Source of the DNA: Spirochaetaceae bacterium
Lineage (GTDB): Bacteria > Spirochaetota > Spirochaetia > DSM-2461
Reading direction: 5' to 3'
Length of the DNA: 64,000 nt
Assembly (NCBI GenBank): GCA_051531975.1
Contig: JAOPTT010000005.1
Coordinates: 320,001-384,000, forward strand
Below the pieces are notes generated by a model that ran no database searches, was not told the DNA's origin, and worked only from the letters and a program-made list of their open reading frames with translations. The position numbers and the translations under genes were made by a program. Shown in pieces: positions 1 through 64,000 of this stretch. Positions within the stretch are counted from its first letter, which is position 1. Each line of letters starts with the position of its first letter.

Positions 1-142
1 AAAAGATAGGTTAGAGGGAACATTGGCTACATCAACAATGGGAATTATTTCCGGTGTTGATATATTAAGAGTACATGATGTTTTAGAAAATAGACGGGTC
101 GCTTTGGTTACCGATAAAATAGTAAGGATAAATAATGGATAA
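1..142 (+). CDS. folP: dihydropteroate synthase, C-terminal fragment (truncated by window)
   Basis: Frame 2 reads KDRLEGTLATSTMGIISGVDILRVHDVLENRRV..., with the DHPS C-terminal RVHDV motif; TAA at 140-142 overlaps the folB start. Confidence 0.9.
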   Translation, partial: KDRLEGTLATSTMGIISGVDILRVHDVLENRRVALVTDKIVRINNG

Positions 143-500
143 AATAATTTTAAAAAACTTAAAATTTTATGGTTATCACGGGGTATTACCTGAAGAGACT
201 AAGTTAGGTCAGAAATTTATAATTGATATAGAACTTTTTTCAAATCTTAAACCTGCTGGGATATCAGATGATCTAACTAAAAGCACAAGTTATGCTGAAG
301 TTTTTGAATCAGTAAAAAAAATTGTAGAAGGAAAACCTTTAAAATTAATTGAAGCTCTAGCTGAAAAAATTGCAGAAACTATATTAAGTGAATATAATTT
401 AATTAATAGCTTAAAGGTTAAAGTTAAAAAGCCTGAAGCTCCAGTTCCTGGAATATATGACTATTTTGCAGTGGAAATAACAAGAAATAGAGATGAATAA
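135..500 (+). CDS. folB: dihydroneopterin aldolase
   Basis: MDKI.L..L.FYGYHGV..EE..LGQKFIID and LIEALAE.IA motifs; lies between folP and folK. Confidence 0.95.
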   Translation: MDKIILKNLKFYGYHGVLPEETKLGQKFIIDIELFSNLKPAGISDDLTKSTSYAEVFESVKKIVEGKPLKLIEALAEKIAETILSEYNLINSLKVKVKKPEAPVPGIYDYFAVEITRNRDE

Positions 501-948
501 AGTATATTTAAGCCTTGGAAGTAATATAGGAAATAGGATTAAGCATCTTAAAAATGCTATAGACCTAATAAAAAACACTCCAGAAATTTTCAATGTTATA
601 TCATCATGCTTTTACGAGACAGCACCTCAAGGATATACTGATCAGGACTACTTTATTAACTGTGTTATAAGTTTAGAAACCGATATAGAACCAATAAAAC
701 TACTTAAAATATGCCAGGATATAGAAAAAAAACTTAAAAGAGTTAGGTTATTCCGTTGGGGTCCAAGAACTATAGATATTGATATACTTCTATTTGGTAG
801 CTTAAATATGAATTCAAAAATATTAGAAATACCCCATCCAAGAATGTTTGACAGGGCATTTGTTATGGTTCCATTATCTGAACTAGATTCAAAGTTTTTA
901 GAAAACATAAAAAACTTTGAAGATCAGGAAATTAGAAAGATAGTTTAA
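493..948 (+). CDS. folK: 2-amino-4-hydroxy-6-hydroxymethyldihydropteridine diphosphokinase
   Basis: YLSLGSNIG, RWGPRTIDIDIL and PHPRMFDRAFV motifs. Confidence 0.95.
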   Translation: MNKVYLSLGSNIGNRIKHLKNAIDLIKNTPEIFNVISSCFYETAPQGYTDQDYFINCVISLETDIEPIKLLKICQDIEKKLKRVRLFRWGPRTIDIDILLFGSLNMNSKILEIPHPRMFDRAFVMVPLSELDSKFLENIKNFEDQEIRKIV

Positions 949-2627
949 AATACAATTTCATATACAGAATTAGTAGTTAAACCCTCATAATCTATTGCAA
1001 TCTCATCGGAACTACTTATAACTCCAAGGTCTACGTAGATATTAGAAGTTGCAAACATTTGATTATATAATCTGGCAGCGTTTATCTCAGTTAATGATAT
1101 AGGAGTAAACTGGGCGTCTACCCAACCACCATATGGGTACGATTGGCTACGTAACCTATTTGTATCGTTACCATATGAATAATATGCATTGTTATATGCA
1201 GTATCAAAAAAGTTTATTGAATATAGGTAATAAGAGGTATCACCTAGTGTTCCAGCGTTATTAAAATTGTAAGGAAAAGTTCCCTCATTCTCAGAAAGTA
1301 GTATCGCTTTACCAAAATCCTGTAACAGTGTGGTTATTGTATGATCACTATCTGGATAAACCTCATTAAGTGCATCTAAAATACCATCTTCTCCATATGA
1401 GTCTATCTCCATATATTTATTAAACACCTCAAAACCGTAGTTTCGTATTAAGTAAGCGCCCATTGTATAACTTAAACTATAACTCATTAATGAGTTATCC
1501 CACGTAAAACTACTATAGGTATCCCAAAATAGATTAAATGCTGGAATTCTTCCAAATTCAGGGTTAAGGACATAGTCTGTTCCTAAACTATTATATACAA
1601 GGTGGGTATTAGCTAAAATGTCCTCAGCAACCATAGAGAACATCTCTGTGAAAAAGGTACTATAAGTATAATTCTGTTGTAAAATAGCCTTATTGTAATC
1701 ATGAATCATATGTTGGAATTCGTGAATAATTGTTGATATTACAACTGTTTCTTGGTATGAATCAGTAACAAAAGCACCAGCATCTAAACTCTTAAAATAA
1801 CCATAAGCATCAACTACAAATAGAAGTGCCTGATTGGAATTGGCATCATCAGTATAACTATTAGTTGGGTCAAAATATCCATAATAAACTCCATCAGTAC
1901 TAGAGTTTTCATCCTTTTCAATATCAGTTAACAGTATATGAATATCTTCAGTATCAGTTGATAATAGATTTGAATAAGCATGAGTTCCCCATGGCTCACC
2001 AAACAGATTAATCATGTCAGTGTAGATGGTATCAAAATTATTTTCCATATTAGTTATTCCATCAGCATGTATTACAATAGCTCCAGATGCTACATCTACT
2101 GTACTAACCCATATAAAAAGTTCTCCATCAGTTGCACCTGTAATATCTGATCTTGATGTTAATATGAAATTCTCTTCAGTGTAAGAACTTGTATCAAAAT
2201 TCCATACATCAAATAGACATTCATCATTTGTATCATCACCATCAATAAGAGAGTAGGTTTCATAACTTATTGTTGGTACAACAGCTCTAGAATTATTAGT
2301 ACGGTTTGGATCTCTTGAAGGCATATTAGGATCTAATCTAATAGGGTATTCAGGTAATCCTGAAGGTTGTGAAGAATCTTCTGATAAAGATCTAGTTAAA
2401 GTCCGAGTCTCAGAACCATTAATAGTTACTTTTGGTATAGTATCTGTAGAATAAGTTGGATTTGTTAATAAAAGGTAGGCTTGGCTACCACTTCCAGTAG
2501 GTAATAAACTTGAATCTATTACTATTTCAGTATTACTGCCATCATCATCATCGCCACCATTATCACAACTAAAGAAAGTTAATGTTAAAAGCATTATTAT
2601 TATAAGGTATAAATTTTTTTTTATCAT
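945..2627 (-). CDS. lipoprotein zinc metallopeptidase (M30/hyicolysin-like)
   Basis: Lipobox FFSC; GYF upstream of an HEFQH zinc motif and a downstream E in FFTEMFS; acidic low-complexity linker. Confidence 0.7.
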   Translation of the reverse strand: MIKKNLYLIIIMLLTLTFFSCDNGGDDDDGSNTEIVIDSSLLPTGSGSQAYLLLTNPTYSTDTIPKVTINGSETRTLTRSLSEDSSQPSGLPEYPIRLDPNMPSRDPNRTNNSRAVVPTISYETYSLIDGDDTNDECLFDVWNFDTSSYTEENFILTSRSDITGATDGELFIWVSTVDVASGAIVIHADGITNMENNFDTIYTDMINLFGEPWGTHAYSNLLSTDTEDIHILLTDIEKDENSSTDGVYYGYFDPTNSYTDDANSNQALLFVVDAYGYFKSLDAGAFVTDSYQETVVISTIIHEFQHMIHDYNKAILQQNYTYSTFFTEMFSMVAEDILANTHLVYNSLGTDYVLNPEFGRIPAFNLFWDTYSSFTWDNSLMSYSLSYTMGAYLIRNYGFEVFNKYMEIDSYGEDGILDALNEVYPDSDHTITTLLQDFGKAILLSENEGTFPYNFNNAGTLGDTSYYLYSINFFDTAYNNAYYSYGNDTNRLRSQSYPYGGWVDAQFTPISLTEINAARLYNQMFATSNIYVDLGVISSSDEIAIDYEGLTTNSVYEIVF

Positions 2628-2651
2628 ACCTTATAATAATCTGATATTGTC

Positions 2652-3125
2652 TTATGGGTAAAGTGTATTTTTATCAGATAGAGAATTTAATACATCTAAA
2701 TACTTTTTAGACTCATATTTTGCCATAGGTAAATTCATAGAGAGGTAGTTTCCACAATCCTTTGCTGTAGCCCCAGGAATTTCATCATTGTAGTCTGCCA
2801 TAAAATTATGTAACTCTATTAAAAGATCTTTAATTTCTAGTGGTTTAACATCCCCAGCTAAAATAAGATAATTTCCTGTCCGACAACCCATTGGACCAAA
2901 GTAGATTACTCTCTCTTTCCACTCACTGTTATTTCTTAAATAAGTTGCAGCTAAATGCTCAATAGCATGAAGGGCAGGTACATCTAATACAGGTTCTCTA
3001 TTTGGAGCTTTCATTCTTAAGTCAAAAGTTGTTATTATTTCTGTTCCTATTTTATCCTGTCTAGAAACATAAACTCCTGGTTCAAGTAAATTGTGATCTA
3101 TTGTAAAACTTGGTATTTTATCCAT
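2652..3125 (-). CDS. luxS: S-ribosylhomocysteine lyase
   Basis: SFTIDH, FDLR..PN, HAIEH, GPMGCRTG and CGNY motifs. Confidence 0.96.
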   Translation of the reverse strand: MDKIPSFTIDHNLLEPGVYVSRQDKIGTEIITTFDLRMKAPNREPVLDVPALHAIEHLAATYLRNNSEWKERVIYFGPMGCRTGNYLILAGDVKPLEIKDLLIELHNFMADYNDEIPGATAKDCGNYLSMNLPMAKYESKKYLDVLNSLSDKNTLYP

Positions 3126-3129
3126 TATA

Positions 3130-3828
3130 TTATCCTTGTAGTTCTGTTAATATAGCTTCTACTAATTTTCCTGAATTTTTAGCAGCCACTACTAAAAACT
3201 CTTCAAATGACTGCTTAGACTCTTGCCCAGGTACATCTGAAATCGATCTTATTATTAAAAAAGGTACTTTAGACATAAAGCATACTTGTGCAATTGCTGC
3301 TGCTTCCATCTCTGTTGCCTTCATAGGTGGTAATTTAGATTTGATAGTTTCAACTACTTTGGGATCATGAATAAAAGAGTCTCCAGTAATTATTAAACCA
3401 TCTGTTATATGTATATCTTTAATTTTATCTGCTGCTTTTTTTGCAATTTTAATAAGCCCAGCATCAGGGGTGAAACCTGCTGGCATTTTTGGAAGTTGAC
3501 CATAATCGTAACCAAATAGTGTTACATCCACATCGTGGTAACGTACATCGGTTGATATAATAACATCTCCTACATTTAAATCAGTAGAAAGACCTCCTGC
3601 ACTACCAGTATTTATTACAATGTCTGGAGCAAACTGATCAATTAATATAGTTGTTCCAACAGCTGAAGCTACTTTTCCAATGCCACACTGTAGTAGTACA
3701 ACATCCATTTTATCTAATGTTCCATGGTAAAAGATACAGCTACTTTTTGTAATAGTCTCTATATTGGTCATTTTACTCTTAAGACCTTTTACCTCTTGTT
3801 CCATTGCACCAATTATTCCAACTCTCAT
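3130..3828 (-). CDS. mtnN: 5'-methylthioadenosine/S-adenosylhomocysteine nucleosidase
   Basis: IGAMEQEV, GIGKV, INTGSAGG, EMEAAA and IRSISD motifs; adjacent to luxS. Confidence 0.95.
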   Translation of the reverse strand: MRVGIIGAMEQEVKGLKSKMTNIETITKSSCIFYHGTLDKMDVVLLQCGIGKVASAVGTTILIDQFAPDIVINTGSAGGLSTDLNVGDVIISTDVRYHDVDVTLFGYDYGQLPKMPAGFTPDAGLIKIAKKAADKIKDIHITDGLIITGDSFIHDPKVVETIKSKLPPMKATEMEAAAIAQVCFMSKVPFLIIRSISDVPGQESKQSFEEFLVVAAKNSGKLVEAILTELQG

Positions 3829-4391
3829 TAATTTCCCCTTACTTGTTGTAATATAGCAATTTTTTTACCATTTGTTCTATCTGTACCCTTAAGGTAATCG
3901 TTATAATAGTTAATAATTCCACTAAAAAACAGTTCAAGTTCCGGTTCTTCCTGTTCATTGAACCGACCTAATACATAACTGGAAACCGATCCGTGTATTG
4001 GTCTGGATATTCCAAGTGCTAGTCTATGAAAATCCTGTTTTCCAGTTAATGTTGCGATGGATCTTAAACCGTTATGCCCAGCTAAACCACCGCCATTTTT
4101 TAGTTTAAAGCTTCCAAAAGTCGTCTCTAAGTCGTCATGCACTACTAATATCTCATCTGTATTAATTTTAAAAAATTGCATAGCTTTAACAACAGATTCC
4201 CCGGACTTATTCATAAGAGTCCCAGGTAATATATTTATTATTCCATCGGAATCTTTGTAATATAGAGCATTAAACTTAGACGTGGTTTGTTGGTCATTAT
4301 TTAAACTTTTTTGGAATAACCAACCAATATTATGTCTAGTTCTTTCATACTGTTTGCCCTTGTTGCCTAAAAACACAACCATCTTAATCAT
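3828..4391 (-). CDS. pth: aminoacyl-tRNA hydrolase
   Basis: LGN.G..Y..TRHNIG, MNKSG, VVHDDL and GHNGLRS motifs. Confidence 0.93.
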   Translation of the reverse strand: MIKMVVFLGNKGKQYERTRHNIGWLFQKSLNNDQQTTSKFNALYYKDSDGIINILPGTLMNKSGESVVKAMQFFKINTDEILVVHDDLETTFGSFKLKNGGGLAGHNGLRSIATLTGKQDFHRLALGISRPIHGSVSSYVLGRFNEQEEPELELFFSGIINYYNDYLKGTDRTNGKKIAILQQVRGN

Positions 4392-4395
4392 AAAA

Positions 4396-4490
4396 ACTCC
4401 TTGGATGCATAGGCGAGCAGAATTTAGTTTCGACCAGCCTTGGATGCATAGGCTTTGTCAGAATCAGTGATTCTGATATTTCGACCAGCT
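4396..4490. repeat. two tandem copies of a short element (CCTTGGATGCATAGGC...TTTCGACCAG) in the pth leader
   Basis: CCTTGGATGCATAGGC at 4399 and 4438; TTTCGACCAGC at 4428 and 4479; internal palindrome TCAGAATCA-G-TGATTCTGA at 4458-4476. Confidence 0.85.
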
Positions 4491-4558
4491 TTAAATTAAC
4501 TATAGTGTAATTTAAATAAAATGAATATAATGGCATTAACAAAATCAGAGAGGTTTAA

Positions 4559-5812
4559 ATGGAAGATAGAATCCCAACATCGGTACTTAGTATTGTAGAA
4601 GCAAAACAGGAGAAAGGTGAAAAATTAACTACTTTAATCTGTAGAATGACAGGTACCTTTAAACCTTTCACCGATGTAGTCATATTCCCAGGTGAAAGAA
4701 AGTTCCAAGTTAGGGATATAACCCAGATAGAAGGGGATAAACATTCAGTTAAAGTTAAAGGTATTCCATTTAAAAACTGTACTCCATTTGCAATTATAAC
4801 ACCTTTAGATTTAAAAGTCAGATATAACAAAGTTGCATACTTTATTCCCACAAGTTTTCATAACAAAGATTTCTTCCCTGGAGAGTACAGTGTTACCGGT
4901 GGTATATTCACCGGTTATAGAATGTTTAATAAAGAGAAAAGTTCCGCTAAGGTAAAAAAATTAGGAAATTTATATTGTGTAAACCTACCATTTAAATCCC
5001 CACTAGTTCCTGGAGCAATATATACTTTTGAGAATACAAAAGGTTTTAAAGGTGAAATGGTTCTAGTTTATCCTGGGGACATGAGTAAAAAGAGTGAAAG
5101 TATTATTAGTTCTAGAATTGAAAAATTCAGATCCAGACCAGGTGTTAAAGGTATTTATTCCATTATTTTAAGAACCGATAACTATGTAGAACTGCCAGGA
5201 TTCTTAAAAGATGAAGAATTTGATGGTTCTATAAAAATGGGTGCCACTAGAATTATGGAGCGAGAGTATAACGCTGTAAAAAACAAAATAATTAAACAGA
5301 GTAAAGCTTCTGGTGGTGTTCTATTTAATTCAGTTAAAAAGAGTTGTAATGTGACTCCATCCTTTTTTCACGCAGTATTAGATCAAATAGTAGAAGCTGA
5401 TGACGTATATATAGAAGGTGACTATCTTGTAAATAATGGACCAGATAAAGCTACCTATCTATCACCATTAACTAAAGAGAGTTATAAATTAGTTGTAGAC
5501 GCAGGAATAGATGGTATAAGCCGTAGAACAATAAAAGATTATGGAATGATAAACTGTTTTTATGAAATTAAGAGAATGCGTTTAGCTGTAGTTTTAGATG
5601 ACGACTTGTATTACAGTCAGGAAGCTTTTAAATTAGTTCTTGGAACTATCTTTAAAGGTCGAAATATTGGTGAGCCTTTAACTATACAAGATATTAGAGA
5701 TTCATCTGGATTATCAAGACGGTACATAATTGCTCTATTAAATAGATTAGAAGACGACAACATTATACATCGAGAGGAAAATGATGACAGGGTTATTAAA
5801 ACAATTCCTTAA
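4559..5812 (+). CDS. SelB C-terminal (winged-helix) domain protein lacking a GTPase domain
   Basis: C-terminus TIQDIRDSSGLSRRYIIALLNRLE...R resembles the SelB last winged helix; the N-terminus resembles an EF-Tu domain II barrel; no P-loop visible. Confidence 0.6.
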   Translation: MEDRIPTSVLSIVEAKQEKGEKLTTLICRMTGTFKPFTDVVIFPGERKFQVRDITQIEGDKHSVKVKGIPFKNCTPFAIITPLDLKVRYNKVAYFIPTSFHNKDFFPGEYSVTGGIFTGYRMFNKEKSSAKVKKLGNLYCVNLPFKSPLVPGAIYTFENTKGFKGEMVLVYPGDMSKKSESIISSRIEKFRSRPGVKGIYSIILRTDNYVELPGFLKDEEFDGSIKMGATRIMEREYNAVKNKIIKQSKASGGVLFNSVKKSCNVTPSFFHAVLDQIVEADDVYIEGDYLVNNGPDKATYLSPLTKESYKLVVDAGIDGISRRTIKDYGMINCFYEIKRMRLAVVLDDDLYYSQEAFKLVLGTIFKGRNIGEPLTIQDIRDSSGLSRRYIIALLNRLEDDNIIHREENDDRVIKTIP

Positions 5813-6446
5813 ACTTTGTTTATTGGTAGTATGTTCATGTTCAATTTCTGCTCCTGTAATAAGGGGACATAATTGGGAAATTACAGCTGTTAAAGATCTT
5901 AAATTAAATAAAACATATGAATCCCTATCTATATTTGTAAATTGTTACGATGATGATGGGGAAAATGATATTGAAACGATATTTTTTATTGATGATAAAA
6001 GTGGATTGTACTGGCAGATAGATTCCTCAAACTGGGAAGAAAAAATAATTGACGATGTTAGGTGGCTTGGGTATTCAACCATAGTAATGGCTGATCGGTC
6101 AGCGATACATAGAAATCCAATCAGAATATATGTAAGAGATTTAGCTGGTGAGTTTGTAGAAGATAAGCTATATATTACAAAAAGAAAAATGGATACAGAT
6201 GAATTATTATATCCAGAATTAATAACTGAAATAGAAACTGATAATTTATCAGTCAAAAACTATGAAGCAGTAGAAGCTTATCTTTTTATTGGTGGTTTAT
6301 CTGTTGCGACTGGTCAAATTACTACTACCCCAAAGAGTTTCAAAAATATTTTTGGGAAACAGAGAACTTCTTTTGAAAATGATGTTGAGATATTTATCAT
6401 AGCAGATGATGGAGACCTGAAATTAAAGTCAGGTCCCTGGTATTAA
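5781..6446 (+). CDS. hypothetical lipoprotein
   Basis: 221-aa ORF overlapping the upstream stop; hydrophobic signal ending in CSCS. Confidence 0.6.
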   Translation: MMTGLLKQFLKLCLLVVCSCSISAPVIRGHNWEITAVKDLKLNKTYESLSIFVNCYDDDGENDIETIFFIDDKSGLYWQIDSSNWEEKIIDDVRWLGYSTIVMADRSAIHRNPIRIYVRDLAGEFVEDKLYITKRKMDTDELLYPELITEIETDNLSVKNYEAVEAYLFIGGLSVATGQITTTPKSFKNIFGKQRTSFENDVEIFIIADDGDLKLKSGPWY

Positions 6447-7360
6447 CTTCTACTTTGGATAATTGTTTTTATGTAACTTCCAAATCGCTGAAAGATATTT
6501 TTTCCATATATTTCAGAATACTCTTTAGTCGCTTGATCTAGTGGGAAATCTTGACCATATTTACCTTTAAGGTCATCCCAATGTTTTACGATCCAAATAT
6601 AAAGATCAGACTCTGTTCTATGGTTAAATCTAGATATTAGAGCGTCTTCTCTAACGGTTTTGACAACGGGACTATATAGGTTTTCGAACCAAGAAATTGC
6701 AGCTTCTTTAAGAGTTAATTCCTCTTTCATTCCCTGATTCATAAAATATTTATGACCTAAAATATGATTTAACATCTCCATGTATCGACCAGGTGCAGTA
6801 AAATATATTTCAGACATATCTATGTAGGTCCCTATCTCTGTTTGAGATAACAGATGCTCCCTTTCATACTCTATTACTTTTGTTTCAAGTTCAGTTCTGG
6901 ACATTCCCTTAGTTACAGGGATTTCAGCGTTTAACTCTACAACTTCTGCATCGATAGCATATACTTTTTGCATTTTAGCAACAGAAACCCTATGGTTACC
7001 ATCTCTTACAAAGTATATCTCTCCTATTTTATATAGTTTGATTGGAGGAAGTATAACATCAGAAATATGTGCCTTATCTATACTTACCCACCTATTTCTT
7101 AAATGCTCTTTTCTAGGCAAAAATGCTTTGTTAAAGTCCCTATATCTTCCCTCTGATCCAACAATATCTTTAATTGCTACAACCTTCATTCCCTTATATG
7201 ATTCATTTTTAGGTTTTACTAAACTTTTAATATCGTATAAAGAGAGCAGTTGCTGTTTTTCTGGAGAGAGAATATTCAACATGGAAAGCATTTTTTCTCT
7301 TAATCTTGCTTTTCCAAAATCATCTGTAGCTTGTTCGTTTATCAACGTATGATTTGTCAT
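6443..7360 (-). CDS. ParB/Srx-like domain protein (DUF4032-like C-terminus)
   Basis: IVGSEGRY.DF...F.P, LPPI.LYK.G..YFVRDGNHRVSVA motif; C-terminal ESDLYIWIVKH. Confidence 0.7.
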   Translation of the reverse strand: MTNHTLINEQATDDFGKARLREKMLSMLNILSPEKQQLLSLYDIKSLVKPKNESYKGMKVVAIKDIVGSEGRYRDFNKAFLPRKEHLRNRWVSIDKAHISDVILPPIKLYKIGEIYFVRDGNHRVSVAKMQKVYAIDAEVVELNAEIPVTKGMSRTELETKVIEYEREHLLSQTEIGTYIDMSEIYFTAPGRYMEMLNHILGHKYFMNQGMKEELTLKEAAISWFENLYSPVVKTVREDALISRFNHRTESDLYIWIVKHWDDLKGKYGQDFPLDQATKEYSEIYGKNIFQRFGSYIKTIIQSRS

Positions 7361-8034
7361 TATTTAAAATCCTCCCTGCTAAAATCTAATACGTAGTGGT
7401 CGTAAACATTAATAACCCTAGTATTAAAATAATCTGTAACTTTTTTTTCATTTGCATTATATAGATGAATGTGCCCATGGAGAAGGTATCTAGGTGAGAA
7501 TTTTCTCATAAACCATTTAAAAGATTCAAAACCTACGTGACAAGGGTCCTCTTTGTCATGTATTCCCCTTGGAGCTGCATGTGTCAACAAAATATCTAAG
7601 TATCTACCATAAAATATTTTGTTAAATAAAAGCTTTGGTAATAACTTTATCATATTAAAATACATTTCAAATTCTGTATGTTGATTATCAGCTTTGTTGT
7701 ATTTTTTACATCCACCAAGACCCATAACAATAAGGTCATGTTTTCTATTTCTCTTAACATCAAACCCTACATAAATAGATCCAAAAGTTTTTGACTCCTG
7801 GGCTTGAGTTAATAAATTACTTTGATATTTTTTATTAAACTGACCTATATGTTTTAAGTTATGGTTACCAAATACAAAATAAAGTGGTTTGTTAAGGCAA
7901 CTTACTATAAAACCTAAATAGTCCATTGGTAGATCTCCAGCACTTAAAACAACATCCACATCTTTGAATCGTTCCTTAATTGCATTTGAATAAACCCTTG
8001 GATCCACATGATCAGCAATACATAATATTTTCAT
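7360..8034 (-). CDS. metallophosphoesterase (calcineurin-like)
   Basis: IADH, AGD, GNH, THAAP and HGHIH metal-binding motifs. Confidence 0.9.
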   Translation of the reverse strand: MKILCIADHVDPRVYSNAIKERFKDVDVVLSAGDLPMDYLGFIVSCLNKPLYFVFGNHNLKHIGQFNKKYQSNLLTQAQESKTFGSIYVGFDVKRNRKHDLIVMGLGGCKKYNKADNQHTEFEMYFNMIKLLPKLLFNKIFYGRYLDILLTHAAPRGIHDKEDPCHVGFESFKWFMRKFSPRYLLHGHIHLYNANEKKVTDYFNTRVINVYDHYVLDFSREDFK

Positions 8035-8042
8035 GGTTTAAC

Positions 8043-9410
8043 CTACATATTACTTAATATTTTAACTAACTTACCTTTACCAATTAATTCTAAAGGTCTC
8101 GATTCTGCATGTTTTTTAGCATCACTTGTAATTTCAGAACTAGATATAAGAATACTTTTCATAATTCCTAAATTTTTCATTTCATCTAATATACTTCTAA
8201 CACTAGTCTCCGAAACCGGAGAACTTTCTCTTAATATTCTGATTAGATAGGGCAATTTCTTTGCAGCTTTCCAGTCTTTTTTTCCACTCTCTAAGCCAAT
8301 TATTTGCATACCATCTTTAATATCTTTTAAATCCTGAGTTGTATAATTTATCTCGTTACAAATTGCTTTGCATATTTCACTAAATTCTTCATTTGTAGAA
8401 GTTAAATAGTCTTTCATTTTATCGTTTTCCTGGAGCTCTTTATACTGGGAAAGCTTTTCGGCAACATCTTTGAAATTCTTCTTTTTATTATTTATATATT
8501 GCCAATGTTCAATAGCTTTATCAAGATCTCTTTCAATTTCAAAAGCCATTGCTAAAAAGTAGTGGGTATATAATAGTTGCTGCTCAGTAACTTTAATTTC
8601 AGGGTCTTTACTAACTAAAGTTAAAGCCTTTTCTAACTCAGCTATAGCAGTTCCATATTTTTTAAGAGCTATATAACATATCCCTCTTTCAATAAGAGCT
8701 TTGAGTTTAATAGATTTTTCTCTTAAAGATTTTTCAAAAGCAATAATTGCACCTTCGTAATCTTTGGCTTCTTTTGCAATTTTACCTAGATAAAAATATG
8801 TTGTGAAGTTGGAATCATCATACTTTAAAGAGGAGTCTAAAAATGTTTTAGCATCTTTAAATCGTTTAGTATTAAACATTATCATACCTAAATGCATAAA
8901 TGCACCAGAATGTCTCTGATTTAATTCTATAGTTTTTTTGTAATAATTTATAGCTTTATTAGCTTTTTGCCTATCTTCGAATAGTAGCCCAACATTATAA
9001 TAATTTTCACCTTCGTATGGCTCTAATTTAATTAACAGAAGATAATCTTTTAAAGCTTCATCCGGTTGGTTGAACTGAAGAAACAGTTTTGATGAAAGTT
9101 GCCTAAATTCTCTTTCTGGGCAAGCAGCAGAAAATTCACCAATTTTATTGATTGATTTTATCTCCATAAATGCTAACTCTGGTTTATTTTCTAACATAAA
9201 AGCCTTAGCTAACAAAAAATGAGCGTCAACATTTTGTGGATCTTTTGCTAAAATTTTCTTTAAAATATCAATGGCAACTGAGGCCTTCCCTTGCTTAACA
9301 AGGGCTTGAACAGTTCCAATATTTTGATTAGTTGCTCTTTTTACAATTAGAAAAATTAATAATGCAAAAATAACAGTTATTGCTAAAGATAAAATTATTA
9401 TAGTAGTCAT
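8043..9410 (-). CDS. membrane-anchored TPR protein with C-terminal Mrr-like restriction-endonuclease-fold domain
   Basis: N-terminal TM helix; multiple TPRs; C-terminal pattern V....VR.......ILISSS..T.DA...A....LELI.G..L typical of Mrr_cat. Confidence 0.7.
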   Translation of the reverse strand: MTTIIILSLAITVIFALLIFLIVKRATNQNIGTVQALVKQGKASVAIDILKKILAKDPQNVDAHFLLAKAFMLENKPELAFMEIKSINKIGEFSAACPEREFRQLSSKLFLQFNQPDEALKDYLLLIKLEPYEGENYYNVGLLFEDRQKANKAINYYKKTIELNQRHSGAFMHLGMIMFNTKRFKDAKTFLDSSLKYDDSNFTTYFYLGKIAKEAKDYEGAIIAFEKSLREKSIKLKALIERGICYIALKKYGTAIAELEKALTLVSKDPEIKVTEQQLLYTHYFLAMAFEIERDLDKAIEHWQYINNKKKNFKDVAEKLSQYKELQENDKMKDYLTSTNEEFSEICKAICNEINYTTQDLKDIKDGMQIIGLESGKKDWKAAKKLPYLIRILRESSPVSETSVRSILDEMKNLGIMKSILISSSEITSDAKKHAESRPLELIGKGKLVKILSNM

Positions 9411-9502
9411 GCGCCCTCTAAAATGTGTAGAATATATAAGTAATTTACTATTACCAGATTAATAGTTTTATTAATAACTGTCAAATCATAAGGTTTTTTA
9501 TT

Positions 9503-10696
9503 TTGAATAAGTTTATAGTTTTTATAATTTTTTTACTAAATTTCTCATTTTTATGCTCTTCTGAGAGCCTTTTTGATCAAGGAAAGAAGTTTTTCGAAAA
9601 AAACAGTGTAGAAGAAGCAATGTACATATTTGAGGAAATAGTTATAACAGATCCAACAGAAAAGGCTTATAAATACCTTTCTGAGTGTTATAATATCTTG
9701 GAAATGCACGATGATGAAGTACTAGTTTTAGAGGAAGCAGTTACTACTGACTTAAAAGATCCTTCATATTTCTATTTCAAATTAGCCAACGCTTACCACT
9801 TAATAAAAGATTATAAAAACTCATTAAATAGCTATTTAGAAGTTTTAAATTTGAATAAAAGTTATATAAACGAAAGTTTTTTAAATATAGCAAATGTTTC
9901 TGTTGAGCTTGAACTCTTCTCAAGTGCCATTGATAATTATACAAAGTATTTAGAATTAGAACCAAAAACAAAACAGAAAAGAAAAATTATAAAGATGATA
10001 TTTCTATTAAAAAGAGCTCATAAGAAACAAGTTGTAGAACAGGAAGAAGAAAAACTTGCGGAGGCCGAAGCTGAGAAACTTGAACTAGAGAGTCGATTAG
10101 CCAGTGAACTAGAAGCTAATAAAGTAGATGAAGAGCGGTTAAATAGACTGTTAAAAGAACAACAATTAGAAGAAGATAGAAATAAGAAAGCACAGTTATT
10201 AGATGAAGAGAGACTTCTATATGATCAAGAACAAAAATCATTATTAGAAGAACAAAAGAAATTTGAAGAAGCAGAAGAAAAAGTTTTAAATCCTCCAGAT
10301 CCAGATATTGAAGCTTGGCGTCTTCAGCTTCAACAAAAAGAAGCTGAGTTAGACGAAAGAGAAAAACGTATATTAGAAGCAGAAAAAAGACTTAGAGAGG
10401 CTGAACAAGCAATTGAAGATTCTAAACTACAAGATCCATTTTCCGATACTTCTGGTTTAAAAGACCCTGCAAATAAACAACCAGATTTTGATCCAAATGA
10501 AACTGAGGCTGAAAAGTTACAAAGAGAAGAAGATTTAAAGTTAGAAAGAGCTATTTTAGAAGAGGAGATTCGTCAGAAAATTTTAATGGATGATATTTTA
10601 GATTCTCTAGATAAAATTGGTGAGAATGCCCAGGGTTTAAATGCTTCTAGCGAAAGTGCATATACTGAATTAGAAGGAGCTGGTATTGATGACTAA
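9503..10696 (+). CDS. exported TPR/coiled-coil protein
   Basis: Signal peptide (TTG start), TPRs, long E/K-rich coiled coil. Confidence 0.7.
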   Translation: MNKFIVFIIFLLNFSFLCSSESLFDQGKKFFEKNSVEEAMYIFEEIVITDPTEKAYKYLSECYNILEMHDDEVLVLEEAVTTDLKDPSYFYFKLANAYHLIKDYKNSLNSYLEVLNLNKSYINESFLNIANVSVELELFSSAIDNYTKYLELEPKTKQKRKIIKMIFLLKRAHKKQVVEQEEEKLAEAEAEKLELESRLASELEANKVDEERLNRLLKEQQLEEDRNKKAQLLDEERLLYDQEQKSLLEEQKKFEEAEEKVLNPPDPDIEAWRLQLQQKEAELDEREKRILEAEKRLREAEQAIEDSKLQDPFSDTSGLKDPANKQPDFDPNETEAEKLQREEDLKLERAILEEEIRQKILMDDILDSLDKIGENAQGLNASSESAYTELEGAGIDD

Positions 10697-13598
10697 AAAA
10701 AAGAAAGCTGTAACTGCAGCAGTTGCTGTTGCCATTTTCTCACTATTTATAGGTAGTGGAGCAATGATACTTAATCGGGTTAAAAGTGATAGAAATGAAA
10801 TTCTAAGTCTAGCAAACGATTATGCAGATAAACAAGAGTATTTAAAAGCTTTAGGTATTTTAGAGGCCTTAGCAGCAACAAATAAAAATAACAAAGAAAT
10901 TGCAGAACTTATTTCTATATATAAAAAGAAACAAGCAGAATTAGAACTGAAAAATATTAAATATAGCAGAGAAAACAGTGAACAACAGTTTATTGATAGG
11001 ATAAAAGACATAGCCAAAGATGTTGAAGATGCATTAGCAAAAAATGAACTTTATGCAGCAGATTTACTTAAAAATGAAATTTTAAAACTTGACCCAACAA
11101 ATACTCTTGCTAAATCCTTAGGATTAAAGATAAATGAGACACGTAAAGAGCAAGATAAACTAAAAGACATAATTAATAATATAATTGATGAAATACAAGA
11201 TGCATTCAAAAAGAACAGATTAAAAGATGCTGAAAACTTAAGTAATGAATTAGTACAACTTGATCCAAATAATCCAATATTAAAAACTATTGAAGACATA
11301 ATTATGCAGAGAACTTTAGATCATGAGAAGATTAAAAAACAGGTAAGTGATTTAGCCCAAAATATATATTCTGTAATAGAGGATTCTACTAAGGACAGTT
11401 TAGACCTATTATCTAAAGAATTACTAAAACTTGACCCTAAAAATCCGCTACCTAAACAGATTAAAAGTGACCAAGAACTTAATAATAATAAGAAGCAGGA
11501 TATTAAAAATAAAACAGATAATTTAGAAGATAACATTGATAGTATTTTTTCTGAAAACTTAATAATTGAAGCTGAAGATGCATTAGATAAAAACAATCTA
11601 ATAAAGGCTGAAGCTTTAATTAACGAGGTTTTGAAAATTGATCCACAAAATGCAGTAGCAAAAGAGTTAAAAATTAGAATTGATAGAAGAAAAGAGTCTA
11701 ATAAAATATTAAAGAAAGCAGAAGAAGCACTAACTGATAATAATATATTAGAAGCTGAAAGGTTAGCTAAGGAAGCTTTAAAAGTTGACCCAGATAACTC
11801 TTTAGTCTCAGATTTTGAAGATATTATAAAACGAAGCAAAGAGTTTCAAGATAAAGTTGAAAGTGCTAAAAAATCTTTTGATGAGGGAAACTTCTCTGAA
11901 GCTGATAAACTAATTAAAGAAGTTTTAAAAGCTGATCCTACAAACTTTACAGCAAAAGATTTAAGAGATAAATTAGAGGATAATAAGAGTGTCGATGAAT
12001 TGCTAAATGACGCAAAGTTAGCATTCGCCCAAGGTGATGAAATAGAAGCTGAAAGAATAATTGATAAAGTTCTAAAACGAGAACCTAATAATACAGAAGC
12101 CAACAAATTAAAAACTAAAATAGAAGAAAAAAAAGAGATAGATAAATTAATACAAGAAGCAACTAGTGCACTAAATAATAATGATATAGAAAAGGCAGAA
12201 GAATTATTAAATAAAGCGTTAGAAATTGATTCAAATAATGCTGATGTCCAAGAGTTAAAAGAAAAAGTAGAAGATGTACTAAAACAATTATCTGATAAAT
12301 ATAGTGATAAATCAAAAGAGTTAATCCAAGAAGCTTCAAAAGTTGATACAACTGATTCTAAAGCAGATGATTTAAAAAAAGAGATTGAAGATAATAAGGA
12401 TCTTAAAGATAAACTTCTTGATCAAGCAGAAACTCCCAAAAAGAGTTATGAAGAGTTAGTATCTATTGCTACGTTGTATCGAGAAAATGGTGATTATTTA
12501 AAAGAATTAGATACAATAGACGATATATTAGAAATTAAACTAACAGCTGAATATTATGTAAAAGCTGGAATAGCAAGTTATAAGGTTACTAAGTATACAA
12601 ATGCTATAGGCTATTTTCAAAAAGCAATCAATCTTGATAATAATTACCCGGAAACATATTATCCTATGGCGCTTACATATGCCCGGTTAGAGGATGATTT
12701 AAAAAGAGAAGAGACTCTTAATAAAGGTATTGAACTAAGACCAAATCATGCATCATCTCAGTATGAATTAGGGCGATTATATACTGATCATGAAGATTAT
12801 GATCGAGCATTAGAACTTTTTATAAAAGCTAAGAGTCTAGATGAATCTAGTGTTAAATTTCAGATGGGAGTTGCTTTAGCTTATTTTAACCTAGAAGATT
12901 ATTCTGAATCTATAGAAATCTATGAAAGTATATTAAGTTTAGATAAAAGTAAAAGCGAAGTTTATTATAATCTAAGTTTAGCAAGAGCTAAAATATCTGA
13001 TTATGACAGTGCTTTAACAGATATAACAAAAGCGATTGAAATAGATCCTGAGCTTGCAAAATATCACTATACTAAAGGTGAGATTTCAGAAGCATTAGGT
13101 GATGAAAATAGTGCAGCTGGTCATTATTTAAATGCCGTAAAACTAGATAATTATTATTATAAACCAATGTTAAATTTAGGTAATATATATGATAGAGTAG
13201 GCCGCTTTGAAGATGCTATCAAACTACTACAATTTGCACTTAAATTAAAACCAAATGATCCTAATATAAAATTTAGCCTTGGAGCGGCATATCTTCATAA
13301 CAAAGACTATGCAGAATCCTTAATTTTATTAGAAGAAGCACATATTAATGATAAAGAATCAGCATTTAAACTATATAATCTATCACTTGCTTATACTGAA
13401 GTTGGAGAGTCTATTAAAGCTGAAGATGGTTTTAAAAGAGTTATAGAACTTGATAATAATTTTATTGATGCTTATTACTATTTAGGTGAACTTTTATTTT
13501 CTATTGATAAAAAAGATGAATCTAGAACCTATTTTCAGAAGGTTCTAGAGTTAAATCCTGACTATATTTTTAAAGATAAAATATCAGAGTATCTTTAG
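10689..13598 (+). CDS. large membrane-anchored TPR protein with internal repeats
   Basis: RBS GAAGGAG before ATG at 10689; N-terminal TM helix; repeated A..AL..N....AE.L...LK.DP.N units; C-terminal TPR array. Confidence 0.85.
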   Translation: MTKKKKAVTAAVAVAIFSLFIGSGAMILNRVKSDRNEILSLANDYADKQEYLKALGILEALAATNKNNKEIAELISIYKKKQAELELKNIKYSRENSEQQFIDRIKDIAKDVEDALAKNELYAADLLKNEILKLDPTNTLAKSLGLKINETRKEQDKLKDIINNIIDEIQDAFKKNRLKDAENLSNELVQLDPNNPILKTIEDIIMQRTLDHEKIKKQVSDLAQNIYSVIEDSTKDSLDLLSKELLKLDPKNPLPKQIKSDQELNNNKKQDIKNKTDNLEDNIDSIFSENLIIEAEDALDKNNLIKAEALINEVLKIDPQNAVAKELKIRIDRRKESNKILKKAEEALTDNNILEAERLAKEALKVDPDNSLVSDFEDIIKRSKEFQDKVESAKKSFDEGNFSEADKLIKEVLKADPTNFTAKDLRDKLEDNKSVDELLNDAKLAFAQGDEIEAERIIDKVLKREPNNTEANKLKTKIEEKKEIDKLIQEATSALNNNDIEKAEELLNKALEIDSNNADVQELKEKVEDVLKQLSDKYSDKSKELIQEASKVDTTDSKADDLKKEIEDNKDLKDKLLDQAETPKKSYEELVSIATLYRENGDYLKELDTIDDILEIKLTAEYYVKAGIASYKVTKYTNAIGYFQKAINLDNNYPETYYPMALTYARLEDDLKREETLNKGIELRPNHASSQYELGRLYTDHEDYDRALELFIKAKSLDESSVKFQMGVALAYFNLEDYSESIEIYESILSLDKSKSEVYYNLSLARAKISDYDSALTDITKAIEIDPELAKYHYTKGEISEALGDENSAAGHYLNAVKLDNYYYKPMLNLGNIYDRVGRFEDAIKLLQFALKLKPNDPNIKFSLGAAYLHNKDYAESLILLEEAHINDKESAFKLYNLSLAYTEVGESIKAEDGFKRVIELDNNFIDAYYYLGELLFSIDKKDESRTYFQKVLELNPDYIFKDKISEYL

Positions 13599-15271
13599 TT
13601 ATCTATCTTAATATGAGAAACCTCTTTAAAATGTGGTCCAAGTTTTGGTAATATATGAGCAACTGTATCAAAGTCTCCTTCAACACCTAAAACAGCATAA
13701 CCAGTATTTCCCCGCTCTCCTAATTGTAGCGTCTCAATATTTACATCCAAAGCTGAAAGTGCAGAGAGTAATATTAAAAGAACCCCGGCACTATTTTTAT
13801 GGCTAGTAATTATCATATGGTCTGTCACTGGGGTATGAATATCAATACCATCAACTTCTAATAAAAACAGTGAACCAGGTGCATTTCTCTCTGTAATTCC
13901 GTGCATCTCTCTAAGTTCAAGAGTATAAAAATTACCCTGACCTGTGCCTTTTGTAAACTCAATTGCCTCTTCAACATCTTTTATATCCCCAGTGAATGTT
14001 AAAAATGCTTCTGCGGTACCATTGCCAGCTGAATTAAGCTCTGCTGTCTCTATATTTATCCCTTCAGACGCTAAGGCGTTCATTAAAATAGTTAATATAC
14101 CTGAATGGTCTCTATGGTTGGAGTAGATACCTAATTTTTTTTCAGAAACTGTTACTGGATGTTTTGGTGCAATAGTTAAAGATCTATCATCCTTTCGAAC
14201 TGTTACACAATCAAAAGTACCACCTTTTACAGATCCAGTAAAATCATCGCATAACGATGTGAAATTTCCTCCAAAAGAGTAATTTGGTATTTTATTTCTC
14301 TGGGTTACACTACGTTTATTTAGTAGTTCTATCGCTTTATTAACAATATCATACATATCTTTTTTATTTTCTGGGTCTTCTAATGGTCTCTTTTCTGGGA
14401 TGAAGTTAGAAAAGCTTAAATAATATTTATACCCAGCTTCTTTTAAATAATCGATTCCCTCTTTATATAATTTACCTAAATTTTCAATATAATGGGTATC
14501 GGTACCTAGTGTTACTGGTATTCCTAAAGCTTTAGCTCTTTTTAGAATATTAATATTTGGGTAGGTTCCACATTTACGTTTAATTCCAGCAAGGTTAACA
14601 TCTAATGCTAAATTATATTCACTCATTTTCTCTAATAATAGACGCATCTTTCTTGCTAATGGGTCATCTGAATTATCTAGATCTAAAAAACATTCCGGTA
14701 GTGGAGAGTAAAGTTTAAGAAGGTCCAAATGCCCTACAACTTGAATTGTTTTCCAAGTAGCATCTATCATTTCTATCATTTCATTAAGATAACCCATCCA
14801 GTATTGGTGTAAACCACCTCGTAATTCAATTAATCGTTTTGTCTCGGTAGGGGAGCCATCGTAGGCAATAGTTTCTGCTGAAAAATGAATTGAACCTATT
14901 ATGAAATCTATACCCTCAGCTTGAAAAATCTTACTTTTATTCCATGCTAAACCGATATCAGAACCTTGCCATTCAAGTTCTATACCGTACTTAATGTCAA
15001 TCTTATATTGGTACTTTTTCTTTAGGGCTTTTATGTTTCTACTGTAGTTAAAATAAGCGTAGTCACCTCTAATAAATTTTATATCTGTATTTCTCTCAGC
15101 ATCGTATCTATAACCTGTAAGTCTAGGTGTATGTATTATAAAAGTAACACTCGGGTGCCCTTTAGTTATAGATTGTTTTATGACACTTTCTAAATCATCT
15201 ATTCCGTGTTTTACATGATCTGTGCCTGTTCCTGTATGTACTCCATGTGTTTCCCATATAAAATTTTCCAT
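13595..15271 (-). CDS. HisJ-family PHP phosphatase fused to two ACT-like domains
   Basis: PHP motifs GIELEW, DFIIGSIH, VVGHLDL, LGTDTH; C-terminal DHSGIL...EGINIE and HKNSAGVL...DVNIE ACT-like motifs. Confidence 0.8.
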   Translation of the reverse strand: MENFIWETHGVHTGTGTDHVKHGIDDLESVIKQSITKGHPSVTFIIHTPRLTGYRYDAERNTDIKFIRGDYAYFNYSRNIKALKKKYQYKIDIKYGIELEWQGSDIGLAWNKSKIFQAEGIDFIIGSIHFSAETIAYDGSPTETKRLIELRGGLHQYWMGYLNEMIEMIDATWKTIQVVGHLDLLKLYSPLPECFLDLDNSDDPLARKMRLLLEKMSEYNLALDVNLAGIKRKCGTYPNINILKRAKALGIPVTLGTDTHYIENLGKLYKEGIDYLKEAGYKYYLSFSNFIPEKRPLEDPENKKDMYDIVNKAIELLNKRSVTQRNKIPNYSFGGNFTSLCDDFTGSVKGGTFDCVTVRKDDRSLTIAPKHPVTVSEKKLGIYSNHRDHSGILTILMNALASEGINIETAELNSAGNGTAEAFLTFTGDIKDVEEAIEFTKGTGQGNFYTLELREMHGITERNAPGSLFLLEVDGIDIHTPVTDHMIITSHKNSAGVLLILLSALSALDVNIETLQLGERGNTGYAVLGVEGDFDTVAHILPKLGPHFKEVSHIKIDN

Positions 15272-15278
15272 ATCTTTG

Positions 15279-15327
15279 ACTCCTTGGTTGCATAGGCGAG
15301 CAGTAATTTTTGATTATGACCATCCTT
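15279..15327. repeat. third, diverged copy of the pth-leader element, in the leader of the HisJ-ACT gene
   Basis: ACTCCTTGGTTGCATAGGCGAGCAG matches 4396-4420 at 24/25 nt, and similarity continues to GACCATCCTT (vs GACCAGCCTT). Confidence 0.85.
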
Positions 15328-15449
15328 TAACTATCTTAGGTTAATGGAGGAAAATTATGAAGTAGTCAAATAAATATTTTTTTAATTATTTAGTAAAACT
15401 AGGGGGGTGCATTGTAGATAAATTAGAATTGTTACAGTAATATAACACC

Positions 15450-16475
15450 ATGAATCAATGTTGCAAAGATGCCGAAGTTTACTTAAAAAATACAAATATA
15501 ACAGATTTTGTAGAGTTACAACTGTTTATCAATAAATTTAATTCAGTAATTGAAGACTATGCCCAAAATGGTCTTTCTTCATATTTATTAGGTGGGATAG
15601 AACTTTGTTTAAAACTCTCTAGATCTATAGGTTATGTTCAGGGTGAAGCTAAAACAAAGTGGCTAAAGGGACATGTTCTTTTTATCGGTGGGCTATATCG
15701 TTTAGCTCTTAAAAGTTATACATATGCAAACAGTATATTAAATAAAGATGATAGTGATATTGCTTCTTTTTATAGTAGTTATGCTCTAAACCTAGTATGT
15801 GGTGGAGAAGTTGAAAAATCTTTAGAACTAGTTAAGTGGTTAATCGATAATGGGTATGGTAACCAAGCGAGTCCTATAATATCCTATATATTACAATATC
15901 AAGGTGAGCCACAACTCTCTTTCTCTATAATTGATAGAATAAAAGAAGATTCTAACCTGAATAACTTTAGAAAAATAAAAAGTTTAATTGAACTAAATAG
16001 AATAGAAGAAGCTAATACACTATTGTGTGATCGTGCCCAGAACAGTGAAAATAACTGTTTTATGTCCGCATATATTAATAGCTTAGACTATCTGATTAAA
16101 GTGAAAAAAGGTGAAGTTATTGATCAGGAAGTATTAGAAACAGTTGTTAGCAATCTAAAAAGGAAAAATATATTTTTTTATTATATAGAGGGACTTTTAA
16201 ATATTGCGGAAGTATTTAGTGAGTTAGATGAGTTAAATAAAGCTACAGCTATACTAAATATTGTTAAATATAATAGAAAAGACTTAGTTACTTTGGATTA
16301 TAGACTATTTAAACTCCTTGAGATTGTAAAACTAAAACAAGAAGATTATAAAGGTGCCTATAAATATAGTTCTCTTGCTACAGAAATTGTAAAAAATAGA
16401 ACTACATTTAATATTGATAGGTCTTTAAGAGGAATGGCTGACTTTTTATATCCAACTAAGAGTCTGGTTAGTTAA
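15450..16475 (+). CDS. hypothetical helical-repeat (TPR-like) protein
   Basis: 341-aa ORF with an all-helical pattern (YVQGEAK..., DYKGAYKY). Confidence 0.6.
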   Translation: MNQCCKDAEVYLKNTNITDFVELQLFINKFNSVIEDYAQNGLSSYLLGGIELCLKLSRSIGYVQGEAKTKWLKGHVLFIGGLYRLALKSYTYANSILNKDDSDIASFYSSYALNLVCGGEVEKSLELVKWLIDNGYGNQASPIISYILQYQGEPQLSFSIIDRIKEDSNLNNFRKIKSLIELNRIEEANTLLCDRAQNSENNCFMSAYINSLDYLIKVKKGEVIDQEVLETVVSNLKRKNIFFYYIEGLLNIAEVFSELDELNKATAILNIVKYNRKDLVTLDYRLFKLLEIVKLKQEDYKGAYKYSSLATEIVKNRTTFNIDRSLRGMADFLYPTKSLVS

Positions 16476-16770
16476 AACCTTTTGATTTACTATCCTCAGG
16501 CATTAAAACTCTTTTAGGTTTATTTTTGTTCACGTAAGGTGTATCTTCTTTTTTCCCTCTTTTAAAGGTAATTAAACCATTTAAGAAACGTTCTAAAACT
16601 TTATCAGTAATTTCTCGAAATAGGGGGGAGTCTAATTTCTCCATATATTCTGTTATAGTTTGTTCTTCTATTTTGTAGTCATCTAAAGCGAAGATTTTAA
16701 CTATATCCTTCTCTTTTAAGTCTAGTGCGTATCTAAGTTTTCTCATTACATGATTGTTTCGATATTCCAT
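16468..16770 (-). CDS. DUF1456 (YehS-like) protein, single-domain form
   Basis: NNHVMRKLRYALDL and FLNGLITFKRG motifs; RBS AAGGAG upstream. Confidence 0.75.
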   Translation of the reverse strand: MEYRNNHVMRKLRYALDLKEKDIVKIFALDDYKIEEQTITEYMEKLDSPLFREITDKVLERFLNGLITFKRGKKEDTPYVNKNKPKRVLMPEDSKSKGFN

Positions 16771-16903
16771 TAAAACTCCTTATTTTCTAATATAGAGGTA
16801 TAACAACTCTTAATCAACATATTATTTTTAGTATAGTTTGCATTTTTGATAGAAAATTGGTAAGAACTAGTTTATAATAGAAATATAAGAGAGGTGTAGT
16901 TCT

Positions 16904-17386
16904 ATGAAAATTAAAGTTTTATCTATTCTACTTCTACCTTTATTAATGTTTGGTTGTAGTAATTTTATTGATAATGAAACTAATATAGGTGTAAATGCAA
17001 TACTCCATTCTGATGAAAGTAGATCATTAGCTGATGTCGGCAATGTTACAAATCTAAAACTATGGATAGCTGATGAAGACGTTGATTACCAAGAAGTTAA
17101 TCCTACAAGTTATGATTCTACAGTTTATTTTGATAGTTTAGATCCAACGACTTTAGCAGATTTAGGAGTTAGATTAATTGAAAGTTCAACTTCTGAAATA
17201 GAGTTTGATATAATAACCAATGTAGTTATGACTTTCTCTTTAAGAGTTGAGTGTGACTCTGGACGTGTTTTTACCGGTGAAGTAGAACGATCTATTGTTC
17301 CAAATATTTCAACAATACAAATAGATATATATGAAACTTCTGTAAGTAGTACTGGTGAAGATATAACTAATGTCTTTGAGGGTTAA
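16904..17386 (+). CDS. hypothetical lipoprotein
   Basis: Lipobox MFGC; RBS GAGGTG. Confidence 0.7.
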   Translation: MKIKVLSILLLPLLMFGCSNFIDNETNIGVNAILHSDESRSLADVGNVTNLKLWIADEDVDYQEVNPTSYDSTVYFDSLDPTTLADLGVRLIESSTSEIEFDIITNVVMTFSLRVECDSGRVFTGEVERSIVPNISTIQIDIYETSVSSTGEDITNVFEG

Positions 17387-17424
17387 GGGTTTTTTTGTTA
17401 AGTTAAAAATGTTATACTCCTTCG

Positions 17425-18168
17425 ATGGCAAAAGTTGATAAGGTATTTAGTAACCCAATAGGAGAGATTCCTCCGTTTACATTTAATGAAAAAGTAGCTC
17501 ATGTATTTGATGATATGGCAGAAAGGTCTATACCTTTTTATAGAGAAGTTCAAAAGATGATTACTGACTTATCTCTTACCTTCTTTCAAGAGGGCTCAAA
17601 GATCTACGATCTAGGTTGTAGTACAGCAACAACAACCGCATTGGTATACCAAGGTTTAGTAGATAGAGGTATTTCAGACTTTTTTATTAAAGGTATAGAT
17701 TCTGCAGAACCTATGTGTGAAGAGGCAAGGATAAAACTTGATAGTATTGGTGCATCGAGGGATCATGTAACTATTACAAATGGTGATTTTTTAACAGAAG
17801 AGATTCATGATGCATCCGTTGTTATTATGAACTATACCCTCCAATTCATTGACCCTTTAAAAAGAGAAACTGTAATTAAAAAAATATACGATGGACTTAG
17901 ACATAATGGAATTTTGTTAGTCAGCGATAAATTACGACAAACAAATACTGATATAAGCAGAACATTTATAGATAAATATTATAACATGAAGAGACTTAAC
18001 GGCTATAGTGAATTAGAGATTTCCCAGAAAAGGGAAGCTTTGGATAATGTATTAATTCCATATACATTAGAAGAAGAGACTAGGTTATTTAGTGATTGTG
18101 GTTTTAAAGGTGTTGATGCATTTTTTTCTTGGTATAATTTTACATCGTTTATATGTATAAAGAAGTAG
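17425..18168 (+). CDS. cmoA: carboxy-S-adenosyl-L-methionine synthase
   Basis: FTFNEKVAHVFDDMAERSIPFY, YDLGCS, NYTLQF and NGYSELEISQKREAL.NV motifs. Confidence 0.93.
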   Translation: MAKVDKVFSNPIGEIPPFTFNEKVAHVFDDMAERSIPFYREVQKMITDLSLTFFQEGSKIYDLGCSTATTTALVYQGLVDRGISDFFIKGIDSAEPMCEEARIKLDSIGASRDHVTITNGDFLTEEIHDASVVIMNYTLQFIDPLKRETVIKKIYDGLRHNGILLVSDKLRQTNTDISRTFIDKYYNMKRLNGYSELEISQKREALDNVLIPYTLEEETRLFSDCGFKGVDAFFSWYNFTSFICIKK

Positions 18169-18173
18169 GTTTA

Positions 18174-19187
18174 ATGGGTTCAGAAGATTATATAAATAAT
18201 AGATATTTAGATAAGTATAAAGGTAAAAACCTTCCACTGTTAGAAGATATTTATAAAGAGAGAGTAATACAGTCTAGACTTTTAGATATTGAAGCAAACA
18301 GACACCACTGGGATAATTTAAATTCTCTGCCAAACTTAAAAACTTCCCATGTAGTATTAGATAAAGCTACTGTGGAAATTGGTTTAGAGTCTGAATTAGA
18401 TGAAGTTGGTAAAGAGGCTTTAGTTAAAACTTTAAAAGATTTAATGCCCTGGAGAAAGGGTCCATGGAACTACTTTGGTACGGAAGTTGATACTGAGTGG
18501 CGAAGTAATATGAAGTGGGATAGGGTAATAGAAGCTGTTAAACCAAACTTTAAAGGTAAACGGATTCTAGACATTGGGTGTAATAATCTCTATTATATGT
18601 ACAAAATGTTAGCTGATGACCCAGAAATTATTATGGGTTTTGATCCATTACCAAGGTACTATTTTAACCATCTATTAAATAGACGATTTGTCCAGGACCC
18701 TAGAGTTGAATTTGAACTATTTGGTGTTGAACAAGCAGGTATGTTTAAGAACTTTTTTGATTATACTTTTTTTATGGGGATTTTATACCATAGAAGAGAC
18801 CCAATGGGTGCTTTAAAAAATGTATATGACTCATTAAAAAAAGGTGGTACTTTAATTATGGAGTGTTCAGGAATTGAAGGGGACGACCCTGTAGCACTAT
18901 TTCCTGAAGGTCGATATTGTAAAGCTCCTGGTTATTGGTTTTTACCAACCTGGAAAACAATAGAGAACATGTTACATAGAACTGGTTTTACAGAGATAGA
19001 GACTTTTTACAAAGAGCCTCATACCACTGAAGAGCAGAGAAAAACACCATGGATTCAGACAAATTCATTAGAGGATTTTTTGGATCCTAATGATAGTAGT
19101 AAAACTGTAGAGGGTTACCCTGCACCAGTTAGAATATATACAAAGGCTGTAAAGCCATTAAAAAGAAATAAAAAGATATACGATTAA
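18174..19187 (+). CDS. cmoB: tRNA 5-methoxyuridine(34)/uridine 5-oxyacetic acid(34) synthase
   Basis: LMPWRKGP, DTEWRS..KW.R, LDIGC, MGILYHRR, EQR.T.W and TVEGYPAP motifs; ATG at 18174 chosen as start. Confidence 0.93.
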   Translation: MGSEDYINNRYLDKYKGKNLPLLEDIYKERVIQSRLLDIEANRHHWDNLNSLPNLKTSHVVLDKATVEIGLESELDEVGKEALVKTLKDLMPWRKGPWNYFGTEVDTEWRSNMKWDRVIEAVKPNFKGKRILDIGCNNLYYMYKMLADDPEIIMGFDPLPRYYFNHLLNRRFVQDPRVEFELFGVEQAGMFKNFFDYTFFMGILYHRRDPMGALKNVYDSLKKGGTLIMECSGIEGDDPVALFPEGRYCKAPGYWFLPTWKTIENMLHRTGFTEIETFYKEPHTTEEQRKTPWIQTNSLEDFLDPNDSSKTVEGYPAPVRIYTKAVKPLKRNKKIYD

Positions 19188-19208
19188 GTATATGATAAGG
19201 ATATAAAC

Positions 19209-20306
19209 ATGGGATTAAACTGTGGAATAGTAGGACTACCAAACGTTGGTAAGTCAACAATTTTTAGTGCATTAACTTCAGCTCCAGCAGAGGCTGCTAA
19301 CTACCCCTTTTGTACTATAGACCCAAATGTAGGTATTGTAGATGTTCCAGATAAGAGATTAAAAAAGATAGCTGCCCTTATTCCTCCACAAAAGTTAATT
19401 GCTGCAAGTGTTGAGTTTGTAGACATAGCTGGTTTAGTTAAAGGGGCTAGTAAAGGTGAGGGTTTAGGTAATAAATTTTTAGCTAATATTAGAGAAACTG
19501 GTGTTATCATCCATGTTGTACGGTGTTTTGAAGATGCAGATGTTATTCATGTTGATAATAAAATTGATCCAGCTTCAGACATTGAAACAATTAACCTAGA
19601 GTTAGCTTTTTCTGATTTAGATAGTGTTGAAAAAAGAATGCAAAAGACTATAAAACTTGTTAGATCTAACGATTCTGATGCAAAAAAACTTATGCCTTTA
19701 TTAGAAAAGTTAAAAGCTGCACTAGAAAATGGTGAACCTGCAAGAAGTTTAGAGTTTACCGATTCAGAGATGGAAATAGTTAGACCTCTACACTTAATTA
19801 CAATGAAAAAGGTACTATACGTTTGTAATATCGATGAAGATGCTCTGCATGAGGATAATAATCATGTAACAGTTGTTAGAGAGATTGCAGCAAAAGAAAA
19901 TGCAAGAGCTGTTAAGATTTGTGGTCAGTTAGAAGCTGAAATTGCTGAACTTGAAACTGAGGTCGAGAAAGAAGAATTTTTAGCAGATGCTGGTTTAGAT
20001 GAGTCTGGTTTATCCCACTTAATTCACGAAGGTTACGCTATGTTAGGTTTAAGAACATATTTTACAGCAGGTGAAATTGAAGTAAGGGCTTGGACATATA
20101 AAGAAGGTGATAAAGCTCCACAGGCCGCTGGTGTTATACATACTGACTTTGAAAAAGGATTTATTAAAGCTGAAGTTTACCACTGTGATGATCTATTTGA
20201 CTTAGAGAGTGAAGCTAATATTAAATCTAAAGGAAAACTTCGAATAGAGGGTAAAGAGTATGTTGTTAAAGATGGCGATGTAATGCATTTTAGATTTAAC
20301 GTATAA
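19209..20306 (+). CDS. ychF: redox-regulated ATPase YchF
   Basis: GIVGLPNVGKST, ANYPFCTIDPN, DIAGLVKGAS.GEGLGNKFL and C-terminal FRFNV. Confidence 0.97.
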   Translation: MGLNCGIVGLPNVGKSTIFSALTSAPAEAANYPFCTIDPNVGIVDVPDKRLKKIAALIPPQKLIAASVEFVDIAGLVKGASKGEGLGNKFLANIRETGVIIHVVRCFEDADVIHVDNKIDPASDIETINLELAFSDLDSVEKRMQKTIKLVRSNDSDAKKLMPLLEKLKAALENGEPARSLEFTDSEMEIVRPLHLITMKKVLYVCNIDEDALHEDNNHVTVVREIAAKENARAVKICGQLEAEIAELETEVEKEEFLADAGLDESGLSHLIHEGYAMLGLRTYFTAGEIEVRAWTYKEGDKAPQAAGVIHTDFEKGFIKAEVYHCDDLFDLESEANIKSKGKLRIEGKEYVVKDGDVMHFRFNV

Positions 20307-20799
20307 TAATATTAAATGATATATGAATAAGAGTTGCTAATAAAAAGTACCTCTTGTTTATTACTGCTTTAGATAATAGAACTGCTGTTACCAGGTGTAA
20401 TGGCAGTGTTATTACAGTTCTTATTACCGCTAAATTAGGGTTTCCAATAGATAGATAAAGAGTTTCAGTTAAAGCAAAACCTCCACCAATAAAAAGAGCA
20501 TAAACAGCTCTATGTTTAATCTTTAGGAGTTTATCTATTCCTATGAATTTATATCCTTCTTCAGTTAGTGCTGAGATTATCTGATAAACTAATACTGGTA
20601 CTGGTTCTGGAATAGCCATTATAAAAATTATCCCTATTAACTTTATAGTAAATAGGGATGGGATAGTTAATATCATTCCAATAGAAAGACTTAATAATAC
20701 CCACTTTGTTTCTACTTTAAACATAGGTTTCACAATTGCAAAAATTAGCAAAAGTACTAACACTGTTGGTAGGATAATGGATATTATCTCTTTTATCAT
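20296..20799 (-). CDS. PrsW-family intramembrane protease-like protein
   Basis: Multi-TM; ALTEEGYK, GFALTE, PLH and LIH...N motifs. Confidence 0.7.
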   Translation of the reverse strand: MIKEIISIILPTVLVLLLIFAIVKPMFKVETKWVLLSLSIGMILTIPSLFTIKLIGIIFIMAIPEPVPVLVYQIISALTEEGYKFIGIDKLLKIKHRAVYALFIGGGFALTETLYLSIGNPNLAVIRTVITLPLHLVTAVLLSKAVINKRYFLLATLIHISFNIIIR

Positions 20800-21857
20800 T
20801 TTATTGCATTTTTAAGGTAGCTAATAAACCTCTGATTTTGTTCTTTAGAACCTATAGTCACTCTAATATGGTTTGGAAGACCAAAAGAAGTACAGCTTCT
20901 AATTGTCATTCCCTGTTCTAAAATTGAGTTATAAATCTCTTTACTATCTTTTTTAACATCAATACAGATAAAGTTAGCACCGGTTTTGTAATAAAACATC
21001 CCCATGTTATCTAACTCTTTATATAGATATTCTCTACCCTGCTTGTTCATAGCTAAAGATTGTTCTACAAAATCTGTATCAGATAGTGCTGCTAACCCCC
21101 CGGTTTGAGCTGCCTGATTAACATTAAAAGGTTGTTTTGATCTCCATAGGTTCTCTATTAAATCTTGGTTACCAAATGCGTAACCCAACCGTAATGATGC
21201 TAAACCATAAATTTTAGAAAATGTTTTTAATATTAGTAAATTAGGATAGTTATTTATCTCCCTAATACATGAATAATAGTCCTCAGCACCATATTCACCA
21301 TAAGCTTCATCTACAACAACAAGAATGTCTTTTGGTACACTCTGTATAAAATCTAGGATCTGTTTTTTGGGCAGATAAGTTCCTGTTGGATTATTAGGGT
21401 TACAGATATATAAAATTTTAGTATTTTTATCTACTAACTCTAACATAGCTTTTTTATCAAAAGTACCATTTACTAATGGAGCTTTTCTAATCTCTCCATC
21501 TGTAACTAATGTACTAAATGTATATTCTGAGAATGTATTTAAAGCAGTTACTGCATTATCATTTTTTCCAATAAGACATAGAGATGGCCACATTAAAATT
21601 TCATCTGAACCATTACCCACTATTACATTTTCTGGTAATAAGTGATGTTTTTTAGCAATAGCTTCCCGTAAAGCTTTACAACTACCATCTGGATATACAC
21701 TGTAGTTATCAATTTGCTGAATAGCTTTTATCGCCATAGGACTAGACCCTAATGGGTTTTCGTTAGAGGCAAGCTTCTCTTTTCCCTCAATTTTTATACC
21801 AGGGACATAGGGTGGAATCGCTTTGATGTTCTCTTTAAAAATCACTTTTTTCTCCAT
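20796..21857 (-). CDS. hisC: histidinol-phosphate aminotransferase
   Basis: KLASNENPLG, GNGSDE, CNPNNPTG, VDEAY and TFSKIYGLASLRLGY motifs. Confidence 0.93.
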   Translation of the reverse strand: MEKKVIFKENIKAIPPYVPGIKIEGKEKLASNENPLGSSPMAIKAIQQIDNYSVYPDGSCKALREAIAKKHHLLPENVIVGNGSDEILMWPSLCLIGKNDNAVTALNTFSEYTFSTLVTDGEIRKAPLVNGTFDKKAMLELVDKNTKILYICNPNNPTGTYLPKKQILDFIQSVPKDILVVVDEAYGEYGAEDYYSCIREINNYPNLLILKTFSKIYGLASLRLGYAFGNQDLIENLWRSKQPFNVNQAAQTGGLAALSDTDFVEQSLAMNKQGREYLYKELDNMGMFYYKTGANFICIDVKKDSKEIYNSILEQGMTIRSCTSFGLPNHIRVTIGSKEQNQRFISYLKNAIK

Positions 21858-21880
21858 TTCGTATTTATTTTAAAAAATTT

Positions 21881-21910
21881 TGTAACTTTTTCATAGCTCG
21901 GTTGTCTATA
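21881..21910 (+). promoter_or_regulatory. putative ECF sigma factor promoter
   Basis: TGTAAC-N16-TGTCTA, resembling the AAC / (C/T)GTC ECF consensus and spacing. Confidence 0.5.
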
Positions 21911-21914
21911 TAGT

Positions 21915-21988
21915 TAAACAACATAGCAAATTTTGTTTCAAATTACTCCTTTTATTTTAGATCCTGCTGTTAGCAGGGTCTTTTTTTT
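21915..21988 (+). ncRNA. candidate small RNA with an anti-SD motif
   Basis: Lies between the putative ECF promoter and an intrinsic terminator; contains TTACTCCTTTT; no + strand ORF. Confidence 0.35.
21959..21988 (+). terminator. intrinsic terminator in the divergent hisC/fhs intergenic region
   Basis: AGATCCTGCT-GTT-AGCAGGGTCT hairpin followed by a T-run. Confidence 0.75.
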
Positions 21989-22060
21989 CTTATAAATTTA
22001 TAGATAAATACTTATCAACGCTGTATGATTAAAGTAAATTAAATAATTAAGAGGTTTTTT

Positions 22061-23815
22061 ATGTCAGTAGAAAGAATTAAACCGGTACCTAGCGACCTGG
22101 ATATTGCACAATCTGCAGTAGTTAAACCAATAAACCAAATAGCAGAAAAATTTGGTATTAAAAGTGAAGATTTAATATTGTACGGGCATCATAAGGCTAA
22201 AGTTAAATTAAGTGCTCTGAAATCAGGTAATAAAAAAGCAAAATATATAGATGTTACAGCAATAACACCAACTCCATTAGGAGAGGGTAAAACAACAACA
22301 ACTGTTGGATTAGCTGATGGTATTGCAAAACTTGGTAAAAAAGCAGCATGTGCTATAAGACAACCATCAATGGGACCTACTTTTGGTATTAAAGGTGGAG
22401 CAGCTGGTGGTGGTTATTCACAAATTGTTCCTATGGAAGATTTTAATCTGCATCTAACAGGTGATTTACACGCAATAACTGCTGCCCATAATTTATGTGC
22501 TGCTGCAATTGATGCAAGACTTCACCATGAAAGCAGATGGAGTGACGCTTTTTTTGAAAAAAGAGGTCTAAAAAAATTAAACATAGAACCAACAACTATA
22601 ACTTGGAATAGAGTTGTAGATATAAACGATAGAAGTTTAAGAAATATAACAATTGGTAAAGGTGGATTAGGTGATGGCCCTGTTAGAGAGGCACACTTTG
22701 ATATAACTGTAGCCAGTGAACTTATGGCAATTTTAGCTCTTACATCTGGATTAAAGGATATGAGAGAGAGAATTGGTAAAATTGTTGTTGCGATGGATAA
22801 AAAGAAGAACCCAATAACAACTGAAGATATTGGTGTTGCCGGTGCTATGACTGTTTTAATGAAGGATACAATTGAACCAAATATTATGCAGACAATGGAA
22901 GAGAACTTAGCATTTGTACATGCTGGACCTTTTGCAAATATTGCCCACGGGAACTCATCTATTATAGCTGATAAAATAGCTAGTAGATATTGTGACTATT
23001 TAGTTACAGAGTCTGGTTTTGCATCTGATATTGGAATGGAGAAGTTTTTTGATATTAAATGTCGGCAAAGTGGTTTAGTTCCAGATGCCGTAGTTCTTGT
23101 TGCAACCGTTAGAGCTCTTAAAATGCATGGTGGTGGCCCTACAGTTACTCCAGGTAGAGATCTGGACATTGTATACAAAGAGGAGCACTTAGAGCTGTTA
23201 ACAGAAGGATGTCAAAACATGGCAGCCCACATAAATATAGCAAAAAAGTTTGGTATTCCTGTTGTTGTTGCAATAAACCAGTTCCATACGGATACTGCTG
23301 CTGAGTTAGAATTAGTTAGAAAGTTAGCAAAAGAGGCAGGGGCATACGATGCTGTAGTTACAAACCACTGGGCAGAAGGTGGGGATGGATCTAAAGAACT
23401 AGCCAAAGTTGTAGTTGAAGCCTGTGATCATGAAAAAGACTTTAAGTTTTTATACAGTTTAGATCTATCAATAAAAGAAAAAATCGAAACATTAGCAAGG
23501 GAAGTATATGGTGCTGATGGGGTAGAGTACTCAGCTGATGCTTTAACAAAAATAGAGCAGTATGAAAAACTTGGTTATGGTAAATTCCCTATCTGTATGG
23601 CTAAAAGTCACCTATCTTTAAGTCATGATCCAAAACTTAAAAATGTTCCTAAAGGTTTTATATTCCCAATAACAGATATAAGAGCAAGTGTTGGTGCTGG
23701 ATTTTTATATCCATTAGCAGGGGATGTTAGAACAATGCCTGGATTATCAAGTAAGCCAGCTTTTATGAATATAGATATAGATACAGAGACAGGAAAAATT
23801 ACAGGACTTTTCTAA
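22061..23815 (+). CDS. fhs: formate--tetrahydrofolate ligase
   Basis: [39 protein letters not shown] and [15 protein letters not shown] motifs. Confidence 0.97.
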
Positions 23816-23902
23816 AATAACAAACTTGTAATAACCCTGTAATGTAGAATTAATGATAGAGGAATATATTATAGATAGATTTTTTTATTTTACTCCTTTT
23901 TG

Positions 23903-23929
23903 AGGCCTCCAGTTTGGGGGTCTTTTTTT
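23903..23929 (+). terminator. intrinsic terminator after fhs
   Basis: AGGCCTCCA-GTT-TGGGGGTCT hairpin with G:U pairs, followed by a T-run. Confidence 0.7.
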
Positions 23930-23970
23930 GTATTGTGAATTAATATAAAACAAAAAACTATAGAAGTTAT

Positions 23971-24924
23971 ATGGCAAAAGAGAATCCCCACGACACAATT
24001 TTTAAACAGGTAGAATCTATAAAAGAGAACGCTATAGACTTCATTTTAGGAACATTCCCCTCGAAAATCCTTGAGAAACTAGACTTGAAAACTCTAGAAC
24101 TTAAAAACACTTCTTATACTGACCAAAACTTGAAAAAGTACTTCTCAGACTTAGTCTACCACTGTAAATACGGTACAAACAAAGTAAACATCTCCCTACT
24201 TTTTGAACACAAGAGTTATTTTGTAGAATACCCACATCTGCAACTACTAAGATACATACTAAACATTCAGGAAAGTAGATTAAAAGAGAAAGAACCATTA
24301 ATCCCTGTAATCCCAGTAATATTCTATCATGGAGAGAAAAAATGGATAAAAAAGGACTTTTATTACTACTTTAATTATTTAGATTCTGATCTCAAACAAT
24401 ACATTCCAAACTTCGACTATATATTAACAGATATATCAAAGTACGATGATAACAAGATAATAACTGAACTATTTAAAAGAGAGGCTAACAAAATATTAAT
24501 GTTATTCATGAAAAATATAAAAGATGAAGAGAAATTAATGAACTCATTGTATGATATACTTAAATTAGGCAGAGGTTATTATGCAACAGAAGAGGGGAAA
24601 AGTTTCCTTACTAGCTTAATGCTCTATTTGTTAAAAACAGTAGATCCAGATATTGATGAAGTAGCAAATATATTAGAAAATATAACACATGATGGAGGTG
24701 AGTTAATTATGACTGCAGCGCAAAGACTTGAACTAAGAGGAAAAGAACGTGGCATGGCTGAAGGATTGGCGAAAGGTATGTCTCAAGGTATGACTAAGGG
24801 TATGACTAAGGGTATGACTAAAGGAATAAAAAGAACGGCACATAATATGAAAATAGATGGACTTTCGGTGGAAACTATAAAAAGGTGTACAGGTTTATCT
24901 GAGAAAGAGATAAAAAAACTATAG
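23971..24924 (+). CDS. Rpn family recombination-promoting nuclease / putative transposase (PDDEXK_2, YhgA-like)
   Basis: NPHD.IFK, SDLVY, LLFEHKS, LQLLRY, PVIPVIFYHG motifs; C-terminal G...G repeats and GLS..EI helix-turn-helix tail. Confidence 0.9.
   Translation: MAKENPHDTIFKQVESIKENAIDFILGTFPSKILEKLDLKTLELKNTSYTDQNLKKYFSDLVYHCKYGTNKVNISLLFEHKSYFVEYPHLQLLRYILNIQESRLKEKEPLIPVIPVIFYHGEKKWIKKDFYYYFNYLDSDLKQYIPNFDYILTDISKYDDNKIITELFKREANKILMLFMKNIKDEEKLMNSLYDILKLGRGYYATEEGKSFLTSLMLYLLKTVDPDIDEVANILENITHDGGELIMTAAQRLELRGKERGMAEGLAKGMSQGMTKGMTKGMTKGIKRTAHNMKIDGLSVETIKRCTGLSEKEIKKL
24709..24924 (+). CDS. putative in-frame internal small product (RpnS-type antitoxin), 71 aa
   Basis: GGAGGTG at 24694-24700 precedes an in-frame ATG at 24709 (MTAAQRL...). 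Confidence 0.7.
   Translation: MTAAQRLELRGKERGMAEGLAKGMSQGMTKGMTKGMTKGIKRTAHNMKIDGLSVETIKRCTGLSEKEIKKL
24775..24822 (+). repeat. 12-bp tandem repeat encoding GMTK
   Basis: GGTATGTCTCAA GGTATGACTAAG GGTATGACTAAG GGTATGACTAAA. Confidence 0.9.
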
Positions 24925-25010
24925 TTATATTTCATATAAACCTAAAGATTAATTATTATCTAAACTGAATTAGATAATAAGATTAACCTTTAAATTGTTT
25001 TGCATAGTTA

Positions 25011-26231
25011 TTAATTAGATTTTAAGAATTCTTTTACTTCCTGGCTAAAAATCAGAGAGACTCCTAGAATAGAACCAAGCATAAGAGAACAGAATATCAC
25101 ATATTTAACAGGGAATATTTCACCTAAGATTCCACCTAATGATAAACCAATAGGAATGAAGCTTGTAAGCAGTACACCAATAAATCCTAGAACCTTCCCT
25201 CGCATTCCAAATGGGATAACTTTTTGGAGGAAACTTCGAAGCATTACATTAACAAGGGCATTAATAAAAAGAGATAAAAACATAAAGATTAACATAAGAT
25301 AAAAGCCCCCGAAAAGTGGAACTAGAGCCATTAATAGACTCTGGAATATAAATGAAAATATAAAGATCGAAGCCCGTTTAGTTTGTGGTATAGTATAAAA
25401 CACTAGTATAATCATCGCCAGTAAGCCTCCAGATGCACTTACTGCCTGAAATATTCCAAATTTCTCTGGTCCTAACCATAGTTGTTCCTTAAAAAAGGGA
25501 AGAAATAGAACTTCAGCAACAACAAAAGTGAAATTTTGTAACGCGGCTACTATTATGAAATATCTAAGTACTTTATGTTCCCATAAATATTTAGCACCTT
25601 CCTTAAGATCTTCCTGGAATTTCTTCTGATTATTCTCTTTGTGTACTTGGGGTATAGAAATAAAACTTTCCGATAGGGCAGATAGTAAATAAGATACTCC
25701 ATTAGCGATAAAAAGAATGGGGGCTCCTAGAATTGTAAATAGGAAACCAGCCATAGCTTTGCCAATTATTTTACCTCCCCCCTGTATCATACTGTTAAGT
25801 GAATTAGCTCTGTCTAGGGAGTCTGATGGAACTATATCTGGGATACTAGATCCAGAGGCTGGGTAAAAGAAGCTACTACAGGTTCCAATAATTATCGATA
25901 TAATCATTACTCCCCATATAGGTAACAGATTCAATAATGCTAATATTCCACCAACTAAGACAGATATTCCTCTAATTAGATCTGTAAAAACAATTATTCT
26001 TTTTCTATCATGACGATCAACATAGGTCCCAGCAAAGATTCCAACTAATATTTGAGGGACAAAACCTGCTGCCATAACAAGACTCATAGTGGCTGTTGAC
26101 CCTGTTTTATCTAGAACCCAGAAACCCAGAGCGAATTGGTAAAGCATATCTCCGATAAAAGAGACAAGACTTCCCTGCCAAAGTAGAAAGAAATTTTTAT
26201 TCCATAATTTGCTAATTTCATTATTTTTCAT
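25011..26231 (-). CDS. MFS transporter (DHA3/MefA-like efflux)
   Basis: NFFLLWQGSLVS, GTYVDRHDRKRI motif A and MRGKVLG; about 12 TM segments. Confidence 0.88.
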   Translation of the reverse strand: MKNNEISKLWNKNFFLLWQGSLVSFIGDMLYQFALGFWVLDKTGSTATMSLVMAAGFVPQILVGIFAGTYVDRHDRKRIIVFTDLIRGISVLVGGILALLNLLPIWGVMIISIIIGTCSSFFYPASGSSIPDIVPSDSLDRANSLNSMIQGGGKIIGKAMAGFLFTILGAPILFIANGVSYLLSALSESFISIPQVHKENNQKKFQEDLKEGAKYLWEHKVLRYFIIVAALQNFTFVVAEVLFLPFFKEQLWLGPEKFGIFQAVSASGGLLAMIILVFYTIPQTKRASIFIFSFIFQSLLMALVPLFGGFYLMLIFMFLSLFINALVNVMLRSFLQKVIPFGMRGKVLGFIGVLLTSFIPIGLSLGGILGEIFPVKYVIFCSLMLGSILGVSLIFSQEVKEFLKSN

Positions 26232-26269
26232 AGATAATCCTCATGTATGAGTTATATTTAATATCGATG

Positions 26270-26332
26270 TTAGATTATTTTCTAATATGGATCAAGTGGT
26301 TTTACTGTTATATGTTAGAAATATATCTAACA
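26270..26332. promoter_or_regulatory. two palindromic operator boxes (TTAGA-N6-TCTAA)
   Basis: TTAGATTATTTTCTAA at 26270-26285 and TGTTAGAAATATATCTAACA at 26313-26332, between the divergent MFS and ArsR genes. Confidence 0.65.
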
Positions 26333-26372
26333 CCTTCTTGATTTCCTACCAAAACTGTTGTAATCTTTTTTC

Positions 26373-27467
26373 ATGAAACTGATAAATAGTGAAATAGTAG
26401 ATTTTATTGCTGCAATGAATCATTTTGCAAATAGGAATAAACAACTACAAAACAGCTATCCTGGTATACCTGAACTCGTAGAATGGTGTAGTAAATATGA
26501 AAAAAAACTTTCTCCTTTTTTACTAAATGATATCTCATTATTAATTGAAAAGATGACTTTCCCCTCTATTTATCTTTTTATGATTTATATAAATACATCG
26601 GGAATAGAGAGCGTAGACGATTTTCTCCAAAAGCTAAAATTGATTAATCCTGATGAGTTATTTTGTAATTTCAGGAAAGATTTTTTAGGTGGAAAAAATG
26701 ATGAAATTACTCTAGAACTTCTACAGGATCTATTTCTAAACGAAGGCCTTCACCCTGGATACGATCCGGCAGAAGAGGCAGAACTACTGTTTATCTTTTT
26801 ACAGGACCCAGAAAACTTTCTTCAACGACTTTATAAAACTTATTATGATTTTTATGAATTAGCCTATAAACCGGAGCGCATTAACCTCAAGAAGCTTGAA
26901 TTAAAAAAACTACAGTGGCATCAGAACAGACTAAATGATGATTCAAAAAAATATTTTGAGCAGTTAGGAGTTAATAGCTTTATAAAATCTCTTAGTGAAG
27001 ATGATGAACCTAGGTTATATTTCTCTCTTTTCTCTGATACTTCTAGCTCCTCTTTTTGGGGGTGTCAAACATTAGTTATAGGTGCAGGAACAGATCGACG
27101 AATAATTAATCAGTCAGCTCGGGATAAGAGTAATATATTTTTCTCCTGTTTTGGTGATCCTAAGAGACTTGAAATACTTAGATTAACAGCAAAACGTCCA
27201 TGGTATAGTACAGAGCTTGCTACTCATTTTAAACTTAAGCCCGCAACACTTTCCTATCATATTAATATTTTAGTGAATGCTGATCTTCTGAACATTGTAA
27301 AAGGTGAAGCAAAACGATTTTATTATACTCTGAATAAGAAAGTTATAAAAGATTACCTTGGCTTTGTATCCCAAGATCTACTTGGATTTGATAATGACCT
27401 AAAATATAATAGTGATACATTGGAGATAAAAAATGATCGATTTTACAAAAGCTACTTGGATATGTGA
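26373..27467 (+). CDS. ArsR/SmtB-type transcriptional regulator with C-terminal HTH
   Basis: FGDPKRLEILRL...ELA....LKPATLSYHINILVNADLL. Confidence 0.8.
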   Translation: MKLINSEIVDFIAAMNHFANRNKQLQNSYPGIPELVEWCSKYEKKLSPFLLNDISLLIEKMTFPSIYLFMIYINTSGIESVDDFLQKLKLINPDELFCNFRKDFLGGKNDEITLELLQDLFLNEGLHPGYDPAEEAELLFIFLQDPENFLQRLYKTYYDFYELAYKPERINLKKLELKKLQWHQNRLNDDSKKYFEQLGVNSFIKSLSEDDEPRLYFSLFSDTSSSSFWGCQTLVIGAGTDRRIINQSARDKSNIFFSCFGDPKRLEILRLTAKRPWYSTELATHFKLKPATLSYHINILVNADLLNIVKGEAKRFYYTLNKKVIKDYLGFVSQDLLGFDNDLKYNSDTLEIKNDRFYKSYLDM

Positions 27468-28062
27468 GCCACAAAAATATGAGATTACGACAGAAAAAGT
27501 GGTTATTACAACTGAACCAGAAACAGATTTATGGCAACGCTCATTTTATGGTTTTAGGAATGATAATGCACCTAGTTTATTAGTTAAATCAAGTGATAAT
27601 TTCACTTTCACAACAAGAGTTGATTTTGAGTATAAAGAGCTGTTTGATCAGTGTGGTGTCATTGTTTATTTTGATAGTGATAATTGGTTCAAGGCATCAA
27701 TAGAGTTTGAAAATTCAGAATTTTCTCGGATAGGTAGCGTTGTAACTAATATGGGATATTCAGATTGGGCGACAACAGATATTACTTTACCAGCTTTTGT
27801 TTGGTATCGGTTAAGTAGAAGAGGAGCAGATTTTTTAATTGAATCTTCATTTGATGGTATAACTTTTAATCAAGTGAGAATTTTCCATCTACATAAACTT
27901 GGAGAGACTACACAAGAAATGGGTAGATCCAATCCACCTTTACCAGTAGAACAACCAGTACGATTTGGTCTTTATGCTTGCAGTCCACTAAAATCTTCTT
28001 TTACAGCAACATTTACAGATATGAAACTAGAGGCATGTAAATGGGTGGCACACAGCGTATAG
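27433..28062 (+). CDS. DUF1349 family protein
   Basis: TDLWQRSFYGFRNDNAP, FDQCG, WFKASIE, SVVTN.GYSDWAT and GLYACSP motifs. Confidence 0.85.
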   Translation: MIDFTKATWICEPQKYEITTEKVVITTEPETDLWQRSFYGFRNDNAPSLLVKSSDNFTFTTRVDFEYKELFDQCGVIVYFDSDNWFKASIEFENSEFSRIGSVVTNMGYSDWATTDITLPAFVWYRLSRRGADFLIESSFDGITFNQVRIFHLHKLGETTQEMGRSNPPLPVEQPVRFGLYACSPLKSSFTATFTDMKLEACKWVAHSV

Positions 28063-28073
28063 TTGATTTATCC

Positions 28074-28112
28074 AAATCTAAAAGACCCCAAATAGTGAGG
28101 TCTTTTAGATTT
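28074..28112. terminator. bidirectional intrinsic terminator
   Basis: AAATCTAAAAGACC...GGTCTTTTAGATTT inverted repeat between convergent genes. Confidence 0.8.
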
Positions 28113-28934
28113 TTATCCTTTAACTGAACCAGCAGTTAAACCTTGAATAAATTGTTTAGACATTAAAAGATAAAGACCCATTACAGGTATAGCTGATAAA
28201 GTTAATACAGCTAATATTCTTGACCAATCCGTCTGATACTGACCAAATAATCTAGTAACACCAAGTATTAAAGTTTTATGTTTCTCATCAGAGATAAACA
28301 GAAGTGGGAACCATAGATCATTCCATAAAGGGACAAGATTAAGTATTGCAACTGTTCCTAATGCAGGTCGTAATAATGGAACAATAATTGTTACAAATAT
28401 TCTTGATCTTCTAGCTCCATCTATTAATGCAGCTTCTGTTAATGACTCTGGTATCTGCCTAATAAACTCAGTTAATACAAATGTTGCCATTGGTAAACCC
28501 ATTGCTATATAGATTGGGAATAGACTGTAATAAGTATTAAGTAGATTTAAACTTTTAATAATTTGTAGCAGATTTATACTACCAATTCTAAGGGGAACCA
28601 TTAAACCAGCTAAAAAGAATAGATGTATCCATTTAGATAATTTACTTTTCCAGTTTGCCATAGCATAAGCTGCTAATGAACCAAAAACTAATATACATAT
28701 AATTGAACCTACAGTTACAACCAAACTATTTTTAAAGTATATTAAAAAATCACTATCTTGAAATACTGTTTGATAACTTCCAAAATTCCATTTTGTTGGC
28801 AGACCAAAAGGGTCTTTATAAATACTTAGTCTAAACTTAAACGAGTTTATAACCATGGTCCAAATTGGAAATAGTACAATTAATGTCCATATGCTTAAAA
28901 CTGAATATGAGAGTGCTTGTTTTTTCTTTATCAT
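28113..28934 (-). CDS. carbohydrate ABC transporter permease (MalG-like)
   Basis: EAALIDGA EAA loop; WNDLWFPL; FIQGLTAGSVKG. Confidence 0.92.
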   Translation of the reverse strand: MIKKKQALSYSVLSIWTLIVLFPIWTMVINSFKFRLSIYKDPFGLPTKWNFGSYQTVFQDSDFLIYFKNSLVVTVGSIICILVFGSLAAYAMANWKSKLSKWIHLFFLAGLMVPLRIGSINLLQIIKSLNLLNTYYSLFPIYIAMGLPMATFVLTEFIRQIPESLTEAALIDGARRSRIFVTIIVPLLRPALGTVAILNLVPLWNDLWFPLLFISDEKHKTLILGVTRLFGQYQTDWSRILAVLTLSAIPVMGLYLLMSKQFIQGLTAGSVKG

Positions 28935-29884
28935 TTTGCATCTCCTCTATCTGAACCTGTTACTCGCATGATAAATGTTACACCAATAGCCAAAAGTATA
29001 AATGTTATAGTCGCAACAGCAGCACCCAGTCCACGATCTGGAATACCTACTGGGTGTTGCCCTGCTATACCTATTCTGTAAAAGAATGTTCCTAGGATAT
29101 CTGTGGAGAACAACGGAGCACCATTTACATTTGCCATAGAAAATACTACGTCAAAGGCATTAAAGTTATTAACAAAAGTTAAAATTGCAATTATACCAAC
29201 TACTGGTTTTAATAGAGGAAGTTTGATAAGCCAAAATACTTGCCAATCAGATGCACCAGCAATATCTGCTGCTTCGTATAAGTCCTCTGATATGTTATTT
29301 AATCCAGCTAAAAACATCATAGTAGGCATTCCAACCCACTGCCATGATGATACTAGACTTATAATAATTAAAGCTATAGAAGGGTTACCAAGCCATGCAA
29401 TAGCATAGTCTTCTACACCTAGATTTTTCAATATAAGATTTATTGCACCCCATTGAGGGTTTAATATTAATTTCCAAACATACCCTGTCACTAAAATTGA
29501 CAATGTTGCTGGTAAAAAGATTACTGTTCTAAAAAAACTACTACCTTTTAGAAACTTATCAGCTAAAAAGTTTGCAAAAATTATTCCTAGAACATTTTGA
29601 ACTACCATGTGTATTCCAAAAAATAACCATGTATTCCCAAATGCTGACCAGTATCTCGCTGAGGTTCCTGGGTGTGTAAAAAGTTTAATATAGTTATTAA
29701 AACCTACAAAACTACTACCTTTATTTATTGTTTCTGTAAAAAAACTTAACTTTATTGAGTTTAATATTGGTAATGCCATAAATGCTGTATAAAACAGAAG
29801 TGCTGGAATAATGTATAGGAACCATTTAAACCCTCTTTGCTTAAAGAAAGTACTGTTATTGCTTTTAATTAGATTGTTCACCAT
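28931..29884 (-). CDS. carbohydrate ABC transporter permease (MalF-like)
   Basis: FVGFNNY, LYEAADIAGAS and LPLLKP motifs. Confidence 0.92.
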   Translation of the reverse strand: MVNNLIKSNNSTFFKQRGFKWFLYIIPALLFYTAFMALPILNSIKLSFFTETINKGSSFVGFNNYIKLFTHPGTSARYWSAFGNTWLFFGIHMVVQNVLGIIFANFLADKFLKGSSFFRTVIFLPATLSILVTGYVWKLILNPQWGAINLILKNLGVEDYAIAWLGNPSIALIIISLVSSWQWVGMPTMMFLAGLNNISEDLYEAADIAGASDWQVFWLIKLPLLKPVVGIIAILTFVNNFNAFDVVFSMANVNGAPLFSTDILGTFFYRIGIAGQHPVGIPDRGLGAAVATITFILLAIGVTFIMRVTGSDRGDAK

Positions 29885-29946
29885 CTACTCCTTTTAGAAT
29901 CTGACAGGATTTCTCCTGCCAGTGTTACATATTATTATTGTTCTAA

Positions 29947-31221
29947 TTACTTAGCAGGAGCATACCACTCTGCAAGACCATTTTTAAAATTATCTGCAGC
30001 TTCCTGAGGTGTTACAAATCCATTTATTACACCAATAGAACCTTCTTGCATTAATGTATAACCACTTGGCTCTCCACCTAATAATTCAGGCCATGCCCAT
30101 CTAACATCTGTTCCACGTCCAGAGTTAAGATTTAAGAACTCATTTGCATGAGAATCTTCTATAATTACTGAGTTTTCAGACATTGGGAAGAATCCTGTAG
30201 GAAGATATTTAGCTAAAGCTGAAGCACCTTCTTTAGAACCAAACCATGTTAAAAGAGTTTTAACTTCTTCTGGGTTTTCTGTTGCTGCATTCATTGCCAT
30301 ACCGGCATCTGCATGGAATGTTACGTACTCTTTTTTAGCACCTTTAGGAGCTGGAGGAGGTAAGATTCCCCAATCAAAATCAACATCTGTAAATGTTCCA
30401 ATAGTCCATGAACCATCAAAGTACATAGCTGCTTGTCCTGTTGCAAAAAGTGCATTACTATCGTTGTATCCTAACGCTTGAAAACCACCTGGAAGGTAAG
30501 GTTTTAAAGATGCCATAGCTTCAAACAGTGCTACAACTTCAGGTCCGTTAAACGCTTTCTCTTTATTATCATATGCAAGTCTACCTTCCATTCCGCCAAT
30601 AAAGTTTGGAGCGATACTCATAAATACTACTTCTGTAATATCCCACTCATCACCTAAACCATTTGCAAGAGGCATATAACCCGCATCTTTAATTGTTTGA
30701 CAATATACTAAAAATTCATCCCAGTCTTGTGGTTGAGTTAAACCAAGTTCTTTAAAAATATCTTTATTGTAATAAATACCATGTGATACAGCTGCAAATG
30801 GAATACCAAATGCTGAACCATCTGTTGCTAACCATGGAGCTTTATTACTGCCACTATAGTCACTACTGTAACCAGAAACATCTGAGACATCTGCAAAATA
30901 ACCATCTAAGAATAACTGATTACCTGTAGCAAATGATCTTGCATACATTACATCAGGTCCAATTCCACCTTCGAGTTGTAATCTTAATGTAGTATTATAT
31001 TCTGCTGGTATAGTTGGTTGAAATGTTACATTGATATTAGGATACTGCTTTGTAAATTCCCCTAATACAGCTTTCATTTGCTCTGCATCATCAGTTCTCC
31101 ATGATCCCATAGTAAGTTCAACTGCACTCTCTGTCACTGTTTTCTCTTCGTTGTTTCCGCTAGCTGTAAGGTTAGTTAAAGCCAACATTAAAACAATTAA
31201 TAAACATAGTGTTTTTTTCAT
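29947..31221 (-). CDS. sugar ABC transporter substrate-binding protein (family 1)
   Basis: Signal peptide; YYNKDIF.ELG...P..W.E and FATGQAAMYFDGSW motifs. Confidence 0.9.
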   Translation of the reverse strand: MKKTLCLLIVLMLALTNLTASGNNEEKTVTESAVELTMGSWRTDDAEQMKAVLGEFTKQYPNINVTFQPTIPAEYNTTLRLQLEGGIGPDVMYARSFATGNQLFLDGYFADVSDVSGYSSDYSGSNKAPWLATDGSAFGIPFAAVSHGIYYNKDIFKELGLTQPQDWDEFLVYCQTIKDAGYMPLANGLGDEWDITEVVFMSIAPNFIGGMEGRLAYDNKEKAFNGPEVVALFEAMASLKPYLPGGFQALGYNDSNALFATGQAAMYFDGSWTIGTFTDVDFDWGILPPPAPKGAKKEYVTFHADAGMAMNAATENPEEVKTLLTWFGSKEGASALAKYLPTGFFPMSENSVIIEDSHANEFLNLNSGRGTDVRWAWPELLGGEPSGYTLMQEGSIGVINGFVTPQEAADNFKNGLAEWYAPAK

Positions 31222-31283
31222 TATAATCCCCTTTCTAAAATATATATTTATATTGGGGTCAGAAATGTGATCTTGAAAGTTAC

Positions 31284-31324
31284 AAATGTACTCTAAAATG
31301 TACTTTCTTAAATTTAAATGTACT
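31284..31324. promoter_or_regulatory. three AAATGTACT repeats upstream of the ABC operon
   Basis: AAATGTACT at 31284, 31296 and 31316. Confidence 0.45.
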
Positions 31325-31342
31325 TTATTTATACTATTTGAA

Positions 31343-32011
31343 TTAGTCGTAGAAAAAAGAGTCTAAATTATTAGCTTTTCTAATAGCATCAGCTCTATTA
31401 CCAACGTCTAGTTTAGAATATATAACGCTAATATAATTTCTTATTGTCTGGGAGCCTACAAATATAGATTCTGCTATTTCACTATTTGTTTTACCGTTTA
31501 TTAATAATTTAATTATATTTTTTTCTCTACTATTTAATAGGTTATACCAATCTGGTATATCTCTTTTTAGATCGGTGGCGGCTTTTTTATTATTAGAATA
31601 CATATTGTCTATTAGATGACCTGCAATAGATGGTGAAATTGAAACTGCACCATTTTGTACAGCTCTAATAGATGAAATTAACATCTCCGGAGGAATATTT
31701 TTTAACATATAACCTGCAGCCCCATTATGTAGGGCATCTTTAACATATTCGTCATCTTCGAATGTAGTTAACATAATTATATGAATTAAAGGATGTTTTT
31801 GTTTTATTATTTTTGTTGCAGAAACTCCATCCATAATCGGCATTCTTACATCCATTAATATAATATCAATATCCAGTAAATCAACTTTTTCACAGGCTTC
31901 TTTTCCGTTGCCAGCCATACCTACAATCTTCATATCAGAGCCTAAGTTCTCTATAACAATTTTTAAACTTTCTAAAAATAGTAGTTGGTCGTCAACTAGT
32001 AATATGTTCAT
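31343..32011 (-). CDS. NarL/LuxR-family response regulator
   Basis: LLVDD, LMDVRMP.MDG and GYMLK receiver motifs; LuxR HTH; start placed at MNILL. Confidence 0.92.
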   Translation of the reverse strand: MNILLVDDQLLFLESLKIVIENLGSDMKIVGMAGNGKEACEKVDLLDIDIILMDVRMPIMDGVSATKIIKQKHPLIHIIMLTTFEDDEYVKDALHNGAAGYMLKNIPPEMLISSIRAVQNGAVSISPSIAGHLIDNMYSNNKKAATDLKRDIPDWYNLLNSREKNIIKLLINGKTNSEIAESIFVGSQTIRNYISVIYSKLDVGNRADAIRKANNLDSFFYD

Positions 32012-33230
32012 TATTAACCTCATCCTCTTTAATAATATATGGTATTCTTGCCCTTACAGTAAAGCCACTATGTAATGTACTCGTTTCAAATGTTCCATTA
32101 AGGCTATCTATTCTTTCTCTCATTCCCTGTAGACCAATACCTTCGTTTATCTTACTTGAGCCCCGTCCATTATCCCAGATACTTATAATTATTTCTCTGT
32201 GAATTAAAGACATTATTATTGAAATACTAGTTGCTTTCCCATGACGGAAAGCATTGGTTAAACTCTCTTGGATAAGTCTATAAATTACTTCTTCTATCTT
32301 TTTACCTAAAACATCTGGGACATTGCTGAAATCTATTTTTATGGTGATTCCTGTAATCTTCTCAAAAGTTTGTATTAGTTTATATAACCTTTTTACCCCA
32401 ATTTCAGTTTCAGGAGAGAATGCTCTTAGTTTATAAAGTGCACTTCTTGCTTGTTCCATACCATCGTTCGTTTGTGTCTGGGATTGTAATAGTAGGGATT
32501 TAATCTCTGGAGTGAGACCCTCTTTCATGGTTAATGCAGCTTGAATTATCATTAACTGATTTGTTAAAGTATAACCTATAATATCGTGCATTTCCCTTGA
32601 TATTCTTTTACGTTCGTTCTCTATTGCATCGTGTTCTATAACAAAAGCATGGTTCTGAAAACCTAAGTTTATATCTGTTAACTCTTTTACAGCATTATCT
32701 AATCTATTCAGATTAAAGGAACTATTTTGTACCTGTTTAAATAGCTTTTTCAGAAAAAGTGCCATAATAAGTATTAATAAAGATGTAAAAACAAAAAATA
32801 GTAGCTGATTATTATCTGCTCTTCCATATTCAACTCCCCATGAGACAATATGTTTCTGGTTTAAAAATGTAATAATTGTAAACACTATTGATGGAATTGC
32901 ACCATAATATTCAGGGATGTAATATATCGTTTCTAAAATTAAAGATGCTAATAATATAGTTTCAATATTTAAATAAGTCCCAAGAGGGTAACCTAATATT
33001 GATAATGCAATAAACTTTAAAATCAGAAGGAAAAGTCTTATTTTTTTTAGATAAATAATAAGTATAGATGTGATAAAAGAGAAAATTATTAACAAATAAC
33101 TTTGCATTTGCCAAGTATTAGGGTGGTCCCATGTTGTTATAAGAAATTTATAATCAAAAAAAACAAATAGGTGCACCGATATGGATATTCCTATAAGTAA
33201 TAGTGAAACATTCTTTTTCTCTCTAATCAT
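31992..33230 (-). CDS. membrane sensor histidine kinase (HisKA_3)
   Basis: ERKRISREMHDIIG, QESLTNAFRHG, DNGRG and GIGLQGMRER motifs. Confidence 0.92.
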   Translation of the reverse strand: MIREKKNVSLLLIGISISVHLFVFFDYKFLITTWDHPNTWQMQSYLLIIFSFITSILIIYLKKIRLFLLILKFIALSILGYPLGTYLNIETILLASLILETIYYIPEYYGAIPSIVFTIITFLNQKHIVSWGVEYGRADNNQLLFFVFTSLLILIMALFLKKLFKQVQNSSFNLNRLDNAVKELTDINLGFQNHAFVIEHDAIENERKRISREMHDIIGYTLTNQLMIIQAALTMKEGLTPEIKSLLLQSQTQTNDGMEQARSALYKLRAFSPETEIGVKRLYKLIQTFEKITGITIKIDFSNVPDVLGKKIEEVIYRLIQESLTNAFRHGKATSISIIMSLIHREIIISIWDNGRGSSKINEGIGLQGMRERIDSLNGTFETSTLHSGFTVRARIPYIIKEDEVNNEHITS

Positions 33231-33371
33231 AGGTTATGATATATCAATTTATTCACATTAGGTATATTTTTTTAATCACTGCAAAAAACACTACTTATGT
33301 ACGCCTGAACTGGAAGGAATAAGCAAAATTGTCTATATAATAATAGGGTAATTAAATTAACATCAAATAAT

Positions 33372-33394
33372 ATGGGTGTTTGTTAGACACCCAT
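33372..33394 (-). terminator. intrinsic terminator of the GH2 operon
   Basis: ATGGGTGTT/GACACCCAT hairpin just past the stop at 33402. Confidence 0.6.
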
Positions 33395-33401
33395 TTCTAT
33401 A

Positions 33402-35249
33402 TTAACGGTCATACTCATAATATTTTGTAAAATAGTTAGCGGCCTCTTCCCACCCAATACCTGGGTATACATAGTTTTTAGGTTTTTTACCATTTTCATT
33501 TTTATAGATGTGAAGATAGTGTTCTCCATCAACTTCAACTCTAAGTCCTATATCTGGTATTCCATCTGGTTTATTTGAATTGCGACCTATAAAATCTGCA
33601 ACTCTCATAGATATTGGATTCCCGGTCGGAATACCTGGAATTTGTAGGTCAAATAGTTTCTCTTCTCCACTATAGATAGAAGATGGGTTAGCAAAAATAA
33701 ATTCATGGTAGCCATCTCCTGTCCAATCTACAGAGAACGCTGTATTCCCTGGGGAGAATAGCTTAAGAACTTCTCCATCTTGGTTAATTAGAGCCTGGGG
33801 ATTTCCATCTTGGTAGTGAACTTTTGTCATTAGCTGGAACTGATCCTTCAAATCCTTATCATTAGGAAAGAAATAACCACCAATTAGATATTCGAAGTGC
33901 TCACCAGTTACCTCCCAAATGTTATTTCCATTAACATCGTATAGTGCAACTCCGGAAGCATCACAATATGTTACACCTATGTTCCACTCTCCATTCTGTT
34001 TAATAGGTACAATTCCATCTATATGACCACCATACCACAATTTAACTGAGTTTGATTTAAGTGTTGTTCTTACAGTACCATCAGCATTTAAAATAGCTGC
34101 TCCAGTAATAATCTCGTCTATTCCATCGGAATCCAGATCGTAAGCTGCAATTCTATGAGCTAACATGAAACCTCCTGGGTCTCTCTCTTTCCATAATAGG
34201 TTTAAGTCTTTATCAAATGCCCAAATTGTATGATAGGCATCTTTTAATAGGAAATCTTTTTTACCATTTCCATCTAAATCCGCTAATATAAGACAGTCGC
34301 TGGAATCCACAGCTCCTACAGCAATTTTTTTCTCTATTTCACCAGTAAGACCGTTAAACTGACGTAAAAAACCGTCGGTAGCCATGTAGAGTTTCTGGTT
34401 AAAAACTACAAAAGCTGCAGATGAACCACGACCCATACCAATCTTTGACGGCCAATCTCTCTCATTTCTCCAACTCCATAAAACATTGCCCTCTAAGTCT
34501 TGCACTGCAAAAGTTGCAACTCTATTAATATCTGGCATCTCTACGTAGTATCTCATCGTGATTATCTCTACTACACCATCACCTGTTAAGTCTCCTGCAA
34601 TCCAGTAGATTCCTCCATCTTCTGTATCTAGTTTTATAGAGAGATCAGGTTTAATAGTTTTAGGTCCTGTAACTGGAAATTTAGGATTAGCACTGTGGTC
34701 ATAAACAGGAATATCTTTTTTTATTTTGTTGGCATAATATTTAGGACTTCTGACTGTGAATGCCATATAAGCCATACAAAGTACTGCTACAAAGAGCAGA
34801 CTATTACAGCTATAGATAATAATTTTACCTGGATTTAGATTGTTTTTATCTTTCTTAAGAGTAAAAAACAGTATAGCTCCCGAAATAAAAATAGAAACTA
34901 TTAACACTCCATTCTGAAGTAATTTAATAGGTAGTAGTTGCAGGTATAAACTTTGAACTTCTGGGTATATAATTGCAACTAGACCCCAATAAACAGCTAA
35001 CTGAAAACTCAGATAGATTGTTGTAAGTACTCGATTATATTTTTTACCCTTATGTATTCGAATTAGAGATATTATGGAAGTTATAAGCAGAAATAGAACA
35101 AATATATATGCTGCTAGAAATGAGTTATCTCCTAGGGGGATAGCTCCTTTTACAAATTTATTAATTAAGACCCATACTAACCTTAATGAGAATATCATAA
35201 AGACTGAAAATAGCCCGGATAGTGTTACAAATAGATTAAACTTTTTCAT
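33402..35249 (-). CDS. membrane-anchored FG-GAP/beta-propeller protein (possibly polysaccharide lyase 11-like)
   Basis: About 5 N-terminal TM helices, then repeated DLTGDG.VE, DLDGNGKKD, DLDSDGIDE and DWTGDGYHE calcium-blade motifs. Confidence 0.6.
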   Translation of the reverse strand: MKKFNLFVTLSGLFSVFMIFSLRLVWVLINKFVKGAIPLGDNSFLAAYIFVLFLLITSIISLIRIHKGKKYNRVLTTIYLSFQLAVYWGLVAIIYPEVQSLYLQLLPIKLLQNGVLIVSIFISGAILFFTLKKDKNNLNPGKIIIYSCNSLLFVAVLCMAYMAFTVRSPKYYANKIKKDIPVYDHSANPKFPVTGPKTIKPDLSIKLDTEDGGIYWIAGDLTGDGVVEIITMRYYVEMPDINRVATFAVQDLEGNVLWSWRNERDWPSKIGMGRGSSAAFVVFNQKLYMATDGFLRQFNGLTGEIEKKIAVGAVDSSDCLILADLDGNGKKDFLLKDAYHTIWAFDKDLNLLWKERDPGGFMLAHRIAAYDLDSDGIDEIITGAAILNADGTVRTTLKSNSVKLWYGGHIDGIVPIKQNGEWNIGVTYCDASGVALYDVNGNNIWEVTGEHFEYLIGGYFFPNDKDLKDQFQLMTKVHYQDGNPQALINQDGEVLKLFSPGNTAFSVDWTGDGYHEFIFANPSSIYSGEEKLFDLQIPGIPTGNPISMRVADFIGRNSNKPDGIPDIGLRVEVDGEHYLHIYKNENGKKPKNYVYPGIGWEEAANYFTKYYEYDR

Positions 35250-36520
35250 AATTTAGCATCCTTTCTCTTTAGTATAAATAGTGGGATAAGTGGTAATAGT
35301 CCAACTAAAGCTGAAACTTGGTAGATAACAGGTGTAGGAATAAATCCTTCTAAACCATTAATCACAGATGGAATACCCAATATTGTTATTAATTTTGCTC
35401 CAATTGCTGGCCCAATTATCATAGGTAACATAACCATAAAAATTAACCTAACACCCTGAAACTGGCCTCTAGCATCGGCCGGCATAAGGTTTCTAGACCA
35501 TGCTCCTAAAACAATAAACATTAAAAACCCAACATTTTTTAGGGCACCAAACACTCCTAAAAGTATTAAATTATCGGTAGTGGAAAATAGAAACTGGCCT
35601 AATGATGCAATAATAAATCCTACAACTACTACAGGGAATCCTTTACCTTTGTCTGTTAATATACCAATAGGTAGTGCAAATAAAATCAACACTGGAGCTA
35701 CTAAAGCTGTTAATATTCCAGCTATAGATTTTGATATTTCAAGGTAGTTATTTATATAAATCATCTCATAAGGTGCAATAATCTGGGTAGAGATTGAATA
35801 TATAGTTATGGTTAAAAAAACCAGATACAGACTGGTGTTATTTTTAATACTTTTTATAGTAAATATCTGGATTAACTCCTTGAAGTAGTTTTTGTCTGTT
35901 CCTACTGCAGATTTTTTTAGATTAGGGCTATCTTTTAAAAGTAATGAACCTGTAGTACCCATGATCAGAACCATAGACCCTAGAGATAGAAAAAATGGGA
36001 AATAACCAAACTTATCAATTATTAACCCAGATAACCCCATACCGATTATTACTGCAAAAACTGGAAGAATATTTAAAAGTGCTTCAACTTTACCTCTATT
36101 CCCTTTGTGGGTGATATCCGTAACCCAAGCATTAAAAGCTGCATCGTTCGCAGTTGATCCAAAAAATGTCATAACTGCATCTAGGGCTATAACTAAAATT
36201 ATAGCCAACTGAACCGACTTTGTCCAAGATGACATAGGGAATGCTATAGTTGATAGTGCCCATAATATATACCCTAAAAATATAAAGGGTTTACGACGAC
36301 CAATTCGATCACTTAAAGTTCCCATGAGTAGGGTTGTTATTGTTGCAACTATGGCACTAACTGCAACCATAATTGCTATTGGTTCCGGGTTTGGAGTTAT
36401 GGTGTCGTAAACAAATGTATTAAACCAAGAGTTCTCAACATTCCATGCGATAAATCCACTTAAACCTAATAAGGTCATAACGATCCAATTTTTTTTACTA
36501 ACTGTGTTAAATTCTTTCAT
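35246..36520 (-). CDS. MFS transporter (sugar/glycoside)
   Basis: GTLSDRIGRRKPF motif A; about 12 TM segments. Confidence 0.88.
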   Translation of the reverse strand: MKEFNTVSKKNWIVMTLLGLSGFIAWNVENSWFNTFVYDTITPNPEPIAIMVAVSAIVATITTLLMGTLSDRIGRRKPFIFLGYILWALSTIAFPMSSWTKSVQLAIILVIALDAVMTFFGSTANDAAFNAWVTDITHKGNRGKVEALLNILPVFAVIIGMGLSGLIIDKFGYFPFFLSLGSMVLIMGTTGSLLLKDSPNLKKSAVGTDKNYFKELIQIFTIKSIKNNTSLYLVFLTITIYSISTQIIAPYEMIYINNYLEISKSIAGILTALVAPVLILFALPIGILTDKGKGFPVVVVGFIIASLGQFLFSTTDNLILLGVFGALKNVGFLMFIVLGAWSRNLMPADARGQFQGVRLIFMVMLPMIIGPAIGAKLITILGIPSVINGLEGFIPTPVIYQVSALVGLLPLIPLFILKRKDAKL

Positions 36521-38331
36521 TTCTCCGTCCTTAATAAAAATTCGTTATATATTTTTTGATTTAGAGACCTAACAACATTGGTATCTATCTTCTGAACTTT
36601 CCTGTCATAACTAAAATAACCATTTGACTCAATTTCAACATCTGTTAACTGGGTATAAACCGCTACAGACAGGCCATTTTTTATTTTTGGTATTAACTGA
36701 TCCTCTATTAAATTAATATAAGCTTTCTCAAGACTGTTTTTATCTTTAAAAGATTTATATCCATACTTTTTATTTTCATTCCACATATGTCCTGGGACAT
36801 TTAGGTTATACCCCCCATATTCAGAAAGAAAGTATATTCTATCCTCTCTCTTTTTTTTGTTTTTAAGAGCAAAAGTGTAAGTATGAATACTAGAAAAATC
36901 TCCAACCCCTTGATCTATCCAACCAGATGCGTGGTCAATTAATCTTGTTGGGTCTTTAGCACCTATTTCTTTTGTAATTCGTACAGAATCATATTGTCCC
37001 CAGGCCTCGTTAAATGGAACCCATATAATTATGGATGGGTGGTTATGCAGATGTTCCATCATAGAATGTAGTTCGTTTTCAAAATCTTCTCTGGACTCTT
37101 TAGTATTACGTAGGGTTCTTTTATGTGCCTTTTTTGTAGAGTCATTAAATTTTACTCCAGCTATTATACTTGCAAAAAGAATTGGATTTTTAGTCCATTC
37201 ACTTCCTCCAGAAACAGCATCCTGAATCACTAACAGACCTAACCTATCCGCATGGTAATACCATCTTCTAGGCTCAATTTTTATATGTTTTCTAGTCATG
37301 TTAAAACCAAGCTCTATAGTTTTTTCTATATCAAAAAGAATTGCCTCTTCACATAATGGGGTCATTCCTGATTCTGGCCAATACCCCTGATCTAATGGTC
37401 CATGTAGAAAAATTGGTTTGTTGTTCAGCAGTACTCTCTTATGTCCATTTTTACAAATCTCACTTGAAATTTTACGCATTCCAAAATAACTATCTACAAA
37501 ATCAGGGGAACTTTTATTTGAGATAATCTCGATTTTAATTCCATATAAAATAGGCGTTTGTGGGGACCATAATTTATAGTCTTCAAAAGGCAATTTATAC
37601 ATTGTATTAGATTTGCATTCAGTTGTTTTTATAGTTTTATCACCTTCTGTAATAGTTACCCTTAACTTGGTATCTATTATTGTGGTAGTTGTTAATTCAA
37701 CTAAGTTTGTGTCTATATTGGGGGTTATTTTAATTGAAATAATACTGTTATCGACTGGTATGGGTTCAAGCCAAACCGTTTGCCAAATTCCACTTGTCGC
37801 CTCATAATAAATCCCAGTAGGATTAAGTACCTGTTTCCCACGTTGCTGAAACCCATTATCTGTACTATCTTCTACGGCTAAGATTATCTGGTTGTCTTTT
37901 GAATTTAACTTATCTGTAATATCAAAACAAAAAGGAATATATCCACCTTTATGCTCCCCAACCTTTACACCATTTACATAACAGATACAAAACCAGTCCA
38001 CAGCTTCAAAATTAAGAACTATTTTCTCCCCACTCCAGGACTCTGGTACTGTCACAGACCTTCTATACCATAGGGATTGCCCAGGTTTTAGAGGCTTAGT
38101 TACACCAGAGAGTTCTGTCTCTATTGCAAACGGTACTAATATATCACCTTCCCAATTAATTCCATCTTTCAAAGATATATTATTAATAGTTTTATCTATA
38201 ACAGCGTAATCCCAGATCCCATTTAAGTTTAGCCACCTATCTCTTAAAAGTTCAGGTCTAGGGTACTCATTTAATGGAAGTTCTCTATTTATAGTTTTAC
38301 TCCATGGTGTATTTAAATGTCTAGGTTTCAT
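36517..38331 (-). CDS. glycoside hydrolase family 2
   Basis: EYPRP...R..W.NLNG.W, LNFEAVD, SGIWQTVWLE, LDQGYWPE, RKHIK.EP, WVPFNEAWG and SEYGG motifs. Confidence 0.92.
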   Translation of the reverse strand: MKPRHLNTPWSKTINRELPLNEYPRPELLRDRWLNLNGIWDYAVIDKTINNISLKDGINWEGDILVPFAIETELSGVTKPLKPGQSLWYRRSVTVPESWSGEKIVLNFEAVDWFCICYVNGVKVGEHKGGYIPFCFDITDKLNSKDNQIILAVEDSTDNGFQQRGKQVLNPTGIYYEATSGIWQTVWLEPIPVDNSIISIKITPNIDTNLVELTTTTIIDTKLRVTITEGDKTIKTTECKSNTMYKLPFEDYKLWSPQTPILYGIKIEIISNKSSPDFVDSYFGMRKISSEICKNGHKRVLLNNKPIFLHGPLDQGYWPESGMTPLCEEAILFDIEKTIELGFNMTRKHIKIEPRRWYYHADRLGLLVIQDAVSGGSEWTKNPILFASIIAGVKFNDSTKKAHKRTLRNTKESREDFENELHSMMEHLHNHPSIIIWVPFNEAWGQYDSVRITKEIGAKDPTRLIDHASGWIDQGVGDFSSIHTYTFALKNKKKREDRIYFLSEYGGYNLNVPGHMWNENKKYGYKSFKDKNSLEKAYINLIEDQLIPKIKNGLSVAVYTQLTDVEIESNGYFSYDRKVQKIDTNVVRSLNQKIYNEFLLRTEK

Positions 38332-38484
38332 TATATCCTCTTTGGTTTATGTTTTGTTAAAGTATATTATCACAAATATATAGTTGTCAAACAAAATCAG
38401 CTGTATTTACTTGGATTATATTACTTCCGCTTTTAGTAAACTAAATTGCTTGTTTCAATATATTAGACATGTTATAATTAAAAT

Positions 38485-39387
38485 ATGAAAGATTTAGAGG
38501 TTCCCCCGTCCAATTTTAGAAAAGTAGCCAAAGCTCTAGCTGGTGAGATTAGAATTCAAATTTTAGAACTACTTACAAATGAGCAAAAAAACTTAAACGA
38601 GATAGCAACAGCTATAGATATACCCCTATCTACAGCTACAGTGAATGTACAAAAACTAGAGGATGCTGGTCTTATTTCTGCAAAACTTGAACCTGGGAAA
38701 AGGGGAACACAAAAAATTTGTTCACTAAATTTTAATAAAGTTATTTTTGATATTGGTAACAAACAGAATATGGTTCCATTTAAAGAAATAAGTATTCCAG
38801 TTGGACATTTTTCAAATGCAAAAGTTACACCTCCATGTGGTATCTGCACCGATATCCATAGGCTAGGTAAAGTTAACGATTTTAGATCCTACTACCTTCC
38901 TGAAAGGTTAAAAGCCCAACTAATTTGGTTTAATACTGGTTTTTTAGAGTATAATTTTCCTAAAAGTGAAGATATAGACCCTATAGAATCTTTAGAGATA
39001 ATTATGGAGATCTGTTCTGAGGTTCCATATTATAATAACAGTGCTAAATCTGATATCTCAGTATGGATAAATGATATTGATTTAGGTTTTTGGAGATCAC
39101 CTGGTGATTTCGGTGGTAAAAAAGGTCGTCTAACTCCTAAGTGGTGGGGTATACATAAGACACAGTACGGCTTATTAGTAACCTGGAAAATAACCAATAA
39201 TGGAACCTATTGTAATAATAATCTTGTATCTGAAGTTTGTCTAAAACATCTGCAACTAGGGGACAATGCTTTTATATCTGTTAAGATTGGTGTTAAAGAG
39301 GATGCTAAATATGCTAGGGGAATTAACCTCTTTGGTCAGAAATTTGGAAATCATCCTACAGATATTGTAATGAGATTTAATATATAA
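38485..39387 (+). CDS. ArsR-family regulator of sugar catabolism
   Basis: N-terminal HTH (KALAGEIRIQIL), PGKRGTQK, SPGDFGG..GRLTP.WW and GINLFG..FGN; divergent from the GH2 operon. Confidence 0.85.
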   Translation: MKDLEVPPSNFRKVAKALAGEIRIQILELLTNEQKNLNEIATAIDIPLSTATVNVQKLEDAGLISAKLEPGKRGTQKICSLNFNKVIFDIGNKQNMVPFKEISIPVGHFSNAKVTPPCGICTDIHRLGKVNDFRSYYLPERLKAQLIWFNTGFLEYNFPKSEDIDPIESLEIIMEICSEVPYYNNSAKSDISVWINDIDLGFWRSPGDFGGKKGRLTPKWWGIHKTQYGLLVTWKITNNGTYCNNNLVSEVCLKHLQLGDNAFISVKIGVKEDAKYARGINLFGQKFGNHPTDIVMRFNI

Positions 39388-39418
39388 AAAGATTCTTCAT
39401 ATATTCCTCTGTTTTTTG

Positions 39419-39446
39419 TTGACCTTAATGCAATCATGCCATAATA
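39419..39446 (+). promoter_or_regulatory. putative sigma70 promoter of guaC
   Basis: TTGACC...CATAAT at near-canonical spacing. Confidence 0.45.
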
Positions 39447-39486
39447 TTCTTTCGGAACAAATTTTATTCATAAATAGAGGTTGTAT

Positions 39487-40530
39487 ATGCGAATTGAATC
39501 AGAAATTAAATTAGGTTTTAAAGATGTTATGTTTAGACCAAAAAGATCTACATTAAAAAGTAGAAGTCAGGTTGAATTAGTGAGAACATATAACTTTAGA
39601 AATGCAGACAATGGTAATGTCACATGGTCAGGTATTCCAGTAGTTGCTGCAAATATGGATACAGTTGGAACTTTTGAAATGGCAACAGCTATTAGTAAAC
39701 AGAAATTATTAACTGCTGTACATAAACACTATAGCCAAGAAGAGTGGAAAACATATCTAGATAAGTGTGATACACCTGAATATATTATGATTAGTACAGG
39801 AACAAGTGAACACGACTATACTAAACTGGTTAATATAGTAAATGAAAATCCAAAAATTACAATGATCTGTATTGATGTAGCAAATGGTTACTCTGAGCAC
39901 TTTGTAGCATTTGTTAAAAAAGTAAGAAATCAATTTCCAACTAAAGTTATTACAGCTGGTAATGTTGTAACAGGGGAGATGGTCGAAGAACTTATATTAG
40001 CCGGAGCAGATATTATTAAGGTTGGAATAGGACCTGGTTCAGTTTGTACTACACGGGTAAAAACAGGTGTTGGTTATCCACAAATTTCCGCAATTATTGA
40101 GTGTGCAGATGCTGCCCATGGTCTTGGTGGACATATTATTGCAGATGGTGGTTGTACATGTCCTGGAGATGTATCTAAAGCTTTTGGTGCTGGTGCAGAT
40201 TTTGTAATGTTAGGTGGAATGTTATCTGGTCACAAAGAGAGTGGTGGAGAAGTTACAGAACGAGATGGCCAAAAATATGTGAGTTTTTATGGAATGAGTA
40301 GTAAAGTGGCTATGGATAAACATGCTGGTGGAGTTGCTAATTATAGAGCTTCTGAAGGCAAAGCCGTTGAAGTTAAATATAGAGGTCCTGTAGACAATAC
40401 TCTTAACGATATATTAGGTGGAGTTAGATCTACATGTACTTATGTTGGTGCCGCAACTTTAAAAGAGTTAACTAAAAGAACTACATTTATTCGAGTTCAG
40501 GAACAAGAAAACCAAGTTTTTAACGGGTAA
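39487..40530 (+). CDS. guaC: GMP reductase
   Basis: MRIE...[42 protein letters not shown] and YRASEGK motifs. Confidence 0.96.
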
Positions 40531-40550
40531 TTATATTTAGTAAATTAAGG

Positions 40551-40586
40551 TCTTTCCGGATATGAAATTTTATCTGGAAAGATTTT
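40551..40586 (+). terminator. terminator after guaC
   Basis: TCTTTCCGGATA...TATCTGGAAAGA hairpin followed by Ts. Confidence 0.6.
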
Positions 40587-40634
40587 CAACTTTGTAGATT
40601 TTAGCATTATAAAATGATATTATAAAAAGATAAC

Positions 40635-40973
40635 ATGTCAAAAAAAATACCTTTACTTTTTACTTTATATTTTCTCTTTTTATGGGGTGGTCAACTCTCA
40701 TCTGGAAAGGCATCTTTAGAACCTAATATTGTCAATTTATATCTGATTCCTCTCTATATATGTTTTTTTTCAAGGGCAATAATTTGGTTCATTATTTTAA
40801 AAAAAATGGATTTAATAAAAGCTTATACAATATCTAGTATTAACTATCTGATAATGCCATTACTCTCTTTTTTAGTTTTTGGGGAACTTTTTAAACCTAA
40901 ACATTTTATTGGTGGTTCTATAATAATTATAGGGATCTGGATTTACAAAATGGGGGAGAAAAAAACAGTATGA
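40635..40973 (+). CDS. SMR/EamA-type small membrane protein (ArnE/ArnF-like)
   Basis: 112 aa, 4 TM; W..ILKKMDL.KAY and FGE.......IG..II..GI pattern. Confidence 0.7.
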   Translation: MSKKIPLLFTLYFLFLWGGQLSSGKASLEPNIVNLYLIPLYICFFSRAIIWFIILKKMDLIKAYTISSINYLIMPLLSFLVFGELFKPKHFIGGSIIIIGIWIYKMGEKKTV

Positions 40974-41290
40974 CGTTAATCTATATGTTAATAATGTGCA
41001 TTTTAACCTCAAGTGGCCAGATTCTAGTAAAAAAAGGGATAAACAAGGGTAATAAAAGATATTATCTTGAGCCATATATCATAACCGGGGGATTATTAAT
41101 AGTTATCGCTCCAATGTTATACCTGAAAGTTCTAAGTAGAATTGGGCTTACTAATGCATACGGTTTAAATGGCTTAAGTTACCTTATTATATACTTTATG
41201 AGTATCGTCTTTTTGAAAGAGAAAGGCAGTGTTTTGCAAACTGTAGGAATTATTTGTATAACTATAGGGGTTCTTATTTGGTCGATCTAA
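40970..41290 (+). CDS. SMR/EamA-type small membrane protein (ArnE/ArnF-like)
   Basis: 106 aa; GQILVKKG, L..AY, FLKE......GI..I..GV pattern. Confidence 0.72.
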   Translation: MTLIYMLIMCILTSSGQILVKKGINKGNKRYYLEPYIITGGLLIVIAPMLYLKVLSRIGLTNAYGLNGLSYLIIYFMSIVFLKEKGSVLQTVGIICITIGVLIWSI

Positions 41291-42009
41291 CTATAATAAT
41301 CCCAGTGTATAATGGGTTGCAAAATATTGAACCACTTTTAAAAGAGTTAGTTCCAAAACTTGAAACTTTAAATAAAAATTGGAATATTCTTTTTATAGAT
41401 GACCATAGCACAGATAATGCCTTTGATTTTCTAATAGAGCAAAATTTTTTAGATTCAAGAATTTCTTGTATAAGATTAAAAGACAATAGGGGACAACAAA
41501 ATGCAGTTTTTTGTGGATTAGTTCAGTCAAAAGGCAGACATGTGATCACAATGGATGATGATCTTCAACACCCTATAAAAACAGTAGATAACTTATTAGA
41601 AAAAATAGAAGAGGGGTATGACCTGGTTTATGCTGTTAATAGAAGCTCTGATAGGAGACTTTCTCTAAGATTTGGTTCATGGATAAATGGCCTATTTTTC
41701 ACTTTTTTTTTAAAAAAACCATATAAAATTGAAATAGGTAGCTATCGCATATTTACAAGGGAATTAATAGATGAGATAAAAGTTTGTGATAATAGATTTA
41801 TATATGTCTCCGCACTTATATTTTCAAAAGTTAAAGATCCTAAGATTTTTTCTTTAACTTATACCCCAACTATTACAGGTAGTAAAATTAGTAGAATTAA
41901 TTTTAAAAGTAGATTGAAGTTATTCATTATGTTATTCAAAAATTACGGTCCCTTAAAGCGCTTTTTAAAAGTGATTGGTGAACCTTTTGAAATAGAGAAG
42001 GTTATATGA
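41278..42009 (+). CDS. GT2 polyprenol-phosphate glycosyltransferase (ArnC/GtrB/DPM1-like, no C-terminal TMs)
   Basis: IIIPVYN, IDDHSTD, NRGQQNA..CGL and TMDDDLQHP motifs; start placed at TTG 41278 after AGGGG. Confidence 0.88.
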   Translation: MVDLTIIIPVYNGLQNIEPLLKELVPKLETLNKNWNILFIDDHSTDNAFDFLIEQNFLDSRISCIRLKDNRGQQNAVFCGLVQSKGRHVITMDDDLQHPIKTVDNLLEKIEEGYDLVYAVNRSSDRRLSLRFGSWINGLFFTFFLKKPYKIEIGSYRIFTRELIDEIKVCDNRFIYVSALIFSKVKDPKIFSLTYTPTITGSKISRINFKSRLKLFIMLFKNYGPLKRFLKVIGEPFEIEKVI

Positions 42010-43253
42010 TTTTACATATGTTAGGTGGCGGGCCAGCCCAAGTTAGTGTTATTAAAAGATCAAAACAGAAGGGATTTAAAGTAATTGTTTCAGATCTAGA
42101 CCCTAAAGCTCCCGGGTTTGATTTTTCAGATTATAACTCTTTAGCCAGTACTTTTGATGGTGAGGCTGTTTTTAAAGATGCTAAAAGGTACAGATCTTCA
42201 TTTTTAATGACTACAGGAACAGATCAACCAGTTTTAACAGCTGCTAGAGTTTCAAAACAGTTAAATTTACCATATTTCCTTACACCAGATCAGGCTCTAA
42301 TTGTTACAAATAAAAAAACTATGAAAACTAAGATGGTGGATTGTGGTATACCAACTATGCCATTTGTACTTTTATATAAGGATTTTAAGGACAACGAATT
42401 AGATCCCCTGACCTTTCCTTTAGTTATAAAACCATTAGATAGCCAGGGGCAAAGAGGCATTTTAAAGGTATATTCGATAGAAGAAATACGTGATAATTTT
42501 GAAACAGTTCTTAGCTTTTCAAGGGAAGATCAGATCTTAGCCGAGGAGTATTATGAATCAGAGGAAATTACTGTAAGTGGATGGGTAGAAGATGGGAAAG
42601 CCATAACATTTATAATTACTGACAGAGTTACAATAGATAATGGACCACATCTAGGAGTCTGTATTTCTCACCGTTATCCATCTCTATTTCATGATAAAGA
42701 GGAAAAAATAAATAGTTTAGTGCAATCCATTACAGATATGATCGGTTTAAAATCAGGACCTATATATTTCCAAATACTTGCAGGGGATAAAGGTTTTATT
42801 GTAAATGAGATAGCTTGCAGATTAGGTGGAGCATACGAAGATGAATTTATACCAGCGATGTGCGGTATTCCACTAATGGATATTATGATTGAAATAACAG
42901 CTGGAATTAAATATAATCTATTAGAACAGAATCAAATAAACAATAATTTAAAAGGTAAAATTTTATCACTTCAGATGTTTTTTTCTAGACCAGGGATTCT
43001 ACACAAATTAGATGGTATGGATAAAATTCTAACTATAGATGGAGTTTTAAATGGTAGTTTTCTTCTAAAAAAAGGAACTGTTATAGGTTCTAGAGAAAAC
43101 TCTACACAACGGGTTGGATATTTTATTGTTATATCTTCAACTAAGGCTGAAGTAAACAGAATAATTTTAGAAGTTTATGATTCTCTTATTCTAGAAAATG
43201 AATCAGGTGATTCAATGTTACAAATTAATGAAAGGATGTTATTTCCAATATGA
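42006..43253 (+). CDS. ATP-grasp domain protein
   Basis: LGGGPAQ, NKKTMK, FPLVIKPLDSQGQRG, EEY...EITV and NEIACRLGG motifs. Confidence 0.88.
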   Translation: MILHMLGGGPAQVSVIKRSKQKGFKVIVSDLDPKAPGFDFSDYNSLASTFDGEAVFKDAKRYRSSFLMTTGTDQPVLTAARVSKQLNLPYFLTPDQALIVTNKKTMKTKMVDCGIPTMPFVLLYKDFKDNELDPLTFPLVIKPLDSQGQRGILKVYSIEEIRDNFETVLSFSREDQILAEEYYESEEITVSGWVEDGKAITFIITDRVTIDNGPHLGVCISHRYPSLFHDKEEKINSLVQSITDMIGLKSGPIYFQILAGDKGFIVNEIACRLGGAYEDEFIPAMCGIPLMDIMIEITAGIKYNLLEQNQINNNLKGKILSLQMFFSRPGILHKLDGMDKILTIDGVLNGSFLLKKGTVIGSRENSTQRVGYFIVISSTKAEVNRIILEVYDSLILENESGDSMLQINERMLFPI

Positions 43254-44182
43254 AAAAAATTATTATGTTACTATTAGCTATAAGTTTGCTTCTAATGGGT
43301 TCATGTTCAAAAAACTATGGAGAAGATAAAACCATTAGCGTAGCAGTACAATATGGACTTGCATATTCACCTCTACACATAATGAAAGAAAAAGGCTTTT
43401 TAGAAGAGTTAAGACCAGATGTAGAAGTTAAATGGTTAAAACTTGGAAATACTGCTTCAATTAGAGAAGCTATGTTATCAGGGGATTTAGATGCAGGATT
43501 TATGGGAATACCTCCTTTTTTAATTGGTAGGGATAAAGGTATGGAATGGAAAATAGCTACTGGATTATCTAGTTCACCATTAGGGTTAGTAATTCCTGTT
43601 GGTTCTTATTCGTCACTATCTGATTTTGATAAAAACTCTAAAATTGCGTTACCACAACCAGGAAGTATACAGCATATACTATTATCAATGGCAGCAGAAA
43701 AGCAGCTTGGAAATGCAACAATACTAGATAACAATTTAATTGCACTTAAACATCCAGATGGGTTAAACGCTCTACTATCTGGTTCTGTTAATGCTCATTT
43801 TACTTCTCCTCCATATCTTTTTAAAGAAGCTGATAATAAGGACTTTGAAATCCTAATAACAGGGGATGATGCAATGGGAGAACCTTTCACTTTTATAGTA
43901 GGGGTTGTTACAGAGAAGTTTAAAAAAGATAATCCTGGTTTATATAAGGATTACCTAAAGGCTTTAGACAAATCTATGGATTTTATTAGTAATAATCAAA
44001 AGGAATCAGTAGAGATCTTAGCAGAAGCTTTCTCTATGGAACCCGATCTGTTAAAAGAGTATTTATATCGACCTGGGATGTTATTTAATAACTCTGTTAA
44101 AGGGCTTGATCGTTTTATATCATTTATGACCACAGAGGGATATTTAAAAAATGAATTAACATCGGAAAGTATTAGCTTTTGA
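43250..44182 (+). CDS. NitT/TauT/SsuA-type ABC substrate-binding lipoprotein
   Basis: Lipobox MGSC; QYGLAY.P, EAMLSGDLD and KIALPQPGSIQH motifs. Confidence 0.85.
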   Translation: MKKIIMLLLAISLLLMGSCSKNYGEDKTISVAVQYGLAYSPLHIMKEKGFLEELRPDVEVKWLKLGNTASIREAMLSGDLDAGFMGIPPFLIGRDKGMEWKIATGLSSSPLGLVIPVGSYSSLSDFDKNSKIALPQPGSIQHILLSMAAEKQLGNATILDNNLIALKHPDGLNALLSGSVNAHFTSPPYLFKEADNKDFEILITGDDAMGEPFTFIVGVVTEKFKKDNPGLYKDYLKALDKSMDFISNNQKESVEILAEAFSMEPDLLKEYLYRPGMLFNNSVKGLDRFISFMTTEGYLKNELTSESISF

Positions 44183-44949
44183 AACTGCTAAAATATTGGT
44201 GGTTATTATTAATAATACTACTCTGGCAAATAATATACTCACTTAATTTAGTGCCAGCTTTAGTATTCCCATCATTAACAGAGATAGTTTATGTACTCTA
44301 TTCAGATATTGTTTCAGGGGTTTTAATAAAAGCAGTTTTATTCTCTCTCTTAGTAATTATATGTGCATTTATTCCATCTATGTTTTTAGGTTTTGTAATG
44401 GCATTTTTATCATATCGTTTTAAATCCGTAGATAAGGTCACAGAAAAATTATCATCTATAGCACATCCTCTACCTGGTATAGCCCTATTGCCACTTCTAA
44501 TAATTTGGACAGGTCTTGGAATACATGTAATTGTTTTAATTGTAATACACTCAGTTTTGTGGCCGTTTTATGTAAATATTCGAAGTGGTTTTAATCAGGT
44601 ACCCCAGTTATGGATAGATTTGGGACGTAATAATAGAATAAATAAAAGGGATGAGTTTTTACATATTTTATTACCTGCAGCTTTCCCAAGTATTCTCTCC
44701 GGTCTGAAAATAGCCTGGGCTAGGGCTTGGAGAGCTGTAATAAGCGCAGAGATGATCTACGGAACAATTGGTGGTGCTGGAGGTCTTGGTTGGTTTATTT
44801 ATAATAAACGTATTTTTATGGATACTCCAGGACTGTACGGTGGGATATTCTTGTTAATGATTATAGGTCTTTTAGTTGAGAAAGTTTTTTTTAGTAAACT
44901 TGAGAGGAAAACAAACCTATACTGGGGAGATTCTAATGGATCTAATTAA
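44179..44949 (+). CDS. NitT/TauT ABC permease
   Basis: PLPGIALLPL...W.G.G, LPAAFPSILSGLKIAWARAWR...AEM motifs. Confidence 0.9.
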   Translation: MKLLKYWWLLLIILLWQIIYSLNLVPALVFPSLTEIVYVLYSDIVSGVLIKAVLFSLLVIICAFIPSMFLGFVMAFLSYRFKSVDKVTEKLSSIAHPLPGIALLPLLIIWTGLGIHVIVLIVIHSVLWPFYVNIRSGFNQVPQLWIDLGRNNRINKRDEFLHILLPAAFPSILSGLKIAWARAWRAVISAEMIYGTIGGAGGLGWFIYNKRIFMDTPGLYGGIFLLMIIGLLVEKVFFSKLERKTNLYWGDSNGSN

Positions 44950-45736
44950 TGTTAAAAAAATATCATTCTCTTATATAAAAGATAATACAAAGTACCAGAT
45001 ATTTAAAGATTTTGACTTAAATTTAAAAAGGGGTTCATTTACAACAATTTTAGGGCCATCTGGCTGTGGAAAGAGTACACTTTTAGGTCTACTTTCAGGC
45101 TTTAAGAGACCAGATACTGGAGAAATACTTTTTAATGGAAATAAAATCGACTCTCCATTTCCCGAGGGGCAAGTTATATTTCAAGATACTGGACAGTTAT
45201 TACCTTGGCTTACTGTTAAAAAAAACATCATGTTTCCCAGGTATAGAAATAGTTTGTTAAGTAAAAAAAACAGACTAACAGAGAGTGATTTTAACCTATT
45301 AAATAACCTATTAGAATCTACTGGGTTATTAGAATATGAGGAGTATCATCCAAATCAGTTATCCGGTGGACTAAAACAGAGAGTATCACTGGTGAGGTCA
45401 ATTTTTGCAAAGTCAGAAATCATATTTATGGATGAACCATTTGTTAGTTTAGATGCTCCTTCTAGGTTTGAACTACAGAAGTTATTATTAAAATTGTGGA
45501 AATCCCAGGGAAAAACTGTCCTGTTTGTGACTCATGATATTTCAGAAGCACTACTGTTATCCGATCAGATTTTAATATTTTCCGGGGATAATAAAAGCAT
45601 AGATTTGGTAGATAATAAAATTAACAGACCTCGAAATAGAGATGATCAGGAATTTATTGATGAAAAATTACGAATTTACTCTTTAATAGATAGTATCGGT
45701 AACTCCGATACTATCGGAGTTACCGATACAATCTGA
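44936..45736 (+). CDS. NitT/TauT ABC ATP-binding protein
   Basis: GPSGCGKST, LSGGLKQR, MDEPF and VTHDISEA; ATG at 44936 after GGGGAG. Confidence 0.92.
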   Translation: MDLINVKKISFSYIKDNTKYQIFKDFDLNLKRGSFTTILGPSGCGKSTLLGLLSGFKRPDTGEILFNGNKIDSPFPEGQVIFQDTGQLLPWLTVKKNIMFPRYRNSLLSKKNRLTESDFNLLNNLLESTGLLEYEEYHPNQLSGGLKQRVSLVRSIFAKSEIIFMDEPFVSLDAPSRFELQKLLLKLWKSQGKTVLFVTHDISEALLLSDQILIFSGDNKSIDLVDNKINRPRNRDDQEFIDEKLRIYSLIDSIGNSDTIGVTDTI

Positions 45737-47253
45737 TCTACTCTGTATATTTTTACATTCCACTGCTTTAAATACCTTAAAGCAACGATACGATTACCAT
45801 ATCCAGGACTATTAAATTGATTTATTAATTCACAGTTATTCTCTATAAAAGTATTAAGTCTAGGAAACCAATCCGATGTATTACCATATAATACATTCCA
45901 ATAAGGTCTATTTTTGTAAATATAATATAGCTCATCTGGGATTATAATATATTCAATGTCTCTATCAGTTATATATTTCCTAAGGGTTAAATTATTTTCT
46001 TTTAAATAATGAAGGTTTCTCCAGTCATAAATATTCCCATCGGCAAATCCATAATCGTTAATAATTCCACATAGAACATTGGAATCTGAGGGAATGATTT
46101 TTGTAATTTGATTAAGATAACTATGATAACTCTCTTTTTCTCTGTTTATCTCTATAATAGAAAAAAACAGAGTTAAGAAAAGTAGGGGAGTCATAAATAG
46201 TAATTTAAACTTTTTACTTTCTATTAATATATCTATAAATATGGCGACTGAAATATAGTAAAATGGTGTTAACAACCCTATCGATGGCTGACTATATTTT
46301 CCAATAATAAATAGTCCAATATTAAACCCAAAAAAACCAATAATACTTATTATATTCCTCCTTTTTAAGATTGGAAAAAGTAGGAATATAGGGAACAGTA
46401 ACATTTGCATTTTAATATTTGGATTGTGATATGTTCCACTAATCTGATTAAATATTTTACTATAAAAATTAGGTAACTTTAATAGTTTAACATCGGTTGT
46501 ATCTAATACTCCTAATGGTTTTCCATATGTTAAATAATCTTGTATAAAATTTGGATTAAAACTAAAACTTAAAGCTACAAAAATAGATGTCATAAAAAGA
46601 GTCGAGAATATAAAAATAACTCCTTCAGATAGTTGTCTACGACCTCTAAATATTTCTATTAAAAAGTAGAGTCCAATAGGCCAAGCTATAATAAAACTAT
46701 TTGGATGGAAGCCAACAGATAGTCCTAAAATTAAACCTGTTAATAATCCTCTCTGTTTAGGTTTTATAGATCTGTTTAATAGTATATTTAACATTAATAA
46801 TGTAAAAAAAATTAAGAATATTTCTTGTCTACCTAAGTGTGATAAGTATAAAAATAGTGTATCTACCGAGCAGATAACCATAACAAAGAGTGCTATTAAA
46901 GACTTTTTATCTGTTTTGAATACTTTTAATATAACTTTATATAGTAGAAGTAAGCAGAATATTCCTGTTACAAGAGACAAAAGTCTAATAGTAAAAATAG
47001 AGTAAGAAAATATTTTAATAAAACTTATTTGTAATAGATGGAATAAAGTTTTTATTCCATGGGGATGTCGTTCATATAAGTCAAAAAAATCTTCAGTACT
47101 GTTTACTGAATTATTAGAGATCATTGATCTGCTTAAACCACTTAACCACGGTTCATCTGAATGAACAGATGGATACCTAGTTAAAAAAAGTAAATTTATT
47201 ACAAACCATAGTGGAAGATAGACATAAACTAGATAATGTACTTTGATTTTCAT
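45676..47253 (-). CDS. ArnT/PMT-like (GT-C fold) membrane glycosyltransferase
   Basis: DEPW motif after TM1, RLLS, GRQE and GLSVGFHP; about 12 TM segments plus a soluble C-terminal domain. Confidence 0.78.
   Translation of the reverse strand: MKIKVHYLVYVYLPLWFVINLLFLTRYPSVHSDEPWLSGLSRSMISNNSVNSTEDFFDLYERHPHGIKTLFHLLQISFIKIFSYSIFTIRLLSLVTGIFCLLLLYKVILKVFKTDKKSLIALFVMVICSVDTLFLYLSHLGRQEIFLIFFTLLMLNILLNRSIKPKQRGLLTGLILGLSVGFHPNSFIIAWPIGLYFLIEIFRGRRQLSEGVIFIFSTLFMTSIFVALSFSFNPNFIQDYLTYGKPLGVLDTTDVKLLKLPNFYSKIFNQISGTYHNPNIKMQMLLFPIFLLFPILKRRNIISIIGFFGFNIGLFIIGKYSQPSIGLLTPFYYISVAIFIDILIESKKFKLLFMTPLLFLTLFFSIIEINREKESYHSYLNQITKIIPSDSNVLCGIINDYGFADGNIYDWRNLHYLKENNLTLRKYITDRDIEYIIIPDELYYIYKNRPYWNVLYGNTSDWFPRLNTFIENNCELINQFNSPGYGNRIVALRYLKQWNVKIYRVDQIVSVTPIVSELPILSIKE
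45693..45729. repeat. perfect 37-bp palindrome inside a convergent CDS overlap
   Basis: GTATCGGTAACTCCGATA-C-TATCGGAGTTACCGATAC. Confidence 0.9.
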
Positions 47254-47264
47254 GTTGATAAGTA

Positions 47265-47298
47265 TATTAGTTGCTCTAACTTAATAGAGCAACTAATA
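47265..47298 (-). terminator. terminator of the sulfur-relay operon
   Basis: TATTAGTTGCTCTA-ACTTAA-TAGAGCAACTAATA. Confidence 0.75.
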
Positions 47299-47301
47299 AT
47301 A

Positions 47302-48180
47302 TTAAATTGTTGGTAAACCTTCGTTTGACCAACCAGAAGTTCCTGTTCCAGGAGTTCCCATACCACTTTTAACAGATACTGCGTCGTATCCAAGTAGTCT
47401 TAATATACCTACAGTCTGACCTGCAGTTTGACCAGAATAACAGTAAACATATACTTTTTTATCTTTTGGAAGATCAGTGAAGTTTACTTGCATTCCAGCA
47501 CCAAAAGGAATGTTAATTGCACTTTCAATGTGTGATTCAGCATAAGCATCAGGTTTTCTGATTGAAACAATAGCCATATCTTCGTCTGCGTCTAACATCT
47601 CTTTAAGTTTTGCAGCTGCAATTATGTTGCTACCAGTTTCAGGGATAGCATTAAAGTAAGCTTCTACAGCAGCTTTAACATCAGCATCGTATGAAACACC
47701 AGATGCATCAGGACTCATATTCATATCAAGTTCTGTGTAAGATTGGTAACCTTCTGTTTTAGCAATACCAAGTTTCCAACCATACTTAATAGATTGTGCC
47801 TGGATTCCAGCTACATTAAGAGCCGCAACTGCTTGACCAGCAGTTTGACCTGAGTAACAATTTACATAAACTGGTTTATCGTCTGGTAACCACTCAAGTG
47901 CTTTAGCAATTGCAGGTCCCCAAGGAGCATTTACAGCGCCTTTTAAGTGTCCTGCATCGTAATCTACAGACTTTCTGATATCAAGGATTAAGAAGTCTTT
48001 TTTAGCATCCATTGCTTCAAATACTTTAGCCGCAGGAATTATTCTTGCTCCAGGGTAATCTGCAAAGTAATCATTAGCTGCATCTTGTACAGCACTCGAT
48101 GTTACCTCTTTTTGTCCTTCTGCTACTAACACCATAGTTGTTAGTGATAGAATCATAAGTAGTGTAATGATTTTTTTCAT
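47302..48180 (-). CDS. exported tandem rhodanese-domain protein
   Basis: Signal peptide; two repeats, each with a GH.KGA.N.P-like motif and an active-site loop CYSGQTAG. Confidence 0.88.
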   Translation of the reverse strand: MKKIITLLMILSLTTMVLVAEGQKEVTSSAVQDAANDYFADYPGARIIPAAKVFEAMDAKKDFLILDIRKSVDYDAGHLKGAVNAPWGPAIAKALEWLPDDKPVYVNCYSGQTAGQAVAALNVAGIQAQSIKYGWKLGIAKTEGYQSYTELDMNMSPDASGVSYDADVKAAVEAYFNAIPETGSNIIAAAKLKEMLDADEDMAIVSIRKPDAYAESHIESAINIPFGAGMQVNFTDLPKDKKVYVYCYSGQTAGQTVGILRLLGYDAVSVKSGMGTPGTGTSGWSNEGLPTI

Positions 48181-48202
48181 ATATTGTCTCCTTTTAAAAT
48201 AA

Positions 48203-49105
48203 TTATGAATTATCTTGTTGTGTAATTGTTACGGCAACTTCTGTTTCCGGAACATATACTGGCATTTTATCTTTTGTCCACTGAAGCCATGCTCCATCGT
48301 AGATTTTTAAATTTCTGTAACCGGCATTATATAGGGCTACATAACTGTTAGTAGCTCTTATTGAACTTTTACAAAACATAACAATGTTGTCATCTGGCAT
48401 TATGCCGTTCTCTTTGTAAAGTATTCTAATTTGTTGTACCGATCTAAATGAAAAGTCGTTAAATAGATTGTCTTCATGATTAATATGTATTGATCCAGGA
48501 ATTGTTCCTGCACTAAACTCATCATCAGATCTTACATCTATCAATTTAAAATTATCATCTGGATTATCAATCATAGATTCAACGGTGTTTGTAGTAGTTA
48601 TAGAGTCTTTATTAAACCTAGTTGTTTTATATTTTGTAATTTTAACTAGCTCTACTTTTTTAGAAACTTCTAAACCAGCATCTTTTAACTCTGTTAAACC
48701 ACCTGCAACAATAAGAATGTCACCTGTATGTCCATAGTTTTTAAGTGTCCAAAACAGTCTAGATGAATCCATGTTTTTATTATCATCATAGATAATGATA
48801 TTAGTTTCAGTTGTTAATCCAATACTTCCTGCAACTTCTGATATTACAGATGCTGGTGCTACACTATTTGGAACAGGTTCTTTAATATTGATACTATTTC
48901 GTTCAATATTCAGAGCGCCAATAATATGTCCTTTCCCATAAGAAGTTGCTTTCCCAGCATCAACGAAAGTGTAACCAGCAGCTATTTTTTTTATTGCAGT
49001 TTTTGCATTAATAATAACCCCATCTGATTCATCATACTTAGTAAAAGAGCAGGATATTATTAATAAAATAACTGAAGCTATAATAACTATTTTTTTTAAG
49101 TTCAT
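48203..49105 (-). CDS. sulfurtransferase (SseA/TST-like) lipoprotein
   Basis: Lipobox IISC; GHIIGA, SRLFWTL, DVRS..EF..GTIPGS, CKSSIRA and YDGAWLQW motifs. Confidence 0.88.
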   Translation of the reverse strand: MNLKKIVIIASVILLIISCSFTKYDESDGVIINAKTAIKKIAAGYTFVDAGKATSYGKGHIIGALNIERNSINIKEPVPNSVAPASVISEVAGSIGLTTETNIIIYDDNKNMDSSRLFWTLKNYGHTGDILIVAGGLTELKDAGLEVSKKVELVKITKYKTTRFNKDSITTTNTVESMIDNPDDNFKLIDVRSDDEFSAGTIPGSIHINHEDNLFNDFSFRSVQQIRILYKENGIMPDDNIVMFCKSSIRATNSYVALYNAGYRNLKIYDGAWLQWTKDKMPVYVPETEVAVTITQQDNS

Positions 49106-49115
49106 AAATGTTTCC

Positions 49116-50339
49116 TTAAGAAAAGTAGTTGATCAATGTATTATATGAAAAATCACAATCAAGAACATCAACAACTTTTTTATCTTTAATAACAACAAGA
49201 CTTGGGTGTTTATCAACTCCCAAACGATTTGCTATACCCTTAGATTTATATACATCAACCTTGGTTACATTAAATCTATCTCCAGCAATCTCTTCTACAG
49301 TATCAAGGTCAGCTAATCTACAGTGGCTATTTTGATCAGATGCATCGTAGATAAATACAACTCCATCTTTACCAAGAATCTGAGTATTATATGCCTCTGT
49401 TTCAGCTATAAAACGTTCAGCTGCAACACCTGCAATAGCACCATCGCCAACTGCTGTAGCAACTTGTTTCAGAATCTTCTCTGTTACGTCACCGATAGAA
49501 AATACACCTTCGATATTAGTCTCTTTTTGCTCATTAACTAATACATAACCTCTATCTGTAAGATCAACTTGACCCTTAAATATCTCTGTATTTGGTATGT
49601 AACCAATAAACTCAAAACATGTTGGTACTTTTATATTTATAAGTTCACTATTTTTTAGGTTTTTAAGTACAACATTTTCAAGGTGCTCTTCACCCTCAAA
49701 TTTATGAACTATTGAGTTCCAGACAAATTCCATTTTAGGATTAGCTAATGCTTCCGCTTTTGCAATTTCATTACAATCCATTTTTCCTTCATCGTGAATA
49801 ACTGAAACATAAACTTTATCAGCAAACTTTGTTAAGAACATTCCTTCTTCTATTGCAGCATCTCCACTACCAATAATAAGAACTTCTTTTCCAGAGTTAG
49901 AAGCAGCATCACAAGTTGCACAGAAGGATATTCCTTTATCAAAAAGATACTTCTCTTCATCTATTGCACCAGTAACTCTTGGTCGCCCTCCAGAGGAGAT
50001 AATTACAGATTTTGCTTTGTATGTAGTTCTAAAAGTTTCAACTGTTTTAATTTCACCTTCTAGATCTACAGATTTAACATCTGTTCCTTTAAATTTAACA
50101 CCAAAGTTTTTAGCTTGTTTCTGAAATAAATTCATTAAATCTAACCCTGTAGTCCCATCTGGGAAACCAGGATAATTTTCTATCTCATTAGTATAGGTCG
50201 CAAGACCACCTACAAGTGATTTTTCAATAATTAATGTTTTTAATCTTGCTCTACCACAGTAGATTCCAGCAGTTAAACCACCAGCACCTGCTCCAATAAT
50301 AACAACATCATATTCTTCTACTTTCTTTTCTCTAGCCAT
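49116..50339 (-). CDS. thioredoxin reductase-like flavoprotein with C-terminal thioredoxin-fold extension
   Basis: GAGAGG, ENYPGF, CATCD, GSGDAAIEEG and QVATAVGDG motifs; about 90-aa extension ending in VDV......A.RLGV..HPSLVV. Confidence 0.85.
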   Translation of the reverse strand: MAREKKVEEYDVVIIGAGAGGLTAGIYCGRARLKTLIIEKSLVGGLATYTNEIENYPGFPDGTTGLDLMNLFQKQAKNFGVKFKGTDVKSVDLEGEIKTVETFRTTYKAKSVIISSGGRPRVTGAIDEEKYLFDKGISFCATCDAASNSGKEVLIIGSGDAAIEEGMFLTKFADKVYVSVIHDEGKMDCNEIAKAEALANPKMEFVWNSIVHKFEGEEHLENVVLKNLKNSELINIKVPTCFEFIGYIPNTEIFKGQVDLTDRGYVLVNEQKETNIEGVFSIGDVTEKILKQVATAVGDGAIAGVAAERFIAETEAYNTQILGKDGVVFIYDASDQNSHCRLADLDTVEEIAGDRFNVTKVDVYKSKGIANRLGVDKHPSLVVIKDKKVVDVLDCDFSYNTLINYFS

Positions 50340-50356
50340 TTATATAACCCCCAATA

Positions 50357-50890
50357 CTACATGAAAAATTTAACAAGTAATTTACTACCGATCCAGGCTC
50401 CGATAAACAAAAAGAGTCCATAAACCCATCCCGATAATGAGAAGGAAGCTATACCACTAAATAGAGCTCCGATGTTACATCCAAAACCAATTCTTGCACC
50501 ATAACCCATAAGTAAACCACCTAGGATTGCTGCAAAAATTTGTTTAGCTGATTTTATCTTTTTTATTTTGAATTGTGACGCCATCAGTGAAGCAAAAAAG
50601 GCACCAAAAATAATACCTAGGTTCCTATATGTTCCAGCGTGATTCAAAACTCCATTTTTAAGTACAGCCTGTGCACCATCTGAAGAGAAGTAGTACCACT
50701 TATCTACATTTCCACCAAATAGTTCATATAACCAAGCTCCCCAGTTCGCTAAAACTCCAGAAACACCCCAAGGATTACCGGTAGCTGCTAAAGTAAATAT
50801 CTGAAAAATAGATAGGAGTACAGCTCCAGTCAGGTAAGGCCATGCCTGTTTAAACCAAACTTTGTAATATTTATTATCTTTTAATGCCAT
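50357..50890 (-). CDS. YeeE/YedE thiosulfate transporter, C-terminal half
   Basis: PWGVSG, GG.LMGYGARI.FGCNIGA motifs. Confidence 0.88.
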   Translation of the reverse strand: MALKDNKYYKVWFKQAWPYLTGAVLLSIFQIFTLAATGNPWGVSGVLANWGAWLYELFGGNVDKWYYFSSDGAQAVLKNGVLNHAGTYRNLGIIFGAFFASLMASQFKIKKIKSAKQIFAAILGGLLMGYGARIGFGCNIGALFSGIASFSLSGWVYGLFLFIGAWIGSKLLVKFFM

Positions 50891-50905
50891 GTTTTTATAC
50901 CTTAT

Positions 50906-51133
50906 TTACTGTTTTTCTATTATAACTTCCCACTCACCGTCATCAACTTCTTCTAATTCAACGTTATGACCCTCTTTTCTTGCCCATTCAGGAACATTTT
51001 TCATAGCACAGCTATGGTCAATTTGAATAATAAGAACATCACCTTTATCCATTTTCTCTAACGCTTTCTCAGCTTTAACTAAAGGGATTGGACAAGCTTC
51101 TCCCATACAATCTAATTCAACTTCTTTTGACAT
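50906..51133 (-). CDS. TusA/YeeD-family sulfur carrier
   Basis: LDC.GE.CPIP motif; 75 aa. Confidence 0.92.
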   Translation of the reverse strand: MSKEVELDCMGEACPIPLVKAEKALEKMDKGDVLIIQIDHSCAMKNVPEWARKEGHNVELEEVDDGEWEVIIEKQ

Positions 51134-51154
51134 AATATATCTCCTTAATGTTTT

Positions 51155-51850
51155 TTATTTTTCTTCTTGTTTATTACCTTTGTTTTCCCATTTATCTGCT
51201 GCGATAAATAGAAGTACAATTATCATAAGTTGTACAAATATTGCTCCACCCCAGCCAAAAACATCTGGGAGAAATACTGCTTTACCATTACTAATAGTAT
51301 TTAATTTCCACCAACCAAAATCGTGGGCACCCCACAGAGAACCAATTATAAAGAATAGTAGAGATAATACTTGCATGTAAAATCCTTCACCAACTCTCAT
51401 AAGTGTTCCAGAAGCACACCCTCCTGCGATTACCATACCAATTCCAAACATTAATGCACCAATTACAGTCGCAAAACTTATAGGAACGACATATGATTGA
51501 CCAGGTATTGGAAGGCCTTTAACAAATGCTCCATATTTAATAGCCCAGAAACCTATAGATGTAATTGCAAATGCAATTAATACAGCTCTAGTAACAGTTG
51601 TACTTCCAGTCATGGCTGGATCTCTTAATGATGCTGTAAAACAAAACCGTGATCTTTGTAAAATAAAACCAAATATATTACCAGTAAACCAAAATAGACT
51701 TAGTTGCTGATTTATAAACCCAGCAATTATACCAATTACAATTACCATCGCACCTAATACGATACCCATCGGGATTTGGTTCTTCTTTTTTTTCCTTGTT
51801 CTAGTCGATGACCTAGGTGACCGTCTGATTTTTGATTCGGTTTCACTCAT
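51155..51850 (-). CDS. YeeE/YedE thiosulfate transporter, N-terminal half
   Basis: FGFILQRSRFCF...RD and FGIGMVIAGGCASGTL motifs. Confidence 0.88.
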   Translation of the reverse strand: MSETESKIRRSPRSSTRTRKKKKNQIPMGIVLGAMVIVIGIIAGFINQQLSLFWFTGNIFGFILQRSRFCFTASLRDPAMTGSTTVTRAVLIAFAITSIGFWAIKYGAFVKGLPIPGQSYVVPISFATVIGALMFGIGMVIAGGCASGTLMRVGEGFYMQVLSLLFFIIGSLWGAHDFGWWKLNTISNGKAVFLPDVFGWGGAIFVQLMIIVLLFIAADKWENKGNKQEEK

Positions 51851-52427
51851 TATAAACTACTCCAATAACTGTTTTTCTTAATATAGCTTAAAATCAATAT
51901 AACCACTAAAAACATATGCTGTCAATAAAATTTTATAGTATAAAAATGGTCAAAAAACGTACAAATATTTGTGTGGGTACTACCTTGTTTTAGGTTAATT
52001 ATTCAAATATATATTTTTTTGTAAAAAAAATAATTATCAATAAAATTAATAATTTTGCTGATTTAATACATAATAATAATTGCAAGAAAAATTGTCTTTA
52101 TACCCCTAATTACATATTAAATTTGATAATCCCCACCTACTGGCTCTGTTTTATGGTTTTTTACATTTTTTTAATATTTTGTGACAAAAGTCATTTATGG
52201 GTTATTTTTGTAATATTTGTTTAAATCTAGGCTATATAATCAGTTAAAGTTTTAATAAAAATCATATATATTATATTTAATAATCCGACTTTCTAGATGG
52301 GGCATTAAATCCAATAGTACAATTTTTATCTATTGTTTTGAGATTATATAAAAGAGTGATTTGGCTGTGAAATTCAGATGTGGAAGTGGAATTATTTGGG
52401 TGAAAAAAAAGATGTTTATTAAAGCTG

Positions 52428-52462
52428 TTAGGGCTCATTTCTTATAATATAATGAGCCCTAA
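52428..52462 (-). terminator. hairpin/terminator downstream of the lipoprotein gene
   Basis: TTAGGGCTCATT...AATGAGCCCTAA inverted repeat. Confidence 0.65.
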
Positions 52463-52537
52463 TTAATCATGACTTTTACCAAATTTTAGCTACGATTTTA
52501 TTATTTTTATCAATTTATTTAATAAAAAATAATTTAA

Positions 52538-53284
52538 TTATTCCGCTATTTCTAAAAGATTAGCCATAAATTCTGCATATGTTAGGTCATAAAAAGGAAG
52601 AGGTTCACTATCATCGTTAAACTTATATGAAAGATTCTCGTTCTGCATTGGTTGAGTTACATAGTCTCTCCACTGTTTAACATCCGCAACTATGAAGTGG
52701 GAAAAGATTAAATTCATATTAGAAGTTTTGTAGATTGAAGTCTCATAATGGTGCTCAACATATCTTTTTTCAGTAACGATTATATAATCCACACCCATAT
52801 TTTTAATTAACTCTTTTAAAGTTTCTTTTAGTTCTGAATAGTGCTTGGCTCTTTGATTTTCAATTACTAAATCATCAACTTCGTATAAACTAGTAATTAA
52901 AGTATCAACATCCATACTTGAAGAACTATCTTCAGGCCCTTTATTTTGAGATGTAATTTTTTTAACAATTGAAGTATCTTTTTTATCTACATTAACTTTG
53001 CTTAATGAATCCTTATCTATCATGGAGTATAGATCTAGCTGTCTTACATTAAGACCTTTTTCCTGTAATGCTGCAGATATAAAAAAAGTATTATTAACAC
53101 CTGAATTAATAATTCCTACTGTTGAACCTATTGGTATAGTTTCTTTTTGGAAAAACCTATTAATGTAGAATCCATTAGTATCTGCAGCAGCTTTTACTGT
53201 TACAGGTGCAGTTACACAACTAGTTAAACTTACTATTAACGTTATTAGTATTAATAGATACTTTTTAATTTCATTTTTTGACAT
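52538..53284 (-). CDS. hypothetical lipoprotein
   Basis: Lipobox LTSC; RBS CAGGAG. Confidence 0.7.
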   Translation of the reverse strand: MSKNEIKKYLLILITLIVSLTSCVTAPVTVKAAADTNGFYINRFFQKETIPIGSTVGIINSGVNNTFFISAALQEKGLNVRQLDLYSMIDKDSLSKVNVDKKDTSIVKKITSQNKGPEDSSSSMDVDTLITSLYEVDDLVIENQRAKHYSELKETLKELIKNMGVDYIIVTEKRYVEHHYETSIYKTSNMNLIFSHFIVADVKQWRDYVTQPMQNENLSYKFNDDSEPLPFYDLTYAEFMANLLEIAE

Positions 53285-53394
53285 TTTATCTCCTGACTTT
53301 TGGAGTATTTTAACTAGTTGTTCTACCTTTATTCAATTACTTTTTTATTTGAGGCTGTTATTTGTCTTTAATTAGGTATAAATCCTATAATGAT

Positions 53395-54405
53395 TTACAA
53401 AGTTCTAATTGATTTTCGGTCCACAAATGTCTGTTTAATTTTAAGTACATGTGGAATTTGATTCCCTTTACCTAATCTTTCTATCATCATATCTGTTGCA
53501 TAATTACCCATTAATTTATTGTCTATTCTCATAGTTGAAATTCTTGGAGTTTCTAGTAAGTCGTAATTCTGGGTATCTCCAGGAGCTATAATTGATATAT
53601 CTTCAGGGATTTTTATATCCAATTTATTAAGAATGTAAATTAGTTTACAAGCTAGAATATCATCGTGGATGAATAGTGCTGTAGGTTTTATTTTTATATT
53701 CATAAAGAATTCTCTGACTTTATTATCAAGTTCTATATTGTCATATAAATTTACTGTTAGTCTTGATTCATCAGTGATTGGTATATTATGCTCATCTAAT
53801 GCTTTCCTGTATCCATAAAAACGGTCAGCGACTACTCCAGGTAGATCCTCTCTTGTAAAATCTATACAACAAATATCTTTGTGACCAGCATCTATTAGTT
53901 TTAAGGTCCCTTCATAAGCACCTTGGAAGTCATCTACACATATAGTATATAGCTCGTTTTGGTAGGATGAATTATTAATAAGAACACATGGTATGTTCAT
54001 TGCTTCAAGTCTGGCAAATAGAGGAATACTAACATAGTGAAATGAAAATACAGATGAAGCATTCATTTCCATAAGGTCGGAAAATATATCTTCGTCATTA
54101 ATCTTTCCACTAAATGGAAGTATTGAAAGAGTATAACCCTTTTCCTTAGCAGACTTTTGGACTTGTCTTATTATAGCATTGTAAAAGTATGAAAGATTAT
54201 CAGTGTTTTTTTGCATTTCTAATAAAAGTACCCAGTGTTTATGATTCTTATATGTATTTTTCTTTTTTTTATAACCAATTTTTTCTGCAGCATTTAGAAC
54301 TTTTAATCTAACTTCTTCAGAAATCCTACCTTTTCCAGATAATGCCATTGATGCTGTTGTTACAGATACATCGGCTTCTTTTGCTACATCTATTAATTTT
54401 ACCAT
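53395..54405 (-). CDS. LacI-family transcriptional regulator
   Basis: LIDVAKEADVSVTTASMAL HTH; periplasmic-binding-type core. Confidence 0.92.
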   Translation of the reverse strand: MVKLIDVAKEADVSVTTASMALSGKGRISEEVRLKVLNAAEKIGYKKKKNTYKNHKHWVLLLEMQKNTDNLSYFYNAIIRQVQKSAKEKGYTLSILPFSGKINDEDIFSDLMEMNASSVFSFHYVSIPLFARLEAMNIPCVLINNSSYQNELYTICVDDFQGAYEGTLKLIDAGHKDICCIDFTREDLPGVVADRFYGYRKALDEHNIPITDESRLTVNLYDNIELDNKVREFFMNIKIKPTALFIHDDILACKLIYILNKLDIKIPEDISIIAPGDTQNYDLLETPRISTMRIDNKLMGNYATDMMIERLGKGNQIPHVLKIKQTFVDRKSIRTL

Positions 54406-54447
54406 ATAACTGATAATGATATATATTGATCTGTTTTGTCAATTACT

Positions 54448-54486
54448 TGGTAAAATTTTAGCAGTACGATGATAAAATGTTTTAGC
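54448..54486. promoter_or_regulatory. putative LacI operators
   Basis: TGGTAAAATTTTAGCA quasi-palindrome at 54448-54463 and related TGATAAAATGTTTAGCA at 54470-54486. Confidence 0.45.
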
Positions 54487-54587
54487 ATACTTTTTATGTG
54501 ACACTATTAAAATGATGTTTATCCACTGTATAACATGGCTTTATAGCGGTATTTTACAATTTTAAAGTATTTATTTACAATTATAAG

Positions 54588-54615
54588 TTGACATATGGTA
54601 AAGTCATGGTAAAGT
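54588..54615 (+). promoter_or_regulatory. sigma70 promoter of the mutarotase operon
   Basis: TTGACA-N16-TAAAGT with extended TG; the spacer contains a tandem ATGGTAAAGT repeat. Confidence 0.55.
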
Positions 54616-54647
54616 TAGATAGTTAATTTTACTAAAGAGGTGATAAA

Positions 54648-54971
54648 ATGATTCGATACGGTCAGCTAATAGGTTTAAATCCAGAAGATCTTGAACGATA
54701 TAAAAAATATCATCAAAGTGTTTGGCCAGAAGTCTTAGAAAAGATTAAAGATTGTAATATTACAAATTATTCAATATTTAATTTAGGAGATAAACTTTTT
54801 GCATATTTTGAATACATAGGATCAAATTTTAAAAAAGATATGGAAGATATGTCCAAGGATGAAATGACTCAAAATTGGTGGAAGCTAATGAGTCCTATGC
54901 AGATTCCAGTTAAAGAAAAAAAAGAAGGAGAGTGGTGGGCGAATATGACAGAAGTTTTCCACCAGGAGTAG
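54648..54971 (+). CDS. L-rhamnose/L-fucose mutarotase family protein
   Basis: Y.KYH..VWPEV...I....I.NYSIF, LFAYFEY, WW..M and EVFH motifs. Confidence 0.88.
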   Translation: MIRYGQLIGLNPEDLERYKKYHQSVWPEVLEKIKDCNITNYSIFNLGDKLFAYFEYIGSNFKKDMEDMSKDEMTQNWWKLMSPMQIPVKEKKEGEWWANMTEVFHQE

Positions 54972-54974
54972 AAT

Positions 54975-56225
54975 ATGACATCAAGAGAGAGAATTTTAGC
55001 AACTTTAGACCATAAAGTTCCAGATAGGGTTCCAATAGATTTAGGAGCAACGCCTAGTTCGGGAATTTCAGCAGAGGCACATAGTAATTTAATAAATCAT
55101 TTAGAGTTAGATGAACCAACACTTATATACGATGTTGTTCAGCAACTAGCTCAACCTAGTGATAAGTTGGTAGATCTTTTAGGGGTAGATATATTAGATA
55201 TTGGAAGAACCTTTAATGACTTCCCTAATGACTGGTCAAAAATGAATCTTCAAAATGGAAATCCCGCATGGTCTCCGGCCTGGTTTAAACCTAAACAGAA
55301 TAAAAAAGGTGACTGGGAAGTTTATCATGATAGTGGAAAAATGATTGCTTATATGCCTGAGGGGGCTACTTTTTACGATCAGACTTTTTTCCCATGGGAA
55401 AACGGATATCCAGTTGGACGTAAAGCGATGTCTGAAGCATTGGATGAAGCTATGGATCATGTTTTATGGTCAAAATTAGTTCATAGTCCATGGGATCATT
55501 CAGGCAAAGGCGATTTTTATAAGATATTACGGGAGAATACATTAAAACTAAGAGCAAGTTCTGATAAGGCACTTCTTGTAGTTAATGGGTGTAATTTATT
55601 TGAGTGGGGAACATTTTTAAGAAGAATGGACAACTTCTTAATGGATTTATACATAGATAAAGAGAATGTTGCAATGCTTATGGAACTACTTATGGAAAAG
55701 CATATGAAAAGTCTAAAAGATACATGTGATGCAGTTGGTGATATTGTTGATGTAATTAGATTTGGTGATGACCTTGGTATGGATTCAGGACCTTTTATGG
55801 GCCTAGATGTTTATACCGAACTATTCCATGACCATAGAAAAAAACTTTGTTCATATGTTCATGAAAACAGTAATATGAAAACTTTTATACACTCCTGTGG
55901 ATCAATGGAACAATATATTCCTTCGTTAATAGACGAGGGTATGGATATCATAAATCCCGTACAAACAAATTGCAGAGATATGGACCCTATAGGTTTAAAA
56001 AAGAAATATGGAAAAGATATTGTTTTTTGGGGTGGGGGAATGGATCCAAGAGCTATTTTAAATAGAGGTAATCCAGAAGAAGTAAGAGTTGAAGTTCGAC
56101 GTAGAATGGAGATCTTTGCTCCCGAAGGCGGATTTGTTTTTAATAATATCCATAACATCATGCCAGATGTACCACCGGAAAATATAGTAGCTATGTTTGA
56201 TGAAGCACTAAAATTTAAATTATAG
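54975..56225 (+). CDS. uroporphyrinogen decarboxylase (URO-D/MtaA/CmuA) family protein
   Basis: MTSRER.L..L.H..PDRVP.D, GDDLG, HSCG, INPVQ, FWGG.D and GGFVF...HNI.PDVPPEN motifs. Confidence 0.85.
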   Translation: MTSRERILATLDHKVPDRVPIDLGATPSSGISAEAHSNLINHLELDEPTLIYDVVQQLAQPSDKLVDLLGVDILDIGRTFNDFPNDWSKMNLQNGNPAWSPAWFKPKQNKKGDWEVYHDSGKMIAYMPEGATFYDQTFFPWENGYPVGRKAMSEALDEAMDHVLWSKLVHSPWDHSGKGDFYKILRENTLKLRASSDKALLVVNGCNLFEWGTFLRRMDNFLMDLYIDKENVAMLMELLMEKHMKSLKDTCDAVGDIVDVIRFGDDLGMDSGPFMGLDVYTELFHDHRKKLCSYVHENSNMKTFIHSCGSMEQYIPSLIDEGMDIINPVQTNCRDMDPIGLKKKYGKDIVFWGGGMDPRAILNRGNPEEVRVEVRRRMEIFAPEGGFVFNNIHNIMPDVPPENIVAMFDEALKFKL

Positions 56226-56248
56226 ATTAACTTAAATAGGAGAAAAAT

Positions 56249-57262
56249 ATGCAGAAAACTGAAGAGACAGTTTTAGGTCAAAATGATTTACACAATAATA
56301 TACTAAATAATATTTTAGGCAGGAGAGAAGTTGGAATTGTTGCTCCTGCACTAATGTTATTTATATTCTTTTCTATTTTTTCAGATAACTTTTTATCTGA
56401 ATATAACATGTTTAATATTTCTAGAAATCTTTCGTTTAATATTTTTATTGCATTAGGGCAAGCAGTTGTAATTGCAATTGGAGGAATGAATCTTTCAGTT
56501 GGAGCTATAGGAGGTATGTCAACAATTGTTGTTGGACATATGTTAGTAAATATGGGTATGCCTGCTGGAGTTGCGGTTATTTGTGGACTTGCTATAGGTG
56601 TTATTGCTGGATTATTAAATGGGCTTATCATAACTAAACTTAAGTTAAACTCATTCATTGTTACTTTATCGACCTCATTTTTATTCACTGGTTTAGTGTA
56701 TGGAGTCTCTAAGGGATATCCTTATACAAACATACCAAAAAGTTTTACAACTTTTGGCCGAGGAAGCTTTTTAGGTCTTCCAATAGTTTTATGGTTATTA
56801 TCTATTACTTTAATCTGCCTTTATTACTTATATAAACATACAGTTCTTGGTAGAAGACTTTTAGCGACTGGTGGTAATGAAAATGCTGCTCGTTTATCAG
56901 GAATTAATACAAATAGAATGATTGTTATTGCAAATATGTTATCTGGATTTTTTGCAGCATTAACAGGTGTTTTATATGTATCTAGAATGGGTTCTGCGCA
57001 ACCTGCTACAGGGCAAAACTGGATGGTAATATCATTTGCTGTTGCAATAATTGGTGGAACAAAATTAGGTGGTGGAGTAATTACATCAGGAGGGCTTCTA
57101 GCCGGTGGAATTATAATGGTTTTAATCAAAAATGGATTAATTTTAATGGAAGCAAATGTGTATTTTGAGCAAGCATTTTTAGGGTTGATTATCCTATTTA
57201 CTGTATCACTAGACAGCATTAAGGGTCTTATTAAGTCCCATAAAAATAAAAGAAGAAATTAG
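56249..57262 (+). CDS. monosaccharide ABC permease (RbsC-like)
   Basis: GGMNLSVGA, SFIVTL, GR.L.A.GGN..AARLSGI and IIGGT.L.GG motifs. Confidence 0.92.
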   Translation: MQKTEETVLGQNDLHNNILNNILGRREVGIVAPALMLFIFFSIFSDNFLSEYNMFNISRNLSFNIFIALGQAVVIAIGGMNLSVGAIGGMSTIVVGHMLVNMGMPAGVAVICGLAIGVIAGLLNGLIITKLKLNSFIVTLSTSFLFTGLVYGVSKGYPYTNIPKSFTTFGRGSFLGLPIVLWLLSITLICLYYLYKHTVLGRRLLATGGNENAARLSGINTNRMIVIANMLSGFFAALTGVLYVSRMGSAQPATGQNWMVISFAVAIIGGTKLGGGVITSGGLLAGGIIMVLIKNGLILMEANVYFEQAFLGLIILFTVSLDSIKGLIKSHKNKRRN

Positions 57263-57270
57263 GAGAGATT

Positions 57271-58281
57271 ATGAAGAAATTATTAGTATTATTACTAGCG
57301 TTTATGGTTGCAGGTTCTATATTTGCAAATGGAAACAAAGAGGATAAGCCACAAGTGAAAAAGATTGTTTGGTATGCCTCTGCAGTACACCCTTATTTTG
57401 ACTCTGTTCAAAAAGGTGTAGAAGCATTTTCAGAAGCAACAGGTATTGAAGTAAAAACTCAAATTGGTCCTGACTGGACACAAGATAGTCAGACTCAAAA
57501 TGTTGAAGCGTTAGCAGCAAATGGATACAATGGTTTTTCAATATATCCTTCTGATCCTAGTGGAGCAAATGGTCTATACGAAGAGTTAACAGCACGGGGA
57601 AACTTTGTAGTAAACTTTGGTACATCTACTGTACAACCTACAACAGCATCATTTGCGATTGCTACAGATGTTAAATATGCAGCAATGGTTGCCACAGAAA
57701 AACTAATTGAGTTAATGGGTGGTAAAGGTAATATTCTTAATGTTTTAGAAGTTGTAACAGATGCAAATACAGTTTTAAGAAAAGAGGGTATTGAAGAAGT
57801 TGTTGCTAAATACCCAGACGTTAATATTGTTCAAGAGATCGGAGATATGACAAGTATTGAAGAGGGAATGGAAAAAATAGAAAATGCAATGGCTGCAAAC
57901 CTAGATGTATTAGACGGTGTTATATGTACAGGATATACAACTACAGTTGCTGCTACTGCAATTTTATCACCATACAATCAGAATAATTCTAAAAGAATAT
58001 CATTTGTTGGAATAGATGATGATCCAGCTGTATTAGAAGCTATTAGAAATGGATCAATAGATGCAACAATTGCACAAAACCCATATGGACATGGTTATTT
58101 AAGTTGTCAGATTATTTCACTGTTATTAGATGGTTATACACCTAGAGCTAATCAATACTTTATTAATGCTGGGTTAGCAGTTGTAACTAAAGAAAATATT
58201 GATACTTTTTCTTATGACTTAAGTAAAGTAACTACTGAAATAGTAGCAACACTTACAGAGGTTTATTTAGAAAAAAAATAG
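57271..58281 (+). CDS. monosaccharide ABC substrate-binding protein
   Basis: Signal peptide FANGNKE; HPYF...KG, VGIDD and ATIAQNPY..GY motifs. Confidence 0.9.
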   Translation: MKKLLVLLLAFMVAGSIFANGNKEDKPQVKKIVWYASAVHPYFDSVQKGVEAFSEATGIEVKTQIGPDWTQDSQTQNVEALAANGYNGFSIYPSDPSGANGLYEELTARGNFVVNFGTSTVQPTTASFAIATDVKYAAMVATEKLIELMGGKGNILNVLEVVTDANTVLRKEGIEEVVAKYPDVNIVQEIGDMTSIEEGMEKIENAMAANLDVLDGVICTGYTTTVAATAILSPYNQNNSKRISFVGIDDDPAVLEAIRNGSIDATIAQNPYGHGYLSCQIISLLLDGYTPRANQYFINAGLAVVTKENIDTFSYDLSKVTTEIVATLTEVYLEKK

Positions 58282-58296
58282 TTAATTAGTTAGGAC

Positions 58297-59817
58297 TTGG
58301 AGGACTTAATGCTGGAATTAAAAAATATTACTAAGACATTCCCAGGTACCAAAGCTTTGGATGATGTAAGTCTAAATTTTCATCCAGGAGAGATTCATGC
58401 TCTCTTGGGAGAAAATGGAGCTGGGAAGAGTACACTTATAAATATCATTTGTGGAATATATTCAGAATATGAAGGAAAAGTATTACTAAATGGTGAACAA
58501 CTAGAATTAAAAAGTTATCAGGATGCATTAAATCATGGAATCAGTATTGTAAATCAAGAGATTCAAACTATTCCTGATAGTACAGTAGCTGAGAATATTA
58601 TGCTTGATAAACTTGAAAGGTTCCAAAAACATGGACGTATAAATTGGAAAGAGTTAAATAAAACTGCAGAGAAATATATAGATATGGTTCACTTAGACAT
58701 AGACTCAAATGAAAAAGTTGAGCTACTAAGTACTGCACAAAAACAGCTCATTCAAATTGCTAAAGCTTTAGCATCTGAAACTCCTGTTTTGTTACTTGAT
58801 GAACCAACCTCTGCATTAACAGAACATGAAACTAAAGTTCTTTTTGTTTTACTTCGTGAACTTAAAGAGCAGGGGAAAAACCTTATATTTGTTTCTCATA
58901 AATTAGAAGAGATTTTTAGTCTGTGTGATAAAGTTAGTGTTATTAGAGATGGTAGGTGGATTGGAACAAACAGTATTGAAGATTTAGATACTGAGGGCAT
59001 TATTAAAATGATGATTGGGCGTGAATCCACGGATGAATATTTAGGAGATTTAAATCCTGATATAAATAATGTTGTTTTAGAAGTTAAAAATCTAACTTTA
59101 AAAAACAAAGTTGATAATACATCTTTCAAACTTAAAAAAGGGGAGATCCTAGGGTTTTATGGTCTTGTTGGATCTGGTAGAACAGAACTTGCTAAGGTAC
59201 TAATTGGTGAAGATCATCCTGAAAGTGGAGAAGTTTTTGTTCATGGAGAATTAGCTCATATCCGCTCCACCTCTGATGCTCTAAATAAATATAGCATTGG
59301 TTATGTCTCTGAAAACCGTAAGGAAGAGGGGTTAATATTAGATTTTCCAGTTGTAACAAATATCGGTATTACTATTTGGAATAAAATCCAACATAAAATA
59401 TCTAGGAGAATCAATACAAAGAAACATAATGGTATTGTTTTGCCATTAATAGGTAAGTTATCCATAAAAGTATCTGACCCAATGCAAGAAGTTCAATCTT
59501 TAAGTGGTGGAAATCAGCAGAAAGTTAGTATTGCTAAATGGTTAGCAGCGGATTGTGATATTTTAATTATTGATGAACCAAGTATAGGTGTTGATATTGG
59601 AGCAAAAGAGTATATACATGAATTAATTTGGGATTTAGCAAAAAATCAGGGTAAATCTATAATATTAATATCTTCGGATCTTCCTGAAATGTTAAAACTT
59701 TCAAGGAGAATCAGTGTATTTCAAAACAAGAAAATTATGGGAACAATTGATAATCTAACAGGTAAACCTAAAGATAATGAAGAAGTCAGTTTAAAGATAG
59801 GTAAATTAATGGTTTAG
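58297..59817 (+). CDS. monosaccharide ABC ATP-binding protein (RbsA-like, two NBDs)
   Basis: GENGAGKST, LLDEPT, LSGGNQQK and IDEPS.GVD motifs. Confidence 0.94.
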   Translation: MEDLMLELKNITKTFPGTKALDDVSLNFHPGEIHALLGENGAGKSTLINIICGIYSEYEGKVLLNGEQLELKSYQDALNHGISIVNQEIQTIPDSTVAENIMLDKLERFQKHGRINWKELNKTAEKYIDMVHLDIDSNEKVELLSTAQKQLIQIAKALASETPVLLLDEPTSALTEHETKVLFVLLRELKEQGKNLIFVSHKLEEIFSLCDKVSVIRDGRWIGTNSIEDLDTEGIIKMMIGRESTDEYLGDLNPDINNVVLEVKNLTLKNKVDNTSFKLKKGEILGFYGLVGSGRTELAKVLIGEDHPESGEVFVHGELAHIRSTSDALNKYSIGYVSENRKEEGLILDFPVVTNIGITIWNKIQHKISRRINTKKHNGIVLPLIGKLSIKVSDPMQEVQSLSGGNQQKVSIAKWLAADCDILIIDEPSIGVDIGAKEYIHELIWDLAKNQGKSIILISSDLPEMLKLSRRISVFQNKKIMGTIDNLTGKPKDNEEVSLKIGKLMV

Positions 59818-59836
59818 TAAAAAGGGTATGAATCTT

Positions 59837-61114
59837 TCATACCTTTTTTTTATTACCATCTCTATATTTCCCAGGTGAAATTCCCGTTAATTTTTTAAAT
59901 ACTTTGCTAAAGTAACTTTGATCTTCGTACCCAACTAATTCAGCTATCAGTGTAAGTTGAATATTTTTGTTCGAAAGAAGATCTTTACTTTTATCAATTC
60001 GAAGTGTATTTAGATAATTAGGAAAGGATACTTTCATCTGCTCTCTAAATATCTTTCCAAAATATGAAGAACTTAAACCAACTTCTTTAGCAACTATATC
60101 TAGTGTTAATTTTTCAGTATAGTGGGCATATAGATACTGCTTTGTCTTATTTATAGTATCAGAATATTTTACTTTCTCTATATCAAAAACATAATCGACA
60201 AATCTAACCACAATTTTTGTTAACCACTCACATAGAGTATCAATACTGTTAAACTGATTTATCTCTTTTAAATAATTAAAGTTTAAACCAAATATATGTT
60301 CTATGTTGGCACCACCATCCATTGCGGCTCTAGATAGTAGTACAACAAGTTCTAAAATCCTGGATTTAATAATATCAAAGTTCTGATCTGTTGAGAAAAA
60401 AACTTCTCCTAAAAACTCATTAAGAAGTGCCTGGGCTCCCTTTTTATCTGCTATTGTTATTAATCTAAGAAGTTCTTTCTCTTTTTCTATTGGATATTCT
60501 TTGGTCTCTTTACCACCCATACTATTAAGATGATGCATGTAATCAGAGATATGAGACTGCTCTGAAGTTTGTAATTGTTCTTTTGTATATATATCGATTT
60601 TTACATCACTTATTATAGATGAGGTATACATCAATAATTGGGATAATGAAGTTAGACGCTCTGGACTAATTTGTGGGATTTTATTTAATGCAGTTTTAAC
60701 TTTTTCTAGATCAGTTTTATTTAATGTATAATTATTTAAGATTTCATTTTGAATGTAATCGTCCCTATCTATTAACAATACTGGACCACCGACCAATGCT
60801 CCCTTAACTACACCATCTTCTAATAATGGAGAGGTAAAGTGTGTAAGAGATAGAGGACAAAAATAAATATATTTACCACCATATCTAATAGCATTATCAC
60901 TACCATAAAGGTGAGTCTGTCGACAATTGATAATCTCCCCAGTAAATTTTGTTAATATTTTACAAAAGGAACAGGCATTAGAATCATTAACACTATCTAA
61001 GGATATAGTTTCTCCATTTTCATCTGTTATAAAGCATTTTATTCCTGTTGATAGTTCAAAATCTTTTGCTGCATTAAAGGCTGTCTTTAAATCTATATCT
61101 TTACTTAGGTTCAT
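59837..61114 (-). CDS. PocR sensor domain AraC-family regulator
   Basis: PocR cysteines (CSFC, NC, YFCP); C-terminal AraC HTH (IAELVGYEDQSYFSKVFKK.TG.SP..YR). Confidence 0.88.
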   Translation of the reverse strand: MNLSKDIDLKTAFNAAKDFELSTGIKCFITDENGETISLDSVNDSNACSFCKILTKFTGEIINCRQTHLYGSDNAIRYGGKYIYFCPLSLTHFTSPLLEDGVVKGALVGGPVLLIDRDDYIQNEILNNYTLNKTDLEKVKTALNKIPQISPERLTSLSQLLMYTSSIISDVKIDIYTKEQLQTSEQSHISDYMHHLNSMGGKETKEYPIEKEKELLRLITIADKKGAQALLNEFLGEVFFSTDQNFDIIKSRILELVVLLSRAAMDGGANIEHIFGLNFNYLKEINQFNSIDTLCEWLTKIVVRFVDYVFDIEKVKYSDTINKTKQYLYAHYTEKLTLDIVAKEVGLSSSYFGKIFREQMKVSFPNYLNTLRIDKSKDLLSNKNIQLTLIAELVGYEDQSYFSKVFKKLTGISPGKYRDGNKKKV

Positions 61115-61180
61115 TAATATATAATATCTTATTCATTAGGTTTTACAAAGGGTATAACATAAATAGAAGGAGTTAAGTTC

Positions 61181-61504
61181 ATGGATAAAAATAACAAAGT
61201 ATATAACAAACTAGTTAGAGATAAGATTCCAGAAATTATATTAAATGTTAATAAAAAACCTATAACAAGAGTTTTATCTACTAAAGAATACGAATTTGAA
61301 CTAACTAGAAAGTTACAAGAAGAGCTTAATGAGTTTAAAGAGGATAGTAGTATAGAAGAACTTGCAGACCTACAGACAGTAATAAATGCCATTTTAATAC
61401 ATAGAAACATTGATAGGCCACAATTTGATAAGCTAATAGAAAAAAAGAACTACGAAAGAGGTGGATTTGAGAAGAGGATATTTTTGGAAACTGTTGAGGT
61501 ATAA
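61181..61504 (+). CDS. MazG-like nucleoside triphosphate pyrophosphohydrolase
   Basis: YNKLVRDKIPEII, KLQEE..EF, EELADL and K..ERGGF.KRIFL motifs. Confidence 0.85.
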   Translation: MDKNNKVYNKLVRDKIPEIILNVNKKPITRVLSTKEYEFELTRKLQEELNEFKEDSSIEELADLQTVINAILIHRNIDRPQFDKLIEKKNYERGGFEKRIFLETVEV

Positions 61505-61516
61505 TTTATTTTGGGC

Positions 61517-61549
61517 AAAAAAAATACTGGCAGTGCCCAGTATTTTTTT
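61517..61549. terminator. bidirectional terminator
   Basis: AAAAAAATACTGG-CAGTGC-CCAGTATTTTTTT between convergent genes. Confidence 0.8.
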
Positions 61550-61574
61550 AATTTTTTGAACCAACTTATATTTA

Positions 61575-62303
61575 TCAGTAAGTATGTTCAGCACCACTAA
61601 ACTCATCAAAGTCTCTTGTAAGTGTATAACTTTGTGTTAATAATACCTCATAATAAACAAAAGTATGTGAACTTGATCCATTAGCACCACTACCCATTAC
61701 AATATCTCCTGTACTAATAGTTCCATCATTATCTTCATCTACACAATATGTATATCCAAAATATTTTGTCCGGTCAAATGCAGCAGTAACTGATACTGAA
61801 ACACTACTACTTGTTGGTATTACAAAAATAGTTGATTCTACTAAATCTCCAACTATAGAATCTGAAGCTAAAACATAAGGAACTTCAAAAAACACTACTA
61901 GAAGTTGTTTATTTGGGTGTCCAGTGAAGTCACCTCCTACTGTTAACATTATCATTGGCATATTACCATCAGTAGCATCAGATGAAGATGAGTTATAGTC
62001 ACTAGCTGTAGCTTGAACCATATATCTATAGGTTAGAGTTTCATCTAAAGAATCATCAGTATATGAAGTTTCTGTTGTTTCAACAAAACTGGAAGATGTA
62101 GTTGGTTCTGTACCATCAGAAGTATAAAAGATATTATAAGATTGTGCATTTGCTACAGCACTCCAGCTTAAATCTAAACACTCTCCACCTTCTACTACAG
62201 TTACAGCACCCATGCTGCCAAGATCTTCATTTCCACCTAAATTGTCACAAGATACAATAGCTAATAACGCTATCATGCTTACAAAGAGTTTTACTAATTT
62301 CAT
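61575..62303 (-). CDS. fibronectin type III domain lipoprotein
   Basis: Lipobox IVSC; LSWSAV..A.SYNIFY, SYTD..L....TYRY.VQA; start placed at MKLVK after AGGAG. Confidence 0.75.
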   Translation of the reverse strand: MKLVKLFVSMIALLAIVSCDNLGGNEDLGSMGAVTVVEGGECLDLSWSAVANAQSYNIFYTSDGTEPTTSSSFVETTETSYTDDSLDETLTYRYMVQATASDYNSSSSDATDGNMPMIMLTVGGDFTGHPNKQLLVVFFEVPYVLASDSIVGDLVESTIFVIPTSSSVSVSVTAAFDRTKYFGYTYCVDEDNDGTISTGDIVMGSGANGSSSHTFVYYEVLLTQSYTLTRDFDEFSGAEHTY

Positions 62304-62445
62304 TTTGTCTCCTAGATTTTGAATTGTATACAAAGTACATATATTTTATTATGTCACGATTGTAACCTAGGTTATTTCATAAAGCAAGTAATAGTTTTTA
62401 TATGCAACTATTGCTCTGATAAAAAAATAGAACAAAAGTTTATAT

Positions 62446-64000
62446 CTAGTTTTTCCAACTATCTACAATATCTGACTTTTGTAAAAATGTAGAAGATAAG
62501 GAATTAGACCTAGCTCTTATTAACTCTTTTCTACCATTGCTGTTTCTAGTGTAATAAAGTTTAGATTTTCCCATATGTCTATTCCAATATTTATGAAATA
62601 TTTGTGCTTTAATCTTATTATATGCAAAAACCGATGGAACAGAGTGATAGTCTAAAGTATGTATTATAAACTTTTGTTCCCTTGTAATTAAGTATCTAGG
62701 GGTTTCTACCTGGCCAACAATCTCTGCCATAGCTTTAAGAAAGATAGATTGTTCATATACTGAGCAGTTTTTTATTTTACAGCTAATAACACCTTGGTTA
62801 TCAGAGGTAGTTTCTAAAACTACCTTTGTTGGAGATTCAAACATATCTAAAACCTTCATTGTATCTAATACGGTCAGTGCAATCTGTTTGAAACTAGACG
62901 ATATGGAACCATGTTTAAACAGAAGAATAATTGCTTTTACTGTAGGTACTAAAAATGTTAACAGGCCTATAACCCCAGAATAGGTAACTACAGTCATAAA
63001 GTTTCTAAATGAGGTATTATCACTTTTTAACATAAAAGTAATACCCTCTTGAAAGAAACTTCCAATAGTAAATAGAGCAGTGAATAGACTCTGAATTATT
63101 AAATACTTTATGGTTTTATTGAATATAAACTGTCTTTGTAATACTTTCCTTGGTGATTTAATCTCTTTTACTAAACTTCCCCCTTTTTGAGTATTAATAG
63201 CACTAAACCATCTGTCATATAACTCTTGTCTATTATTTCCTCGACATGTAACAATACTATTTAACTCTTCTGCTTTTATATTTTGAATATTAGGCAGATT
63301 TAATCTATTAATTCCGTTTGAAATTTGATTTTTTTTTGAATCTAATCCTATAAAACATTTGAATCGATTAGTTAATAATTCATAGTCATCATTATTTTCT
63401 CTATTTACAGGATCAAAACACATTAAGTGCCAAATATTAGATGTTTTATGTGGATTCGTTATATCAGTTCTAATAGCCCTACCTCTTATCTGGTTAGAGA
63501 ACATATAGGAACCAACAAAGGTTGCCATAATTAGTGAATTTATAGCTGGGCAATCCCATCCTTCCCCTAACAGAGACTTGGTACCAATTATTATGTTTAA
63601 TATACCATTTGTGAACAGGTCAGTAATAATATTTACTATTCTATTTTTTTTACTGGAAGTCAAAATGACTTCAGAAAAGTGTTCTAGGGTAGGTTTAGGT
63701 TGGAATGTAATATCAGATTCTAAAACTTTATATTTTTTAGCTGTCCTGATAAAACTATCTTTTGCAGAATTTGGAATTACAGTTATAGTTCCACTTAAAA
63801 CAACGATTTTATCAGTATAGTTAAATGATGAGTCTTTATTAGAGTTATATAAGTATTTAAAAATAGGTACAACACCAAACTTATCAATATCACTATTATG
63901 GGTTAAGACATCTTTTCTAACATAATCAGATAATACTACTAACCTTAAGTCTGATTGTAGGTTTTCATATTCACTGTCTATAATCTCTCTTATGCTTCGA
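62446..64000 (-). CDS. SF2 (DEAD/DEAH, ResIII-like) helicase, C-terminal part (5' end outside window)
   Basis: Frame stays open to the window edge (...LRLVVLSDYVRKD...GVVPIF...); GTKSLLGEGWDCP and NQIRGRAIR helicase motifs V/VI; two TM-like segments near the C-terminus. Confidence 0.85.
   Translation of the reverse strand, partial: RSIREIIDSEYENLQSDLRLVVLSDYVRKDVLTHNSDIDKFGVVPIFKYLYNSNKDSSFNYTDKIVVLSGTITVIPNSAKDSFIRTAKKYKVLESDITFQPKPTLEHFSEVILTSSKKNRIVNIITDLFTNGILNIIIGTKSLLGEGWDCPAINSLIMATFVGSYMFSNQIRGRAIRTDITNPHKTSNIWHLMCFDPVNRENNDDYELLTNRFKCFIGLDSKKNQISNGINRLNLPNIQNIKAEELNSIVTCRGNNRQELYDRWFSAINTQKGGSLVKEIKSPRKVLQRQFIFNKTIKYLIIQSLFTALFTIGSFFQEGITFMLKSDNTSFRNFMTVVTYSGVIGLLTFLVPTVKAIILLFKHGSISSSFKQIALTVLDTMKVLDMFESPTKVVLETTSDNQGVISCKIKNCSVYEQSIFLKAMAEIVGQVETPRYLITREQKFIIHTLDYHSVPSVFAYNKIKAQIFHKYWNRHMGKSKLYYTRNSNGRKELIRARSNSLSSTFLQKSDIVDSWKN

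Follow-up and report, generated by a model that had tools for sequence, protein, structure and literature searches.

A structured repeat that ends at the ribosome-binding site of pth in a Spirochaetaceae genome raised the question of whether it is a regulatory RNA or a piece of mobile DNA. The initial annotation of the window (the whole 64,000-nucleotide stretch that was analysed) had offered both readings, either an unrecognised cis-regulatory RNA, with SAH or SAM as conceivable ligands, or a small dispersed REP/MITE-like element domesticated as a donor of the ribosome-binding site. We found that the leader sequence is a 90-nt insert in which a mobile element of about 42 nt is present as two units arranged head to tail (Table 1). 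Both tandem units lie where they had been reported, and the hairpin insert described in the second is a 19-nt hairpin (4458–4476) of which no further copy was found in the genome at two or fewer mismatches. The array had been placed at 4396–4490; its true limits are 4401–4490. It had also been described as ending in the ribosome-binding site, and AGGAG does adjoin the start, ending five bases before the ATG (4389–4391), but GGAG (4397–4400) is target DNA and only the A (4401), its last base, belongs to the element. As the unit with the hairpin is a degenerate copy, which has kept its left end and tail and has lost TGCTC, a second stem and the invariant TGGTC/TGCTC internal loop had been overlooked.

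The TACACT proposed as a −10 candidate at about 4505–4510 was present at 4504–4509, but it overlaps a TATAGT and neither was called by a promoter scan; TATAGT is conserved in four of four genus members and TACACT in two of four. A second occurrence had been announced some 11 kb away, and this proved to be a single copy inserted in the Shine-Dalgarno sequence (15280–15284) of a gene for a PHP domain fused to ACT domains (13595–15271, minus strand; 80% identity in genomes G001 and G003). The 16-mer shared by the copies is exact at 4399 and 4438 and has one mismatch at 15282; its chance mean in the 64-kb window was 0.21, and three occurrences were reached in none of 100 shuffles. A DNA contig spanning the pth locus has identical letters, but it probably derives from the source sample and would then not be independent. 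The genes named mtnN and luxS by the initial annotation are presumably these, as the names fit proteins of those families. Divergent from pth lies a gene (4559–5812, plus strand) for a 417-aa protein in which Pfam recognises the SelB winged-helix domain only, with no GTPase domain at E 1e-6; three genus members have the same order.

Table 1. Positions in the window of the pth array, its surroundings and the second copy
Feature	Position	Strand	Remarks
Complete unit, start-codon side	4401..4439	-	39 nt; 60.8 bits, 47.1 bits with the model lacking the Shine-Dalgarno sequence; 3-nt left arm, TGGTC, inner hairpin, TGCTC, 4-nt arm, 8-nt tail, two last bases
Degenerate unit, promoter side	4440..4490	-	51 nt; 19.1 and 20.1 bits
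pth Shine-Dalgarno sequence AGGAG	4397..4401	-	basis: empty orthologue L349 in G001
pth, peptidyl-tRNA hydrolase	3828..4391	-	PF01195, E 1e-47
Overlapping −10 candidates TACACT (4504–4509) and TATAGT (4499–4504)	4499..4509	-	putative; host region, outside the element
Second copy, single 42-nt unit	15284..15325	-	65.8 bits; empty orthologues L536, L537

Structure of the unit and its empty sites

On the mRNA strand a unit opens with three variable bases and TGGTC; a variable hairpin follows, then TGCTC, an arm of four bases, the tail ATGCAWCC and, at the end, two or three last bases. An outer stem is formed between the three left bases and the four-base arm, and the commonest unit length is 42 nt (48 of 102). 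Covariation was found in the inner hairpin, where 84.8% of cells were paired in 22 local units compared with 62.7% after shuffling; for 57 units from many genomes the values were 95.3% and 67.4%, with 110 double changes compared with 25, in counts that treat related genomes as separate although they are not independent and in which inner-stem covariation is inflated because inner-stem pairing was used in the unit filter. The outer stem was not part of that filter, and was fully Watson–Crick in 396 of 455 units and in 147 of 195 among the rarer arm types. Judged from these sequences, both stems are maintained through compensatory change. A genus-level subtype, with the left arm replaced by an extra small hairpin, was seen at L012, L015 and L018 in the source genome (G000) and at L317, L321 and L331 in G001.

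Comparing empty with filled sites revealed how the element lies in its hosts. None of 17 pth loci in other genomes carries it, including those of three genomes of the same genus in which the order selB-pth-mtnN is also found. In G001 (L349) the alignment of the promoter region extends as far as the −10 candidate, after which come six bases, AGGAG and the start. The Shine-Dalgarno sequence is thus present in an empty orthologue and therefore predates the element, whose contribution to it is the first base alone, so that the proposed role of RBS donor does not hold; the alignment indicates that at pth the element entered between A and GGAG and restored the A. The PHP, thrS and serC leaders gave the same pattern with empty orthologues, and aroA orthologues also lack the element, with less clear limits. 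No intact copy was found in 10 orthologous loci of these four genes; serC has a decayed copy in G001 and is empty in G002 and G003. The thrS leader of the source genome (C14, ~176700–176890, minus strand; L006, L546) encodes a Thr-rich 17-codon leader peptide and a terminator, both conserved in G001 and G003 (L547, L548) and likely to be an attenuator, and here two element copies lie between terminator and Shine-Dalgarno sequence.

Sites of other kinds agree with this. Group II intron copies within genome G019 are in part filled and in part empty, with reverse transcriptase frames of 451 and 465 aa; IS91-like genes and one integrase carry 42-nt in-frame inserts, judged against conserved protein motifs; and the source genome has an empty Rpn paralogue. 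Collectively, these alignments showed that the unit inserts whole, that its ends are fixed and that target duplication is not obligatory. A 3-nt target duplication was considered and rejected on the exact empty sites in the introns and IS91-like genes. Some sites mimic a repeat of 2–3 nt (an apparent AGG) because the commonest left end reads GG.

Copies, hosts and the question of regulation

Using a two-block profile, we found 39 units at 26 loci in the source genome (the reversed genome gave three weak matches of at most 16.8 bits, and two of the 39 units score below 18 bits). At 23 loci a start codon follows 6–44 nt downstream on the same strand. As the profile included the Shine-Dalgarno sequence, the count was repeated with a finder lacking it, which gave 30 units at 21 loci (one match in each of two controls), 15 of these loci ending directly at a Shine-Dalgarno sequence and start. 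For background, 20% of 9,534 intergenic AGG and 62% of 1,269 intergenic AGGAG occupy such a position according to a rough gene set. The genes behind the copies are unrelated, including those for RsgA, a GH94 phosphorylase, ThrRS, ArgRS, AroA, SerC, a sulfatase, FucU, ABC permeases and others. Of the three loci with no downstream start, two lie in or between fragments of Rpn (PDDEXK_2) genes, and in G001 a cluster of Rpn genes (C1, 2849000–2883300) holds five of 12 copies. The replication strand gave no informative bias, with 21 of 29 rows, in which some arrays are counted twice, compared with 2,874 of 4,469 genes.

A covariance model matched 17 of 24 genomes of the same family and four of 16 others of the class, and the model lacking the Shine-Dalgarno sequence, under strict filters, three of 140 genomes sampled across the phylum. 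The exact pattern was found in at least 121 stretches of a genome collection, at least 121 of a metagenome collection and 10 viral contigs; plasmid and phage collections gave no match. Carriers among the matches listed were Spirochaetia, many Bacillota (Paenibacillus, Cohnella, Vallitaleaceae and other Clostridia), one Fibrobacterales and one Geobacteraceae genome. In two Bacillota genomes there were 106 and 107 matches, and one of these genomes, from the Clostridia, has arrays of up to seven units at Shine-Dalgarno sites. Over all genomes just 87 of 362 terminal or single copies lie at a Shine-Dalgarno sequence and start. Other sites in relatives are tRNA 5′ ends, rRNA operon spacers, other repeats (in loops as well as stems), further copies of the element itself (self-insertion), group II introns and IS91-like genes, with both orientations in coding sequence. 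Five copies were found in three of 30 IS91-like loci, where they lie inside the transposase or the integrase that partners it, and additional IS91-like genes contain one to three copies apiece.

Several of these hosts showed additional features. The transposase genes of L126 and L514, about 76–84% identical with mainly silent differences, have a near-identical element at the same position, which could be an old insertion or a hot spot. A second, unrelated small hairpin insert occupies one site of two IS91-like transposase genes (L085 ~1560–1615, L514 ~540–590), and another adjoins the element site in the G019 group II intron (L057 1355–1385, L070 1460–1495) and is absent from L054 and L056. 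C-rich/G-rich hairpin repeats (L029, L055, L058, L059, L096, L105 and others) often host the element in their loop, one such locus lying beside a DUF559 gene.

These findings bear on the regulatory readings. A metabolite riboswitch, or a leader specific to pth-mtnN-luxS, would account for a structured 5′ UTR that ends at a Shine-Dalgarno sequence in front of plausible genes; it is very improbable, given that the element is missing from all 17 other pth loci, precedes unrelated targets, is not conserved before orthologous or functionally linked genes, and occurs on either strand in tRNA, rRNA spacers, repeats and coding sequence. The initial annotation had recognised no known riboswitch, and Rfam likewise left the element unmatched in the window, at 20 other loci and at six array loci. 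A regulatory RNA at pth is therefore probably not what the leader represents. Two tests had been proposed with the original claim. Random positions were to indicate a REP/MITE, but copies in the source genome are non-random and the element is nonetheless mobile, so that this test would have misled; as for missing covariation or orthologue conservation, both stems covary, but orthologous leaders lack an intact copy.

An element of mobile origin might also have been domesticated, its Shine-Dalgarno copies being kept as an RNA structure or a protein that binds the symmetric loop tunes translation. The strong placement at Shine-Dalgarno sites in both the source genome and an unrelated Clostridia genome, with its arrays of up to seven, would fit this, as would the predicted opening cost of the pth initiation region, which the array raises from 4.7 to 7.1 kcal/mol. 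Over 18 loci, however, the predicted median cost is essentially unchanged (3.8 with and 3.6 without; higher in 8 of 18), the target genes have no functional theme, the serC copy has decayed in G001, most copies overall lie elsewhere (87 of 362, above), and it is the non-mRNA strand to which the structure is tuned. We consider domestication unlikely. The folding predictions allow a possible local effect on pth and do not indicate a common regulatory role. The REP/MITE-like side of the original proposal, by comparison, is supported.

A probable single-stranded form and the search for its enzyme

The ends of the element suggested how it may move. In 285 single copies, the last base (the second after the tail) pairs with the arm base in 222, compared with 121.2 (s.d. 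7.9) after shuffling, whereas the left neighbour pairs in 110, which is chance level (105.6); in a smaller set the counts were 156 and 72 of 193. Since the last base pairs and the left neighbour does not, full pairing of the outer stem requires the right end to be joined to the left one. This pairing, from which the circle is deduced, points to a dumbbell in which the conserved tail would form one loop. At tandem junctions with two or three spacer bases the last-base rule is kept in 56 of 61, and at those with one spacer base it is kept in 6 and broken in 25 of 31. Neither a circle nor an excision was seen in contigs.

The loops distinguished the two strands. Among 285 distinct hairpins, the 170 triloops on the mRNA strand include 111 TNC and two GNA, placing GNA on the antisense strand, and the 52 tetraloops include 29 TNNC and five GNNA, those of the antisense strand being GNYA in 18 and GNRA in 11. 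There were 41 A–C mismatches compared with 24 G–T, and the antisense circle was the more stable in 216 of 247 under DNA folding parameters. GNA and GNNA loops form extra-stable mini-hairpins in DNA and are far weaker as RNA, according to the accessible part of PMC13037366. These counts, which are read from sequence, showed the folding strand to be the one opposite the mRNA, with loops of DNA type. The same evidence weighs on a route through RNA, in which a small circular or structured RNA would be copied by a reverse transcriptase such as that of group II introns. The repeated copies in group II intron RNA and in reverse transcriptase genes at common sites, the rod-like joined structure and the mostly sense orientation at Shine-Dalgarno and tRNA sites would suit such a route. 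We regard it as quite improbable, in view of the DNA-type antisense loops (GNA triloops, and 18 GNYA against 11 GNRA tetraloops), the two orientations in coding sequence, and the reverse transcriptase content of the carriers, as none was found in G007, G008, G011, G012, G014 and G016 and only a 69-aa fragment in the source genome.

Target positions +1 to +4 read G, G, A and G in 59, 56, 42 and 57 of 102 sites. The first two target bases match the arm in 44 of 102 compared with 28.0 after shuffling, and for the rarer arms in 11 of 43 compared with 4.2, a test from which 124 of 226 sites were dropped for an ambiguous right end. This partial match could stem from nesting or recombination; clearly mismatched insertions exist, and arm–target pairing is therefore not required. 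The element has no fixed GTAG-like guide. In the accessible parts of PMC6006769, PMC13181058 and PMC8266576, HUH single-strand transposition is characterised by folded DNA that is strand-specific, by insertion free of duplication and by an intermediate with joined ends. Taking these results together, we put the probability at roughly 70% that the element, at about 42 nt, is mobile but non-autonomous and moves in the form of folded single-stranded DNA.

We propose that an enzyme supplied in trans, most likely a HUH-type nicking and joining protein as in IS200/IS605 and REP systems, would bind the invariant internal loop and tail, cut one strand at each end, close a small dumbbell circle and transfer it into exposed single-stranded DNA. 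Target choice would be loose, with a lean to the junction of a purine and GGAG and to a partial match with the element's own arm. In the A+T-rich source genome most intergenic AGGAG would be Shine-Dalgarno sites, and copies there would survive because insertion rebuilds the site. The element's own left end would offer a new target, which together with slippage may give rise to tandem arrays; the pth array would be a passenger of this kind.

The search for the enzyme covered the source genome (98% complete), the other carriers and the neighbours of the copies. In the source genome Y1_Tnp, Y2_Tnp and DUF559 were not found, the Y2 search having been run with no positive control, and the sole GIY-YIG match was a 598-aa frame, with no small GIY-YIG gene. 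Over 41 genomes, none of Y1, Y2, Rpn, DUF559 and reverse transcriptase is present in all carriers; PF01797 is absent from G000, G005, G010, G014 and G018, and none of 18 Y1 loci has a copy beside it. The cognate RAYT gene may be lost or unassembled. Neither Pfam searches of neighbouring frames (113 of 152 and 132 of 154) nor clustering of 2,136 and 905 frames revealed a flanking transposase, the recurrent mobile families among the neighbours being disrupted hosts; eight regions with close or inverted copies in G180 and G183 contained ordinary genes. Exposure of single-stranded DNA could explain the accumulation in IS91-like genes and introns, as could tolerance where a gene is dispensable, or the destruction of a helper by its parasite. 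A more specific form of the model is tentative, and on present evidence doubtful: the unit of about 42 nt would be a complete transposable unit, a closed single-stranded DNA dumbbell with the outer stem across its own junction and a 3-nt arm partly steering target choice, moved by an enzyme outside Y1, Y2 and GIY-YIG or by hijacking single-stranded intermediates of other elements.

Relation to known elements and meaning

Comparison with described systems, for which the cited papers were accessible in part, suggested an element that works like a REP or a miniature IS200/IS605 and falls outside both as they are defined. Like REPs and REPINs mobilised by RAYT (TnpA-REP; PMC8266576, PMC6006769, PMC3733652, PMC3337134), it is small, mainly intergenic and clustered, folds as strand-specific single-stranded DNA and has a mismatch zone in its stem; it corresponds to an imperfect strand-specific hairpin of 20–65 nt with a conserved mismatch, and its common ends on the folding strand lie between C and T, as does the cut site of E. 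coli TnpA-REP. It differs in having no GTAG, GTGG or CGTC 0–2 nt from the stem foot (on the folding strand the stem is preceded by GCAT in 270 of 290 units), in moving as a single unit with head-to-tail arrays and not as an inverted doublet, in lying at gene starts where REPs are mostly found behind genes, and in that no RAYT gene flanked by the element was found at the 18 Y1 loci. With IS200/IS605 and IS91 (PMC6006769, PMC13181058) it shares the lack of target duplication, a joined-end single-strand intermediate (here inferred), hairpin recognition and internal bases that partly match the target. Unlike IS200/IS605, it is one hairpin with no gene, not separate left and right subterminal hairpins, its pairing is a straight stem across the junction and not a tetranucleotide guide, and its target is much looser than a fixed tetranucleotide.

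Other small repeats are also found at gene starts, among them Neisseria REP2/CREN, Borrelia IR-A and mycobacterial MIRU, the last being 40–100 bp long with tandem copies and empty and filled sites (PMC3184786). REP2, however, is 120–150 bp long and brings a promoter, RBS and ATG where the element brings one Shine-Dalgarno base, and MIRU has 4-nt direct repeats where the element has no obligatory duplication (PMC3184786). The hairpins (NTS/SRM) of Ssn nucleases are likewise strand-specific single-stranded DNA repeats found across phyla (PMC11893778), but the degenerate SRM pattern published there matches none of 290 element units, and no small GIY-YIG gene was found in the source genome.

Three assignments were rejected: a class II MITE with terminal inverted repeats, since the ends are asymmetric (hairpin, then tail) and there is no obligatory duplication; an IS91 mini-element with oriIS/terIS and a CTTG/GTTC target, since the IS91-like ends of relatives are unlike the element and targets vary; and an attC site, since GTT is neither conserved nor at the cut. 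Rickettsia palindromic elements insert in frame into coding sequence, as does this element (42 nt, 14 codons), which is about one third of their size and has its in-frame cases in mobile-element genes.

The literature search returned no description of the element, with most subscription papers and bioRxiv supplements lying outside it. Six 13-letter consensus words gave no papers, the text of four supplements of PMC3733652 gave no match, and the accessible parts of PMC3733652, PMC12306157, PMC10969869 and PMC3337134 do not describe it. Within the scope of these searches, this mobile DNA hairpin is apparently undescribed.

The dissemination of REPs is termed poorly understood in the accessible part of PMC8266576. 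The present family offers many exact empty and filled sites, fixed ends and natural variants of the arm, it predicts the junction of the intermediate, and it spans two phyla with carriers of more than 100 copies. It also serves as a warning: where a covarying structure ends at a Shine-Dalgarno sequence in front of many genes, it can be a DNA parasite instead of a regulatory RNA. If its enzyme is new, the element would represent a minimal single-strand insertion system, and if the dumbbell reading is true, it would be among the smallest mobile elements, with a scarless and possibly retargetable insertion chemistry.
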